Shown here: positions 1-64,000 of the stretch, piece by piece
Position numbering within the stretch: the first letter of the stretch is position 1
How the letters are laid out: every line of letters begins with the position of its first letter
Source: Neodothiora populina
Taxonomy: Eukaryota
Assembly (NCBI RefSeq): GCF_041146345.1
Contig: NW_027191405.1
Span: 1,612,001-1,676,000 of the forward strand
Reading direction: 5' to 3'
Length of the DNA: 64,000 nucleotides
Position numbers and translations under genes: made by a program
The notes under the pieces: generated by a model
Database searches by the model: none
The model's input: the letters and a program-made list of their open reading frames with translations, nothing else
What the model was told of the DNA's origin: nothing

Positions 1-103
1 CCTAGGTTGACGTGGGAAACCATGTCTTTGTGTCGGCTCACTACTTTCCATTTCATTTCATTGCTTCTCGCTTTCTCTTCTTTTCCTTTTCCTCTATTAG
101 ACC

Positions 104-2420
104 ATGAGTAAAATGCAGACTCCAGAGCAGAAAAAGGTTGCGTTCGACCAACTATATGCTTTGGATCAGTCGGACGGAGAGGGCGACCCTGGCCTTTCCG
201 CTTCACTAGAAGCACTGAGTGGCAAGCGATTACACAATTCAGATACAATTCCATCAACCACAACGAGAAAAAACACATCCATAAATCGCTCGGTCTCTAC
301 TCCATTTCCTCCTGGTGGACAATTACGACATGTGGAAGCAATCACGGTAAACTCGTTATCAGACGAGGCGGACATGGTCAAAGAAACACAGTCACGGCAA
401 CTCAGGAGAAGTGCAACAATCACTGGAGCCGAGAAGGGCGCACCCGTCACATGCTCTTCATCAGCCATTCCTAGAGCACTGGGTAAACGTAAACGGGATG
501 CCGAAATCAAACTCGCCCCTGAAGACCACCGTGTTTTCTCCGGGCTACACTTTTGTACATTCGAGGCATCTGACAATATTCATTGCATCACAGCTGACAG
601 CAAACAATCAGACTTCTTCCCAAATGACGAAATCCACCCCGCTCGTCGTGCAAGAATCATCAAGGCGCTAGAGTATGGCGCGACCTGGCAGAGAGAATGG
701 AGCCCATCCATCACTCACCTCGTGGTCGACAACAGCATGAAGTGGGACAGTGTCCTCAGCTATCTCTCCACCAGAGGTGGTCTTCCTTCGAAAGAGATCC
801 CTGTGCGTCGCAATTCAGTCGTGCCATAGAACAGAGAAAAAGCTAACTTCTCCAAGCCAAATGTTGTTGTAGTCAACGAAGACTACCCTTCCGATTGCAT
901 CACCTATCGTGTCATGGTGCATCCCAAGCAGATCCAGTATCTAGTCAATGGGTATACTCCGCCTGTAACTAAGCCTACAGAGACTGCAGAAACAAGTGCG
1001 CAAGCTGTACCCGTCACAGGGTCGTCACAGGTCTCGGATGAGTCGCTGCAACCCAAGCCCCCTGGAAGCAAAGTCAGGGCCAAGCAGCCACAAACTCCGT
1101 CGAGAACAGAGGAGACGCCCAGTCTACCATCAGCCGCTGCAGCACCATCAAACGAAAACAGTAACGAAGGCAGTAACGGACAGACTGGTGGGGACGAGCT
1201 TGACGCCGCCATTCGTGATGCCAAGGGCATCGATGAATCGGTATGTGTTCCTTCTGAGCATCCATCGTGCTAGAGGGACAGTGCACTTATATCAACTTCA
1301 GGACATGCAAGATCAATCAGAGGAACCAACAGCAACAACAACAGCACCTTGGCAGCAGAACTTCCAGTGCATGCACAAACACACTGGAGGCGCCAACGAC
1401 ACCAACAACACCGGGCCAAACACACGCACCTTACAAATCCTGACCGAGCTATCAGACTACTACACAACCATGCAAGACCCCTGGCGCTCAAAATCCTACC
1501 GCAGCGCCATCGCCACCCTCCGCAAACACCCCACCCGCATAACAACCAAAGCGCAAGCCCTCAGCCTGCCGGGAATCGGCGACTCAATCGCCGAGAAAAT
1601 CGAAGAAATCGTGCAAACCAACCGGCTGCGCAAAGTCGCCTACACGACGCTCGACCCCACGCAAAAGATCCTCCAGACCTTCCTCAAGATCCACGGCGTG
1701 GGCTACCCGACGGCCTCGCGCTGGGTCGCAGCCGGCCACCGCACACTGCACGACGTGATGAAAAACGCCGCATCTCTCGACCTGACGCCCAACCAGCGCA
1801 TCGGAATCGAGCACTACGACGACTTCAACGCGCGCATCCCGCGCTCCGAAGTCGAGCGGCACGCGAACATCGTGCGCAGCGCACTACAAGGCCTGACGTC
1901 GCCATCGGAGACCTACGCAGTCTACACCATGGGCTCGTACCGGCGCGGCGCCGAGTCGTCGGGGGACATCGACCTGCTCATCACGGCGTCGGCGTCGACT
2001 CCTCTGTCCTCGATCCGCGCCACCGTCGTCGAGCGCCTCGTGCCTCTGCTCACCCGCACAGGATATCTAGTCGCCACACTGGCGCAGACGGCGCTCTCAG
2101 ACGGCACGAAATGGCAGGGCGCGTGTCGGCTGCCGAACGCGCATATCTGGCGCCGACTGGACCTCTTGCTCGTCCCCGAGGCTGAGCTGGGCGCTGCGCT
2201 GATTTACTTCACTGGAAACGATATCTTCAATCGCAGTCTGCGGCTGCTGGCTGGGCGCAAGGGTATGCGGTTGAATCAGAGGGGGCTGTATAGGGATGTC
2301 ATGAGCGGCGAGGGGCGGGAGAAGGTTACTGAGGGGGAGCTGGTGGAGGGGAGGGATGAAAGGGTGATCTTCAAGGCGTTGGGCGTGCCGTGGAGACCGC
2401 CTAATCATAGGATCTGTTGA
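104..2420 (+). CDS. POL4: DNA polymerase X family (Pol lambda/Pol4) with N-terminal BRCT; exons 104-554, 612-802, 857-1240, 1302-2420
   Basis: PolX motifs: YRSAIATL, LPGIGDSIAEKIEEI (HhH), MGSYRRGAESSGDIDLLIT, RRLDLL, YFTGNDIFNRSLR. BRCT-like ITHLVVD...VVNEDYPSDCI. Three GT-AG introns (555-611, 803-856, 1241-1301) join the ORF fragments in frame. Confidence 0.92.
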
Positions 2421-3204
2421 TTTGAAGTACATGGCGTGCGCACGTGGAGAATGCTGGCTTGGTTGGTATGCGGGGCGAGAGAAAAGTGTCAATCGGTCGT
2501 TCGCCCCCCAGGTAATAAGTTGGGATGAAAACATTGTGATTTGAATAGACACGACAGCGATGATATCCCTCCACTTCTTCAGAACCAAACACATTCATCC
2601 GAAGTAGACAAGAGTCGACCAAGCCCTCTAGCATCTCCCAAACACCCAAGCCACGAGGAAGCGAAGAACAAGAACAAAAGCAGCCGCGTGAAAAGCTAAG
2701 ATCCAATGAACACAAATGACCAGATACGAACTTATACCAGGCATGAACAAGAATAGCAAAAGAAAGGGGGGGTATTTGTTGCATCAAGAAAGCAAAAAAA
2801 CAGCCAAGACAAGACAGGAACAGAAGAAAGGGCAGGCGGCTCGCGCACCGATATGAACTAGCCTTGCTTTGCCTCCCATCTGCGCCTTTGAAGAAGGAAT
2901 ATCGACTGCGGGAAAATCAGGTAGGTCTGACTTCGCAGTAGAGGGAGAAGAAGAAGCGAAACAAAAAGGGCCGAGTGAAGCCGCCAGCGCCATGCTAAAA
3001 ATCGGAATCAAGGCAAACGTGGAGAGAAAACAAACACGAGAAAGTGAAGAAAGCAAAAAGGGGATAAGCGGAAAGGGGATCGAGAAGAGCGACAGCGAAA
3101 CTTCCGCAATGTACAAATAGCCGTGGCAGAAATTAAGAATATCCGGGAAAATCACACAAGATGGCGACACCATGCATTCGATCGAGAACGCCACTTCCAC
3201 ACTT

Positions 3205-5668
3205 TCACACAGGCAAAAGCAGCGGAGCCAGGAACTTGAGATCCCAAGCTCTGGCGCCCTTGGCCTCTTCTCCCTCCCACGCCAGTTTGTTCAGCTCCTG
3301 GTCACTGAGACCGTGAACGGTCCAGAGATCTTTGGCTTTGAGTCCTGTGCGTTCGATCCACTTGGCAGCGAGCTGCTGCTGGCTGTCGGCGCCTTCTGTG
3401 TCTGGAGAGATGACGACAGGGAGAGCCTTATTGATGGTGGATATGACTGATAGGGTGTCATCATCGGATATGTGGATCGTAGGTGGAAGGCCACGCATAC
3501 GAAGCAGAAGTTGAAGGAGTTCGGCGAATCTGTAGCCTTGAGGCCAGTAGTTTGAGGGAGAATTGGGAAGAGGCCACTCTGATGAGACGCCAGTGTCTAT
3601 TCCGTGGTTGTCAAGTCCCGTCACAGCGCCGTTCTCGCTGTCAGGAGTAATGGTGATTCTGGTGGCGTCAAGGGCTTTGGTCCCCCCTGCATCGGTCGCG
3701 CATGCAGTCACCGGGTCGAAAGAGCGGTAGAGCGCTGTCATCCTCTCCACACAGTTCAACATGATGACGGCAGACAAGAAGGTCAGGAAAGTGGACGACT
3801 GTTGTCGCTGAAGAAGTCGACGCTCGAGCTCGTTCAGGGCTACCTTGGCCTGCTTTTGGCAATATCGTTCGGCGGCATCTTGCAATTGAGCATGCATAAT
3901 ATGGTAGTCTTCGCTCTCAGGATGAAATATGAGCCGACTCCCAACACTGTTATCAGATGAGTCCGAATGGTCGTTCTTCGTACCCGAGGCCAAGACGTGC
4001 TCCGCGAGAGGCTGGTCCTGTCCGTTGTAGGCAATGGTCCATAGCGGTTTCTGAGAAACGAGTATGTTGGTAGCGCACCAAAGATGGACAAATTTGGTCA
4101 TCAGGGCATCGTTGTTTTCAGCAGACAACTCTACAGCCATTTCCAGAGTGGCATTAATGATCGGCGAGACCTCAGCAGCGATGCATTGAGGGACGGCAGC
4201 ATTGATATACCGCTCGAGCTTCACCGCTAGCGTGTCTTCGGTCTTGAAACTCAGCAAGTATATGTCTGCTGGGGGCGAGTCATCTTGTCGATGATTTACA
4301 AGCTCGGGGTCAAAGCCATCCTCGGCCAGATGGCCACAGCGATTGGTCTTCAAAGCCGGGAATGTTCCATACGAATTTGACTCGGGGAACAGAGTGGCCT
4401 CTATCCTGCCAGCAACAGACTGGGGCTCGTTGCCGTTCAGGGATGCATAGACCTTGGCCCGATCCTTGCTGTAGAAGTATGCGGTCGAATAGAGGGCGAA
4501 CTCGTCAGCGACGCGTGTCCGGATACACGCGCCCTTCCACAGTCTCGCAGCCTCGATGTTCTTGCAAGTGCCACAAGGAGTCCCTTCTGAGCAAGGCTTC
4601 TTAAGCATGCGACATCTGAGACAAGCACCTTTCTTACGAACATTTTGTACCTCCTTCCGCCTCTCCTCGCTGAATCTGCCTCGTGCCTTGCTCTTGTTTG
4701 CTCGCTGTAGTAATCCAAATCCACCGTGGGTCATGGCAAAGGAGGACGTTTGGTCGTCGTTGAAGTGGGCGGTAGGAGGTGAATTGTCGGCAGAGTGCTG
4801 GCGCAGAAGAGGATCAACGGCTGGAGGAGGTCGCTCGGCATAGTAGGAGAGGTACGAGTTGGGGATGGTCGGATCCGGGGCTGGCGACGCCTTTCTCTTC
4901 TTCCCTCGCGTGCCATGAGCCCGCGAGTGTTGCATGGCAGCTTCAGCCAATTGTTCGTTTGTTGAGACCACTGCAGTTTCGTCGAGGTTCGGAGGCGTGG
5001 TCGAAGGAGTGAAAGACGCGCCAATGCGTGCATGAGGATCGCCCACTGAGGGCACGTCTTCATCCTCGTCCATGTGCTGCTGCAACTGAGCGATGAAGTT
5101 GTCATCAGCTACAACCTGTCCGTTGGCCTGCAATTGACGCGAAACCTCAGCCAGAGCATCCAATCCAGATGGTTCTCTCTGGGTCGCGAACGGCAGCATG
5201 TCCGTGGGCGTCGGAAGCTGCCCATACTGGCCATTGGTATTGTTGATACCAGAAAGAGACTGTTGCTGCGAGTGATGCGATGGTGTCTCAGCAGGCTGCC
5301 ACAGCGCTCTTGCCCGGTCCGCCTGAGTGATCTTGGGACATTTTTCAAAGAGGTGTCGAATCAAACTGTCAGGTCGACCTTTGGGAAACTGTGAGATGAG
5401 ATTAGTATATTCAGATTCAGCACATGGAAAAGAATTGTAGATTCTTGTTCGCTCTTTCTAGACGAAAAGTAAAGGAGGAAGGAGACGAAAGAAAAGTAAA
5501 AGCAGAGAAAACGAGAGAGATAAAAAGACGATGATTAAAAGACGAGCAAGGGGGACTCACCACTTCGCCACATCTCCTACAGGTATGCTGATATCTATTG
5601 CTCTGATCATTTAATTTGGGGCCACGCTCAAAGAACTCCAATATCAGCGCATTTGGTTTTCGACCCAT
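3205..5668 (-). CDS. Fungal transcription factor with N-terminal BED-like zinc finger and Zn2Cys6-like cluster; exons 5668-5561, 5388-3205
   Basis: Intron 5560-5389 (GTGAGT...CTAAT...CAG) gives MGRKPNALILEFF...CRRCGEVFPKGRPDSLIRHLFEKCP. Downstream basic region followed by CLRCRMLKKPCSEGTPCGTC. Confidence 0.82.
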
Positions 5669-6563
5669 GCTAGGCCAGAACACGAACAAGCTTAGCTTGC
5701 CGGTGCTGAACCTCCCATGAGAGAATCGAGTTCGCCCTTGCTGGCAATCCTGTTAATTGCGACAAGAAAGTAAACAGAGAACCCTCCCAAAAAGAATAAA
5801 ATGGTCTTTGTTGATCTATTTGTTCTATCCACTTTCCCCCTCGTGAAGCACCGAAGGCGGTGAGAGATGATGGTCGGCTTTCTGGTGACGTTGTCCGCCG
5901 ACAATGCCAAGCTCGGGGATTAAGTGCGACCTGCAGTCTGTGGTTCCCATGAATCCCCGCGGCGGTGGGTCTCCTCGACATGGTTGTGGTTACTATTAGG
6001 TGCACTTCTGATCTTTGTCTCCATCACGAAGATTGCGATCTCTTACGAGGCTATCCGTCTGCTCTTGCAGGGTAATGGGGAGAGTCCGGAGAGCTCAAAT
6101 GTCGGCTTGCCATGGAAAGAGCTTGCAGAGGCTGAAGACGAGGAATGAGGAAGGTACATGTAAGTCCAGTACAGCACGACTGGAAGCAGGTAAGTGCAGC
6201 AAACCCCACCTGCGATAAGGACCTGTTGGAGACCAAAGCACACACTTGGGACAGCATATTGTATTGCAGTATGTCTCCTGAGAGCAATGTGTTATGCCAT
6301 GTCACCGCCTATTGCACTCACATACACGAACAGTGTCTCGGGGAGTCTGGATATAATTTATAGGCGTAGTAGACACGCTAAAACGAATATAGAAGACTCG
6401 TCAAATCATGATGTTCAACAACAATAACTTTTTTACTTTTCCCCTTTTGTTGCGGTGCAATGTACAATTGCCGAATTCGCAAGCTTCCTTTTTCCCTTCT
6501 CTTTCCCCATCGCTCAAAAACATGCCAATTAGGACATCATCATCATCATAACCGTTGGCCCTT

Positions 6564-8407
6564 TCAACCAACACTGACGCCTATGCTGCTGCTCCCAGCA
6601 ACACTAGCCGCCCGACTCCTGTTATTTCCCACGACCGAAGCGGAAGGTTTTCTCTTCCACTTTGACGTATATTCGGCCCACTTCATCGGATCGGCGTACA
6701 ACGCGGTCCCATGTGCCTTTTCTCTACAATGTCGTTCTAGTCGCTGACATCGACTATCTCTATACGTACACCCAGCCTCCGGACACGGTATGCTTGTTCG
6801 CTCATCCTCGTGCACTGTCTTGCGGTGTTTGCTCAAATTGCTGCTGTCCGCATATTTATCTCCGCAGAATCGGCAGCCAAAAGGCTTGTCGTTTGTGTGT
6901 GTGCGTTTGTGTGTTGAGAGCGCAGTCTTGACGCTAAAGGACTTGGTGCACCCAGGGAAATCACAGACGAAGGGCTTGGAGCGCGTGTGGGTCGTCATGT
7001 GGTTGGTCAATTGCTGGTGCGTGACACAGCGGTGGCCACAAATGTTGCAGGCAAACGGTTTGAACCCCGTATGATTCTGCATGTGTCTGTCTAGATGATT
7101 CTTCGTACCAAACGGATCGGTCTTGTCACACCCTAGCCATCGGCATTTGTAGTCGCGATTAGATCCGCGGTTACCGACGAGCGTACTGGTGTGCTCCTTG
7201 ACATGATTATGAAAGTCCTCACAGGATGTGAAGGTGGTGTTACAAATTCTGTATTTTTGCGTCAGCAAATAAATCCTCTGTACGAGATCATGAAGCATCT
7301 TACCCTGTGATCTCATCATGCCATCTACATGTCAAGCCCTCTGGCGGTACAGACTCGACATGATAAGAAATAGCGACAGACTGCGGTCGAGCATGATGTT
7401 GAGACGATGCAGTGGACAAAGTGGAGGGGCCTGTGAGGAGGAGGTCCCCTGCAAAATGATAGCCGTAGTCTTGCCAGGTGTCTGCAAGACCTCCATCGGG
7501 TTTAGCAAAGGTCTGCTCCATGACCTTCGCCTCGTACATGGCCTGCTCGTTGGATTTCATGTCGATCTTTCTACGTTTGCGTTGAGAAGGGAACCTATCT
7601 CGAGTTAGCGTGGACATTGAGAAATGTGATAGGATATGAGTATTACCCGTCGTCGGTAGGCGACATGCCCCATCCATGACCACTGGATGCGTTGAGGAAG
7701 GCCTGAGTGGCCGCTGCCTCGACAAGTGATTGAAAATGAAGATTCGTCGGAGTGGGGAGTGTTTCCGACAAGTCGGTATGAGGAGTGCTAATGGTGCTTG
7801 CAGACATGCTGTCTTGAGAGACCAACGAGCATGATGAAAATTGGTCCACGTTGCAGGGTTGCTGGCATGGTTGAGGTAGCGGGGCGTGGCAATGCGTGTG
7901 AGGCAATTGACAGTCTTGCACACACGGTTTATGGCAGTCCTGCACCTTGTGCGGACAGATGTCGGACAGGCAGCAGTACAGAACGCCCTCATCGCATTGT
8001 GGATCGGAGCATGCTACAGTGGCGCAAGCGGAGTTGCAATCTTTGGCATGTTGCGGCTCATGACATTCGGCTTCATGGCAGGTGTCGGTGCAGGGAAACA
8101 GATTGCAGTCGGCAAAGTCGAAATTGCATACGTCGCCCTCGCAAGGGAAGACGTCATCACATTCGAAATGGTCCTGACACCAGCTCAGATCGCTGTTGCA
8201 TGGCAGCAGATCGTGCGCGTTGTGGTCGAAGCATTTCGTGGACTCGTCGCAGTCCGGTTTGTCGCAAGGTGGGGAGAAATGGCAGTGCTCGGTCAGATTG
8301 CAGGGAAAGTCAGGGATATTCTGGGCAAATCTAGCATGAACCGGATCCTGCAGTTCAGAGGTCAGAGCCGCAGGACCGTGGTGCGCAAAATGCCTCTTCT
8401 TCGCCAT
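6564..8407 (-). CDS. zafA: Zinc-responsive C2H2 transcription factor, ZafA/Zap1-like; exons 8407-7647, 7594-7304, 7248-6564 (an in-frame ATG at 8617 is an alternative start)
   Basis: Cys/His-rich N-terminus and six C2H2 fingers, the first two of tandem CWCH2 type (CRW...C, CRWLGC). Introns 7646-7595 and 7303-7249 with CTAAC/CTGAC branch sites join three ORFs in frame. Start codon uncertain. Confidence 0.75.
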
Positions 8408-8711
8408 GGCCGAACCGGATTGTCGGTGGTGGGGTGTTTCCTCAAATTCAAAGTCGCTGACGATTTTGGGAGCTGTGAATGGCTGCACTTTCGTCTCTTT
8501 CGTGGGGTCGGCGCTCGGCAGATTGTGGTCGTCGACGGCAGGATCAAGTGGATAGGCAGGAAGAGAGGTTTGGGCAATGGCGAATTCACCAGACCAAACA
8601 TGATAAGAAGAGCCCATAGCTACTGTCCGAGATATTGAAAAAGCTTGCGACTGATATTCAACGCATTGTGTCACTTTTCACCATATGTTTTCTATGCATA
8701 ACCAACAACGA

Positions 8712-8726
8712 GAGCACCTTGATGGC
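8712..8726 (-). promoter_or_regulatory. Candidate ZafA zinc-response (ZR) element upstream of zafA
   Basis: Minus strand GCCATCAAGGTGCTC fits the Aspergillus ZafA consensus DYYVYCARGGTVYYY (recalled from memory) at all 15 positions. Confidence 0.5.
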
Positions 8727-9192
8727 TGCACCTTTGGTCTGTTTCGCCCGCCTCCCAATATATGCGAGCCTCTTCACCTCTCCTTTGGGTCGTCTGTGTC
8801 TGCGCAGCCGCCATGAGATCATCTCACGCACTACTTGTACCTATGGGACCTTCTGTGAGGCTCATACTATGTATATCGACAGCTCGCCTGTCCAGTCGCT
8901 ATATTGAATGAACATTAAAGACGCACTTACCCATGCCAGAACTCATCGTCTCTTCACATCCACGACTCAAAGTTCATCTTGACCCAATTTAAGCCGTGAT
9001 TACCCTGTCTCAAGCCTCAGCCTGTGTCTTCACCCCCGCAGATACGCCCAGAGTCTCGGCGGACTGCCTCTCCATCACCTTTCCATGAACACAACCTTAT
9101 CTACCCTATACAGTAGTTGCCTTTCTGCATCGTGCTCGCGCTCTCAGAAGTAGAGCCCTTGCTTTAACAAAAGCAGCAAAGACATATCAGAC

Positions 9193-9721
9193 ATGGGAAA
9201 TTGTTTCGGCAAGCAATCCACCAAGTTTGAGGGAGAGGGTCGTACCCTTGGCAGCACTCCTCCTGCTCGACCGGTAAATTACGGGACATCGGATTCCACT
9301 GCAAAGAAGTCATCGTATACGCCAACTCCAGCTGGCGGTCGCACGCTTGGTTCCAGCACCAAGGCTACAGGGAATGACCCTAAATCTGCCGCTGCGAGAG
9401 CAGCCGAGGTGCGTGAACATTCAACGTCAAGTCGTACACATAATAGGACTGTGATCACGTCCGCCTGGCTATGACACGCACGCAGAAGGTTGCACCAATT
9501 TGTGATCGCGACGTACCGAGACTCTGTGACCTATTTGCTGAGACTGACTGCTTGCGCCGCCACAGGAACGGGCTAAAGCTGGTCAAGGGAAGGGCAAATT
9601 AGGCCGCCAACTGGATGCGCAGAAAGCCCAAACACATACCGGCACTTTGGCTGCAGCGAGCGCGGAGAATAGGGCTGCCAGAGATGCTGATGCTGCGAAC
9701 GAAGCAAGAGCATGGAGTTGA
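9193..9721 (+). CDS. Small N-myristoylated/palmitoylated protein, SVIP/Ygl108c-like; exons 9193-9408, 9566-9721
   Basis: MGNCFGK dual-acylation N-terminus and two GRTLGS repeats. Intron 9409-9565 (GTGCGT...CTGAC...CAG) gives AAARAAEERAKAGQGKGKLGRQL...EARAWS*. Confidence 0.75.
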
Positions 9722-10455
9722 ACCGACGACCCCAAAGCACTTTTAGACGGAAGATGCGGACAGCTCGCGATTCACGAGTAGTGCGGAAATATGTGATAGT
9801 GCTCCTTCAAGAGGGGTACCTTGGGCAGAAGATCCTCAATCCTCGAGAGACTGAATGCTATGCATCGCATTGTGCTGTGATAGATACCCCAGATGTTACT
9901 GTATGTAGAAAGATTCAAAGGCAGCGCCGAGAGTGTTTCATGCATGTCTTGTGTAAGCGCATTTCCTTGACGCAGCACAACCACCAATGATCGTCCGTCG
10001 TGATTTTTCATGATTTGTTCTTCTCCCTCTCCTGCAAAGCCATGGATGAATTATACTGCACTTTTTTTTCCCCTTCGAACCACGAGAGGCTGCGTGACAA
10101 CTGCCCATGTCCCGCCTCTATCTGATCTGTGCCAACAGCCAGCGCCAAGCCTTTGCCCTTCTGACTCGAAGACAAAGCTCCAGCTACTTACCCGGTTAGC
10201 GACCGATTTCTAGACTTCTTCCAAGTACATGGGACCCATTGACCATCTCAGTCAGTCGTCAAAAAATGTCAAATTATCCAGTATCGTAGCAACACATCTG
10301 CATCGACACCTGTTGATCATTTTCCCCCATATTCGTCAGAGACATGAACTGCAGTCCAGTGCTCGCACTCAAACATCCATTGACGTTTCAGGACTTGCTG
10401 CAAAGTTCTTATCAGATCAAGCCGGATCCGCACTAAGATCAGCCAACATCACAAG

Positions 10456-13400
10456 ATGCTTTGGTATCTGCTCTACCCGATCAGAGGGTACGTGGACCGT
10501 ATACATTACACTGGCCACGCTGACATTCTGGTGGAGTACTACTGATCCCCCTCGTCTCCCTACGGAAAACCCCATACGAAGGGCTTTCTATCGTCATGGC
10601 CTACTCACGGCTCGCCATTGGCTACTTGCTATGCTCATATCCGTTGGCATAGCAGTCATACTTACATATCCTACTGTTTTTCTGTCGGACTTTCCTGTCG
10701 CTGGCTCGGACAGCCTTCCGCACCATGTCTGGGCTTCTCATAGACCTTATGGCGGTTCGTTGCCGAAAACGCCTGACATGGAAATGCGCCAAGTGTGGAT
10801 TTACGGCGATTACATGAAGGCTCTTGATAAAACAGTTTTAAAGACCGCCTTGACTCTGCAAAGCGATATCCTGCGAGAGACCCCAGGACCAAATGGAGAA
10901 GCAAGCTTACGTCCGTTCGGCGTTGACTGGGGCTGGGTCTCACCATTAATGTACTGGAACAACTCTATGGAGTTACTAGAGAACGACGAAGACGTCGTAC
11001 AAACGATCAACAGCCAGAATCGTCAACCTTCGTTTTTCAACTTCAGCTTGCGTCCACTATCTGTATTTGCCGGCAAAGATTTCTCCGGCGCAAAGCTTAC
11101 AGCAGCCGATGCACTGGTCATCTCATTTCATAACCGCATCAACGATCCTATGGCCGAAGCATGGCATAGCAGTCTGGTACAATTCGCAAACCAAGCATCG
11201 GAGCTTTCATCATATTATCATGTTGGTGGGGATATCGACAAGAGTAGACTTTTTGAGTATCGCTTCCAGCCCCTCAGCTTCCGTCAAAACTTTGCTCTAG
11301 CGATCGCCTACGGAATCATTGCGGTCTATGTCACAATCAGTCTACGGAGACTGAAGGCTTTTCATAGCCGCACAGGTCTAGTGGTCACTGCACTGACGCA
11401 AATTACAACATCAGTGGTGGCAAGCTTTACAATTTGCGGTCTCCTTGGTATCAATCTTGCCCAAATACCTCGAGAGGCCTATCCTTTTGTCGTTCTAGTC
11501 ATCGGTCTCGAGAACATCTTCCGATTCATCAACGCGGTACTTGCATATCCACCTGAAATGATGAATACACAAAGGATCGCGAACGGTCTTGGCGATATTG
11601 GTATGGCTTCAGTGGCTTCGGCTGTGCAAAATCTCGTCATTCTATGGATAATGTCTATGCTAGTATCCCCTGGCGTTGCTGCATTTTGTGTGTTCGCTGC
11701 TGTAGCCCTTCTTTTCGATTACTTCTTTCTTTTCACATTCTTTCTCGCTGTGTTAAGTGTGGATATACGTAGATTGGAGCTCCAAGACTCGCTACGCCTC
11801 AATCGCAGTGGCCGGAGTCGATCCAGGAAACGAAAGCCGAAACCAAACGCAGAACGTCACTCTTGGGTCGACGCGCTTATACAAGGTCGGGTCCCCTTTA
11901 GTACCCGCATGGCGGGATCCGTTGTGACCATTAGCTTCGTGCTTGTGCTGAACTGGCACTTTACTGACCACAACAATCCAACTTCCTCTTTTCGAGCATT
12001 CCCAGGCTTGTTCGAAAAACAAGGACTTCCTACAACCGCTTTCGATACAAGTCCACCTAATCCATCCGATCAATCCAGGCAACCGGGCCACTGGCTCCGG
12101 ACCCAGGACTACGAAAGTGCAGTCCATTTCATGGATGTTATCAGCCCTGGTGCTGTGGGCTTCATAGCGAGGATCTATGACCCACTTATTGTCACACTGG
12201 CCGGGTCTGATCGCAGCGGCATCCCACGAGATCGAACCTGGCTTGCTGCCTTACGCATGATCGCGCTGAAGCACTTCTACCCTGTTGCAATGGCCGCTGT
12301 CTTTGTGGTTGCGTTCGTCACAGTACTTATGAATTTTCTCCTCTGGGATGAGCGAGCTGAAGGTGCCGAGTCAGATGGTGGCAACAGCGATGGTCAGCCA
12401 CTGACTGTCGAAATGATCCAGACACCTCATCAACTTGACGTCATCAAGCTCACAGGTTGTAGACAGGGTCATATTGTATCGATTGGCATCGATAGATCAG
12501 TTTCTGTTGCCTTGTATGATTACAAGGTGAACTCCTATCAGACTCTTCTACTGGATGAGCAATATTCGTCTCTCATCGAATGGCCGGTGCACCAGTGTGT
12601 CATTGACGGGCCAAGCGAGTGGATGGCCCTGATATGCGATGATGGTCAGGTCCTCATTGGTCCAATTGCCAGCAGAAGGATCTCTCATCAATTCCAACTC
12701 AAAAGCAAGGAGAAGATCCTTGCCTACAGATTCATCTCATCCCATCCTTCGGCCAAGGACAAGGAGAGGGGGGCTATCCTTGTGTCTATGCACGCAGATG
12801 GCTCAGTATCAGAATGCAATACAAGAGAATCGACATGTGAGAACACTCGCTTGTTTGAAGACGACATATACGCAGCTCGTATATCGATAGCAGACAACTC
12901 GGTACCTGAGTTGATCGTTCTTGACTCGAAAGCACGTGTCGTCAGCTATAGGAGATTTCCGGAGGGGTGGCGCCAATATATGACTCGGGTCACCGATGTA
13001 TCAATCAAGACTGCAAACAATACGAGCCTTGTCACTGCATCAGGCGTTGAAGCTTCGTTTCTCTGCGCTCAAGATCAGCTTACCATGCTGAATGCTGACA
13101 ACGCCGACCACCTTTTGCTGCCAAATCTACCGAATCCTTTTGCCAAGCCCACCTCTTTAGAAATACTACATTCTGGTCGCGGCAAATGCGGCACCTGCAT
13201 GTCAAGCACTGTGGATGCTCTATCGTTTGCTTACAACGCAGTAGGCACGAAAGAATGCATAATACAAACGCTAGCTCCTCCCGAGGAAGATGGACGGCCT
13301 TTACATACGTCGACTCTAAGCAAGCTTTGCGACTGTGTGTCCCTCAAAAGGGCTGATCGCAGTATACATGAACTGAAATCACCTGGATCGTGGGGAGCCA

Positions 13401-13807
13401 CCTCCGAAGTTGTGCTCGGCATTCGTCAACGCGCAGATACTGCGCCTGCACAACCGACAGCATCCACTCAGCAGTATGTCTTGCGTCGTAGGAGACGGAG
13501 TACGACGGCCAGCCAGTCATCTAACGATGACTCTGAGCAGTGGGAGGCTTATATGTTCACGTCATCGGGAGAAAAACACACAGTCCCAATTGAAAGCAAC
13601 AGCTCATCGGAAAACCACTTGTATGCAACTCAAGCTGGCCCGGCCCATAAAGTTGGTGCGAGAGCTGTCGCCATCGCACTCGGTAATACGATCTATGTTC
13701 TACGAGACAAAAGCGAAGGACCCGACAGCATGGCTCGCAGGATATCGGAAAGTGGAACACACAGCTTTTCATCTCGTAGAAGACTCACAGGTCGTAAAGG
13801 CCAGTGA
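10456..13807 (+). CDS. SCP1: SREBP cleavage-activating protein (SCAP/Scp1): sterol-sensing domain plus degenerate WD40 C-terminus; exons 10456-10487, 10537-13807
   Basis: Spliced N-terminus MLWYLLYPIRGTTDPP resembles fungal SCAPs. Sterol-sensing motifs YPFVVLVIGLENIFR, FCVFAAVALLFD, VLSVDIRRLELQD. Multiple TM segments and a beta-rich C-terminus. Confidence 0.85.
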
Positions 13808-14687
13808 CATCTTGCATCAAACAACAAGCCCGCTCCGTCCAGCATTGCAGCGAACGTTAGCTTCGAGGCACTTCGTGTCCATCTGCCGTGAACGAGGAAA
13901 CGAATCGACTCTAGTCTATATTTAATCCATGAAATTCCTAAAATAATGCAAGACATTAGATTTCGAAAGCCACATGTTCTGTTTAGCCTTTCACTTGAAT
14001 CGCAGTGTCGCGGATATGCCAGAAACATTGCGGTACAGGCTTGCTGTCTGGAGCGACTCCAGGTCGAATTAGAGTTTGGTAAGAAGCTTTACCTCGCTTG
14101 TTGGGCTTGCCTTGCCCGCCATACTTTCAATGTCAAAAAGCACATCACGATCATCCAATGACATGTCATCCGTCTGACAACGGGCCCGTATGGCTACTAT
14201 CCTCTACACGGTAAGCTAAAGTATATGCAATTCCTTCTGAGAGAGATTGTTATTGACTTTACACATCTGTAATTTTGACTCTAGTAACGTCTTCTTCAGG
14301 TAACGTCCCGTAGCCAGGGGGTTCACTGATTTGACGCTGGACGCTCGTGTTTGACGCGCTACCCAACGCCATGCGCTATTAATGCAGCTCTGGACCATGA
14401 GCCACCGTTGTGTGGTGTGCGTAGCTGACCAGCTAACTCCGGCACTCCTGGTCGTAACAATACAAGTCAAATGTAAGTACAGTAGCCTACCCAAAGGTTC
14501 GTTCAGCTATTACTTGGCTTTCCTATCTCCACCGTAATATACAGTACCTTGCTCTACCTGAGTCTGTATTTCCCGTCCTGTCCGACTTTCTGAAGAATAT
14601 CTGTGATTCCAAACGGTTACGCACCTCGAAAGAAGTGAAGCGAATAATCACATCTCTATCAGCACATTAAATCGACATCGTGATCCA

Positions 14688-16106
14688 ATGGGGGCTGAAC
14701 TTGAGGCATCTCTGCTTCCAATAGACGGAAAAGACACAATTGAGGCCAGAGACCAGAGCAAGAAATATATGTTGGCCCGTCTTCCCAAGCCTGTCTCGTT
14801 ATTCTCTAGGTCCTTCTCCATCGACACATTCTATAACGCTTTACTTGTTTCTGCCTTGAGCATTGCAGCGTTCTCAAACGATTTCAACACGATCGACGAT
14901 GTGTTGCAGTATATTGGCTTCTTTGTTGTGACTTGGAGCTCTTGGTACCTCAACACGACATATCGTTGCCACTTCTCAGGCAGAAGCTGGGTTGATAGCT
15001 TTGCTCAAGCTAGTCACTGCTTCATGTTGTTCCTCTTCACTGCGAGTGGGGCCGACATCCACGCAAAGTCGCACGGCTTGGTCAACTTCGCGAATACCCC
15101 AATCCAGGCTGTTGTCATTGGCAGCAGGGCACTACTTCTGCTACAATGCATGCATGCTTTGTGGCAGAGGTGGGACGATGAGCGAAGCCGAACTCATCTT
15201 GCATTCAACCTGAACTTGAAGGCCGCGGCATTAGTCTTTTATGTGCTGCTCTTCAAGCAGCATTTTCAACCACTTTTCTGTTCCGTTGCCGTACTCGAAT
15301 GCATCATAGAAACTGTGATTAATGCTCCTTCCAACGATGCTGAGCCATCTCACTTCAACCTTACCGAGCGCATGGAGACTGCCACTTACACAATGCTCGG
15401 GAGCAGTTTCCTTGCCTTTGCAAAACTTCTCTCCGATTTATTGAACTCCGATCGTGCTCATTTGGAGATTATGGATTTCGGGAACGTCGTCTGCTTCCTT
15501 CCGCTGATGGTAAGTACAACATCACGAAAAGTATGTTGCATCCGACTTATAAGAAGCAGTACCTTCTCTACAAGTTGTATTGCCCGCATGACCACGGCCA
15601 TGCCGATGTGCTGAAGCACCGTTATACGGCTTGGATAATCCAACACGGTCCTCTTCACTTCGGACTAGTTCTGAGCATCACGATCTTGCGCAGGTCCATT
15701 CTCCAACACGAGACACCGCTCGCGACCCTTCAAATCGGCGAAGCTAGCATCGGGCTTGTCGCTGTGAGCAGCACCCTAGTATCTCTTGCTTTGCTCAATG
15801 TCCTCAAGGAGCCATCGAACATCATCCAGCCTGCATTACTTGTACTTGTTGTTTTCGCGCTTTACAGTCCTTTGCTACAACCGATCTGGCGCGATGCAGA
15901 TGCGTCGAAGCTGAGCTCTTATGCCCTTCCGATCCTGGTCACCCTACTCGCTGGTGGTAAGTTCGCTCTTGTTCTAACGCACATGGGTATGGGTGGTGAC
16001 TAATGATTTCACAGTCGATGTACTTGTCGAGAGACTATCTCGGCAAAGCAGCTCTCAAGATGAACAGGAACTTGGACTGCTCGATTCTGCTTCCGATTTA
16101 GTGTGA
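14688..16106 (+). CDS. Divergent LtrA-like (low temperature requirement A) multi-pass membrane protein; exons 14688-15509, 15560-15956, 16015-16106
   Basis: Many hydrophobic segments with degenerate LtrA-like motifs (DTFYNALLV, YIGFFVVTWSSW, LTERMETATYTMLG, WIIQHGPLHFGL). Two GTAAGT...CAG introns restore the frame. Confidence 0.55.
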
Positions 16107-16291
16107 AATTGTCCATTTTACGAATTACGAGATAACGATTTGACCCTACATTGAAGAGTACATCCTCAGCAAACCTCCTATAGAGTTCTTGCAATCTTGC
16201 GATCTCAGCGAACGTAATTGCTGCTCGGCAAAAGATGGAGAAGCCTCTCATGGCTCCTGAACCCCCGTCGTACACCAGCAGTACCAAACGT

Positions 16292-16558
16292 CTAAGGATT
16301 GACCTGTCTGTCCGGTAACACCCTTGCCCTATCCTTACTCATATTGTCGCTACCGAAGCTCCAGCCTCGCGTGTCACATGCAGGCCTAGAACAGCACAGA
16401 AAGAGCGAGCAGGCGGAGCAGTTCCTGTTGATGTCCAGAGAAATCTTCAGGTCACCGTTCGCGCAGGCTTTCTGGAAGATGGCCGCTTGGCCGCAAGAAG
16501 AAGCCAATATGACCTCGACATGGCCACAGGAATACGTGTATGTGCGGTATCAGCACAT
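16292..16558 (-). pseudogene. Small Cys-rich MCxYxxxxYxCGH...CxxC protein gene with in-frame TGA at codon 3 (pseudogene or recoded)
   Basis: TATAAAA at 16627-16621, CACAATG start context, then ATG TGC TGA TAC CGC ACA TAC ACG TAT TCC TGT GGC CAT, open in the same frame to the stop at 16292. Confidence 0.55.
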
Positions 16559-16620
16559 TGTGGAGAATTTGTAAGAGCAATGGCTAAAGTCTCGGATATT
16601 GGCCTCTGCGCCAGGGGTGC

Positions 16621-16627
16621 TTTTATA
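16621..16627 (-). promoter_or_regulatory. TATA box of the small Cys-rich gene
   Basis: Perfect TATAAAA about 63 nt upstream of ATG 16558. Confidence 0.5.
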
Positions 16628-17567
16628 GGTGCACCTCTGAGATCGCACTTGTGGAGTTCGATGACCAGCGGCGTGTACAGATGGGATTGACAGATTATCG
16701 ATGGCTTGCTGGAATGTGAATGATATCTACAATAAAACCGACTGTCCTGCTACGAAATGCCGGTGCTTCACAGCCGAGTGATATTAGTATCTATTTTCCT
16801 TACGTCGGAGTGTCCTCGCTGCAATATATAAGTACCACGAACTCCCAGAGACCATATGGTTAGGCAATAGTGCACACATGACCAATGATACAAATGACCA
16901 AACATAGACTCGTTACTTCCTAGATTGTACGCCCATTCCTAAATTTACATCCCATACCATAGCTCTACCATGAGCAACACCCACCAAGGAGAGATATGTC
17001 AGTCGCCACAGAGGACTCGGGGAAGCAAGCCTCGTCGACTCCCCACCACACCTACTTACGACAAACCAAGGCTCTGATATGACATGCGAGCAAGAGAGAC
17101 CGCGGAGGCGCCGCCGGGTGCTTCAGACTCGACGAGCCAAACACTCGGAATCACTTAATCTCACGGGGAAGGATCCTGTACAGGTAGAGCATGTCTAAGA
17201 GCTATGACTTGTGTATGAGAAATGACCCTCCCCTAACCCCTCGTAATTGCTTGATGTGACTGGAGCTATTCTGGGTATTATTGCATTTGCCGCGAGACAC
17301 TTGAAGCGGGGCTTTCTCGGAACGACATTACGAATACAGGATGGCATCCACTGGCGGAGTCGTCAAGGGCACAGAAACGGGTTCGATTTTGAGATTTGCT
17401 AAGGTTCAGGGTGGAAAGGGAAGTTGGGAATACGAGACGAGCGTTCTCTTGACGCGTCAACGTCAGTGGTTTTTAATATTTGGGTTTTCTGGCTTTCTCG
17501 GCTTTTCTGAGCGAGGCCAAGATTGCCAATTCGGCGATCTTGATTCAACCGTAGTCCGACATCCATC

Positions 17568-17597
17568 TATGGATAGCCAAGGTATGGATAGCTAAGG
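17568..17597. repeat. 15-bp tandem duplication TATGGATAGC(C/T)AAGG x2
   Basis: Read directly; the two copies differ by a single C/T. Confidence 0.8.
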
Positions 17598-19181
17598 TAA
17601 TGTTTGGAGACTTTTGGAAGGATACAGTGGCTGACTTCAACAATCCGACTGAGCGGTTCCTCGGATGGTTCCCAGTCTTATGCAGTTCAGCGCACTCAGG
17701 GAGCAGGGGTAACTGGATTTGCGTTCGAAGTGGGAACCATCGAGGGGTCAACCCCAATTGCTACAGCAGTGTAAACGTGTCTCGTCAGGGGAGGAGAGGA
17801 TTTTATATTTTTAGTTGCTTTTGACCAAGCTGATAGCATGTCGGTCCTTTGCGAAGATGTTTGTCTTGAAGGTGCCGTACTTCCCGCCTAAGCTTTTACC
17901 GGTATACTACTTGTACTGTACGGTTGCGTTTCTGGGACGTTGGACAAACTTGATTGATTCGGTACGTGCCGAAACTCATACTGCACGCAGCCAATGACAA
18001 GATGGTCTGACCGCCTTTTACTGACAACACGCCATGCCTCTCAACCCTGTCTGCACGATATAGTGCATCGGCATTCAATGACATCTGCAAGGTCGTTCTT
18101 GACTGCTTGGTTCCTGCAGACAGTGCGGACGACAAGTTCATGATTTTTGAATCACAATCGCTGGCCATCACAGCCTCTTCTGTATAAGCCATCGAAAGGA
18201 CTCGGAATGCTGGACTCCAGACCAGGATTCCGGCTCAGTCGGACAGCAAGGTGATGTGCTGGTCTATAGACGCGTTTCTAAGAGAATAAGGCGCACGTCA
18301 CGACACGTTGCACCACACAAGTGCAATGCTTCATGCGCCATGCCGGCAATATATGCTCCACTGCGAGCTGCGACTCGTTCGATCCAATCGCTTCCTTGCC
18401 CGCCCATGACCATCTTCCTTATGTCCCCAGTGTGTTATTGTTTCGCTTCCTGGGATATTGGGTCATTGCGCAACAGGCTGGGTTCGCTTTCGCGGAAACA
18501 GGAATAAGCGAGGGCAGTCTGTCTGTGGCGGCTGCGCTCTAGGTCAATTGAACATCTATGATCGCATATCCATCGTAAGTATTCTGATCTTAGCACTGCC
18601 ACTGGGCGCGGCTTTTCTTGCTTCGCTTTGGTTATTTCATGACGAATGCGACCGCTCTGTGAGTTCCATTGACACCCGACGACTCATGAACACTGTCCTA
18701 TAAAATTGGATCTCTCTATTCTTTACACGGTAGTCCGTTGTTACGATTGAACTCGAAGTGTAACAACCAGTGTCAGAAAACCGAAGTGCAGCGACCTGCA
18801 CATCTTGGTTCAGGTACCAATTGATGCAGATGCAGCATGACGAAGAGAACTGCCGAATTAATGCTTCTTTAGTCGATCTGTAGAGATAAGTTGATGCTGG
18901 GTACTGTTACCAGATCACACCGTCGTACAAGTCATGAGCTTCCCCTCCGCTGTCTACGCAGGTCCTGACAGATCATAAGGATTGTCTATTGTCTGTTTTC
19001 GCGGGACCGCTGCAGCTCCCTCGAGGAACATCAAAGGACAGCACTGAAGTGGTAACATCGTTAATCTGCAATAACACATACGGTACAACAGCAATTGTCG
19101 AGGCAAATCAGGAGGAAGAGGGTAGGGTGGCGCATGAGCCTACCACCAAGAAAGACCTAGATTCTTCGTGCTACCTTATAC

Positions 19182-20570
19182 ATGGCGGTCTCGGCAGTTG
19201 ACTTGAGGATCTTGGGGCAAGTGGCCGAAGATACAATGGCCACCAATGCGCTCCTCTCGTCATGTCTTTTCCAAATCCTTGGGCTGTCCGTGATATTGGC
19301 GCAGCAACTAACCAAAGCGCGGAGTCAGAGGAAATTGGACTACACGCGCAACACCAAGTCTATCAAGCTATATCACCACATCATTTGGTTAGCGCGAGAA
19401 GGGCTTTCTATCACAGAGGTGTTGATACTTCCTTACTGCCAAGACGGTGGACAGGGTCCGGAATGCCGGGTGATGGCAGCAAAACTGCGCGCATCATTCT
19501 ATCACATCTTCTGCCTGTTCCATAATCACCCACCAGTCTTTCAATTGAAGCCGAATCCATCTTCACAGCACTTGCGCCCGCCACAGTCCAACATTAGCAA
19601 ACAAAGTGCAGGCGATGATCGCACGACGCACCTCAAACCCGATACCGGACTACGTGACTCAATAGTGTCTGAATCATCCTATGTGACAAATCCGTTCGAA
19701 GCATCGGCTCAATCACCACCGCCATCATACCCTATCCCGCCTCTACCAACCACTCCGGCACGAAAGACGCCCTCACGACCACCTGGCTTGTCCCCTCAAC
19801 AGCGCTCGCCACCATCCAGCGCAACTTACCTTCTTCCACCGTTGAACTTTGTGCCCGCGGCAGACAGCTACTTCAAGTTGACCTTCTTTCTCGCAAGCAG
19901 ATTACTCAGGGGTGCTCATCCGTTACGCCTGTCGGTCATCCACGAATATACTGCATTTCTTCAAGACTGCGTCAAGGACTACAGCCTAGCGCGACAAGTA
20001 GCCGGCGATGCAGTACGTGCAGCGTATCTAGACGAAGGCGATCTTTCCGACAAAGAATGGGAGGAAGTACTAATGATGGTGCGAGCTTTGACAATCACAG
20101 CACGTCGCACCGGTGGAAGCGAAGAGGGATACGGAAGCAAGTCTAGCCAAGGAACCAGCAGTGATGATGCACGAAGCAGACGTGGACCTACCCGACCTTT
20201 GCCTACACCTCCTGTTCGCGCACCGGCAGTCGAGCAAATCCCGCTGGCTGTACAAGCACGAGTATCCAACGAGACCACGAGCACAACACCGCGAAGCGCG
20301 ACTCTGGTAAATTCTCCGAACACGGCCGTCTTCGACCCCGAGGGCAAGGACGATATGAGAAGCCTTGACCGCAAGCGCAGTGCTGAAGAGAGAGCCAAGA
20401 GGAGCCAAACGAGCAGTAGGAGCAGTGGAAGAGGTCGACAAGAAGGCGCGGGATCGGAAAAGGAGCGCAAGAGAAGAGCTGTCGAAAGAGCAGAATCGGA
20501 GCTCTTCAGGAAGAGAAGCGGACAAACTCGCGTCAGTAACATTAGTAACATGGCCACGAGAAGGAGATGA
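19182..20570 (+). CDS. Non-canonical fungal 14-3-3-like protein with Pro-rich insert and disordered tail
   Basis: Intronless 462-aa ORF. KLRASFYH and AHPLRLSVIHEYTAFLQD echo the 14-3-3 helices KMKGDYHRY and THPIRLGLALNFSVF. Confidence 0.7.
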   Translation: MAVSAVDLRILGQVAEDTMATNALLSSCLFQILGLSVILAQQLTKARSQRKLDYTRNTKSIKLYHHIIWLAREGLSITEVLILPYCQDGGQGPECRVMAAKLRASFYHIFCLFHNHPPVFQLKPNPSSQHLRPPQSNISKQSAGDDRTTHLKPDTGLRDSIVSESSYVTNPFEASAQSPPPSYPIPPLPTTPARKTPSRPPGLSPQQRSPPSSATYLLPPLNFVPAADSYFKLTFFLASRLLRGAHPLRLSVIHEYTAFLQDCVKDYSLARQVAGDAVRAAYLDEGDLSDKEWEEVLMMVRALTITARRTGGSEEGYGSKSSQGTSSDDARSRRGPTRPLPTPPVRAPAVEQIPLAVQARVSNETTSTTPRSATLVNSPNTAVFDPEGKDDMRSLDRKRSAEERAKRSQTSSRSSGRGRQEGAGSEKERKRRAVERAESELFRKRSGQTRVSNISNMATRRR

Positions 20571-21050
20571 CGGTCTCGATAGCTCATCTGGAGGACACTT
20601 TCTTTGAGGCGGAGGTGTTGTGTAGACCGTCGAGTACTGCATCGCTGCAGCAACATTGATGCGCGAACGAGGGTGGGATCTCGGCTGGACATTATGCCGT
20701 GCAGACTTGTACATATGTAATGATATGGACCCTGGCCATGTTCAGACGTGAGGTATTCTACACTTCAGGATTGCACACCGCATCTGAGCATAGGGCGCTG
20801 CGCTCAGCTGGGTACTTTACCATCTTGTCACGTCGAACATGGATAGATCCTGACCACGGACGTGGAGACTCGCAAGGATGTCCAGATTGGGGCCAACTTC
20901 CGAGGCGATGCCGACAATTGATAGTGTTAGGTAAGGTACCTTACGGTACAGTAGTAGTACAGTACTTGAGGTGGGCTCCAGGACAGAAAAGTCGGGAAAT
21001 GCACAAGACAGAGCATCAACCGAGGCTGATTGTCCTTGGCAGCCATTCAA

Positions 21051-21146
21051 GGCTGCGGCTGCGGCTGCGGCTGCGGCTCAGGGACCTTTGGAGGAAGGTG
21101 CTGTGGTGGAATAAAATAAAAAAAACAAAAAAAACAAAAAAAAACA
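21051..21146. repeat. (GGCTGC)4 hexamer repeat followed by an interrupted poly(A) tract (21110-21146)
   Basis: Read directly in the region upstream of the thioesterase gene. Confidence 0.8.
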
Positions 21147-21359
21147 CGGAAGTCCCCCAAAACAGCAACGGCTCCAACGGCTTCGCGTGGCGGCCCCAGA
21201 GAAAGAAAGCTGCAAGGCAACGCATTGATCGGGGAACATTCAGAACACCGCGTGGTCGAGCATCTTTACTGTATATTCACCATCATGGACGGCTATACTC
21301 TTCTCGTGTAACTCCGCTAGAGCTCTTTTCTTCTTGTACTTTTTTTCTTGTCGTACGAG

Positions 21360-22426
21360 ATGCCAATGGCGACAGTCTTTAGATCGGCGCTTGCTCGGAA
21401 GTGCCCTCTCAGCCCCCGAGGTATCACTCCCGCTATCTCATATCAAGCCTCATGCCCGCGATTATTATTATTACATCCATACACACGTGCACAGAAGCAT
21501 TGCCGGTCCGTCGCTACTGGTGAGATTAGACTAGTCTTGTTCTGCTTGTTTAAGTCTTGTAGCTCACTTGTGTACCAGACTCAACAACTCTCGGCAATTC
21601 CATACCAACCAGTCCTCTCTCCTCCACTTCGCCCCTCTCTTCCTCCTCCTCTTCAAGCACCGAGCCAGATAGCCAAGGCGCGCAACCCAACACACGATCA
21701 CGCACTCGTCGCTTCCTCTCCGCAACATCACTAGTCCTCATCTTCGGCACACTAGGCTTCGCAATGGCCGCCGCCCCCGCAGTAGAAACCATCAACGGCC
21801 TCATGACGCCGCCAACAGACGCAGAAACCCTGTCCCTCTTCCAGCCTGACACTTCAAGTGCACAGGAAATCAACGACCGGATAACAAACTGCACGCTGGC
21901 CCAGGCCATGCGCCAGAAGCCCGAGTTCACAGAGAGCAGACCGCATCTCAAAATCCCCGAGGCCATGCGCAACCACAACCTCACCGCCGGCACATTGCTA
22001 GGCGAAGGCATGATCGCCGTGCCTCCTCTGAGCTTCACAGACGACAACGACAAATCGCCGTCCATGGTGCAGATCTCCTATCTCGGCACGAGCCTGTGCG
22101 GCTATCCTGGCGTCATTCACGGCGGACTGCTAGCAACGCTGTTAGACGAAGGCCTGGCGAGAGCGTGTTTCCCCGCCCTGCCTAACAAAGTCGGCGTCAC
22201 GGCCTCTCTGACCATCAACTACAAGAAGCCGTGTCCCAGCGATGTCTATGTCGTGCTGCGCGCCGAGACGACCAAGGTGGACGGTCGGAAGGCTTGGGTC
22301 AAGGGTCATATTGAGCTCATGACCGAGGACGGCAGCGAGGGCGAGAAGCTGGTCGAGGCTGAGGCGCTGTTCATCGAGCCTCGAGGCGCAAAGAACATGG
22401 CTAAGATCTACACCCCGAGTCACTAG
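21360..22426 (+). CDS. Mitochondrial hotdog-fold (PaaI-type) thioesterase, Fmp10/Mrx3-like; exons 21360-21519, 21579-22426
   Basis: LCGYPGVIHGGLLATLLDEGLARAC...GVTASLTINYKKP. Arg-rich presequence in exon 1 joined by intron 21520-21578 (GTGAGA...GCTCAC...CAG). One TM segment precedes the domain. Confidence 0.85.
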
Positions 22427-22998
22427 ACGAGATCTTACGATTGGCAGGAGAGCGAGTTCGAATAGATCCAAAATCAGGGACGGAGCGGGCTTTTCTTATG
22501 CTTGGAATATGTTCCATATCTGCTGTTTAGCATGGAGTTGTTTTTGTTGCTTTCCGGCGGACCTTTAGAACAAAGACTAGATGATACCCCATATCTCCTT
22601 ATGGGCTAGAGACACGTCATGCGCCTTTCGAAGCTTCAGACAGGTATACAGTTTCGCGAAACACGAGTGTGTTGCACTCCTGGCTTATCTCAGGTCCTGG
22701 ACACTTTCTCCATGTTAAGGTCAAACCGCTTGTGTCTTCTTGATAGTCATGTCATATTTGGTCCCTGGTCCTCCTCGCCTATCTGATCTGCCTTTGCCTT
22801 TGTTGCGCCAGCGCCTATGCTATGCCAGTAACAGTTGTGTGAAATGATTCGTGCGGATGCCCCACGTCAGGACAGGTCTTGCTCAATGACTCGGAGAGAA
22901 CACCAGCCCACTCATGCAACCATCTCAGTCACCATGAAACATCGTCCTCAAGACCCCGAGGGGCCCGCTCCCCTCATTGCTCGTCGAAGAGCATCAAC

Positions 22999-23605
22999 CT
23001 AGAAAGTGCTGGCTTCGGGAGGCTGGGGTAGCTTCTTGTGTGCCGGAGCCGCAAGATATCTGTGAGCGTAGGTCAATACACCATAACCTCAATAGTGCCA
23101 TCATTCACAAGAAAAGCTCTGCCTCGTACTTTCTGATCTCGATCAATATCGTCTCCATGGTGAAGTCTCTCTTCCACGTGGCGATGGCAGGCAACTTGCT
23201 CAGATCCACCTTTCCGTTGTGCGGGTTGACGCAGGGGGCGTTGACTCTGCTGACGAACGTCACTTCGGGGGGCACGTCCGGGTATTGCTCTCCGCAGCGG
23301 ATCTTGAGGCTGTAGATGCGGTTCTCGTGCGCTGAGTGGGGAGGACCCAGGATGGTGCCGTTCCAGTTGGTCATGCTGATGTCGTCGCCTTCGTCCAGGC
23401 CGTAGGAACATGCCTCTATACAGAAACGATCATAGTAAGCCCATGTTCTTTTTCCAAGTCCTTTTTTCTCCTGCTTCTCCATGTGGGTTTGTCTTCTCGT
23501 TGTGCACCCTGGAGGATTCCGGGGGTTTTTACCGGCTCCGAGACCCTTCTCGCCCTTCTCCAGCTCTTCCAATAGACGGAAGTTGCGAGGGATTTTGGCA
23601 CCCAT
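22999..23605 (-). CDS. MMS2: Ubiquitin-conjugating enzyme variant Mms2/UEV1; exons 23605-23533, 23415-23130, 23059-22999
   Basis: KIPRNFRLLEELEKGEKGLGA/EACSYGL, WNGTILGPPHSAHENRIYSL and C-terminal HKKLPQPPEASTF; no catalytic Cys motif. Confidence 0.95.
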
Positions 23606-24094
23606 GTTGTGATATCGCTTTATGTTTCCACTGCTTGAGTCAAGTTAATGTCTTGGCAGACTTGTTTCTGATCTCTCTTTTCTTTTTGGTAATGCAGATA
23701 TACTGTTTGTAAATCCGTCGAGATTGATGAATATCTGTTAATGAATATATGTGGGCACCGGTGAGTGAGCTGAATGAACGAATGATGTTGGCGGGGCAGT
23801 GAGACTGGGCAGGAGCGGGTGCAAACACACCGCGCAAACTCCCCACCACGCGTCTCGACCTTCCTCTTCCGCCGACACGCCGAGGCCGAAGTAAGCCAAG
23901 ATGACATGTAACTGCAAGTAGTACACTGTAGCCCCCTTCGGTGTTTGTTCCTGACTACCCGAATACCTTATTTCTATACTATAGCATTACTCGCCACGAC
24001 TACCGAATCTCATATGACGTCGGATACTCTGTCAACATCTAACAACCACCATGTATCTGCTATAGAATGCTGAGCCTCTCGCAGCTGTTAAACA

Positions 24095-27000
24095 ATGAGC
24101 GGCCAGGCTCTCCAAGCAGAGCTTACAAACCTCGCTCAAGAGGCCAAACGCAAGAATCCTGAGTTGCGAACCGTATGTTTACCCACGCCTTTATTATTTT
24201 GTTAGTGGGCGGCTTTGCTCACCAATTTCACAACAGGCGGCTGAGAGATCTCTACAAGAACTCAGATCATTACCCTCTACATCCGAGCAGCAACTGGCAG
24301 CTGGTAAGAAAATTGTATATCAATTCGACCACCACATGCTGATCCACAAGAGATCTCAGTCGTAGGCCTAATTTCATCGACCCCTTTCTGCTAGCTTGTT
24401 CCACCAAAAATCCCAAGTTTGCCAGTAGTGCAGCGAACTGCCTTCAGAGATTGGTGATTCTCAGAGGGCTACCCAAATCCAGACTCAAAGATGTACTTGA
24501 CGCTTTCAATGCCTGCACCTCGTTGAGTCTCGATGTCCAATTGAAAGTCCTGCAAGCACTCCCGACGCTCGCTCAGAGCTACGCCGAGGATCTCAAAGGC
24601 GAGAAGCTGGCTGGTGCTCTGCAAGTTTGTGCTGCGCTACAGAACGTCAAGACACCTACTGTAAGTGGCGTCGCAACCGCAACGCTCCAGCAGCTTGTTG
24701 TTTCTGTTTTCGAGAAGGTCTCCATAGAGGATGCGCGCCACCCGAACAGTCCTGTGGTAGCGGAGGTACCAGGCGAGCAGGGACCCGTCCCTCTGAAGGA
24801 GGCTGCTCATGATGCTTACAGAGTCTTTCTGGACATAGCATTGTCCATCGAAGGTCGCAGGCCTAAATTTGTCCCTTTCTCTCAACTCTCGCCTGTGTCG
24901 GGCCTTGAGCTGATTGGCGCTTGCATGGAAACCCACTCGAGAGTGTTCCTCAAGCATATAGAGCAGACGAACGTTGTGCGCAGCATCGTGATGCCCTTCT
25001 TGATCCGCGTCATATCGGAGCGCCAAAGTTTTGCTGTCACTCTTCGTGCTATTCGCGTGGCTTCTCTCGTCATCCGACGCCACTTGGACGCCATGCCGGA
25101 GGAATGTGAGATGCTACTAGGTCTTCTTACGTACATGCTGGATCCCGAGGCAGCTGCAGGCTGGAAACGAGTGTTGTGCATGGAGGTCTTTCGTATGATA
25201 TACACTGAGCCTGGACTTGCGATCCAGATCTATCGCCAGTACGACAGTAGCGAAGGCAAGAAGAACATCATCAGGGACAACATAGCCACCTTTGTCCGCT
25301 TGTCTACCGAGAAGCCCAGCATCATCGGCCTAGGTCAGCAGTCATCTATTCCCACGGGACCCGCGAATCAGAACGAGTCCGCCACCGATTTGGCCATTGC
25401 GGAAGCAGAGGGTGGCGTCGCCGGCGTCATCGGGGTCGGTCTTGGTGTCAGTGGTTCCAGTGTACCTGGTATTAGCTTTCAATGGAGTGTTCCTAAGGCT
25501 CAATGCATCGATCAATTGGACAAGACGGAGCCTCCAACGCTACCAGAGACTTATGTCTATAGTCTTGTGCTCGAGTGCCTCAATGGTCTGTCGGAGAATC
25601 TGGCAAAGGTGGTCTTGCCTCTTTCGGTACAACATGTTAGCTCCAGGACACAGCTGTCCGAATCGGCAGACGAGGAAACTCCCACTAGGGGAGAGCAGTC
25701 ACCAGAACCTGAATCAGCGCGGACAAGGAGGGACCGATCACAATCGTATCGCTCTCGCACGGTTCCTGTCAACCCACTACAGCTGGAGGCAAGCTCAGCC
25801 ATCGGAAATGTGAAAGCGATCGCCAATCTTGTCGACGAGTGTTGGCCGGCACTACTGGCCACGTATTCGACTTTCCTCAACGCTGCGCTAGACAATGCCT
25901 ACTACAGAGCTCTGATCAGATCCTACCAACGATTTGTGCAGGTATCCGGGCTCCTGCGACTGATCACTGCACGAGACGCATTTTTGACTACGCTCGGCAA
26001 GTCCGCAGTGCCGCCGAATATTGTTGGCGCAAATATGCCATCGACCATGTCGCCAATCTCTGAAACCCCCTCGGGGGTATACTCACATACCAAAGGCCTA
26101 CTCAGCGTTGACAGCTTTACTACGCAGGCGTCCAATAGTGATAGACGACCGCGCTCCTCTGCCAACGAGCAAACGAAGCCGACACTGTCTACTAGAAACT
26201 TGTTATGCCTCCGGGCCTTGCTGAATGTCGCCATCGCCATCGGACCTACACTCGAGTCTGCGTTCACTATAGTCTTCGAGACTCTTCAGCAAGCTGGTTC
26301 CGTACTCAACACGATGAATGCGAGCCACTTTGCTCCGGATGCAAAATCACCCAGTGGTATTGGCTCCGAGGTAGCGGCTGTAGAAGCGGCAGCATTACGA
26401 CTCTTTGAGAGCACTGCTGACTATCCTAACGATGCCTTTATGCATTGCCTGACTACTCTTTGCACATTGATCGATGGACGCTCTAAAAATGCACCTCCGC
26501 CTGGCAGCCAACCGGATCATACATCACCGCTAGCCTCACCACGCATGAGCTTTAGCGGACGCCGACTGTCTAGCCTCCCGGGTCTCAGCCCAGATTTTGT
26601 TCTGTCCTCACAAGACTATCTTTTCATACTTACCAGATTGGGCGAGCTGGCCGACCTGAACACAGCCAGGTTTGCTACGTACGACGCGACAGATAGCGGC
26701 TGGAAGGTACTTGTTGAATGTCTCGTAAGCCTGGCTATCAACGCTTCAATTCCAGCAGATGCCCGACGCCTTGCTGCAGACATTCTTAGTCGATGCGGCG
26801 TATCAATCGCGGTAGCGAGTACTTCCGACGATGTGGAAGACGCTGGTCAGGCGCAAAAGATGGTGCTGTCTTCGCTGCGGCTTCTGATCCATCGCATGTA
26901 CAGTCAGAACGATGAACTCACGAATGCGGACGTAGAGATACATGGCAAAGCGCTTGACGCTGTCAGGTCTATCCTCGAGAAATGCGGAGATGCGCTCTCT

Positions 27001-29480
27001 GCTGGGTGGGATACCATCCTTGCCATATTGAGCAGTGTCTTCGATGACGAAGATGACGAAGGTGATCATGTCGCAGTGCCGGACCAGCCTGAGGATAGCT
27101 GGCTGCACATATCTAGCCAAGTCGTTGCACCCTACCTGAGTCGTTCAGCTTTTGGGATCATGCAGTTGGTCTGTTCAGACTTTCTGCTTTTACTGCCGCA
27201 GGCTTGTTTCACTCCACTCACCGAAATTCTGTATCGCTTTGCATCGCAGGAGGCCGATCTTAACACTTCACTTACCGTAAGTCTGAACGATCTGAGAAAA
27301 ACGAAATACGCGCTAACTTCTGGCAGACAGTAAGCCTGTTCTGGGACATCTCCGACTTCCTTGTCAAGCAGGGCTCAGTGCTGGGCCTCAATGACTACGC
27401 CACAAAATATCCTGAAACACGATTGACACACGCACAAATTCTGACCAGGAGTGATCAATCGCGCCCGGCCCAGTGGATGCTTGCTTTGTACCGCATAGCG
27501 GATGTTGTCTCTGACAAGCGTGCTGAGGTCCGCAACAGCGCCTTCCAGACTCTGCTCCGGATCTTCAACAATCACGCTGATGGTCTGACGACTTCGAGCT
27601 GGGAGTTGTGTTTCGAGACTCTGTTGATGAAGATACTCGATGAGGACGTGTCGAGGCAACTGGCCGCGCGAGATGGATCGGAGAGTGCTGAAGAACTGGC
27701 CGCAATGAATGGCACGTCGAAGACTCTCCTTGAAGAGACAGGTATCCTTATCGCCGACAATCTGACAGCTATCTCGCAATCAAAGCAATTCGATCGCTTA
27801 TGGAGTGAGCTCCTCAATTTGGTACAGAAGTATCTTTCTAGCTCTTCGGCAATCGTTATCGCAGCTCTTTTTACTGCAATGACTACACTGTGGCGAGTTC
27901 TCAGTGCAGGCGATCAGCACTGGAAACCAATGATCAAAGAAGGAGCCTTGTTGTGCTCTGCCGGTATACCAAACGTCAAGGGTCAGGCTGCAGAACAGGA
28001 GGCATATCTTGCGTATACTGACTGCATTGCTGAATTGTGTCGCCTCAATCGCACGTCTTCCAGCTCGGACGACCTCAAAGTCACAGCCTTGGACCTCTTT
28101 GAGTGCGTATGTGCTTCAACAAATACCTCTAGCGGCATGGATGTGCACAGCATGACTCCTCTTCAAAGCAGAGTTCTCGAATGCTTGAAGATGCTACGGA
28201 CTGATGTCGACGGGATTGCCTCTACGCTGATCAAGATAGCCTCGACCTTCGTCAGATTGCCTTTCGATGACCCATCCCACCCGAAGCCTAAGACCGACCT
28301 CACCTTTGTGGCACTTTCCAAGGCAAGCATGGACTGGCTCGTTGAACTCGTCGCTACTCACATTACCAAAGAAGACGTGCTTCTAACTAACTCGGTCGCC
28401 CGTGCTCTCGAGAGCCTCATCATACCCATGAAGCGCAAGTACACTTGGAAGCAGAACGGCAAAGGTCCTGCGCCCTGGCAGAAAGCCACGCCTGCCGCGC
28501 TCGCCATCATCAAGCCGGCACTGACTCAGATGCACACGCTCGGTGTACCAAAGGACACTCAGCGCCGTGTCTGGCGTGCAATCATAGCAACGGCCCACAT
28601 GATCATGCACGCCGAACTTCCGACAGAGAATTCGCCGCCACCTCTCGGACTTATGGAAACAGACGAATCAGCCGACTGCACGAGTCTCAAAAGACTGAGG
28701 GCAATGATCATCCCTGGCTTAGGCAACGCCATCCTCCCAGATCAACTCCGTTCCGCATACGTGTATTCTCTCTTCCAAGCAAGTATAATCCATGAACCCG
28801 AACACGGTGATGTACCCCAGTCTTCTGAAACACCGCCACTGCGTGACCTGCTCGAGACAAGACTGGGCAGAGTACACGATCCTACCCCAACCCCTCGCGA
28901 AGCAATAGCCTACCTGTGTCTTGACGAGATGCTGTCTCTCGCCACAGGAGAACCAACCGCCACAGCATCAGCACCAAACAACGACGGCAACAACGGCACA
29001 GCAACAACAATGCTCAAGACCGAACGCGAAGAACGAGTCCGCCTGGCGCGAGCGGCAGCGCCATGGGCAGTCCTGAGACTCGCCCTGCCTCTAAGAGCAT
29101 ACATCGCGGACCAACCCCTGCGGGGCACAATGCCCACACCGCTAAGCCAGATCGAAGAGTTGACCTATTGCCTCTCCAAGATGAGAAGCCTAGTCTGCGT
29201 CTCCGACGCGCTCCTCAGCGAAGAAGAGTACCAGAAACGGTTCAAGCGGCGAGGCATGAGCGGAGGCGAGACTGGTCCCAATGGCGCCATGGAAAACAAA
29301 AAAGGAGGAGTCGAGGACGACGGCGGCGTCAGAATGAGGAGGGAGCAGATGATGCATCTCAAGTTCCTCTTCCCGCTTGTCGTCAGGGCGCTGACTGTCG
29401 CTGGAGATCGCGTGCATGGCAGCGCCAAGATCTTGGTCGAGTTGCAGGCTGTGCTAGAGGTCGCTGGGCGCGGACTGTGA
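24095..29480 (+). CDS. MON2: Mon2 (Sec7-family-related endosome/Golgi scaffold); exons 24095-24172, 24237-24303, 24353-27276, 27327-29480
   Basis: N-terminal LQAELTNLAQEAKRKNPELR, DVQLKVLQAL, WKRVLCMEVFR, CIDQLDKTEPP, RDAFLTTLGK, NTSLTTVSLFWDISDF, DKRAEVRNSAFQTL. Three introns restore the frame. Confidence 0.93.
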
Positions 29481-30370
29481 CAATACTGTGCGCTTGTTCT
29501 CCTTGCTTCTCGATTTTTGTAGTGTATTTGCTTGCATATTTGCGCAGTGTATATATGTGTGTAACACTAGACTTAAGAGAGTCAAAAGAGAGAAATAAAA
29601 AGAGACAATTGTAACCTTTCTGCATCTTACAACGTCGACGATAACAAGCCCAGGAGGTTATCACAAAATATACGCATATTGCAGATCCGAGCGCGAGTCG
29701 AGTTCTCAGGAGGGAAAAGTAACAATGTCTATCCATTGCTCGAATGTTTGACTAAAGCGACAACCAAAAAACGCCGTGTATGCATCTTCTGTGTCTGTAT
29801 CTTTATCTTACTCCATAACGCTACGAATGAATGATAAATGGATACCGAGACGTGAAACGCTAACAATGCAGCCCAAATAAAGGCATGTGTAGTACAAATT
29901 TGCAAGGTGAAAGCAAATGCGAGCCAAGAGAGAAAGCAGGTTCCAATGCCACTGCTCCTCATGATGCAAAAAACGCCATGAGCAAAGCGATGCGATGATA
30001 ATGCTCCTTTTGTGTGTATCCCATGCGAAAACAATCCGATGACAATGCTACTATATTCACGCCCACCCAATGCTAGAACTCAGAAAGAATAGACAGCGGT
30101 GAAGTAGTGCACGTAGTTGTGCTGAGACTGTTCAAATGCATTTTCCAATGTCCTGTCCAATCCGCTTGTTGAGAGTGCCACTGCACACTCACTCTTTGGA
30201 GTATGATGCATGATGAAATCAGAGACAAGGGGCGAGTGGAGAGAAGAAAGAAAGAACCTACTGACTTGGCATGTATACACCCGTTCTCAAGACAAGCGCA
30301 GCATACATGTCTTTCTTCCTCTTTTCAATACTTCCGTTTTTGCCGTCGAGCATCATCATTCAAAAGAGCT

Positions 30371-32551
30371 TCACCATCTCGAGGCCTTGATGTGAAAGTA
30401 ATCTCCAAAGTCGCCCTTGTTCCACCGCTCAATATCACGACCACATAGGTTCCAAAGCTTGGCCTCTAGTCGTTCTTTATTCTTTTCTTCTGTCGTTTTG
30501 TGGTTGATCTGATCAAGGATTGCCTTGTCGGGACTGCTGCTGTTCATCTGTGTCTGTGTCTTTGTCTTTGTTCTCGTCTTGGGTTTTGGCCTGTTGGTCT
30601 TCTTACGTGTTGTACGTGCTGAGACTGGTGCAGATACAGAGGCGAGGGCAGTATCATCATCAGCATTTTCGGCCACAGCTGTTGCTCTGCCTTTCTCCGC
30701 CACTTCCTTCTTTTTGGATCGAGTAACGCGAGATATGATCTCGGAAGGTTCGAGAAGCGACTCGTCTTCCCGTTCAATAACCTCTGGTGTAGCCATGTTA
30801 TCGCTTTTACCCCTCAGATTCCTTGCCCGCAGTTTCCTTTTCGGCGGACTGGCGAGGAGACACTTCTTCCTGCGCTCGCTCTGTCGTAGAACCTCAAAGG
30901 ACACTTCGAACTCTGAGTCCTCTGTCATACCAGAAAGGAGATCGGGTGTGGTACCGTTCTGCTGAGTGGAGAAGAGAGCCGGATGCATTTGGTTGCTGCT
31001 GTTATCTGGAGTAAAGAACAAAGGCGGTCCGGCGCGGCGCGCAGCTGCTGTGCGTGATGATTCTCCTCTAGAACAAAGATTCGGCAAGCGCTGAGAAATA
31101 GAAGATGAACCATCGGCTCCAGATCCAGAGTCCAGCGATGGTCCGAATAAGTTAGCCCCTGCCTCTTCTGGTCCGTGTTGTCCGAACAATGGTCGTCTGT
31201 TTTTCTTTGGACTCTGCTTCTGAGGGCTTGGGGGATACTCGGGAGCCGGCGCTCTTAGTTTTCGAGGGCTTTCCTTGCGTGGACTAGGCGGGCCAGGTTC
31301 AGCGTAGAAATCATCACTTTTCCTTTGTTGCTTCACGGGACTTTTGCGAGGGGACGGCGGATACTCAGCATCCACGCAGTCGGACAGAAATGGACTAGAC
31401 TCGGCATCATCGTCGCGAGCATTTGTGGCTCTGACTTCACTGGGTGGAATAGCGGGATCTTGGCGGACCGGGCTTGGATGAAGGGATGGTTTTGTGGCCA
31501 GTGGATTCGTGTCAGCATTCTGATCTTCGTATGCACTGTGAAGCTCAGGGTCGGACCGAGCATCTGTTGTATGTGACGGAAAGCGAGGTGTTTGTTGGGA
31601 AGGATGAGGTAAATGAATCTCTCCGAAAACGTCGTCAGCGGAAGACTGCACGACAAAGGGTCGTGGCGGTGGCGGCATGATGGATGGTGACAGTGGAGGA
31701 GCAAGCTTTGGCGCAGGAGTGGGCGTGGGCGTCAGATTCCTTTTCCCTCTGGTCGTCGGTCCCTCTTGAACATCAAAGACTCCCCGTCTTCGTCTCCTAG
31801 GTCTCTCAGCTCGCTCGTTGATTGCTTCAGCTTGGTCCAAAGCCGAGTCTTTCCTCTCCAAATCCTGACCCTCCTTTCCGTTCGTTTTGTCTTCGCCTGA
31901 TGCTTTCTCTTCACCGCGCGACCGCGCTTCTGTGACTGCATCCTTGAGATGTTTGGGCACAGCAGCCTGCAATCTAGTCATGAGACGTGCTCTTCTTTCG
32001 AATCCCTCCCATCCAGCGCCTCCCTGTTGCTCAAGCAACATACCCGCCTCGGCATTGAGTGCCGAAGTGGCATTCGGATACACCAGTAGACAAGATATTG
32101 TAAGAAGGACATGTCGTAACGTCAGAGTGCTCTGCCAGTCCCGCTTGAGCGTCTCGACACACACAGCGCCCGTCTCGGGCTCGATGTTCGGATGGAAAAT
32201 CTTTGTTCTGAAAAAAGCTTTGGGCGGATTCGTGGGATAAGTCGGTGGGATCGCAAGATGGAGTCTAAACACACCGGCCTCATATGGCGTCGAGGTTGGT
32301 CCGGCAAGGAGTATGTCCAGCTGTGTCAGATCCGATGAAGGGTCAACTTTGGGATCGAAGAGGTAATTAGGAGGGAGCTCTTGGTTGTGTAGCGACGCAT
32401 GGTCCGCCGCGAGACGACGTAGTGATCGCGGATTCTAGTTCCAAGACCATGACAAGTCAGCCATGTGTTCTGCATATATATCTGACTTTTGCCCCCTGCT
32501 CGTGTGAAGTCTGTCTATTCCGTACTTTTTCGGAATAAGTAAGCATACCAT
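30371..32551 (-). CDS. UBE2S-like ubiquitin-conjugating enzyme with long disordered C-terminal extension; exons 32551-32549 (ATG only), 32434-30371
   Basis: GPTSTPYEAGVFRL, YPTNPPKAFFRTKIFHPNI, active site GAVCVETLKRDW, PNATSALNAEAG. ATG followed by intron GTATGC...CTGAC...TAG (32548-32435). Confidence 0.82.
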
Positions 32552-33207
32552 GTCTATGTATACACCGCCTAGCCAGCACTCTTGATTATGAATTTACTGT
32601 ATTATGTACGCTCATTTGATGATCCATCTGCCAGTGTTATTGATAATATTTAGTTATCATATAGTTATGATCCCGAGATGTTGTTGTGGATAAGTGCATG
32701 TGAAGCACGGGGCGTTTATTGTTGTCTGTTTGTGTTGTTGTCCGGGCTGGAGTCTGGAGAAGTAGAAGTCGCGAGTCGCGTGCCTTGCCAATCACATTGC
32801 CTAATCAGGATGGTTCCTAACACGTCAAACATGATAATCACGGGGCATACAGTGACCAAGGTGATTACAGATCTAGTTGAATGTATCGATTGAATAAAAA
32901 TAGCATGCGAAAAACGATTAGATTACGTACTGTAATAGATACAGATAGAAGAAGCAATAATTGAACAAGTCCATCGTTCAGGTTTCATGCCATCTCGTTC
33001 GTCTTCGAGTCGACAGTCCCAATGCGCCGGCGTCAATGACAAGTAGTCCCACTCGTCATGCCCAAAAGAAAAAGATATCGTGTCCTTGCCAGTTTCCGCC
33101 CTCCGTGACCGATATATGCCTGTCCGGCTTATAGACCTCGTCAACGCCAATATCAATGCCCTCCATATTCCCATGCCGTTCTCATCTTGTTGCGGACGGC
33201 TTCACGC

Positions 33208-34076
33208 TCAATCCTCGCCACCTTTGACGGCGGTGTCGTTCGACTCATCCGGCTTTGGCATCGAGTTCAACTCCTGTCCGCCACTTTGACCTCGCTTTCG
33301 TCCTACGTGAAAGCCGAGTCCGCTCGAGGGTCTTGGCTCTGGTCCCTCGCCAGAATGTGTGAACCTGGAGAGGAATCCCTGTCTCCTCGGCTTCACGTCG
33401 TCATTGAGTCCAACATCTTCGAAGGTATCCTCTTCGGCCGGGGGTAGAGGTCTGTTGAAGGAGGAGCTGTGGCGCGGAGGGTTTGAATGAAGCCTAGAGT
33501 CGAGCGAGACGCGAGGGCGTGCCTCGCCTTGCAGCACCGGGGAGCGCGCAGAGATGTCCTAAATCACCGCCGGTCAGTTGCTGGAATCTCCGCATGATGG
33601 CTAACGTCGGTGTCGCTGCTCACAAATGATCGTCGATAAGAGTCAAACGATTCGCGGGAGATGTTGAATGGCTCGTTCTCGTTGAGCACGCTTCTGTGGT
33701 TTGACGAGTTGGATGAAGTGTTGGACTTTGTCGACCAGAAGTTCTTGCGCTCGGTGGGCGATGGCTAGACACGGCAGTATCAGTACATGTGCGCTACGAA
33801 GGACCTCGTTGCCATGGAGCAAGAACATACAGGCAGGTAGACACCGCTGTCGTTGATTTCTGGAATGATGGGTTAGCCGACATTCCCGTACTTACAGCCC
33901 GTTCGATCAATGCGACGCGGGGGCTGTGGTGGCTTCTCACCACTCAGCTTGTACTCGGTCTGCTCCTTGATATCAATGTGTCGTGGTGGAGCTTCTGGCG
34001 CTCCACTCGTCTTCTCATTACCACTGATACGTAGAGTCTCGTCATTGCGACGGAACGGGTTCCTGATAATAGGCAT
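33208..34076 (-). CDS. Fungal hypothetical protein; exons 34076-33941, 33859-33831, 33764-33624, 33558-33208
   Basis: Three canonical introns join MPIIRNPFRR...EYKLS/EINDSGVYLP/PSPTERK...FNISRESFDSYRRSF/DISARSP...FEDVGLND in frame. Confidence 0.8.
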
Positions 34077-34845
34077 GTTGCTAAATATGGGTCTGTCGGA
34101 TAAGACTGATTGTCGACGTTGTGCGCCCGTAGTACTCCACTTCGGAATATGTAGACAGAGACAAACACAATTGAATGGAGAAAATCAGGGTCCAATCGAG
34201 CGCTGAAGATACGGTGGAAGAAGAACCAGAAAGTGTGGTAAGATGCGGATGTAATGGAAGTGGGCAGCAAGAATGGAAACAGTGGCTGTGAGAGTCGTAG
34301 TGGTAAGTGGGCTGTAAGTAGCGCAAGTTTGAGACCAGGAAATGCTGGGGTCAAAGTCGCACGAGCTCGAAGAAGAGGTGGAAAGCTTCAGGTTCGATTC
34401 TGAACTGAATTTCGCTGGCGGGAAATGGTCTGATAAGTCTCTTGATTGGCTTGCGGTACTGCAGGCATGTGCATGTGCCCTTCTGGTGGTCGGGTATCCA
34501 TGGCCCCGGCTACTCCTTGCCGTCAGCCCACTCGCCTTGTCTCTTGTCTTTTAACCACACCTAAATAATGCATCATCTTCCGTTCATCTACCTTAATTTT
34601 TAGAATTGAACGTTCATCCTTTCCCTTTTGTTTCACATGACGCCGAGATACTCTGGTGCTACTGTGCTACCGTATCTGATTCTATCCGAGCATCCGCGAT
34701 CGTCTTTATTGTTGCTTCTTACGGCCCCGGATCTCTCAGAATCCACTTTTTCTTTCGTTTTGGGCCAGTGCCACTCCCGTTTGGATCTCCGTGGGGTACG
34801 AAGCATAAGGGTACTGTGATCCTGTGCGTTGTCAAAGCGTGAAGG

Positions 34846-34846
<1 letters not shown>

Positions 34847-34876
<30 letters not shown>
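34847..34876. repeat. (TG)15 microsatellite
   Basis: Read directly. Confidence 0.95.
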
Positions 34877-34877
<1 letters not shown>

Positions 34878-36687
34878 TGCAACATGTATGACGATTGATA
34901 TGTCGCGATCGTTGCCCTACAGAGTCGTGTAAAAAGCTTCTGTTCTTCCTGCAGCGTGCTGCGACTTGTGACATTTTGCCTCCGAGGAACCCTGTTCTGC
35001 ACCAAGCCAACCCACGTTTCCATTGCGACGACAGGGATTCGCTGCACTTTGCCAGCGTGCTGTTTCGCCGGTCACGTCCGGCTCCTACAGTGGTTAGATC
35101 TAGAAACTCTACTCGGACCGCCCTTCTATCCGCTTGTGCCTAGAGACCCTGGATCTTACTGCAGATGGGCAACGTCCAGACATGAACAAACTACCTTGAT
35201 TGCCTTGTCGACAATGCTTGTTCTTTCGTCCATGATTGTTCCTGGTCGAGCCTGTCCTGCCATGCTCCTCACATATGCATCACGATACTCGACGACTGGG
35301 CTGAAGAGGCCTTCGAAAAGAGGTTGAGTCATGGTCCTTCCTTGTGTCAATACTCAGTCTTACCCACGTCATGGGCTAGTCCTCAGGGAACATCCTCAGT
35401 CGCGATAAATGTGCGGTAAGCGCCGGATGGTCATTTGCACAGCATCATTTGGTATATGCAGAGGAATAGCGAACCTCGGAAAACCCTGGATATGGTGAGT
35501 GCTCTACGCTAGACACGAATACGTACCGGACTGCGTTGAATCATCACGAATTGTGTTGCAAGTGGTAGTCACGAGGTCTGGAACCAATTTGCGAGCGACG
35601 CATGCTCTCCAGCGCCAGCGAAACGTCAAAAGTTGCTTCACAAACGCGCATCTGGCACTTACACTCAACCACCGATTCACTGGACTTATTCCGTGAATTT
35701 GTGACTGCGAAAATATCAATTTATCACTTCTTCAAGCAGTCAAACACCTCGGCAATCTCAGGTGGCGGACTAAACTGTCCAACTGACAATGGAGAAATTC
35801 ACGCGCTCTGCCACAGTTCACTATCGTGAATCACTACCTAGTCAAGGCGACGTTGTACATGTCTTGACAGTACGGGACTCGATGTTTGCTTTCCTTTAGG
35901 AAGTAGGCCGCAAAACGAAAAATTGAGTTTCGAGAGGAAAACAGCGCGCAGTAGCATGGCGGCAAAGTTCACAACGTGCTGAGTCGATTGAAGTCGACCT
36001 TTGGCACGAAGCACGATAGTAAGGATGTGATAGCGTAACACACTTACGCAGTCAAGTTCTAACGCCAGGTCGCGATGTAAGGATCTTGAGTTGTACGCAA
36101 TATGGAGAACACTCGACGCACCTTCCTCGTTTCGACGACCCCAACAGTAAGTTTGTTGAATATGTCCTCAGCAGATAGCACTTCAAGACAAGGCAGTCAA
36201 AGGCTCATATTCTTATCAAATGAGGTACTTTACGCGTTCATTGTATCAGAACTCATTGCTTCTCTATCTTCAATGCTTCTCTGTTGCTCTATTATGTCGC
36301 AGGTGTAATGACCCAGCCACCCTTCCTCTGAGTGGAGAACTGCTGCTGTTGCATTTGCTCTTCTTCAGAACTTGAGACTGTCCATTACATTTCTTCCATA
36401 CCCAACTTTTCCTCTTCTTCATTATAAGAACGCATCGATACCAAGTCATCGTCCAGCACACTCATCATTGATCTTACGACATTTCATCATTCATTGAACA
36501 ACGCAGCATATGCTTTATCAGTGACGTCTGGTTATGCACAAACTGCATTTCTGAATGATTCCTGGGATCTTGCTGACGTCTGACACATCGTTGAGCCATC
36601 AGAATCCTCCGACTCGAAGGGTTTAGTCCGACGAAATACACTGCTTCGCTTTTCGTTCTATCGCATTGCCTATACTATCCTGCCAAT

Positions 36688-38660
36688 ATGGCACACATGC
36701 CGAAGGCTCTTATGGACTATATGTTCGAGCTTTCTGTTGGATCTGGTAAGGCTGATCCGTAAGCTAGAGCTGTCCTGCATGCGCTAAACAAATCAAAGAC
36801 AATGTAGAAAGAGCTCGCCGTGCTAAATACAGGCGAGACATGCGACAGAGTGCCCACAGATACCTAGAGCGCATGACCTTTCTGACAGAGGACGACGCGA
36901 ATCCCTTTTGTCGCACCTCTGACGATCTTCACAACACATCTCATAATTCCAAAGATACGAACACTAACGTTGTTGCATGGCTTCAAACAAGCTATGATGA
37001 TTCGACCGAGACGAAAGCTCAGCGATGGGGGCAAAGGGTCGATAGCCAGTCAGAGCGATCAGCGAATCATGCCAGGAAGTGCAATCTGCTTCTTCCCGAA
37101 ACCTGTAGCCCAGAGAACTCAGTCACCACCTCCATCGCCGCTCAGGAGATGCATGAACCCGAATCTCTACACAGAGAATCGTCACCTAAAGACAGACACT
37201 CAAGTAGCCATTCTAACGAGCTGGTAACAGGCTGGATGGGGCTGAAGGCGCCCGTAAGACAGAGATTGTATACCACAGACCAACTCCATGAAGTCCGGTC
37301 CGAGATGTGGCTACAGCATTGTCTGAAGCTTTCAACAAGAACCGATCCTCGTGTAGAGTCTTTTATGGCTATAGAGACCATGGATGGTGTGGTAGACGAT
37401 GTCAAGAGTAGTGCAGCCTGCTCACCGAGCTTTGACACATCCTATACCAAGAGCTCGGAGCAAATCCACGCACTAAGGCGAAACCTTGCCGACTGGGACG
37501 AATCCCCAGCTTTGAATCATCTTCCAAAGCAAGGAGAGTCTCTCAGCTCAGCAGATGTACAAACAGCCGCAGTCTTCGGCCACGCCAGCCGGTGCCATTG
37601 GGCTTCGATTACGCCTACTGATAGGCTATGTTGGAAAGAGAAGAACGATGACTTGTCACTCACTCATCGCCTTCACTCCCATACTCTACCTGAGAAAGGG
37701 AAAGAGGACAGCCCACCAAGCTTCCTCGCCCGAACTTTGCTCAACATCGGCAGACCCGATGCAGATGCGCAACGGACCATTGGCTCACCTCCGGAGATAA
37801 GCAAGTTCGAGAAGTTGCCAGTCACACCACCGACCTTGACAAAGTCTGTGATCTCTAGGCATCTCAAAAGGCCATTTCCAACTGCAATACAACCAGCAGC
37901 GGGAAAGGTCTGGTGCGATGAACATTTCCAGATGGATGGTCGTATAGAGCGACAACAGAGGCAACGAGATGTCGCGGTACAAAGGGAGAATGACAGTGAA
38001 AATGCCATAGCCTCTGAAAGCGACAGCGAAGAAACATCCTCCAGCGATTTCGACTGGACCCAACCACTCACGCCTCGGCCAGCGCCAGCTCTGTCTTCGC
38101 TGAGCAAGCCAAATGGAGCTTTAATGCGGCCCACAAATACCTCTGTGGGCTTGAACGTAACGAGAACAACTAGGCATAATAGTCTTTTCCAAGCTGATAC
38201 ATTTGATAAGGCGACAGAGGAAGAAATAGCGATACGGAAAGCAGCTTCGGAAAGAAAAGCCCGTGCGGACGCCGCTCAGAGGGCAGCGGATGTAGCTGCA
38301 ATGTCAGCGGCACACCCAAACGTTCAGACTTATGAGGCATTGCACTTCGCAAAGCATGGCAGATTCACGTCTACTCCAGCGTCAACAATCATCTCGACAG
38401 GAGTTGGACCAGCCATCGCCAAAATTGGTCGACAAGCAAGAACCTCTTCACAATCCACAGAGGCAATGAACAGAGGAGGCACCAACGCAGCATATTTAGC
38501 AGACTTGGTGCGCAGAGCAACTGCACCTACAATTACACCAGCTCCGCGTATTCCTCCAGATAGCGAGCGACGAGGCTATTACAAAGATGAGATCGTACGT
38601 ACCCAGAAACGAGAACGAAAATGGGCATGGAACTTCATTTCTCCAGAGCACGCGGAATGA
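36688..38660 (+). CDS. Hypothetical, largely low-complexity/disordered protein; exons 36688-36745, 36799-38660
   Basis: A 606-codon ORF extended by an upstream exon through intron 36746-36798 (GTAAGG...AAG) in the correct phase; no family recognised. Confidence 0.6.
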
Positions 38661-39354
38661 TGAGCCGGGGGACCAACAAGTGACTTATCCTTCACTTCCG
38701 ATAACATTTCCTACGAAGAGCATCCACAAGGATATTCGGAAGACCCAGACTCTAAGGCAGTGTCATTGCTTTTCACTTTTTGCGTCTGGTACTTGGGGAT
38801 ACCTCCTAGCCTTTGACATTATTCGTCAGCCTTGATACCCCCTTTTCTATCAATGTCCCCTTCCTGCACGGTCGTTGTTGTTTTTCTGTTTCTTCCCAGT
38901 ACTAATCTCTCACGGCTCCACCATTTAGCTGAATAGCTGGAAAATCGTGTTTAGCTTTGCTTTCGCTATTGTGATACCCAGAACAAGCAATACATAATGG
39001 GCGCATGCGTAGTTGAGACTGAACAATCTCTTTCGCTTTACTACTCATCAGTATCTGACTAATGATAAGTCATTCCTCGTACATGATCAGACTTCCAACG
39101 TAGATGAATAGTAGTAGTCCACTATATGAATATAGGTATGTACTGTAAGCAAGCGAGGTGAGGTAGTCTCGAAGGGGGGCAGGTCGGACCGAGCATCTTG
39201 GCATTAATGGTGACGTCTTGAATCGGACCTCGGAAAGTCGACGAGAGAATGAATGGCATCTATATTTAAAAAAAGATCGCCAATTGTTTCGTTCCCGATC
39301 AGATCCATACCATCGAGCAATGTCATTACCGTCCTGAGGTGAATCGGTTTGGTC

Positions 39355-40494
39355 ATGTCAGATGGCGGCCAAAAACGCAAGTCGTCTCCTTGTAAGCAAA
39401 CATCATTTCTTGTACAGTATTACATGTCTATCCGGAAACGAAATGTGCGAGTCGTGTACTCTATACTGCGAACTGGCATATCATTCTCTCATCATATCAG
39501 AAATCACGACTGATTGTTGACTGTTTCCGTGTATGAAGCTTTTCACTTTTTAGCCGGTCTTTCCTCAGGCGTCACGACAGCGTTCCTGCTTCAGCCTGCC
39601 GATCTTCTCAAAACCCGAGTACAACAATCACGAGGCTCTTCTTTGACAATCGCTCTTCGGAATATCCTCAACGGACCCAGTCCTCTTCGTCAACTATGGC
39701 GGGGCACCACTCCCTCCGTCATACGGACCGGTGCCGGTAGTGCGCTGTATTTCGGGATGCTGAACCAGATGCGACAGCATGCTTCGGCCATCAACACAAT
39801 CGCGGCCGGCGACGGCGTTAGAACAGAGTCAATGGATCAGAACAGCAGCGGAAACAGCTCAAGCAGACTGCCCAAGCTGAGCAATACGGCGAATCTGGCG
39901 ACGGGAGCTCTGGCTAGAGCAAGCGCTGGTTTCATCATGAGTCCAGTGACGGTGCTCAAGGTCCGCTACGAGAGCAGCTACTACAACTACACCTCACTTG
40001 CTTCGGCAGCGAGAGATATCGCTAAGACTGAGGGCTTCAGAGGATTTTTCGCTGGGTTTGGCGCCACGGCCGTCCGAGACGCGCCTTATGCGGGCCTCTA
40101 CGTGTTGTTCTACGAACAAAGTAAAGCCGAGCTCTCATTGTTTTTGAGCGGTAGTGGTAGCGGATTGGCTTCTTCCTCATCAACGGACTCGGCATTCAGG
40201 ACACCCCCATCTGTCACGACCTCAGCAAGCATCAATTTCGCATCTGCTCTAATCGCCGCCATCTCAGCAACGGCCCTGACGAATCCCTTCGACGCCATCA
40301 AGACGCGCATCCAACTCTATCCCAAGCGCTATGGGAACATGGTGAGCGCGGCCAAGATGATGCTCAGAGAAGAAGGGCTCAGGAGTCTATTTGACGGACT
40401 GGGTCTGAGGATGGGTCGCAAGGCGTTGAGCTCTGCGCTTGCATGGACCGTGTATGAGGAGCTGATCCGCAGGGCGGAGAGTAAACTTGTTTAG
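39355..40494 (+). CDS. HEM25: Mitochondrial carrier, glycine transporter Hem25/SLC25A38; exons 39355-39391, 39539-40494
   Basis: Three carrier signatures ([36 protein letters not shown]), plus RDAPYAGLY and [16 protein letters not shown] typical of SLC25A38. Confidence 0.9.
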
Positions 40495-41302
40495 CAGATG
40501 GCGAGACTCTCGGGGCCAATTTCAACAATCAATTTCTCTTGTCATTTCTGGGCACGTGTGGAATTATCTATATGTAACGTTAGGCGCATCAGACACTATG
40601 GGTGGATATGTGCGGAAACAACATTTCCGGCTCTTGTCGCTTGTTCTTCGACTCCATAGGAAAGATAGACTTGAGTTCCGTATACACAGGCACAAAGCAC
40701 TTCACGCTCATCTACTCTGGACACACATGCGACTCATTCACCTATGGCTCTTCTGACCGTATCACAGGAAAGATGATTTTGTTTTGAACTTGTTTTTGTG
40801 AATTTCTAGAGACAGAGACATCTGAATTATCGGGAAGGGATACAACGCAAAAGCAGACAAGTATGTCGTGTTTGTTTTTCGCAAAACGCAAAACCCGACC
40901 CGAGCATCCGTCTATAAGTCCTTAGATAATACAGAAAAACAGGAAGGAAACTCCCCATCCTTCCATCCTGTCTTACTCCCTCTCTTCACCACACACCCCC
41001 CAAAAGGAAATTCCCGGATCCGCAGCCAGATCGTAAACAAAATGTGAGGTCTGGACTTTAGGGTATAAGCAAGAAATTGAAACGGAAAGAAAAAAGGAAA
41101 GAAAGAAAAAAAATGCGCGCCGAATGGTTATAACGCCGGTGATGTTTGCCGGGTGAGGGATGGGTGGTGGAGGGTTCTTCTTCTTTTGCAGAGGCCACTG
41201 ACTAGACGCGGAGAGCGTCTGTCTCTAGAGTGTGCTGGGATCTGTTTCTCTTTCTTCCGCACCGTTGTGTGAGAGTGGGTATTTGTATCTGGAACGCAGG
41301 CT

Positions 41303-42106
41303 CTAGTTCTTGACCGGTGCAGTGGTGGTAGGGGCGGCGACGGCAGCAGCAGCGGCAGCATCAGCGGCCATGGTGGTCACCACGGCGTTCAAAGCAGCGT
41401 GCTGCACACTGCCCATATCGCCACTGACATCGACGGCCAAGACGTCCTTCTCGGCCTCGCTCGGGGGCTCGAGGGCCTCGAACTGGCTCTTGACCATCGA
41501 GTCCTTCATGTAGTGGCCGACGCGGTTGTGCACGCGGCTGAGCAGGACGTCCTGCGAGGCGTGCAGGTAGATGAAGTGCACGAGGACGCGCTCGTCGTTG
41601 TAGCTTGCGATGCGGATCACGTCGCGGTATTTGCGCTTCAGCGCAGAGCAGGTCAGCACCACTCCCGACGCTCCCGATGCCAGCGCCGACACGGATTGGT
41701 CGCGCAGCAGGATCAGCCAGTCCCATCGGTCTGCGTCGGTCAGAGGAATGCCGGCGGCCATTTTGTCTATGTTCGCTTGCGGGTGGAACTGTTGGGACAA
41801 AAGAGTGTCAGTCACGGGCTGGGGGATTGTAGCCATGATGACATCAGAAGAGAAACTCACGCTGTCGCCTTCTAGGTAGGGTAATTGCAGCTGCTCAGAC
41901 AGATATCCGGCTACCGTCGTCTTTCCACATCCGGCGGGGCCAGTAACGATCCAGATGTGTCTGTGGTAAGGTGCCGCTGCTGCCGGCGTGCCATTGACCG
42001 TGGCTGCTGACCCTGAAGTGGACGCTGGTGTACTCGTAGCAGGCATTGCTGCCGAATTTCGCGAGAGAGGGTCGGGCATGACGGGTGGGGTGTTGTAGGA
42101 AAGCAT
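41303..42106 (-). CDS. Gluconokinase (GntK/IdnK family); exons 42106-41861, 41788-41303
   Basis: P-loop VTGPAGCGKTT, LEGDS/FHPQANIDKMAAGIPLTDADRWDWL, CSALKRKYRD, HYMKDSMVKSQFEALEPP. Confidence 0.92.
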   Translation of the reverse strand: MLSYNTPPVMPDPLSRNSAAMPATSTPASTSGSAATVNGTPAAAAPYHRHIWIVTGPAGCGKTTVAGYLSEQLQLPYLEGDSVSFSSDVIMATIPQPVTDTLLSQQFHPQANIDKMAAGIPLTDADRWDWLILLRDQSVSALASGASGVVLTCSALKRKYRDVIRIASYNDERVLVHFIYLHASQDVLLSRVHNRVGHYMKDSMVKSQFEALEPPSEAEKDVLAVDVSGDMGSVQHAALNAVVTTMAADAAAAAAVAAPTTTAPVKN

Positions 42107-43432
42107 GACGAGAGAGAGTAGAGGGGTGAGGTCAAAGGAAACTTTCTGAGTAGAGGGTCTCGGGAGAGAGGGAAGATTCACGAGTTTCACAGTCTGGAAT
42201 GAAACAAGAGGCAGAAGAAGACAGGGAACAGAGAGAAAGAGGGACTTCACGGCAGGGCGAGAGAGACAAGTTATATCACCTCGAGCGTTTCTTGACTACA
42301 CAGAAGGAAGACATACAGTAACAGAGCGGGCGGGGGGGGGGGCCAAGGGGGACAGACGACTGCATTTTCAACACCGACCGCAGACCCGCGTACGGGCATT
42401 TGGGGTGTTCTGTCGCCCAGAAGCTCATACTGGGCGACAGTCAACCTTCTGTCGTCGTTGTTATCCGCCCAGTTCACCCGGGTTTCAAGACTCAGCCAGA
42501 CTCGGCCCCATGCTTCGAGTTTTGCCGGACGAGGAAAGTTGCATCATTCGGGCCCACATTCGAGTCTATGATATTGTATACCATGGCGAGTCTGATATAT
42601 ACCCTGTTTCTTCCCCAAGTTCCCCAGTTTGATCAAGGCTGGGCGAGACTGGGGTAGAAACACTAAGCGCCTCATTCGCCGCTCGGTCTTTGTCGGCTAT
42701 CTGAGCTTTTTGCACTACTCTGAGATCCACCAGGTGTGCTGTGAACCTGAACCATTTCATTGCTTGGTTGCAGTTCTGCTCGTTGGGGATATTTCCCTGC
42801 TCGCCTCTCTGCTTTTCCGGATGCTGCATGGATCGGTATCAGGTCCTTGCCTATCCACATATCCGAGCCACCGCATTGGGCATGTTCTACTTGTGCAGAA
42901 GATCCTATGATTGTACTGCACAGCGCCGTAGATCTCGCTGTTGTTACCGGTACGGCAGGTTGTGGGTGGCTTCTGGCTTCGGGCAGTGAATAACTTGGGG
43001 AAATCCAGATGCCGACGAATGGCTTATACGGGTACGATTTGTATGCGAAGAAGGAAAACGTTTCCATTATACACTCAAAGCATCTCGAGTCGAGACCTTG
43101 CCGCCTCATTTACTGAAAGTCTCCTTATCGTGCAGTTGGGTAGTGCGCTCGCTGCATCCAAGCATTCCTGCGTTATCTGCACATAGCCACGCATCATCGT
43201 GACTGTAAGCCCGTCGGATGGGCGATCTTCAAGCGCATTGATAACATCTTGGATTTCCTCAGGACTTCATGCTAAATACAAGCATGACGCAGTCGCTTGA
43301 AACGCTGCCCAAAATGCCTTGAAAACATGTGAGCCCGGCTAGGTGTAGATCATGTTCTTGGAGTATGGTCCGCGACTCATTGCCAGAAGTGCTTGTAAAA
43401 CTATGCTGCTGCTCGCAATGACGATCGAGCAT

Positions 43433-44614
43433 CTAACAACAATCCCAACTCATAGTCTTGCCATCTCGTTTTAGAATCATATGGCTCTTGTCCTCGAAAC
43501 CACACACTTGCATGGCGAACCATTCGTCTCCACTCCCTTTGAGTGCAGCAGCGAAAGCCTTTGCCACCCAAATTGACGGCATGAAACCATGCCACCGTAA
43601 TTTCAGTAGATCCATAGCCTCGGGCTGCTTTTCGCCTGCTCCAAATCGTGGGACTTCATATCGAGACAAGTATGAATCAATATCGTCGTTGTCTTTGACT
43701 CTGGGTGAGTCGAGACACACGAGGGTAAGCCACTCCAGCAGCTCAGTGACTTCGACTGCGCCCACGTCGCCTCCTTCTTCAATCCTATCAGGGAAAGCCG
43801 GCACGCGTACGCTATCCATCGTCACAACCTCAGGTGTCACCGTCCTGTGGAAGGGCTGGAAATCCTTGATTGGACCCGAGTCCTGCTGGCTCGGACTCCG
43901 TAGATCGTAGAACAACCACGTCAAAGCATCCGTGAAAACATTCTGTGCAGCCCATAAAACGCGATCAAACCCTTTCTTCCCCTTGACCATAGACGGTAAA
44001 CGTAGATTCAACGTGACTGCAAACCGCGACTTGATGTGTCGCCTTCCGAAGTCCTGGATGGGCTGGCCCTGCAGGCCAGCGCGCTCGTACGTCGCTCTGT
44101 CAAGCTCGATGCGCAGCACTCCATCGCTTAGTGAGAATGTGGTGTCCAGACCTTCGCGGCCTTCTGATCGAAGCGCGATGTTGCCTACATATTAGATCAA
44201 ATGAGTGAACGCTTTCTTCACAAAGTGTGCGTGGTGTGAGATAGATACATACCGGATTTCATGTAGTAGTTGAAAAAGTCCCCAGTGAGAATATCTGCAA
44301 GCTTCAGGTGCACCTTGCAGTACTGTGGCTCACCCACCGAAGTCTCCAGAGCATGCTGTATTTGAGGTGCGACAGATGCCGGAACAATCAAATCTAGCTA
44401 ATTTTCCAAGCAAAGCATAAGTAAATTCTCGTTGCCATCCAATGGGGGTGCCTAGGATCGCCAAACTCACAGTATGGTTGAAGGCCTGCGCGTAAACGGT
44501 CGAGAAAGGTCTCTTTTTCGTCGGCGGCTGCTTGTCGTCGATGTACTGAGGCAGCACCGTGTGCGCGAAGAAACACTTTGGTCTTTTATCCTGATCTTTC
44601 CCGAGTCCTAGCAT
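43433..44614 (-). CDS. RPP40: Ribonuclease P/MRP subunit Rpp40; exons 44614-44471, 44397-44253, 44184-43433
   Basis: FNHT/LDLIVP, GDFFNYYMKSG, LRIELDRATYERAGLQG, LNLRLPSMVKGKKGFDR, SPRVKDNDDIDSYLSRY. Two introns restore the frame. Confidence 0.85.
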
Positions 44615-45197
44615 TGTCTACTCAATGTTGATGATTCCATGCAATTAATGTGATTGTGATTATGTTTGCTCGTCGCATTGCTGGTCCGGAAGTGTTTAAA
44701 CAAAAATTCGCCGATGGAGCTTTAAGTCTAAGATATGCCAACCATTTGCGGTCTCGCAAGCTTGCTGTTCGAATTTCGCAATTCACAGTAGCTCTTATGG
44801 CAACGCCGGACTTTGAGCCACTTTGCCTAGTAGGCTCGATAAGGTTAAATAAATTATAATAACATTGCTTTCTACTATTCGCTAGAAACAAAAGACTATA
44901 GCGACAAAGCCATGGGCTTTGGATGATGGCGTTGAACGGAAAAGCAAGTGGAAGTTGAGTAAAAATATGCAGATATTATGTTATTAATATAAATAATTGT
45001 TTATGTCTAGCAAGACGAAAGAAAAAGGCCGACAGGAACATAAAGGCTCGTAAATACACATGTCATGATAACCAAGACTTGATAAATTAGGTTCGGCATC
45101 TCTAACTCGAGGCAAAACCAACAAGCTAGGTTCAACTTATTGCTAAACTGGATGGTGTCATCTGATGCACAGCACCTCGGAATCTGAGACCCTAACT

Positions 45198-47158
45198 CTA
45201 CTCAGCCTTCTTGGGAGTATCGCCTGCTGCCGCTTCGGCGTTGCTGTCAAGACGAGTTCCATCTGATGACTCCTGATCCTCATCGCCCTTTGTCGCAGCT
45301 CTGTGCGCAATGTCTAGAGCAGGTGCAAAGGTACTCTTCTGTCTGATCTTAGCACCCCTCAGGTAGAATAAGATCGGCAGCGGGACGAGGACCAAGGCAA
45401 CACAGCCAAGCAAAGTGCCTGCCCACTGGACACCCATGCCCTCGATCATGTAAGTTGCAAACAGGGGGAATCCAGCACCGCAGAGAGAGCGCAAAAACGT
45501 GTTTGCGGCAATCGCAGAGGCAGCGAACATCAGATAAGCGTCGATCAGGTAGTTGAGGCATTGGAGGAAGATTGACATCAAACCGAACCCAGTCAAAAGA
45601 CCCGAGAGCGTGGGGACGATCCAATGGATGTCAGCCTTGTATCCTGTCCAGCCAAACCAGAACAAGCCAATGGAGAACAGGAAACCTCCAACGATCGCTG
45701 GAGGAAGACGCCACTCTGGGATGGGGATGTTGCCGTTGGCAGCTAGTTTGCGGTTGTATGACGGTTGTGTCCAAATGATGTAGCCGCCAGCGATGAACTC
45801 GCCGACGATCATACCGAAGTAGGGAAGACCACCAACACCCTTGTTCATCCCGTGGATGCGCTGGAAGACGATCGGGTAGAAAGTGAGGAAAAGATACAGC
45901 AAGCCGTAAATAAAGCTTAGGAAGTTAGCACTCCTGTATTGCCAGTCACATCATGCTCGAGTACTCACGACATGTAGATTGATAAAGCCAGCACAATCGG
46001 TTCCTTGAAGAGCATGCGCATGGGTCTGCTAAGGTTCTTCTCCAAAAGCTCTCGTAGATCGATTTCGATCTCCTCCTGCTTGGCATGGATGCCCCAATTC
46101 TTAGTACGGCGACGTAGCTCCGACGCCTTATTGACAAGGACAACCGGTGGATAAGTCTCCTCCAGGAAGATCAGACTAAGACCTAAGCCGGTGAACGCCA
46201 TGATGGCGGTGATATACTCAGTCCAGCGCCAGCCAAGATAAGACATGTCGATGAATCCTCCTATGAATGGCGCAAGCAGAGGTCCAGAGAAAACAGCGAT
46301 AGAGAACACCGTAATGGCAATACCTCTCGTTCTGTTGTCAAACATGTCTGCGAACACAGCACCAACACAAGTAAGCGGGCAAGCACCCATAAAACCACTG
46401 AAGAATCGGCAGATCATAACTGTCTGCAAGTCTTTACCAACAGCGACGGCAATGCTGAAGATCGAGAAACCGAACGAACTGATGAGTAGAGGTGGGCGGC
46501 GACCATAAAGTTCCGAGAAAGGTGCCCAAAGAATTGGTCCGAATGCGAAGCCCAAGACGTACAGACTCACTCCCAGGATTCCGACCTCGGTAGACACTCC
46601 AAACTGGGCAGCTACCGACGCCGTAGCGGCAGAGAAGACGGACGAGCCAAATGCGGCGCAGAGGGTCACAAACCCAAGTGTGGCGGCAATGATGATCTTT
46701 TTTCGCATGGGCCAATTTTGAGGATGTAGTGGATCAGCTGGGCCTTCATATTCGACAACATACTCCTCTCTTTCCGGCAGTGCAGGAGGATATGGCTTTC
46801 CACCACCGAAAGGTGGCAGGGCCTTGGTTTTCGATGATCGCGTTCTGAAAATGGACACTGGAGCACTTGTTCCGGCCCCCACTGTTGCGACATGTTGACT
46901 TCTGTGGGTATGAATCCTACTCAATGCAGTGGGATGCCTTTCCAAGTCATAGTCTGCTTCGTACACAGTAGGCGCTCGTGACAAACCTGTCCGTGGTGTT
47001 TGTTGTAAGCCATTAACAGGCTGCAATGCTCGAGATCGCTCTGAGGATGACGTTGACGTCCTGGCCATGGTATGTACTGGAACCTCAACCTCTTCGTGGA
47101 ATCGCTCAGGACTGGCCTCTCTCTCGAGCGCCGACATCCTGCGATCTTCTGCATTCAT
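45198..47158 (-). CDS. MFS multidrug/polyamine transporter, DHA1 family (Tpo1/Flr1-like); exons 47158-45969, 45915-45198
   Basis: DPLHPQNW, WAPFSELYGRR, GPLLAPFIGG, WRWTEY, EETYPPV, PEWRL, NYLIDAY; 12-TM pattern; intron 45968-45916. Confidence 0.92.
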
Positions 47159-47998
47159 AGTGAGCGCTCAGCTATGGCTGCCACTTAGTATGAAATCAGA
47201 AGACGACGTGCTATCGACCGCTTGGACACTCGACGACACAGCAATGGTCGTGTGAGAAACTAAACACGAACAAAACTGATGAAAGCTAAGTTCACTGGAT
47301 CCCATCAGACAAAGGATTGTTTGTATCGTAAATAAGGTTGGGGTTATTCACGGGATGACCAGTTTGGGCCAAGCAAATGAGAGCTTAATGCCATGTCTCG
47401 AGGTACAAGTTATGTGGCAGTGTCGCAATGATGAGAAACCTTGCCTAGCATCACATCGTCATTCAAACGTTTGCTTTTGCGAAAGTACGAAGTGTCAAAG
47501 AGGCGTTCGCGAAAGTATAATACACAGCATTTATTGGCACCGCACTTGATACATCCTATACGCCTTGAAAGATGGTCGTATCTCATGATGGTACTAGCCG
47601 AGTAGCAGTCACAACAGCCTGGGATCCGTCAAGGCAAAATGCAAATGCTGACCACAGAGCTGGAGCTACCTTACCTTACCTGGTAAGATTGGAAATCTGA
47701 CCGTAGACCACCCGCTGGTGGGGGAGATTAGCAGCCCTATCGTTTCACGATACCCAGCCATTGGGACTAATCTAGCCCTGCCGGACCATCACCGGCACAT
47801 TCTATTTGAACCACACTCTACTTGAGGGGTCTACCATGTGTAAACACAAACAACGAAAACAACTTATACTCGGGAATGTCCGTCAGCCCGCAGAACTTGT
47901 GTAGACAGTTGAATTAGAGGCTGTTACGATATTCGATCTCTGATCTCTCCGTCTTCTTCGAATGCATCAACTACTATTCCGTGTGTATATACGACATA

Positions 47999-48979
47999 TT
48001 AAGCGAGGATGTGATCAAAGACCTTGACGCCTTCACGTCCTAGAGCGGTGCCGACTCCGACAAGCTTGGCCCCTACACTCATCATTCTATCAAAGCCAGC
48101 CTTGTCGCCAACACCACCGACACCTATAATGTCGACCATCTTGAGACTCTCGTGCTCATCAAGCAAAGCCCGGATGGTCTTGACATTACCCAAAGCAAGA
48201 GGGTGAAGTGGTGCCCCTGCCATACCTCCGACTCCTGCACCAGAGGCAGAAGCTAATGCAGCATCGTTGGTCGTGTTGTCCAGCAGCAGGCATGATCCAA
48301 GAGTGTTTGTCGTGGTGACGAAATCTATGGGTGAGTTGCCCTTCTCAAGCACCGAAGCTGAGAGGAGGCCTTTGAGCAGGCTTGCGAACTGATCATGGTA
48401 GGTATAAGGCGGTGTCTTGATGCCGATAGGGACAGTGCGCTCTACACCATTGCGAGACAGAGCAATGAAGTACTCGATCAATGCGTCCTTTGAATATGCT
48501 GGTGGGGGCTTGGATGGTATATTCGGGCATGACAGGTTGATCTCCATGCACAATGGCACAGAGACTTTTTGTTGATGCTCAGTGATCATGTCGTAACATT
48601 GCCGTATCTCATCGGGAGAACCAGTCACCGAAATAATAAAGGGCTTTTTACGCCCCGTGGAAGCAGTCGTTATAGCCGAGATGTACTTGAGATACTCGCG
48701 AAGTGGGGTGGGAGAGTACCCCAGCGTGTTCAAGCTCCCACATTTACTGTCGGGCACAGCATAGTCAGGCCCGCCGTAGGGTAGCACATCATGGTTTCTC
48801 GGATCGAAGAATGTATGCTGGTGAATCGCGGGATCATGCCCGAAGCCTTGGAGAAGACTAGTTCTCGTCGTGACAGCTCCGGTAGAGGGACTATCGTACA
48901 GTGCCTGCAAATCTTCCTGGCTTGAGCACCATGGATTAGCGCTGTTGATCAGCGGGGGTGACATGAGCGGCAGAGGCAT
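47999..48979 (-). CDS. Class-1 dihydroorotate dehydrogenase (Ura1)-like flavoprotein, probable dihydrouracil oxidase
   Basis: Intronless. NSANPWC, GAVTTRT, SLNTLGYS, ISVTG, EINLSCPN (catalytic Cys), PIGIKTPPY, NTLG, GGMAG, IIGVGGV. No N-terminal membrane anchor of the class-2 type. Confidence 0.8.
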   Translation of the reverse strand: MPLPLMSPPLINSANPWCSSQEDLQALYDSPSTGAVTTRTSLLQGFGHDPAIHQHTFFDPRNHDVLPYGGPDYAVPDSKCGSLNTLGYSPTPLREYLKYISAITTASTGRKKPFIISVTGSPDEIRQCYDMITEHQQKVSVPLCMEINLSCPNIPSKPPPAYSKDALIEYFIALSRNGVERTVPIGIKTPPYTYHDQFASLLKGLLSASVLEKGNSPIDFVTTTNTLGSCLLLDNTTNDAALASASGAGVGGMAGAPLHPLALGNVKTIRALLDEHESLKMVDIIGVGGVGDKAGFDRMMSVGAKLVGVGTALGREGVKVFDHILA

Positions 48980-49252
48980 CTTGGATCAATATAAATCGGG
49001 GCTTTGTATGTCGACTTGCGTGTTCCTGGTTCGAGTTCCATCTCGAGTTACCTGCCATAAGCCCACATCGTCGTTGTAGGATTACCCTGCCCAGCCCGCG
49101 GGCGCACGCCCATGGTTGGTTGACCCACTCTTGGTATGAGCAGTCAGTGGTGCGGGACCGTGGGCGGTAGGCGCGTCCGATAGGCGAGCTTGACTACAAG
49201 AATCTGGAATGTGAATTATATACTAGCCGTTGCAGCGAATTCTTGAACAGTT

Positions 49253-49358
49253 GGCGCGATGGCCGAGCGGTCTAAGGCGATAGACTAGAACTTGATTCAA
49301 TTCGGTTTCTTGATATCTATTATCTTCGGATGCGCAGGTTCAAATCCTGCTCGCGTCG
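49253..49358 (+). tRNA. tRNA-Ser(AGA) with 24-nt intron (49291-49314)
   Basis: Acceptor stem GGCGCGA/TCGCGTC with G73; A box TGGCCGAGCGG; anticodon stem ATAGA/TCTAT with CT-AGA-A loop; long variable arm ATC-TTCG-GAT; B box GGTTCAAATCC. Confidence 0.95.
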
Positions 49359-49361
49359 TCA

Positions 49362-49367
49362 TTTTTT
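49362..49367 (+). terminator. Pol III terminator (T6) of the tRNA gene
   Basis: TTTTTT three nt after the discriminator base. Confidence 0.8.
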
Positions 49368-50021
49368 GCTGTTTTGTTCCTCGATCGCAGGACATTTATT
49401 TGTTTTGACGCACAGTGGCTATTGCATGGACAGGAAATACACCGATATTTTTCGCCTTGGTCCCGGGTCGAATCAGGCGTACATGTATAAGTCTTCGCCG
49501 AGCTCTTAGTTCAAATATTGCTGGCACATGGATCTCTTTGGTAAGGTATGACTATATCGTAAGCGATAGCTTTCATCGTCCCCGTAACTATCGACTGTAA
49601 AGCTCCATTTGGAGAGAAGCTTCTGTGGAAATGCTTTTCTTCTTTTCGGATCATCCAATCGACTATCGGATGTTTGAATCACTCGAGACGTGACATGTGC
49701 CCGTCGTCCTCTAAGCTCTTTCCATGCACGCTCCACTTCGTGTCGTATGTTCATCGACCATCATCATGGAACAGAGACTTCGTTGCCTCGACCGTGAGCA
49801 AGGTACTTGTGGGACGTTGATGTTCGATTGAGCCTAGATAGGCTTTGACACGACAACGTAAAGCTTCTCGCGGCCTCTGTCTCGATTGCGTCCGGGGGAG
49901 AAGGAACAAGTAGATGCATACATCATTTATAAGCCCCTACTTTCCCATCATTCAATTAGCACATCTTGCATCCTTTCCCCTTAGCCCAACAAACTATCTG
50001 TCACCAAGAGTCCTCCATCCA

Positions 50022-50549
50022 TCAATTAATAAACTTCTCCTCGACCTTGGCGCCCTCCTTGACCCACGCCGCGAAATCGCCCCTCGCCCGTCTGATATCC
50101 AAGAAGCCCGCTCTCTGCTCCAGCGCAGCGTACGGGTTTCCTCGCGGGCCCAACTCGTCCTTGTTCTGCTTGCTCTTCTCGCGCTCGAGCTTGCCGGCCC
50201 ACACGCGCCATTGGATTGGTTTTAGCTCTGGAGAGCCCAGCACGATGCCGACGCAGATGAGGAGGACGGAGACGAGGGTTTCTAGTGTTACGTCTAGGGG
50301 CAGGTCAAGGGTCGGGAGGATGTATGAAAAGGCTGTTGATGTTGATGATGGTGTTGAGGATAGTGTGGGCGCTGCTGATGCTGAGGGGAGGGCTGTTGAT
50401 AGGAGCGAGTGCTCGTGCGCGCTGTATACACTGTTGTTGTTGATTGTTAGTTGGCTTTGGCCTTTTTTATGGTTCGGTGATAGAGGTACGTACGCGTGTG
50501 TGAGCAAGACTACGCCTGCGACATTAAGGGCATTGGCCAGGAATCCCAT
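50022..50549 (-). CDS. EMC5: ER membrane complex subunit 5 / MMgT family; exons 50549-50494, 50430-50022
   Basis: GVVLLTHA/VYSAHEH, LPLDVTLETLVS, LKPIQW, RAGFLDIR; two TM segments; intron 50493-50431. Confidence 0.88.
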   Translation of the reverse strand: MGFLANALNVAGVVLLTHAYVPLSPNHKKGQSQLTINNNSVYSAHEHSLLSTALPSASAAPTLSSTPSSTSTAFSYILPTLDLPLDVTLETLVSVLLICVGIVLGSPELKPIQWRVWAGKLEREKSKQNKDELGPRGNPYAALEQRAGFLDIRRARGDFAAWVKEGAKVEEKFIN

Positions 50550-51156
50550 ATTGAGATGTTGCTGTGAATTGTAGTGGCGAAAATGGGTAAGGTAGCTTTG
50601 CGTGCGAGAGGTCCTCTGGCATTCACTTGTGCGTCACAAGCTAATTGCAAATCCAAAGTAAGGTAAGGCAGGTAACACGATATAGTGGCTGCGACAAATG
50701 TCCTGATGATAGAGAAGCAATGAAGTCAGACTAGCCCCGGAGATTTCCCTTTGCGCCGCCAGATCTCCTCCGTCAGGAACAACTCCTACCTTATGCAGTC
50801 ACCATCAACGATTGCATACATCACTTTAATCATGTTTCACCTTTGGTCTTGACATGACCTTCCCACGTCACGATAGTACCATTTGATTGAACTCGACTAA
50901 AGCTAAAGGACAAATGTTGTTCGACGAATACTCAGAGGACTTAACACATGAAACGAGCAAGTCCCGAACACCAAGGGCTACCCTGTCCATATCACACCCC
51001 ACATATCATACAACGTATCTCTACCGTCTAGCCACCGATGATCGTTGAGCACTATTTAGACTCTTCGAATAGCAAGCGTTATGACTATTTGTGATAACGA
51101 CATTTTTAGATTATACATCGCATCGGCCAGGTGTGCCAAAGTTCTTCGCCTCATGA

Positions 51157-54100
51157 TTAAGAGTGACTAGTTTCACTGGATGTGCTGCTCAGCCTTTCCG
51201 ACGTCTGGAACAATAGGTCGAGTTGCGAACGTGCGTTCCTCCCAAGACTCATGGCCAAGAATCGTCGAGCAATTGTTTCCTACACCAGTTAGACACTAAA
51301 CCCAAGGGACTAAATGCCTCGCACTTACAGCATCATTCAGCTCTGAAATCTCATCCTTTGGCATATACGAACACGCAGCTATAAGGTCTTCGCCACGTGC
51401 AGTTCGCAGGATCAATTCCTCGGCTCTCTGTGTGACCCCTCGAGGTATGCCATTCATCGTAGCGCAGACTGTCCCATAGCTGCTGATGCTACGACCCTGC
51501 TTGTAGCTATACCCTGTGTAAGTCACTTTCTCATCAAGGTTTCATTAGCTACCTACGTGTACAAATATGTCACTTGACCATCAGTATGCGGAGCGTGGGC
51601 ATCGATGTGTACTTCTAGATGCCCAAAGGCGAGTGAAGGCCCCGCTCGTAGAAATCCGCCTTCGAAGATCTCTGTGAAGGACATCAGTCATCCAACCACC
51701 CACGAACCTCGATACTCGAACCATGAAAATGTGTTGCTGCAAGGACTTTGGGACTTTCCGATCCACGATTCAGGAGATGCCTGTACACCCCAGCCGCCAG
51801 TCCGGCACCATCTTGATGTCACATTAGTTCGAAATCACCATTTGGCATCATAACACAATCAAGAACACACCCTGTGCTTCAGTTCCCTTGCCGAACTCAT
51901 CCACAATGAGAAGACTGCGCCTTGTTGCTAAATTCAACGCCATCGACATTTGCTGCAAGTCAGTCATGAACGCACTCTGAGCCTGCTTTGATCAGTATGT
52001 TCAATCGGAAATTCTACCCGTTAGGACTCACCCTCGAGACGCTCTCACGAGTCGCTACTCGTGTCAGGATCTTGTCCGTCAGGCCGATCTGTGCGCTATC
52101 AGCAGGAACGAAGCAGCCGACGTGAGCCATGTATACTATTAGTGCAACCTGCTTCAGATACACACTCTTGCCTGAGTAGTTGGGTCCTGTCACCAAGACC
52201 ACTGAAGGCCCATCGCTCCGATCTCTTGCGGTGCGGTTTGGTCGGTCTTCACCAACGACTGCGGCTTGAGAGGCTTCAGTGTCAGAGCAGTCACGCTATG
52301 CTCGCTCTACATCGCCCCCTCCGCCAGCAATGAATGTGTCGTTAGGAACGTAACTCGCCACACTCAACTCTTGCAGTATATGACGACCACCTTTTATGCT
52401 GATGATGTTACGTCCGGTAAGATCTGGTCTTGTCAATTTGTACCTCTTTGCGCCTTGCGCGAGAGCGACTAGGCTGCCATCGTCAGGTAAAATCGCATGA
52501 TATTCACTAGGCGCATCGACACTTACCAGTCGAGTTCGCCGCAAAGATCCGACACCACGGCAATTGTAACTTCGTGCTCCAATATCTTCTCTGCCAATTC
52601 CTGGACTATCTCGATCTCCCTGTCTGGAAAACAATCAGTCTTCGATCTGTCGCAACATAATCTTTACGAAAAGGTATTAGTCCGGACTTTACTACGTTAA
52701 CATACCACAGATGTTCCCGTATATGTCGCCGAAGTAAGCATCCATCTCGGTCATTTTGTCGTTCTTGTAATACACAACTCTTTCGGTCGTGAAAGTCTTT
52801 TCCCAAGGATCACGGTCGTCACCCCCCCATATCCCTGTGCCAGTCTCGGGGTCCAGATCAACAGCGATGAGAAACCCAATTTGTGGGAAGAATATGACGT
52901 TAATCTCGACGTTGATGCCTTGTGGCATACTTAATGAGACGTCTTCAGCAACGCGGGCTAGTATGTCTTCAAGACCATCATACGTATGTTTCAATTGATC
53001 GAGCTCTTCGTCTATGCCGATCTTGACGACCGTCCGACCATACTCTCGCGATAGTTCGAAGTCAACTATCTCGCTTACGTTACGTCCGATTGCGGCAAGA
53101 CGATGACGCTCGAATTTGTCAAAGATCTTCCTATGCATCACAAGCCCTTCGGCTCCAACGAGTTCCTCGAATACATCCGTGATCTTCAGGGCTTGGTAGA
53201 CGAACAGGCGTATATTGGCCCAGACTGGTATGGCAAGTCTACCATTTCCACCAGCACCTGCACTCAGACCTTTCCGAAGGCCCACCAAGACTTGCCGCAT
53301 GTTTTTGACTTGACCAAGGCTCTTGTTGAGGTCTTGTAGGTATGCATCATTCTCGGGCCTCAAGAAGACGCTTATTGAGGCATACCGCTCTTTGATGACC
53401 GCCTCGTTCACACTTGGGCGTAGGAAGTACTGTCGCAGTAAGTGTTTACCTTGAGAAGTACGGGCAAGGTGCTGGAAAAGGCCATAGACCGAAAGGCCTT
53501 CTTTCGAGCCAGAGCCAGTGTTCGTAGGGCCTTGTTTGTGTGAATGCGGATGTGCCTCCGATTGAATTATCTGCAAAGACAGAAGAGTGTCCGTGTTCAC
53601 AAACCTGTCATCGATGTCAGACATGGAGATGTCACAACACAATGGACACAGAACCTACATGGATCCGCTCAGGCTGAACATCTCAAGGTGAGTGATTCGG
53701 TGCAACCCCTGAGAAGCTGGATCGCCGGGCAGAAACATTGTGCCTCTTTTCTTCTGGATATATGTGAGAATCGAGCCCGCACAACCTACCGTGAAGCGAC
53801 TTTCAACGTCAATCCAACCGGCCAGTTTCAAAAGCGTACCCTCACGCCCAACAAACTCATATTCTCCGCCAGGACCTGAGTTCGCATCAGCTATAACATC
53901 ACCGGGAACCACGAATGTCACACGCGGGCCCCTGAGGTCGCCCAAGTCGAGGTTGATGAGCTTGGTCTTTGCTGTTTCAAAATTGAAGTCTGAGTTCGGA
54001 CGAGGCGTACAGATGTTCGACAGATCAAATGTTGTGCCTACAAGGCAAATTAGCAAGAAGACACGGTTCAGCATCCTTTGACTTCGCTCACCGTTACCAT

Positions 54101-54691
54101 CGTCAACATTGTGCCGCTCAGGATCAAGAACATCAAGAATCTCGTCATCCAGCCGTACAGGGTGCAGGATAAGGGTCGGCTCGATGAATATCTTCACTAT
54201 TGTGTGTCAATAAAGTACAAAATGCAGTCTCATGGTAAGAAAGATGTTCATGTACACGCTTCAACAATATCAGCGCCACCCAGCTTTACATCCTCCATGA
54301 AGTACAATTTTTCTTCAGCAGCGACATAATAAGCACAACCAACAGTGCCCCTATCTTTGACATCAATAGCCATAATGATCTCGTTGGAGGCGTCGTCGTA
54401 ATCGTTGGCAACATGGGGCTGAGGTCTGCGATGTTGGGCGCTCGAATCATCTAAGACCTGGTCTGTTTGCCGCGAAAAGGGATGCGACTGATCAGACTGC
54501 AGTGGCATATTGGCTTGATGTGCACTTCTCGAATGAAATATCGGATATAGATCGCGCTGGTTTGGCAGGGCGCGAGGATGAGGATTCGAAGCAGGGAGAT
54601 GGCGACGTTGAATCTGGCGATGAGACACACTATCCGATGTACTCAGACTCTCAGTATCCCTTGTAGCTACAAAGGAAGATGGAAGAGCCAT
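51157..54691 (-). CDS. MSH5: Meiotic MutS homolog Msh5, multi-intron; carries one in-frame TAG at 52298-52296
   Basis: IMAIDVKDRGTVGCAYY, DTLLSLQI, KEGLSVYGLF, FFPQIGFL, GRHILQEL, VTGPNYSGKSVYLKQVAL, SAFMTDLQQ, DEFGKGT, ATHFHEIF. Every other exon junction I traced splices in frame. Confidence 0.88.
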
Positions 54692-55094
54692 TTTTGAGTG
54701 ATTGTGTGAGACAAAAGTGTGTATAAGTGAGCTCTGAGAATTGAGATTGAAATGCTATTTGGCGGGTGGACGATCATACCAGGAAGTCGCCGTGGACTCG
54801 TGCCTTCCGTTCTTATCTTGTGGGAACGTGACTGCAGTCTGAACTCCGAACAGAGCATCTCTCATCATGTCGGTCGTCACTTGCTTGGATTGCTAGTACA
54901 GAAAAAGTGATATGTATATGTACAGTGTCATTATGCTAACCATCTTACATGAATCGTAGATTCGTATCGTGTCCCATGCTATGATGGCTGAGTGTCCTTT
55001 TTCCTTTATGTACAATATGGTATACAGCGCGCTGAGCAGCGTCTAAATGCATTCGTTGGTGAGAAATGGTGAATCCGTTGGAGTGGAGGGGCAT

Positions 55095-57455
55095 TTATGC
55101 AGGAACAATGTCGAGATGTTCGCCGCCTTCTTGGATGGTGACCTTCGCAGTGGTGCCAGTCTTTATACCGCCGCGGATTATCTGGTCCGCCAAAAGATTG
55201 CCGACTTCCTTGGAGATGAGACGGTTGAGTGGGCGAGCGCCGTAGCGAGGGTCGTAGCCTTTGTCACAGAGCCATGCCCTGACATCCTCTGGGACATCGA
55301 GGGTGATGCGACGGTCGTCAAGTCGAGCCTGGAGCTCCTTCAGTCTTATATCGACAATGTCCTTCAGCGCTTCCTTCGAAAGACGCTTGAAGATGATGAA
55401 CTCGTCGATACGGTTGAGGAACTCTGGAGGATACGATGCTTCCGTTACATCCATTACTCGCTGTTTGACTTCAGGAGAGATCTCGCTGCCGGTACTTTCG
55501 TCTTCTACCAAAGCCTGGGCACCAAGATTTGAAGTGAGTACGATCATAGTGTTCCTGAAGTCGACCTTGTGGCCCTGCGAGTCGGTCAAGAAACCTTCGT
55601 CGAGAACTTGCAGCAGGAGAGTGGATATGTCCTTGTGAGCCTTTTCAAATTCATCGAACAGTAACACTGCGTACGGCTTTCTGCGAACGGCCTCGGTGAG
55701 CTGACCAGCGTCTTCGTAGCCGACGTAGCCAGCAGGACTTCCGATCAATCGACTGACGGTGTGCTTCTCTTGGAACTCACTCATATCGAAGCGGATGACT
55801 GCGGACTCGGTCGAGAACAGGAAGGCGGCCATTTGCTTGCAAAGTTCTGTCTTGCCCACACCTGTTGGTCCGAGGAACATGAATGAGGCCAAAGGACGAT
55901 TTTCGCCACTCAAGCCAGCACGCTGCATGCGAACCGCATTGGCGACGGCATGCAGTGCCTCGTCCTGGCCGCGGACATGTTGTCTCAGAGAATCTTCCAT
56001 GTTGATCAACTTCTCGATTTCGCCGCTCATGAGCTTCGATACGGGTATGCCTGTAGTCCTTGAGACAACCGCCGCTATGTCGTCGGAAGTGACGGAGTCA
56101 TGGATCAAAGTGTCGCCGGAGCTGCCCTCGTTCGGTTGTTCTGCACCCTCTTCCGGTAGCTTTCTCGCCAGAGTTGGAATGATGGAGTATCGCAGCTCCG
56201 AAGCTCTGGCGAGGTCTCCGTTACGCTGGGCAATTTCGAGTGCGTTGCGTGCAGCCTCCAGCTCGGCCTTGGTGCTTTTGATTTGCTCGATTTCAGCGCG
56301 CTCCTTTTCCCACTTCTCGGTCAAAGCTCCAGCCTCGTCTTGTTTCAGTGTGAGGCTCTTCTCCAGTTTTTCGCGTCTCTCCTTGCTCGCTATGTCAGTC
56401 TCCTTTCGAAGTGATTCGAGCTCGATCTGGATGGTCATGATCTGTCGGTCAAGCTCCTGAATGGCGTCTGGTTTCGATTCTTGCTGTAAGCGCAGAGCGC
56501 TTGCGGCCTCATCGACCAGGTCAATTGCCTTGTCTGGCAAGAAGCGGTCGGTGATGTATCGGTTGCTGTAGGTGGCAGCGGCAACAAGAGCATTGTCGGT
56601 GATGCGAACACCGTGATGGACTTCGTAGCGATCCTTGATGCCTCGGAGAATCGATATGGTGTCTTGAACACTCGGTTCGTCCACCAGTACAGGCTGGAAT
56701 CTTCGTGCCAGAGCGACATCTTTCTCTATCAGTCGGTATTCGTTGAGGGTGGTGGCGCCACAGCATTGTAGTTCGCCTCGCGAAAGAGCGGGCTTGAGCA
56801 GATTGCTGGCATCGATGCTGCCTTCTGCTTTGCCCAAACCTAAGAGGGTATGGAGCTCGTCGATGAAGAGAATGACCTTGCCGTGGGCGTCTTCTACTTC
56901 TTTCAAGACTTTCTTCAATCGTTCTTCGAAATCGCCTCTGAACTTGGCTCCGGCGATCAACTGACCGAGGTCCAGTGAGATGACTCTTTTTTCTTTGATG
57001 CTTTCCGGCACGTCTCCACGGACGATACGCTGGGCCAGGCCTTCGAGGATGGCCGTCTTTCCGGTGCCAGCTGCGCCGATCAACACCGGGTTGTTCTTAG
57101 TTCGGCGCGACAGGATCTGAATGGTCCGTTGGATCTCTGAGTCTCGGCCAATGACCGGATCCAGCTTTCCATCCTTAGCTCTTTTGGTCAGGTCGACACC
57201 ATACTCCTCCAAGGCCGACTTTTCCTCTCCGCCTGACATATCCATACGGTGGGTGCCCCCGGGGGGATGCGGTCGTCCGCTGGCGTAGGTTCGGCATTGC
57301 AACGCTGTAAGGGGACGAAGGGCGGACGAAGCAGGTCGTAGTAATGAAGTTGATGTCCGCAGTGTCAACGGCGTGCTTCTGACTTGGAGTGTGCGAGGTA
57401 TGCGTGCGGATTGTGCTATGCGCCGGGTGGCACATTTACTTCGTGATGCTAACAT
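55095..57455 (-). CDS. HSP78: Mitochondrial ClpB-type disaggregase Hsp78 (an upstream in-frame ATG at 57593 also exists)
   Basis: Arg/Ser-rich presequence, no ClpB N-domain, two AAA+ modules ([40 protein letters not shown]). Confidence 0.95.
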
Positions 57456-57634
57456 TTTGGCGGTAGACTCGGGAGGAGGGAAGGAAGGAAAGACCAAGGA
57501 TGGAGGCAAGGAGAGTCTAATGTATAGCTGCTTGGGAGACAAGACAGCACTTGTAGCGGCCCGCAGGAGGGACAATGGGTGCTGTGAGTGCAAGTGCAGC
57601 TCCCAGTATCTCCAAGTGTGTCCAAGTATGCACT

Positions 57635-57649
57635 CGAATCATCTCGAAG
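57635..57649. promoter_or_regulatory. Imperfect heat-shock element upstream of HSP78
   Basis: cGAAt-cATCt-cGAAg is nGAAnnTTCnnGAAn with one mismatch, about 180 nt upstream of the ATG. Confidence 0.4.
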
Positions 57650-57940
57650 ATGCAGCGGCATGTGACGGCATGCCGGCGTGAGTCATGCTGGAATCAGATA
57701 TCTGACTCGGCGACAGGGTACCACCTACTCACATGACTCGAAAGAAGAGTAAAAAAGAACACCTGCTCCTTTCGGAAGATGCCACCGCCCGGACCTCACA
57801 GATTTTCTCAGAGCAGCCCGACAAGCACGCTTCGAAGCCTCAGCTCATCCACCAACTCTTCCCTACCCCTCATCACTGTTGATTTTTTTGGATAGAGATA
57901 CCCAAGTGTTCCTTGTTTATCCTACCACATATCTTCCAAA

Positions 57941-59026
57941 ATGGGTTTCACCGATTTCCTCTCCGATGCTGGTCTCGCTCGTGAGTGCCACCTGCCCGAC
58001 TCACTGCTGTCAACCCCTCAACAGCTATTTTCTTCTAGCTACATATGACCAATACTGACGGCGCCATTAGTCCTTGAGAACTGGACCAAGACCAGATCCT
58101 ACATTGTCGGGTGAGTCTCCTCTGCTTCTCAATCCTCTCAATCCTCTCAATCCTCTCGCTCCTTTCTTTGCTCCTGCCTTTTCATGATGAGATACAATTG
58201 GTCCGTGTTTATGAGGCGGCTTAAGACCCCGCTGTCCGATTACAAAACCATAGCGCTTGTCGCTCCTCTGACTCAAACCTGCGTGTTCTTGCCGATATCT
58301 GCTTCGTTTCGCCCTCGGGAGCGAACAGCGTCACTGACACCCCTCAAAGCTACGGTCCTTCCCAGGCCGATGTCAAGACCTTCCAGGCCTTGAAGTCCCA
58401 GCCCGCCGCTGAGAAGTACCCCCACGCCTACCGCTGGTACAAGCACATCGCCACCTTCGAGTCCGAGTTCTCTTCTCTCCCCGGTGACCCAACCAAGGAG
58501 TACACCGCCTACGGACCCGAGTCTTCTGACCTGACCGTCAACCCCGCCAAGGCTCCCGAGAAGGAGGACGACGACGACGACGATGTCGACCTTTTCGGCT
58601 CCGACGACGATGAGGAGGAGGACCCCGAGGCCGTCAAGGTCAGAGAGCAGCGCCTCGCTGAGTACGCCGCAAAGAAGGCCGGAAAGACCAAGCCTGCCGC
58701 CAAGTCCATCGTCACCATGGATGTCAAGCCCTGGGGTATGTTTCCCTGTTGTCTGCTCGCTTTGTTTCCTCATCATACTGACTTTGTAATTACTAGACGA
58801 CGAGACCGACATGGCCGAGCTCGAGAAGTCTGTCCGCTCCATTGAGAAGGACGGTCTCGTGTGGGGTGGCTCCAAGCTCGTCCCTCTCGCTTTCGGTGTC
58901 AAGAAGCTCCAGATCAACATGGTCATCGAGGACGACAAGGTCTCTCTTGATGAGCTCCAGGAGGAGGTCCAGGAGTTCGAGGACTACGTCCAGTCTTCCG
59001 ACATTGCTGCCATGCAGAAGTTGTAA
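57941..59026 (+). CDS. EFB1: Translation elongation factor 1-beta; exons 57941-57980, 58071-58110, 58350-58735, 58797-59026
   Basis: [69 protein letters not shown]; strong codon bias. Confidence 0.97.
58127..58157. repeat. (TCTCAATCC)3+ tandem repeat in EFB1 intron 2
   Basis: Read directly. Confidence 0.85.
58184..58271 (+). ncRNA. snR18: Box C/D snoRNA snR18/U18 in EFB1 intron 2
   Basis: Box C ATGATGA (58184-58190); guide TTGGTCCGTGTTT (58198-58210) complementary to LSU rRNA AAACACGGACCAA; D' ATGA; box D CTGA (58268-58271). Yeast snR18 is also hosted in an EFB1 intron. Confidence 0.9.
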
Positions 59027-62000
59027 AAAGCTCACATGAACATGAGCAAGGCGTTTAAAGAGGAAGGTGCTCTCAATCGAGTCATGTCAGCAGCTGTATT
59101 GACTGCAAAACAAAAGTGCATCACGTTCCTCTGATGGATCAAGAGGGGCAGTCGCATGCCTTGCAACGATGGGTAATGAGCTTCATGCATCTAGAGAGCG
59201 TATTTAAATGATCAAAAAAGAATTCAGCTCACCCTTTTTTTCTCTTCATATGAACAACATGCTATGTGGTCACTAGATTTCTGGGAAGAGGACAGTTATC
59301 ACGAGAGAAGCGCTCTTGCCAACAAGCATTTTGCGAACATGATATTCTGCACTATTCTTTGAATGAGCATTGTATAGCTTCCGGTCTGTCTGCAAGGTAC
59401 AACTGCACAGCTTAGCGAGCCTTTAACCGCCGAGTACATACCTACATTCAATTTACAGTGTTCTTACAAGTAGAAGACAACCGGCTTTCTCTTCCTTCGT
59501 GTTGCCCTTTTGTATCTCCGGCCCTCTGCAAATTGCGACAATCATAATATCCTCGTAACTTCTTTGCGTGGCTCGATAGATACAACGCCACATCTAAAAG
59601 GCCCTCCGCGGCCATAACTTACAAGCCTTACCAGGACGGTATATTATAGCGAACACGAAGCCATACATGACATGAAGAAAGAGAAACATCTATCATCGAG
59701 GAGCCACTGGCTGAACGATGAGAAAGCAAGAAGAGAAAGCAAAGCACGTCTGCGCCCTTCGAGTAATGCTTTATCGTTTATATAACTCCCAATAAAGCCC
59801 TCTTACGCCTCCAACGACCGCCATTATCAAGTAGTGCATCTCATGTCCATGCCACCCACGACGGAGGCGCAGAGGAAGAAGATATTACCAAATATCGCTC
59901 AACCGATTCCGAACACACCGAGAAAACCACATGAGAGTCTAAGTCTGAGGTCAAATGCTTATGCTATGGGACGTCGTTACTCTCATCGAGACGAGGGTTT
60001 GTCTCTTATGTGCCACTTTTGACGCCTTCGATAGTCCTATGCGCTGGAGGCGTACACATGTTGTTGAGAAAGAAACGTGGCGACGATTACCGATCGGGAT
60101 CTTTTCTCTCACGAGACGCCTCGGTGCATTGCCATGTGCGGGCTTGATCAAGCAGAAGCAGAGACAAACACGATTACTCCGAGTCCGCTCACAATCTTGA
60201 TCTTTTGGTCTTTGGGTACAGCAACGACACATTTCCCTCGTGATATGTGTATGTCTTGACCCCAGTCTTCACACCGTTAGAACAACATCCACTACAGTCT
60301 AGAACACGCAGAGACGCCAAAGACTGAACGTCATGGAAAGGGCATCCAGACCGCAGAAATGGTGTTCACTTTTCAAAGTGTGGATCAGGTACAACGGGTG
60401 TCACATATGTCTGTTTTGGGACTTTCGTCGGAGGGAGCCGATGGAGGATTTCCGACCGGACCACAAGGTAAGAAGTCAAGAGAACCTTTGCAAGCCGAGT
60501 CACGCTTGCCGATACTATATTATGTTGACAAAGTGAGGAATGTAGTACATACGGCCACAGGCAGCTGAGAACTGGGCATCCCGTCCGCTCTGCCAGACAT
60601 AAGCAGTTGACCGGCTGATTAGTACTACGGTGGGTGACCACGTGGGAATCCCAGCTGCTGTATGTTTCTTTTTCTGCCCACTATACTCCAATCAGACACA
60701 AATGGCACAGGATTGACCTTTCGTGCTATCGGATGTTGTTTTATGTTTTCGATGTCTGCCTAGCAGCAATAGATCCAGAGATGTGATGCCAGTAAGTGAA
60801 CGTTTTGTTGACGATAGAACGGACGACGACCGTCCGCTTGGTTTATTTCTTTCGACGACAAGATACGCAGTGAAAGAGATGCCAATGTAAATAGAAATGA
60901 AAAGCATGACGATACGATAAAAAATGCTCGAAAAGTCCTTTGTAGTCGAACGAGTCGCACCTGCATCGATGAGATCTAAGTGAAGCAAGCACGAAACATG
61001 TGGTCTTCACTTATACCTCACTTATCTCCATTAAACGACTGGGGCTCGATTGATTTCACTCTTTACTTGACGATCTCTTATAGAGCCTTTTGAAAGTATG
61101 CCCGTAGCTCTCCTGTTCTCTCTGGTGTCGTACTCGACTCCGAGTCCACCTGGGAAGCTCACGGACATTCATACGGAGGTAGAACCTCACATCTCCCTCC
61201 AGGACAAAAGAGTCTGTGAGCAAGGCGAGCACACAACCAATTGTCCAGCCCCCATCACCCCACACCTATTTCATTTCACGCACACGCCGTACGCTCAACC
61301 GATATAGCCCCGAGCACACCTAACTCAGTAAAGGAGAGGAGGAATTAAGGAAATAAGAGGGCGCCGCGCACGTATACTTTCCCACCCCATGCTCACCTCA
61401 CCTCGCTTGTATATGGCTCCCCCACCCTTCCACCACCTACGTATGTGCCCGGACCGCCGACAAGATCGCGATCAAAGAAACCCACAAAGAGGAAACATCA
61501 GGCAGGGAGAGTCATGGTCAAAGCCTAGGCCGCCGCCGTGGAGAAGAAAAGGATATACTCACACTACCACACTATGCTACTGTTGATGGTGGGAAGTAAT
61601 GATGGCCCAATAAAGTGGCTGGCAGGTTATTGTCATAGCCGGCCGAGTGAACTCGTCAATGGACTGGATAGAGTAGACTCGGGGAAATATATCGCGAGGA
61701 ATAGCATGTCAAATCAAAGAATGAATAGTAAACGATGGCTTTACGCCTCTTGGCTCACACGCCTCAGTGGTAAAGGAAAAAAGGACTAACTTACGCGCCA
61801 CTACTCCATCCGGAGACTTTTACCGCGACGAGTAGAGAAGAAAGAAAAAATGTCATATCCGAGACGTCGACAAATTCAAAGAAACATACTTTTTTCTTTT
61901 CCACAAAAGACATAAAAAAATAAGAACAAAAGGAAGAGGCTTTTCACTTTTCCACCAACTGCATGGACGGACGGCTGGAAATCTACCAACATATCCATCT

Positions 62001-63553
62001 ACGGCTCATGCATTTCAGACAATGTCCAAATCAAAAACTCAATCTACTCTAAGATCTTACAAGGAAACGCAGACTTTACCCGGAGAAAACGTACTGGTGC
62101 GGAGTGGAGACTGCGTAACGGCGGACCGTGGCGGGCTGCGGGAGGGGGAAAGGGAAGAGGTACATCGCAAGCACAGAGACAGAGAGTTAGTGAATGAAAA
62201 GAGAGTGGCTGGGAGAAAGGGAGAGGGATGAAACAAGAGGAGCCTCCCCCAAGCCTCCTCCTCGTAAGTGTGTCTCACCATAAACCCTCGAACACCAGGG
62301 TGTAGCCGAGAAGTGACAAAGCAAGGCAGCAGGACAGGCAACCAACGGAGTAATGCCCTGGCCATGATGTCGATGACGTGGAGACTTGAGACCCCGAGCA
62401 GGAACCAAGAGAAAAGAAAAGAGAAAAAGAAGGACACGGAAACACCATGAACTCCGTTCTCACAGCATAGCTGGCAAAACGCCGCGATCAGCAACATGAA
62501 GCAAAGAAAGGCAAAGGGAAAACACAGTCATGCTTTCGTAATGGTCGTAACGGGGAGAGGCCTGTCTTTTCCCCACTCCCCATTTTCCAAAGACGGTTCT
62601 CGAGAGGGACCGATTCGCTTTGTCGTGTCCTTCAACGGTCGTCGTTTCCAGAGCTCTTCTGAAAAGAGCAACAGCGGAGACAAATGAAAAGAAGAGAGAG
62701 AGAAGGCAGAATTGCTAATCGCCAGAACTACCGAAAAAGCAAGAGGTAAAACGGCTGCCAGCACTACGAGAAACCACAATCCGCCGCCGTCGTCGCACCG
62801 CCGCCCGCTTCACAAGAAAAACCCGTTATACGACGGTTTTTTTTGCTTGGTAAGTGCTGCGTTGCCTGGACTGCGTGCGAAGTGAAACACACGAAGCAAG
62901 CCCCGTGACTGTAAATCAAAACCTGAGGGCGAATGAGCTCCTTCTGATCCGTACGGCGTTTCCGAGGCGCCTCGCGAATGTCTGCTGATCGTCCAAAGGA
63001 TACGGCAAAATGTCATCACTGAGGATATACACTGGTTTGGGTAGAAAAGAGAGGTGTTTGTGAAATCGCACCTTGTGTGCTTGAAATGAGAAAATGCTTT
63101 GCTCAACTAGGTCCGGAAGCTGCTGCTGACAGCATACATCAGTTCGATTCCTCAGCCTGATCTATAAGTACAATGGCAATCGTTATAACAACAGCGATGC
63201 CGCTATGTCCCAAGTATTTTTTGTCCATGATGACCCATTAATCCCAACGTGTACCCTGACATGATGATAAAGAAAAGTGAATTAAGAAGCTGCAAGTGAC
63301 GTGCAAAAAATAAGAGGTATTTGTGCATGAAAACTCGTAAGTTTGACGCCATCGAGCAGACTCAACGAAACAGGTAAAGATAAGGAAAGTCGAAAGGTCG
63401 AAAAGTCGAAAAAGAAAATATGCTGTGCGTTGACCGAAACGAAACGCCACGCTTAGAAGGCTGTTCACTCTAAGCCGTGATATAGTGCAAGATGGTATCG
63501 TAAATTGGAAAAGATGGAGAGCGCAAAGGGGAATATTAGTGATGCAAGAAGCT

Positions 63554-64000
63554 CTAGTTTGTTGTAGAGCTTCCAGCGGAAGAATCGGGGCTGAGACCTT
63601 CGGTGTTCTTCTTGACGTTCTTCTCAAAGTATTCTGGCCCGTGGTTCGAAAAAGTGTAGTTCTTTGGGCCGGAGTCTGTTGCTTTGCGAGGGGTAGAGGA
63701 CTGTTTGACATCCTGCGGGGGCGTATACTCATGTACGAAAAAGTCTGCCGCTGGTGTGGAATGCTTCGGGACCTGCGAATACACCATGGTACCAGGACTA
63801 GAGTTTGACGACGGAAGGAAGGGGTTCTGGGAGTTCGGGGGTGTGCCCTGATGCTGCATTGGCTGTGCAAAGGGTGGCATGACAGGATAGCCCATGTGTA
63901 CCTCACCAGTGTTGGTCATGATATAAGACATGGGCATTTCCATCATGGCACCAGGCATCGCTTGCTGCTGACCCGGAAAGACGACATTAGGCATCTGAGG
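63554..64000 (-). CDS. 3' end of a gene running off the window; C-terminus reminiscent of HbxA/RfeB-type homeobox TFs
   Basis: Open frame to the window edge, Q/P/M-rich, ending FFVHEYTPPQ...PKNYTFSNHGPEYF. Family call is from remembered C-terminal similarity only; the homeodomain is not in the window. Confidence 0.5.
   Translation of the reverse strand, partial: PQMPNVVFPGQQQAMPGAMMEMPMSYIMTNTGEVHMGYPVMPPFAQPMQHQGTPPNSQNPFLPSSNSSPGTMVYSQVPKHSTPAADFFVHEYTPPQDVKQSSTPRKATDSGPKNYTFSNHGPEYFEKNVKKNTEGLSPDSSAGSSTTN

Follow-up and report, generated by a model that had tools for sequence, protein, structure and literature searches.

An in-frame TAG codon in the meiotic gene MSH5 of Neodothiora populina is transcribed unchanged and is probably a recent nonsense allele

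In Neodothiora populina, exon 6 of the gene predicted to encode MSH5 carries a genuine genomic nonsense codon, TAG, which is transcribed unchanged. We consider it probable that this codon represents a recent nonsense allele of MSH5. According to this explanation, a single recent C>T change would have converted CAG (Gln) to TAG within the variable linker that joins the lever/clamp region to the ATPase domain. The reading frame would thereby be terminated after 636 residues, giving a product without the entire MutS_V ATPase domain, and a crossover gene specific to meiosis would be present as a loss-of-function allele in the isolate or the species. In the deposited protein model, the stop would be masked by an ad hoc 51-nt GC-AG intron.

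Gene Model and Identity of MSH5

The gene is located on the minus strand of the window, which is the whole stretch of 64,000 nucleotides of contig NW_027191405.1 that was analyzed, and all positions below refer to this window. If the TAG is read through, the model contains 930 codons, 10 GT-AG introns and exactly one internal stop, codon 637, which bears out the description in the initial annotation of an MSH5 gene with a single in-frame TAG before the ATPase domain. The coding region and its introns are as follows, with the state of each intron in the RNA contigs (X2, described below).

51157..54508, minus strand: MSH5 coding region, start Met at 54508, stop codon TAA at 51157-51159, 11 exons if the TAG is read through
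54197..54255, minus strand: intron 1, donor GTACAT, retained in X2 record 6, which is colinear with the window over 54091-54900
54038..54091, minus strand: intron 2, spliced in RNA (joint 54036>54091, cut +1)
53605..53658, minus strand: intron 3, spliced in RNA (joint 53602>53657, cut +2)
52624..52705, minus strand: intron 4, spliced in RNA (joint 52623>52706)
52474..52526, minus strand: intron 5, spliced in RNA (joint 52473>52527)
51983..52031, minus strand: intron 6, GTGAGT...CAG (X2 records 4 and 5 end at its edges, 51983 and 52031)
51812..51870, minus strand: intron 7, donor GTGTGT, retained in X2 record 4, which is colinear with the window over 51650-51983
51672..51721, minus strand: intron 8, donor GTTCGA, retained in X2 record 4
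51507..51556, minus strand: intron 9, spliced in RNA (joint 51506>51557)
51280..51328, minus strand: intron 10, spliced in RNA (joint 51278>51328, cut +1)

The donors of these 10 introns follow the consensus G-T-R-N-G-T, with a G at position +5 in nine and a T at position +6 in eight of them, and the introns have a GC content of 0.34-0.52 and a T content of 0.24-0.37. The three genuine introns that are retained in the RNA contigs all have weak donors.

Pfam searches with the deposited protein (P0001) identified MutS_III (5.8e-20) and MutS_V (1.5e-49), and gave no match to the mismatch-binding domain I, MutS_I, at E <= 0.01. The precomputed domain lists of MSH5 orthologs are likewise without MutS domain I. 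The closest matches, with 50-62% identity, are named "MutS protein msh5," "mismatch repair protein 5" or "DNA mismatch repair protein MSH5." As judged from its sequence, the gene is a predicted MSH5 (MutS homologue 5, ZMM group) with the MutS core domain III and a MutS_V ABC-type ATPase domain that includes the Walker A motif. The host belongs to the Dothideales in the Dothideomycetes.

The TAG Codon in Genomic DNA and RNA

Exon 6 extends from the end of the clamp/lever region across the variable linker as far as the Walker A motif, and contains the following features.

52032..52473, minus strand: exon 6, which carries the TAG, delimited by the RNA joint 52473>52527 and the contig break at 52031
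52314..52325, minus strand: GGC GGA GGG GGC, encoding the conserved GGxG motif with which the linker begins, from the ortholog comparison
52296..52298, minus strand: in-frame TAG, which is codon 637 if the stop is read through; DNA contig X1 and record 5 of RNA contig set X2 carry it unchanged
52164..52190, minus strand: Walker A/P-loop (TGPNYSGKS) in the MutS_V ATPase domain, encoded downstream of the TAG

At the site, the sequence of the minus strand is GGC GAT GTA GAG CGA GCA TAG CGT GAC TGC. The stop-to-stop frames 52296..52634 (which ends ...NDTFIAGGGGDVERA) and 52014..52295 (RDCSDTEASQ...PSVVLVTGPNYSGKS...) adjoin in the same reading frame. A GTG codon at 52202 is located in frame 96 nt downstream of the TAG at 52298, as had been reported at the outset and as a renewed reading of the minus strand agrees. 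The MutS_V ATPase domain begins 33 codons after the TAG, and 294 codons are open downstream of it.

The initial annotation had advised confirming the TAG in raw genomic reads, and the codon is present in the assembled DNA contig X1 (depth 31.4), which has no differing letter within 50900-54900 and is two letters shorter than the window at a run of seven G at 52822. The RNA contigs are concordant: record 5 of X2 (314 nt, 52031-52344, depth 4.7) has no differing letters and no gaps, and carries the TAG unedited. Although X2 is recorded as "DNA?", it represents RNA, as it has six joints, all with CT..AC ends, at the positions of GT-AG introns of MSH5; the missing cover at 50900-51033, beyond the 3' end of the gene, was counted as another sign of RNA. 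X1 and X2 are two libraries of one sample, possibly the source of the assembly, rather than two isolates, and X2 consists of assembled contigs in which rare variants are dropped, from a sample for which the life stage is not recorded. In a contig from a second sample (X3), 3 of 656 nt differ, corresponding by codon reading to two amino-acid changes and one silent change; this contig breaks off at 52283, 13 nt from the TAG, and the evidence for the TAG is from one isolate.

Of the 23 long open frames that the window contains, 7 end in TAG, which is thus an ordinary stop codon here, and we rejected a reassignment of the codon on this ground. We also scanned the window for single stops between long open frames and obtained 30 places, a scan that is too permissive to serve as a control. 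Among these, the places at 827 and 1271 are inside ordinary GT-AG introns, and that at 45633 is an off-frame artefact within a transporter gene.

Comparison With MSH5 Orthologs

The residue aligned to the TAG is Gln in seven of eight sequences from Aureobasidium, which belongs to the same order, Dothideales. Elsewhere the position is variable, with Gln, Thr, Ala, Ser or Glu among the 98 anchored orthologs, in which Trp is not one of the six commonest residues; the closest ortholog (P0002) has Thr. The nearest relative found is 62-63% identical, and the ancestral codon is thereby deduced from another genus only. Protein searches with the 320-aa exon, and with the TAG-spanning exon read with X, gave no match between 63 and 100% identity, and a metagenome scan with a 30-nt pattern around the codon, with three N at the stop, gave no matches.

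A sense codon is present in all 110 parsed orthologs among the matches listed, none of which has a stop within the linker, and the TAG of N. populina is found both in DNA (X1) and in transcripts (X2). An alignment of sister strains and species at this codon had been suggested as a means of separating editing from nonsense mutation; the more distant relatives compared here have mostly Gln at the level of the order, and none of the 110 parsed orthologs shows an interchange of TAG and TGG.

Because the aligned residue is Gln in most Aureobasidium sequences, a CAG>TAG change is favored. Downstream of the TAG, 99 columns have a conservation of at least 95%, of which 1 deviates in N. populina, and the event looks young because of this and of the single internal stop in 930 codons. 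Of 230 conserved columns, 6 deviate, which corresponds to rank 82 of 102 and shows no excess decay. We infer that the allele is most likely recent, most likely derived from CAG, and most likely associated with a loss of function. The CAG>TAG nonsense mutation that the initial annotation had offered as an alternative fits the data best. Counting against a nonsense allele, a single lesion and a conserved ATPase domain would also be expected of a functional gene in which the stop is bypassed.

Alternative Explanations for the TAG Codon

We considered sexual-stage A-to-I editing of UAG to UIG, read as UGG (Trp), in fruiting bodies, by which full-length Msh5 would be produced only at meiosis. To our knowledge, TAG is the only stop codon that can be converted to sense by A-to-I editing. 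The gene is required only at meiosis and is intact but for this single TAG, the downstream domain is conserved at all but one of the 99 conserved columns, and the stop is held in a variable linker where Trp could be tolerated. The premature-stop-correction (PSC) genes of Fusarium graminearum provide the model for stop-gated expression of this kind (PMC11156358, PMC10776026). The context GCA U[A]G CGU, with U at position -1, G at +1 and G at +3, matches the published preferences of fungal editing (PMC11156358), and a TAG stop in such a context counts against a nonsense allele; this context arises, however, largely automatically when CG follows a UAG. Likewise, the minimum-free-energy fold places the A in a small (3-nt) hairpin loop, but the fold has a z-score of -0.21 and 81 of 200 shuffled sequences fold at least as well. 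The sole RNA contig over the site carries an A, which weighs little against editing since the contigs drop rare variants and the stage of the sample is unrecorded.

The taxonomic distribution of editing also bears on this question. According to the available text of the papers, editing has been reported only from the Sordariomycetes and one Pezizomycete; the editing function of Tad2-Tad3-Ame1 is traced to the ancestor of the Sordariomycetes, with a separate origin in Pyronema, and neither Aspergillus nidulans nor Botrytis cinerea showed editing on a genome-wide scale (PMC11087585, PMC11156358, PMC10776026). N. populina is outside the lineages in which editing is documented, and our literature search found no report of A-to-I editing in Dothideomycetes in the text that was available. 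Premature stops do occur at some PSC sites in other classes of Pezizomycotina, where editing is "yet to be determined," but PSC stops are derived chiefly from TGG (PMC10776026), and the relatives examined here point to Gln. We therefore consider it improbable that this Dothideomycete MSH5 is held off in vegetative cells by a genomic UAG and restored at meiosis by UAG>UGG editing. This was the headline reading of the initial annotation, for which we obtained no positive evidence, the UAG being unedited in RNA, the context largely automatic and the fold similar to that of shuffled sequences.

Equally doubtful is a removal of the stop by non-canonical or conditional splicing, perhaps in meiosis only, either of the segment annotated in the deposited gene model or of another GC-AG pair.

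52274..52324, minus strand: 51-nt GC-AG "intron" of the deposited model (GCGGAG...CTGAAG), derived by comparing P0001 with the window

The deposited model employs this segment as an intron, and the segment is in frame, with a branch-like CTGAC motif 8 nt before the AG. Since GeneMark-ES permits GC donors ab initio, such a model requires no RNA support. The donor, GCGGAG, has an A at position +5 and a G at position +6, and thus lacks both the G and the T that characterize the real introns of this gene. The composition of the segment is exon-like, with a GC content of 0.61 and a T content of 0.16 that are both outside the range of the 10 real introns. Its removal would also eliminate the GGxG motif at the start of the linker, where GG is found in 98 and GGxG in 94 of 110 parsed MSH5 orthologs among the matches listed, and would leave a linker of 28 residues, the shortest of the 111 parsed among the 120 matches listed. 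The linkers of the other parsed proteins among these matches have 32-46 residues, with a median of 40, as compared to 45 in the N. populina protein if the TAG is read through.

Record 5 of X2 is colinear over 52031-52344, with the annotated GC-AG intron unspliced. The missing splicing over the TAG is weaker evidence than it appears, as the RNA contigs also keep three genuine introns, all with weak donors, and the transcript is thus incompletely spliced in the sampled condition. Support for a conditional event could also be sought in F. graminearum BUD14, which has a PSC site inside an alternatively spliced intron (PMC11156358). We enumerated every in-frame GT-AG, GC-AG and AT-AC pair across the TAG between 52345 and 52200, and obtained 23 pairs, of which 15 are GC-AG, 8 are AT-AC and none is GT-AG, in agreement with the earlier statement that no plausible intron removes the stop. 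The remaining GC-AG pairs have equally poor donors or result in a still shorter linker. We conclude that the annotated intron at 52324-52274 is most likely an annotation device and not a real intron.

Even less likely is that ribosomes read through the UAG-C at a low rate that yields enough full-length Msh5 for meiosis. The stop is directly followed by a C, which is the weakest termination context in eukaryotes, and the frame is open and conserved for 294 codons downstream. The basal rate of readthrough is, however, usually about 1 percent or less, and no readthrough motif known to us follows the stop, the CARYYA and CUAG types being absent from CGUGAC, which we counted against this explanation.

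An artefact, either an error in the consensus or in sequencing or a mutation limited to the sequenced culture, is the least likely explanation, for although both agreeing libraries are from one sample, perhaps the source of the assembly, and small assembly differences exist, as seen from the disagreement between X1 and the window at the 7-G run, a shared substitution error in two library types, DNA (depth 31.4) and RNA, is unlikely, and a mutation acquired in culture would itself be a true nonsense allele and thus come under the main explanation. A base-call error, which had been put forward as another possibility, is contradicted because the DNA and RNA contigs of the same sample both carry the TAG unchanged.

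Implications for Sexual Reproduction and Annotation

If the TAG is a true nonsense allele, the public MSH5 protein model is wrong and the stop is hidden behind an invented intron, which matters for surveys of an "intact meiotic toolkit" that are used to infer hidden sexuality. N. populina is a causal agent of an aspen canker outbreak (PMC8032200); with a nonsense allele, this agent would have a disabled class I crossover gene, which bears on clonal reproduction. The literature that was available to us contained no statement on whether N. populina has a sexual morph.

MUS81 represents the class II crossover route. One paper, in the text available, did not detect MUS81 in Dothideomycetes (PMC13199489). 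If this absence holds, the loss of MSH5 is expected to be costly for the sexual cycle, so that the stop would either mark a lineage that just gave up sex or would have to be bypassed. If the species is sexual, the absence of MUS81 argues for some bypass and counts against a nonsense allele (PMC13199489).

If editing were true, MSH5 would be the first PSC gene beyond the Sordariomycetes and Pezizomycetes, and would also be the first indication beyond these classes of mRNA editing at the sexual stage. Fungal mRNA editing would then have arisen a third time, or much earlier, and would act on a core crossover gene. The MSH5 codon offers a cheap and sharp test for stop-correcting RNA editing beyond the known lineages.

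Comparison With Known Systems

The PSC genes of F. graminearum (PUK1, AMD1, FgAMA1, FgRID and FgBUD14) resemble MSH5 of N. populina in that a genomic in-frame TAG interrupts an otherwise intact sexual-stage gene, with U at position -1 and purines at +1 and +3 (PMC11156358, PMC10776026). In contrast to these genes, no edited RNA of MSH5 was seen, its ancestral residue is apparently Gln rather than the usual Trp, its lineage is outside the two in which editing is described in the available text of the papers, and no TAG/TGG interchange is seen in the 110 parsed orthologs among the matches listed.

GC-AG introns are a minor class of U2-type introns, and the deposited GC...AG pair is similar to these in that it is in frame and that its 51 nt is a typical fungal length. 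GC donors normally require a strong consensus, whereas the donor of the MSH5 segment is without one, and the segment is exon-like, encodes a motif that is conserved, and is still present in the RNA contig.

For the probable nonsense allele, we counted as a precedent the Eurotiomycetes, in which Msh4 and Msh5 have been independently pseudogenized (bioRxiv 10.1101/750497). In Aspergillus nidulans, A. rugulosus, Talaromyces stipitatus and Eurotium herbariorum, as in N. populina, a meiosis-specific crossover gene of the ZMM group is disabled in a lineage of the Pezizomycotina and intact in relatives, but the genes there are, according to the available text, pseudogenized or undetected and were lost along with partner genes (bioRxiv 10.1101/750497). 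The MSH5 gene of N. populina, from a different class, the Dothideomycetes, has one stop only and its conserved motifs are intact.

A single in-frame TAG codon in MSH5

The best match to the gene in a protein database search was a deposited 913-aa protein from Neodothiora populina (Dothideales) with 100% identity, while the second-best was only 62% identical among the best 120 of the 468 matches at E <= 0.001. A Pfam search of the deposited protein identified the MutS_III and MutS_V domains, but no mismatch-binding domain. Mapping this protein onto the DNA gave a rebuilt gene whose ten introns, all GT-AG, measure 49-82 nt. If the TAG is translated through, the coding sequence contains 930 codons with exactly one internal stop, codon 637 (52298-52296), located 33 codons upstream of the MutS_V domain. 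On the minus strand the sequence around the stop reads GGC GAT GTA GAG CGA GCA TAG CGT GAC TGC, and the flanking stop-to-stop frames, 52296..52634 and 52014..52295, share one frame. The gene thus has the structure recognized in the initial annotation, an MSH5 with a single TAG ahead of the ATPase domain. The open frame also extends 61 codons 5' of the annotated start (54509-54691), up to an ATG at 54691 (MALPSSF...).

The stop codon in DNA and RNA contigs

Contigs from three public sequencing runs that contain the stretch (X1-X3) were aligned to positions 50900-54900. The DNA contig X1, at a depth of 31.4, shows no letter substitutions in this region. X2, from a run labeled "DNA?", is RNA, as it contains six joints with CT..AC ends that exactly match six of the rebuilt GT-AG introns; the absence of X2 coverage at 50900-51033, past the 3' end of MSH5, counts against genomic contamination. 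One X2 contig (record 5; 314 nt, depth 4.7) matches the window letter for letter across 52031-52344 (0 differences, 0 gaps), which shows that the transcript carries the UAG, unspliced and unedited. A base-call error, earlier thought equally plausible, is excluded by the identical TAG in X1 and X2, and the codon is genuine in the one sample from which both derive; this sample is possibly the source of the assembly and is uninformative about other isolates.

The third run, X3, represents a separate sample with pieces that are 99.5% identical, and its contig breaks off 13 nt before the codon, at 52283. Its three differences in 656 nt (52239, 53069 and 53101), too few for a test of constraint, comprise one silent change (CCA>CCG), one Ile>Val and one Arg>His, with codons read by eye; the His is the residue in relatives such as the closest ortholog, P0002. 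At a run of seven G in exon 4 (52822-52828), X1 is 2 letters shorter, while record 6 of X2 has the full seven, as in the window. Five G would break the frame, and X1 is therefore probably in error at this homopolymer.

The annotated intron over the stop

The deposited model avoids the TAG by a 51-nt GC-AG intron, 52324-52274. Four points speak against this intron. First, the X2 RNA contig is colinear through it. Second, its donor, GCGGAG, has A at +5 and G at +6, as compared to G in 9/10 and T in 8/10 of the real MSH5 introns, and its composition (GC 0.61, T 0.16) is outside the range of the ten real introns (GC 0.34-0.52, T 0.24-0.37) and within that of exons. Third, its removal would delete GGGG, the equivalent of the GGxG motif right after ND-x3-[AV]; 94 of the 110 parsed orthologs have this motif, and 98 have its GG. 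Fourth, the linker ahead of the ATPase domain would be reduced to 28 residues, a smaller number than in any other of the 111 linkers parsed from the 120 listed matches; the others have 32-46 residues (median 40), and the read-through linker has 45.

We also enumerated all in-frame GT-AG, GC-AG and AT-AC pairs across the TAG between the ND motif and the P-loop, and none of the 23 pairs was GT-AG, which bears out the earlier phase argument that no plausible intron excises the stop. Three genuine MSH5 introns (54197-54255, 51812-51870 and 51672-51721) were likewise kept in the RNA contigs, so the lack of splicing over the TAG is not conclusive alone, and contigs lose rare RNA forms, which limits the unspliced and unedited result. 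The donors of these three (GTACAT, GTGTGT and GTTCGA) were judged by eye to be the least consensus-like of the ten; the six others were cleanly spliced. The majority of the MSH5 RNA in the X2 sample is unproductive even without counting the stop, and the retention may represent meiosis-regulated splicing.

Neighboring genes

A single RNA contig of 4863 nt (approximately 52377-57500) begins within MSH5, passes 54900 and continues toward the HSP78/ClpB gene, which suggests read-through transcription. Two further genes were considered:

55095-57638, minus strand (as MSH5), HSP78/ClpB gene
101-2420, plus strand, putative X-family DNA polymerase gene (by appearance), with in-frame TAGs at 827 and 1271

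The annotations of P0002 (1634 aa, with AAA/ClpB domains) and of another ortholog, P0077 (named hsp78), seem to merge MSH5 with HSP78/ClpB, or the names of these two, and the MSH5-HSP78/ClpB tandem order therefore appears to be conserved in Dothideomycetes. The TAGs at 827 and 1271 were rejected as further stop candidates, both being located within ordinary GT-AG introns with branch-site motifs.

Origin and consequences of the stop

To place the stop column, orthologs were aligned locally with the GGxG motif as the anchor. The column is variable over the 98 anchored orthologs (Ala 19, Ser 14, Glu 12, Gln 11, Leu 8, Thr 6), with Trp outside the six commonest residues. Seven of eight Aureobasidium sequences, from the same order, have Gln and the eighth has Tyr. 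This fits a TAG that would have arisen from CAG by a single C>T, as judged from another genus, since no relative closer than 62-63% identity was found in protein and sequence-pattern searches. The recent CAG>TAG mutation proposed earlier as an alternative is thus favored by Aureobasidium but not by P0002, which has Thr.

The read-through protein was compared by alignment with 101 orthologs, namely those matches from P0002-P0120 that have 780-1100 aa; this length filter excluded 18. Among the 230 columns with a conservation of 95% or more, it differs from the conserved residue at 6 (rank 82 of 102), always by a conservative change, with 5/131 upstream and 1/99 downstream of the stop. Behind the stop, the ATPase domain is thus conserved to the degree seen in relatives, and by this comparison either the stop would be young or MSH5 would still be in use.

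Our preferred reading, which we consider probable, is that MSH5 carries a true nonsense codon that is transcribed and most likely goes back to a recent CAG>TAG change, by which Msh5 would end ahead of its ATPase domain, and that an artificial intron hides this stop in the public annotation. Against it, a gene whose stop is bypassed would likewise be conserved with only one lesion. Moreover, MUS81 was not detected in Dothideomycetes according to one paper (PMC13199489), in which case loss of MSH5 would be costly if the species is sexual.

Bypass of the UAG by A-to-I editing of the mRNA, proposed as a candidate in the initial annotation, is possible, but we regard it as improbable. The context, with U(-1), G(+1) and G(+3), does match published fungal preferences (PMC11156358), but is mostly automatic for any UAG. 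The local fold puts the A inside a small loop, but is not more stable than shuffles (z -0.21; 81/200 shuffled sequences fold at least as well), and the RNA over the site is unedited, in contigs that lose rare forms. According to three papers (PMC11087585, PMC11156358, PMC10776026), the mRNA-editing function of Tad2-Tad3-Ame1 is traced to the ancestor of Sordariomycetes, Pyronema gained editing independently, genome-wide editing was not found in Aspergillus nidulans and Botrytis cinerea, and for other classes editing "remains to be determined". Stops subject to premature stop correction are chiefly TGG-derived, as described in the last of these (PMC10776026). Of the four papers that a full-text literature search for editing in Dothideomycetes returned, none mentions such editing in its title or at the start of its abstract.

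For the nonsense mutation, the likeness to known systems would be a disabled meiotic MSH gene, here Msh5: in Eurotiomycetes, Msh4 and Msh5 were pseudogenised independently, according to a preprint (bioRxiv 10.1101/750497), and the N. populina case would add to this known phenomenon.
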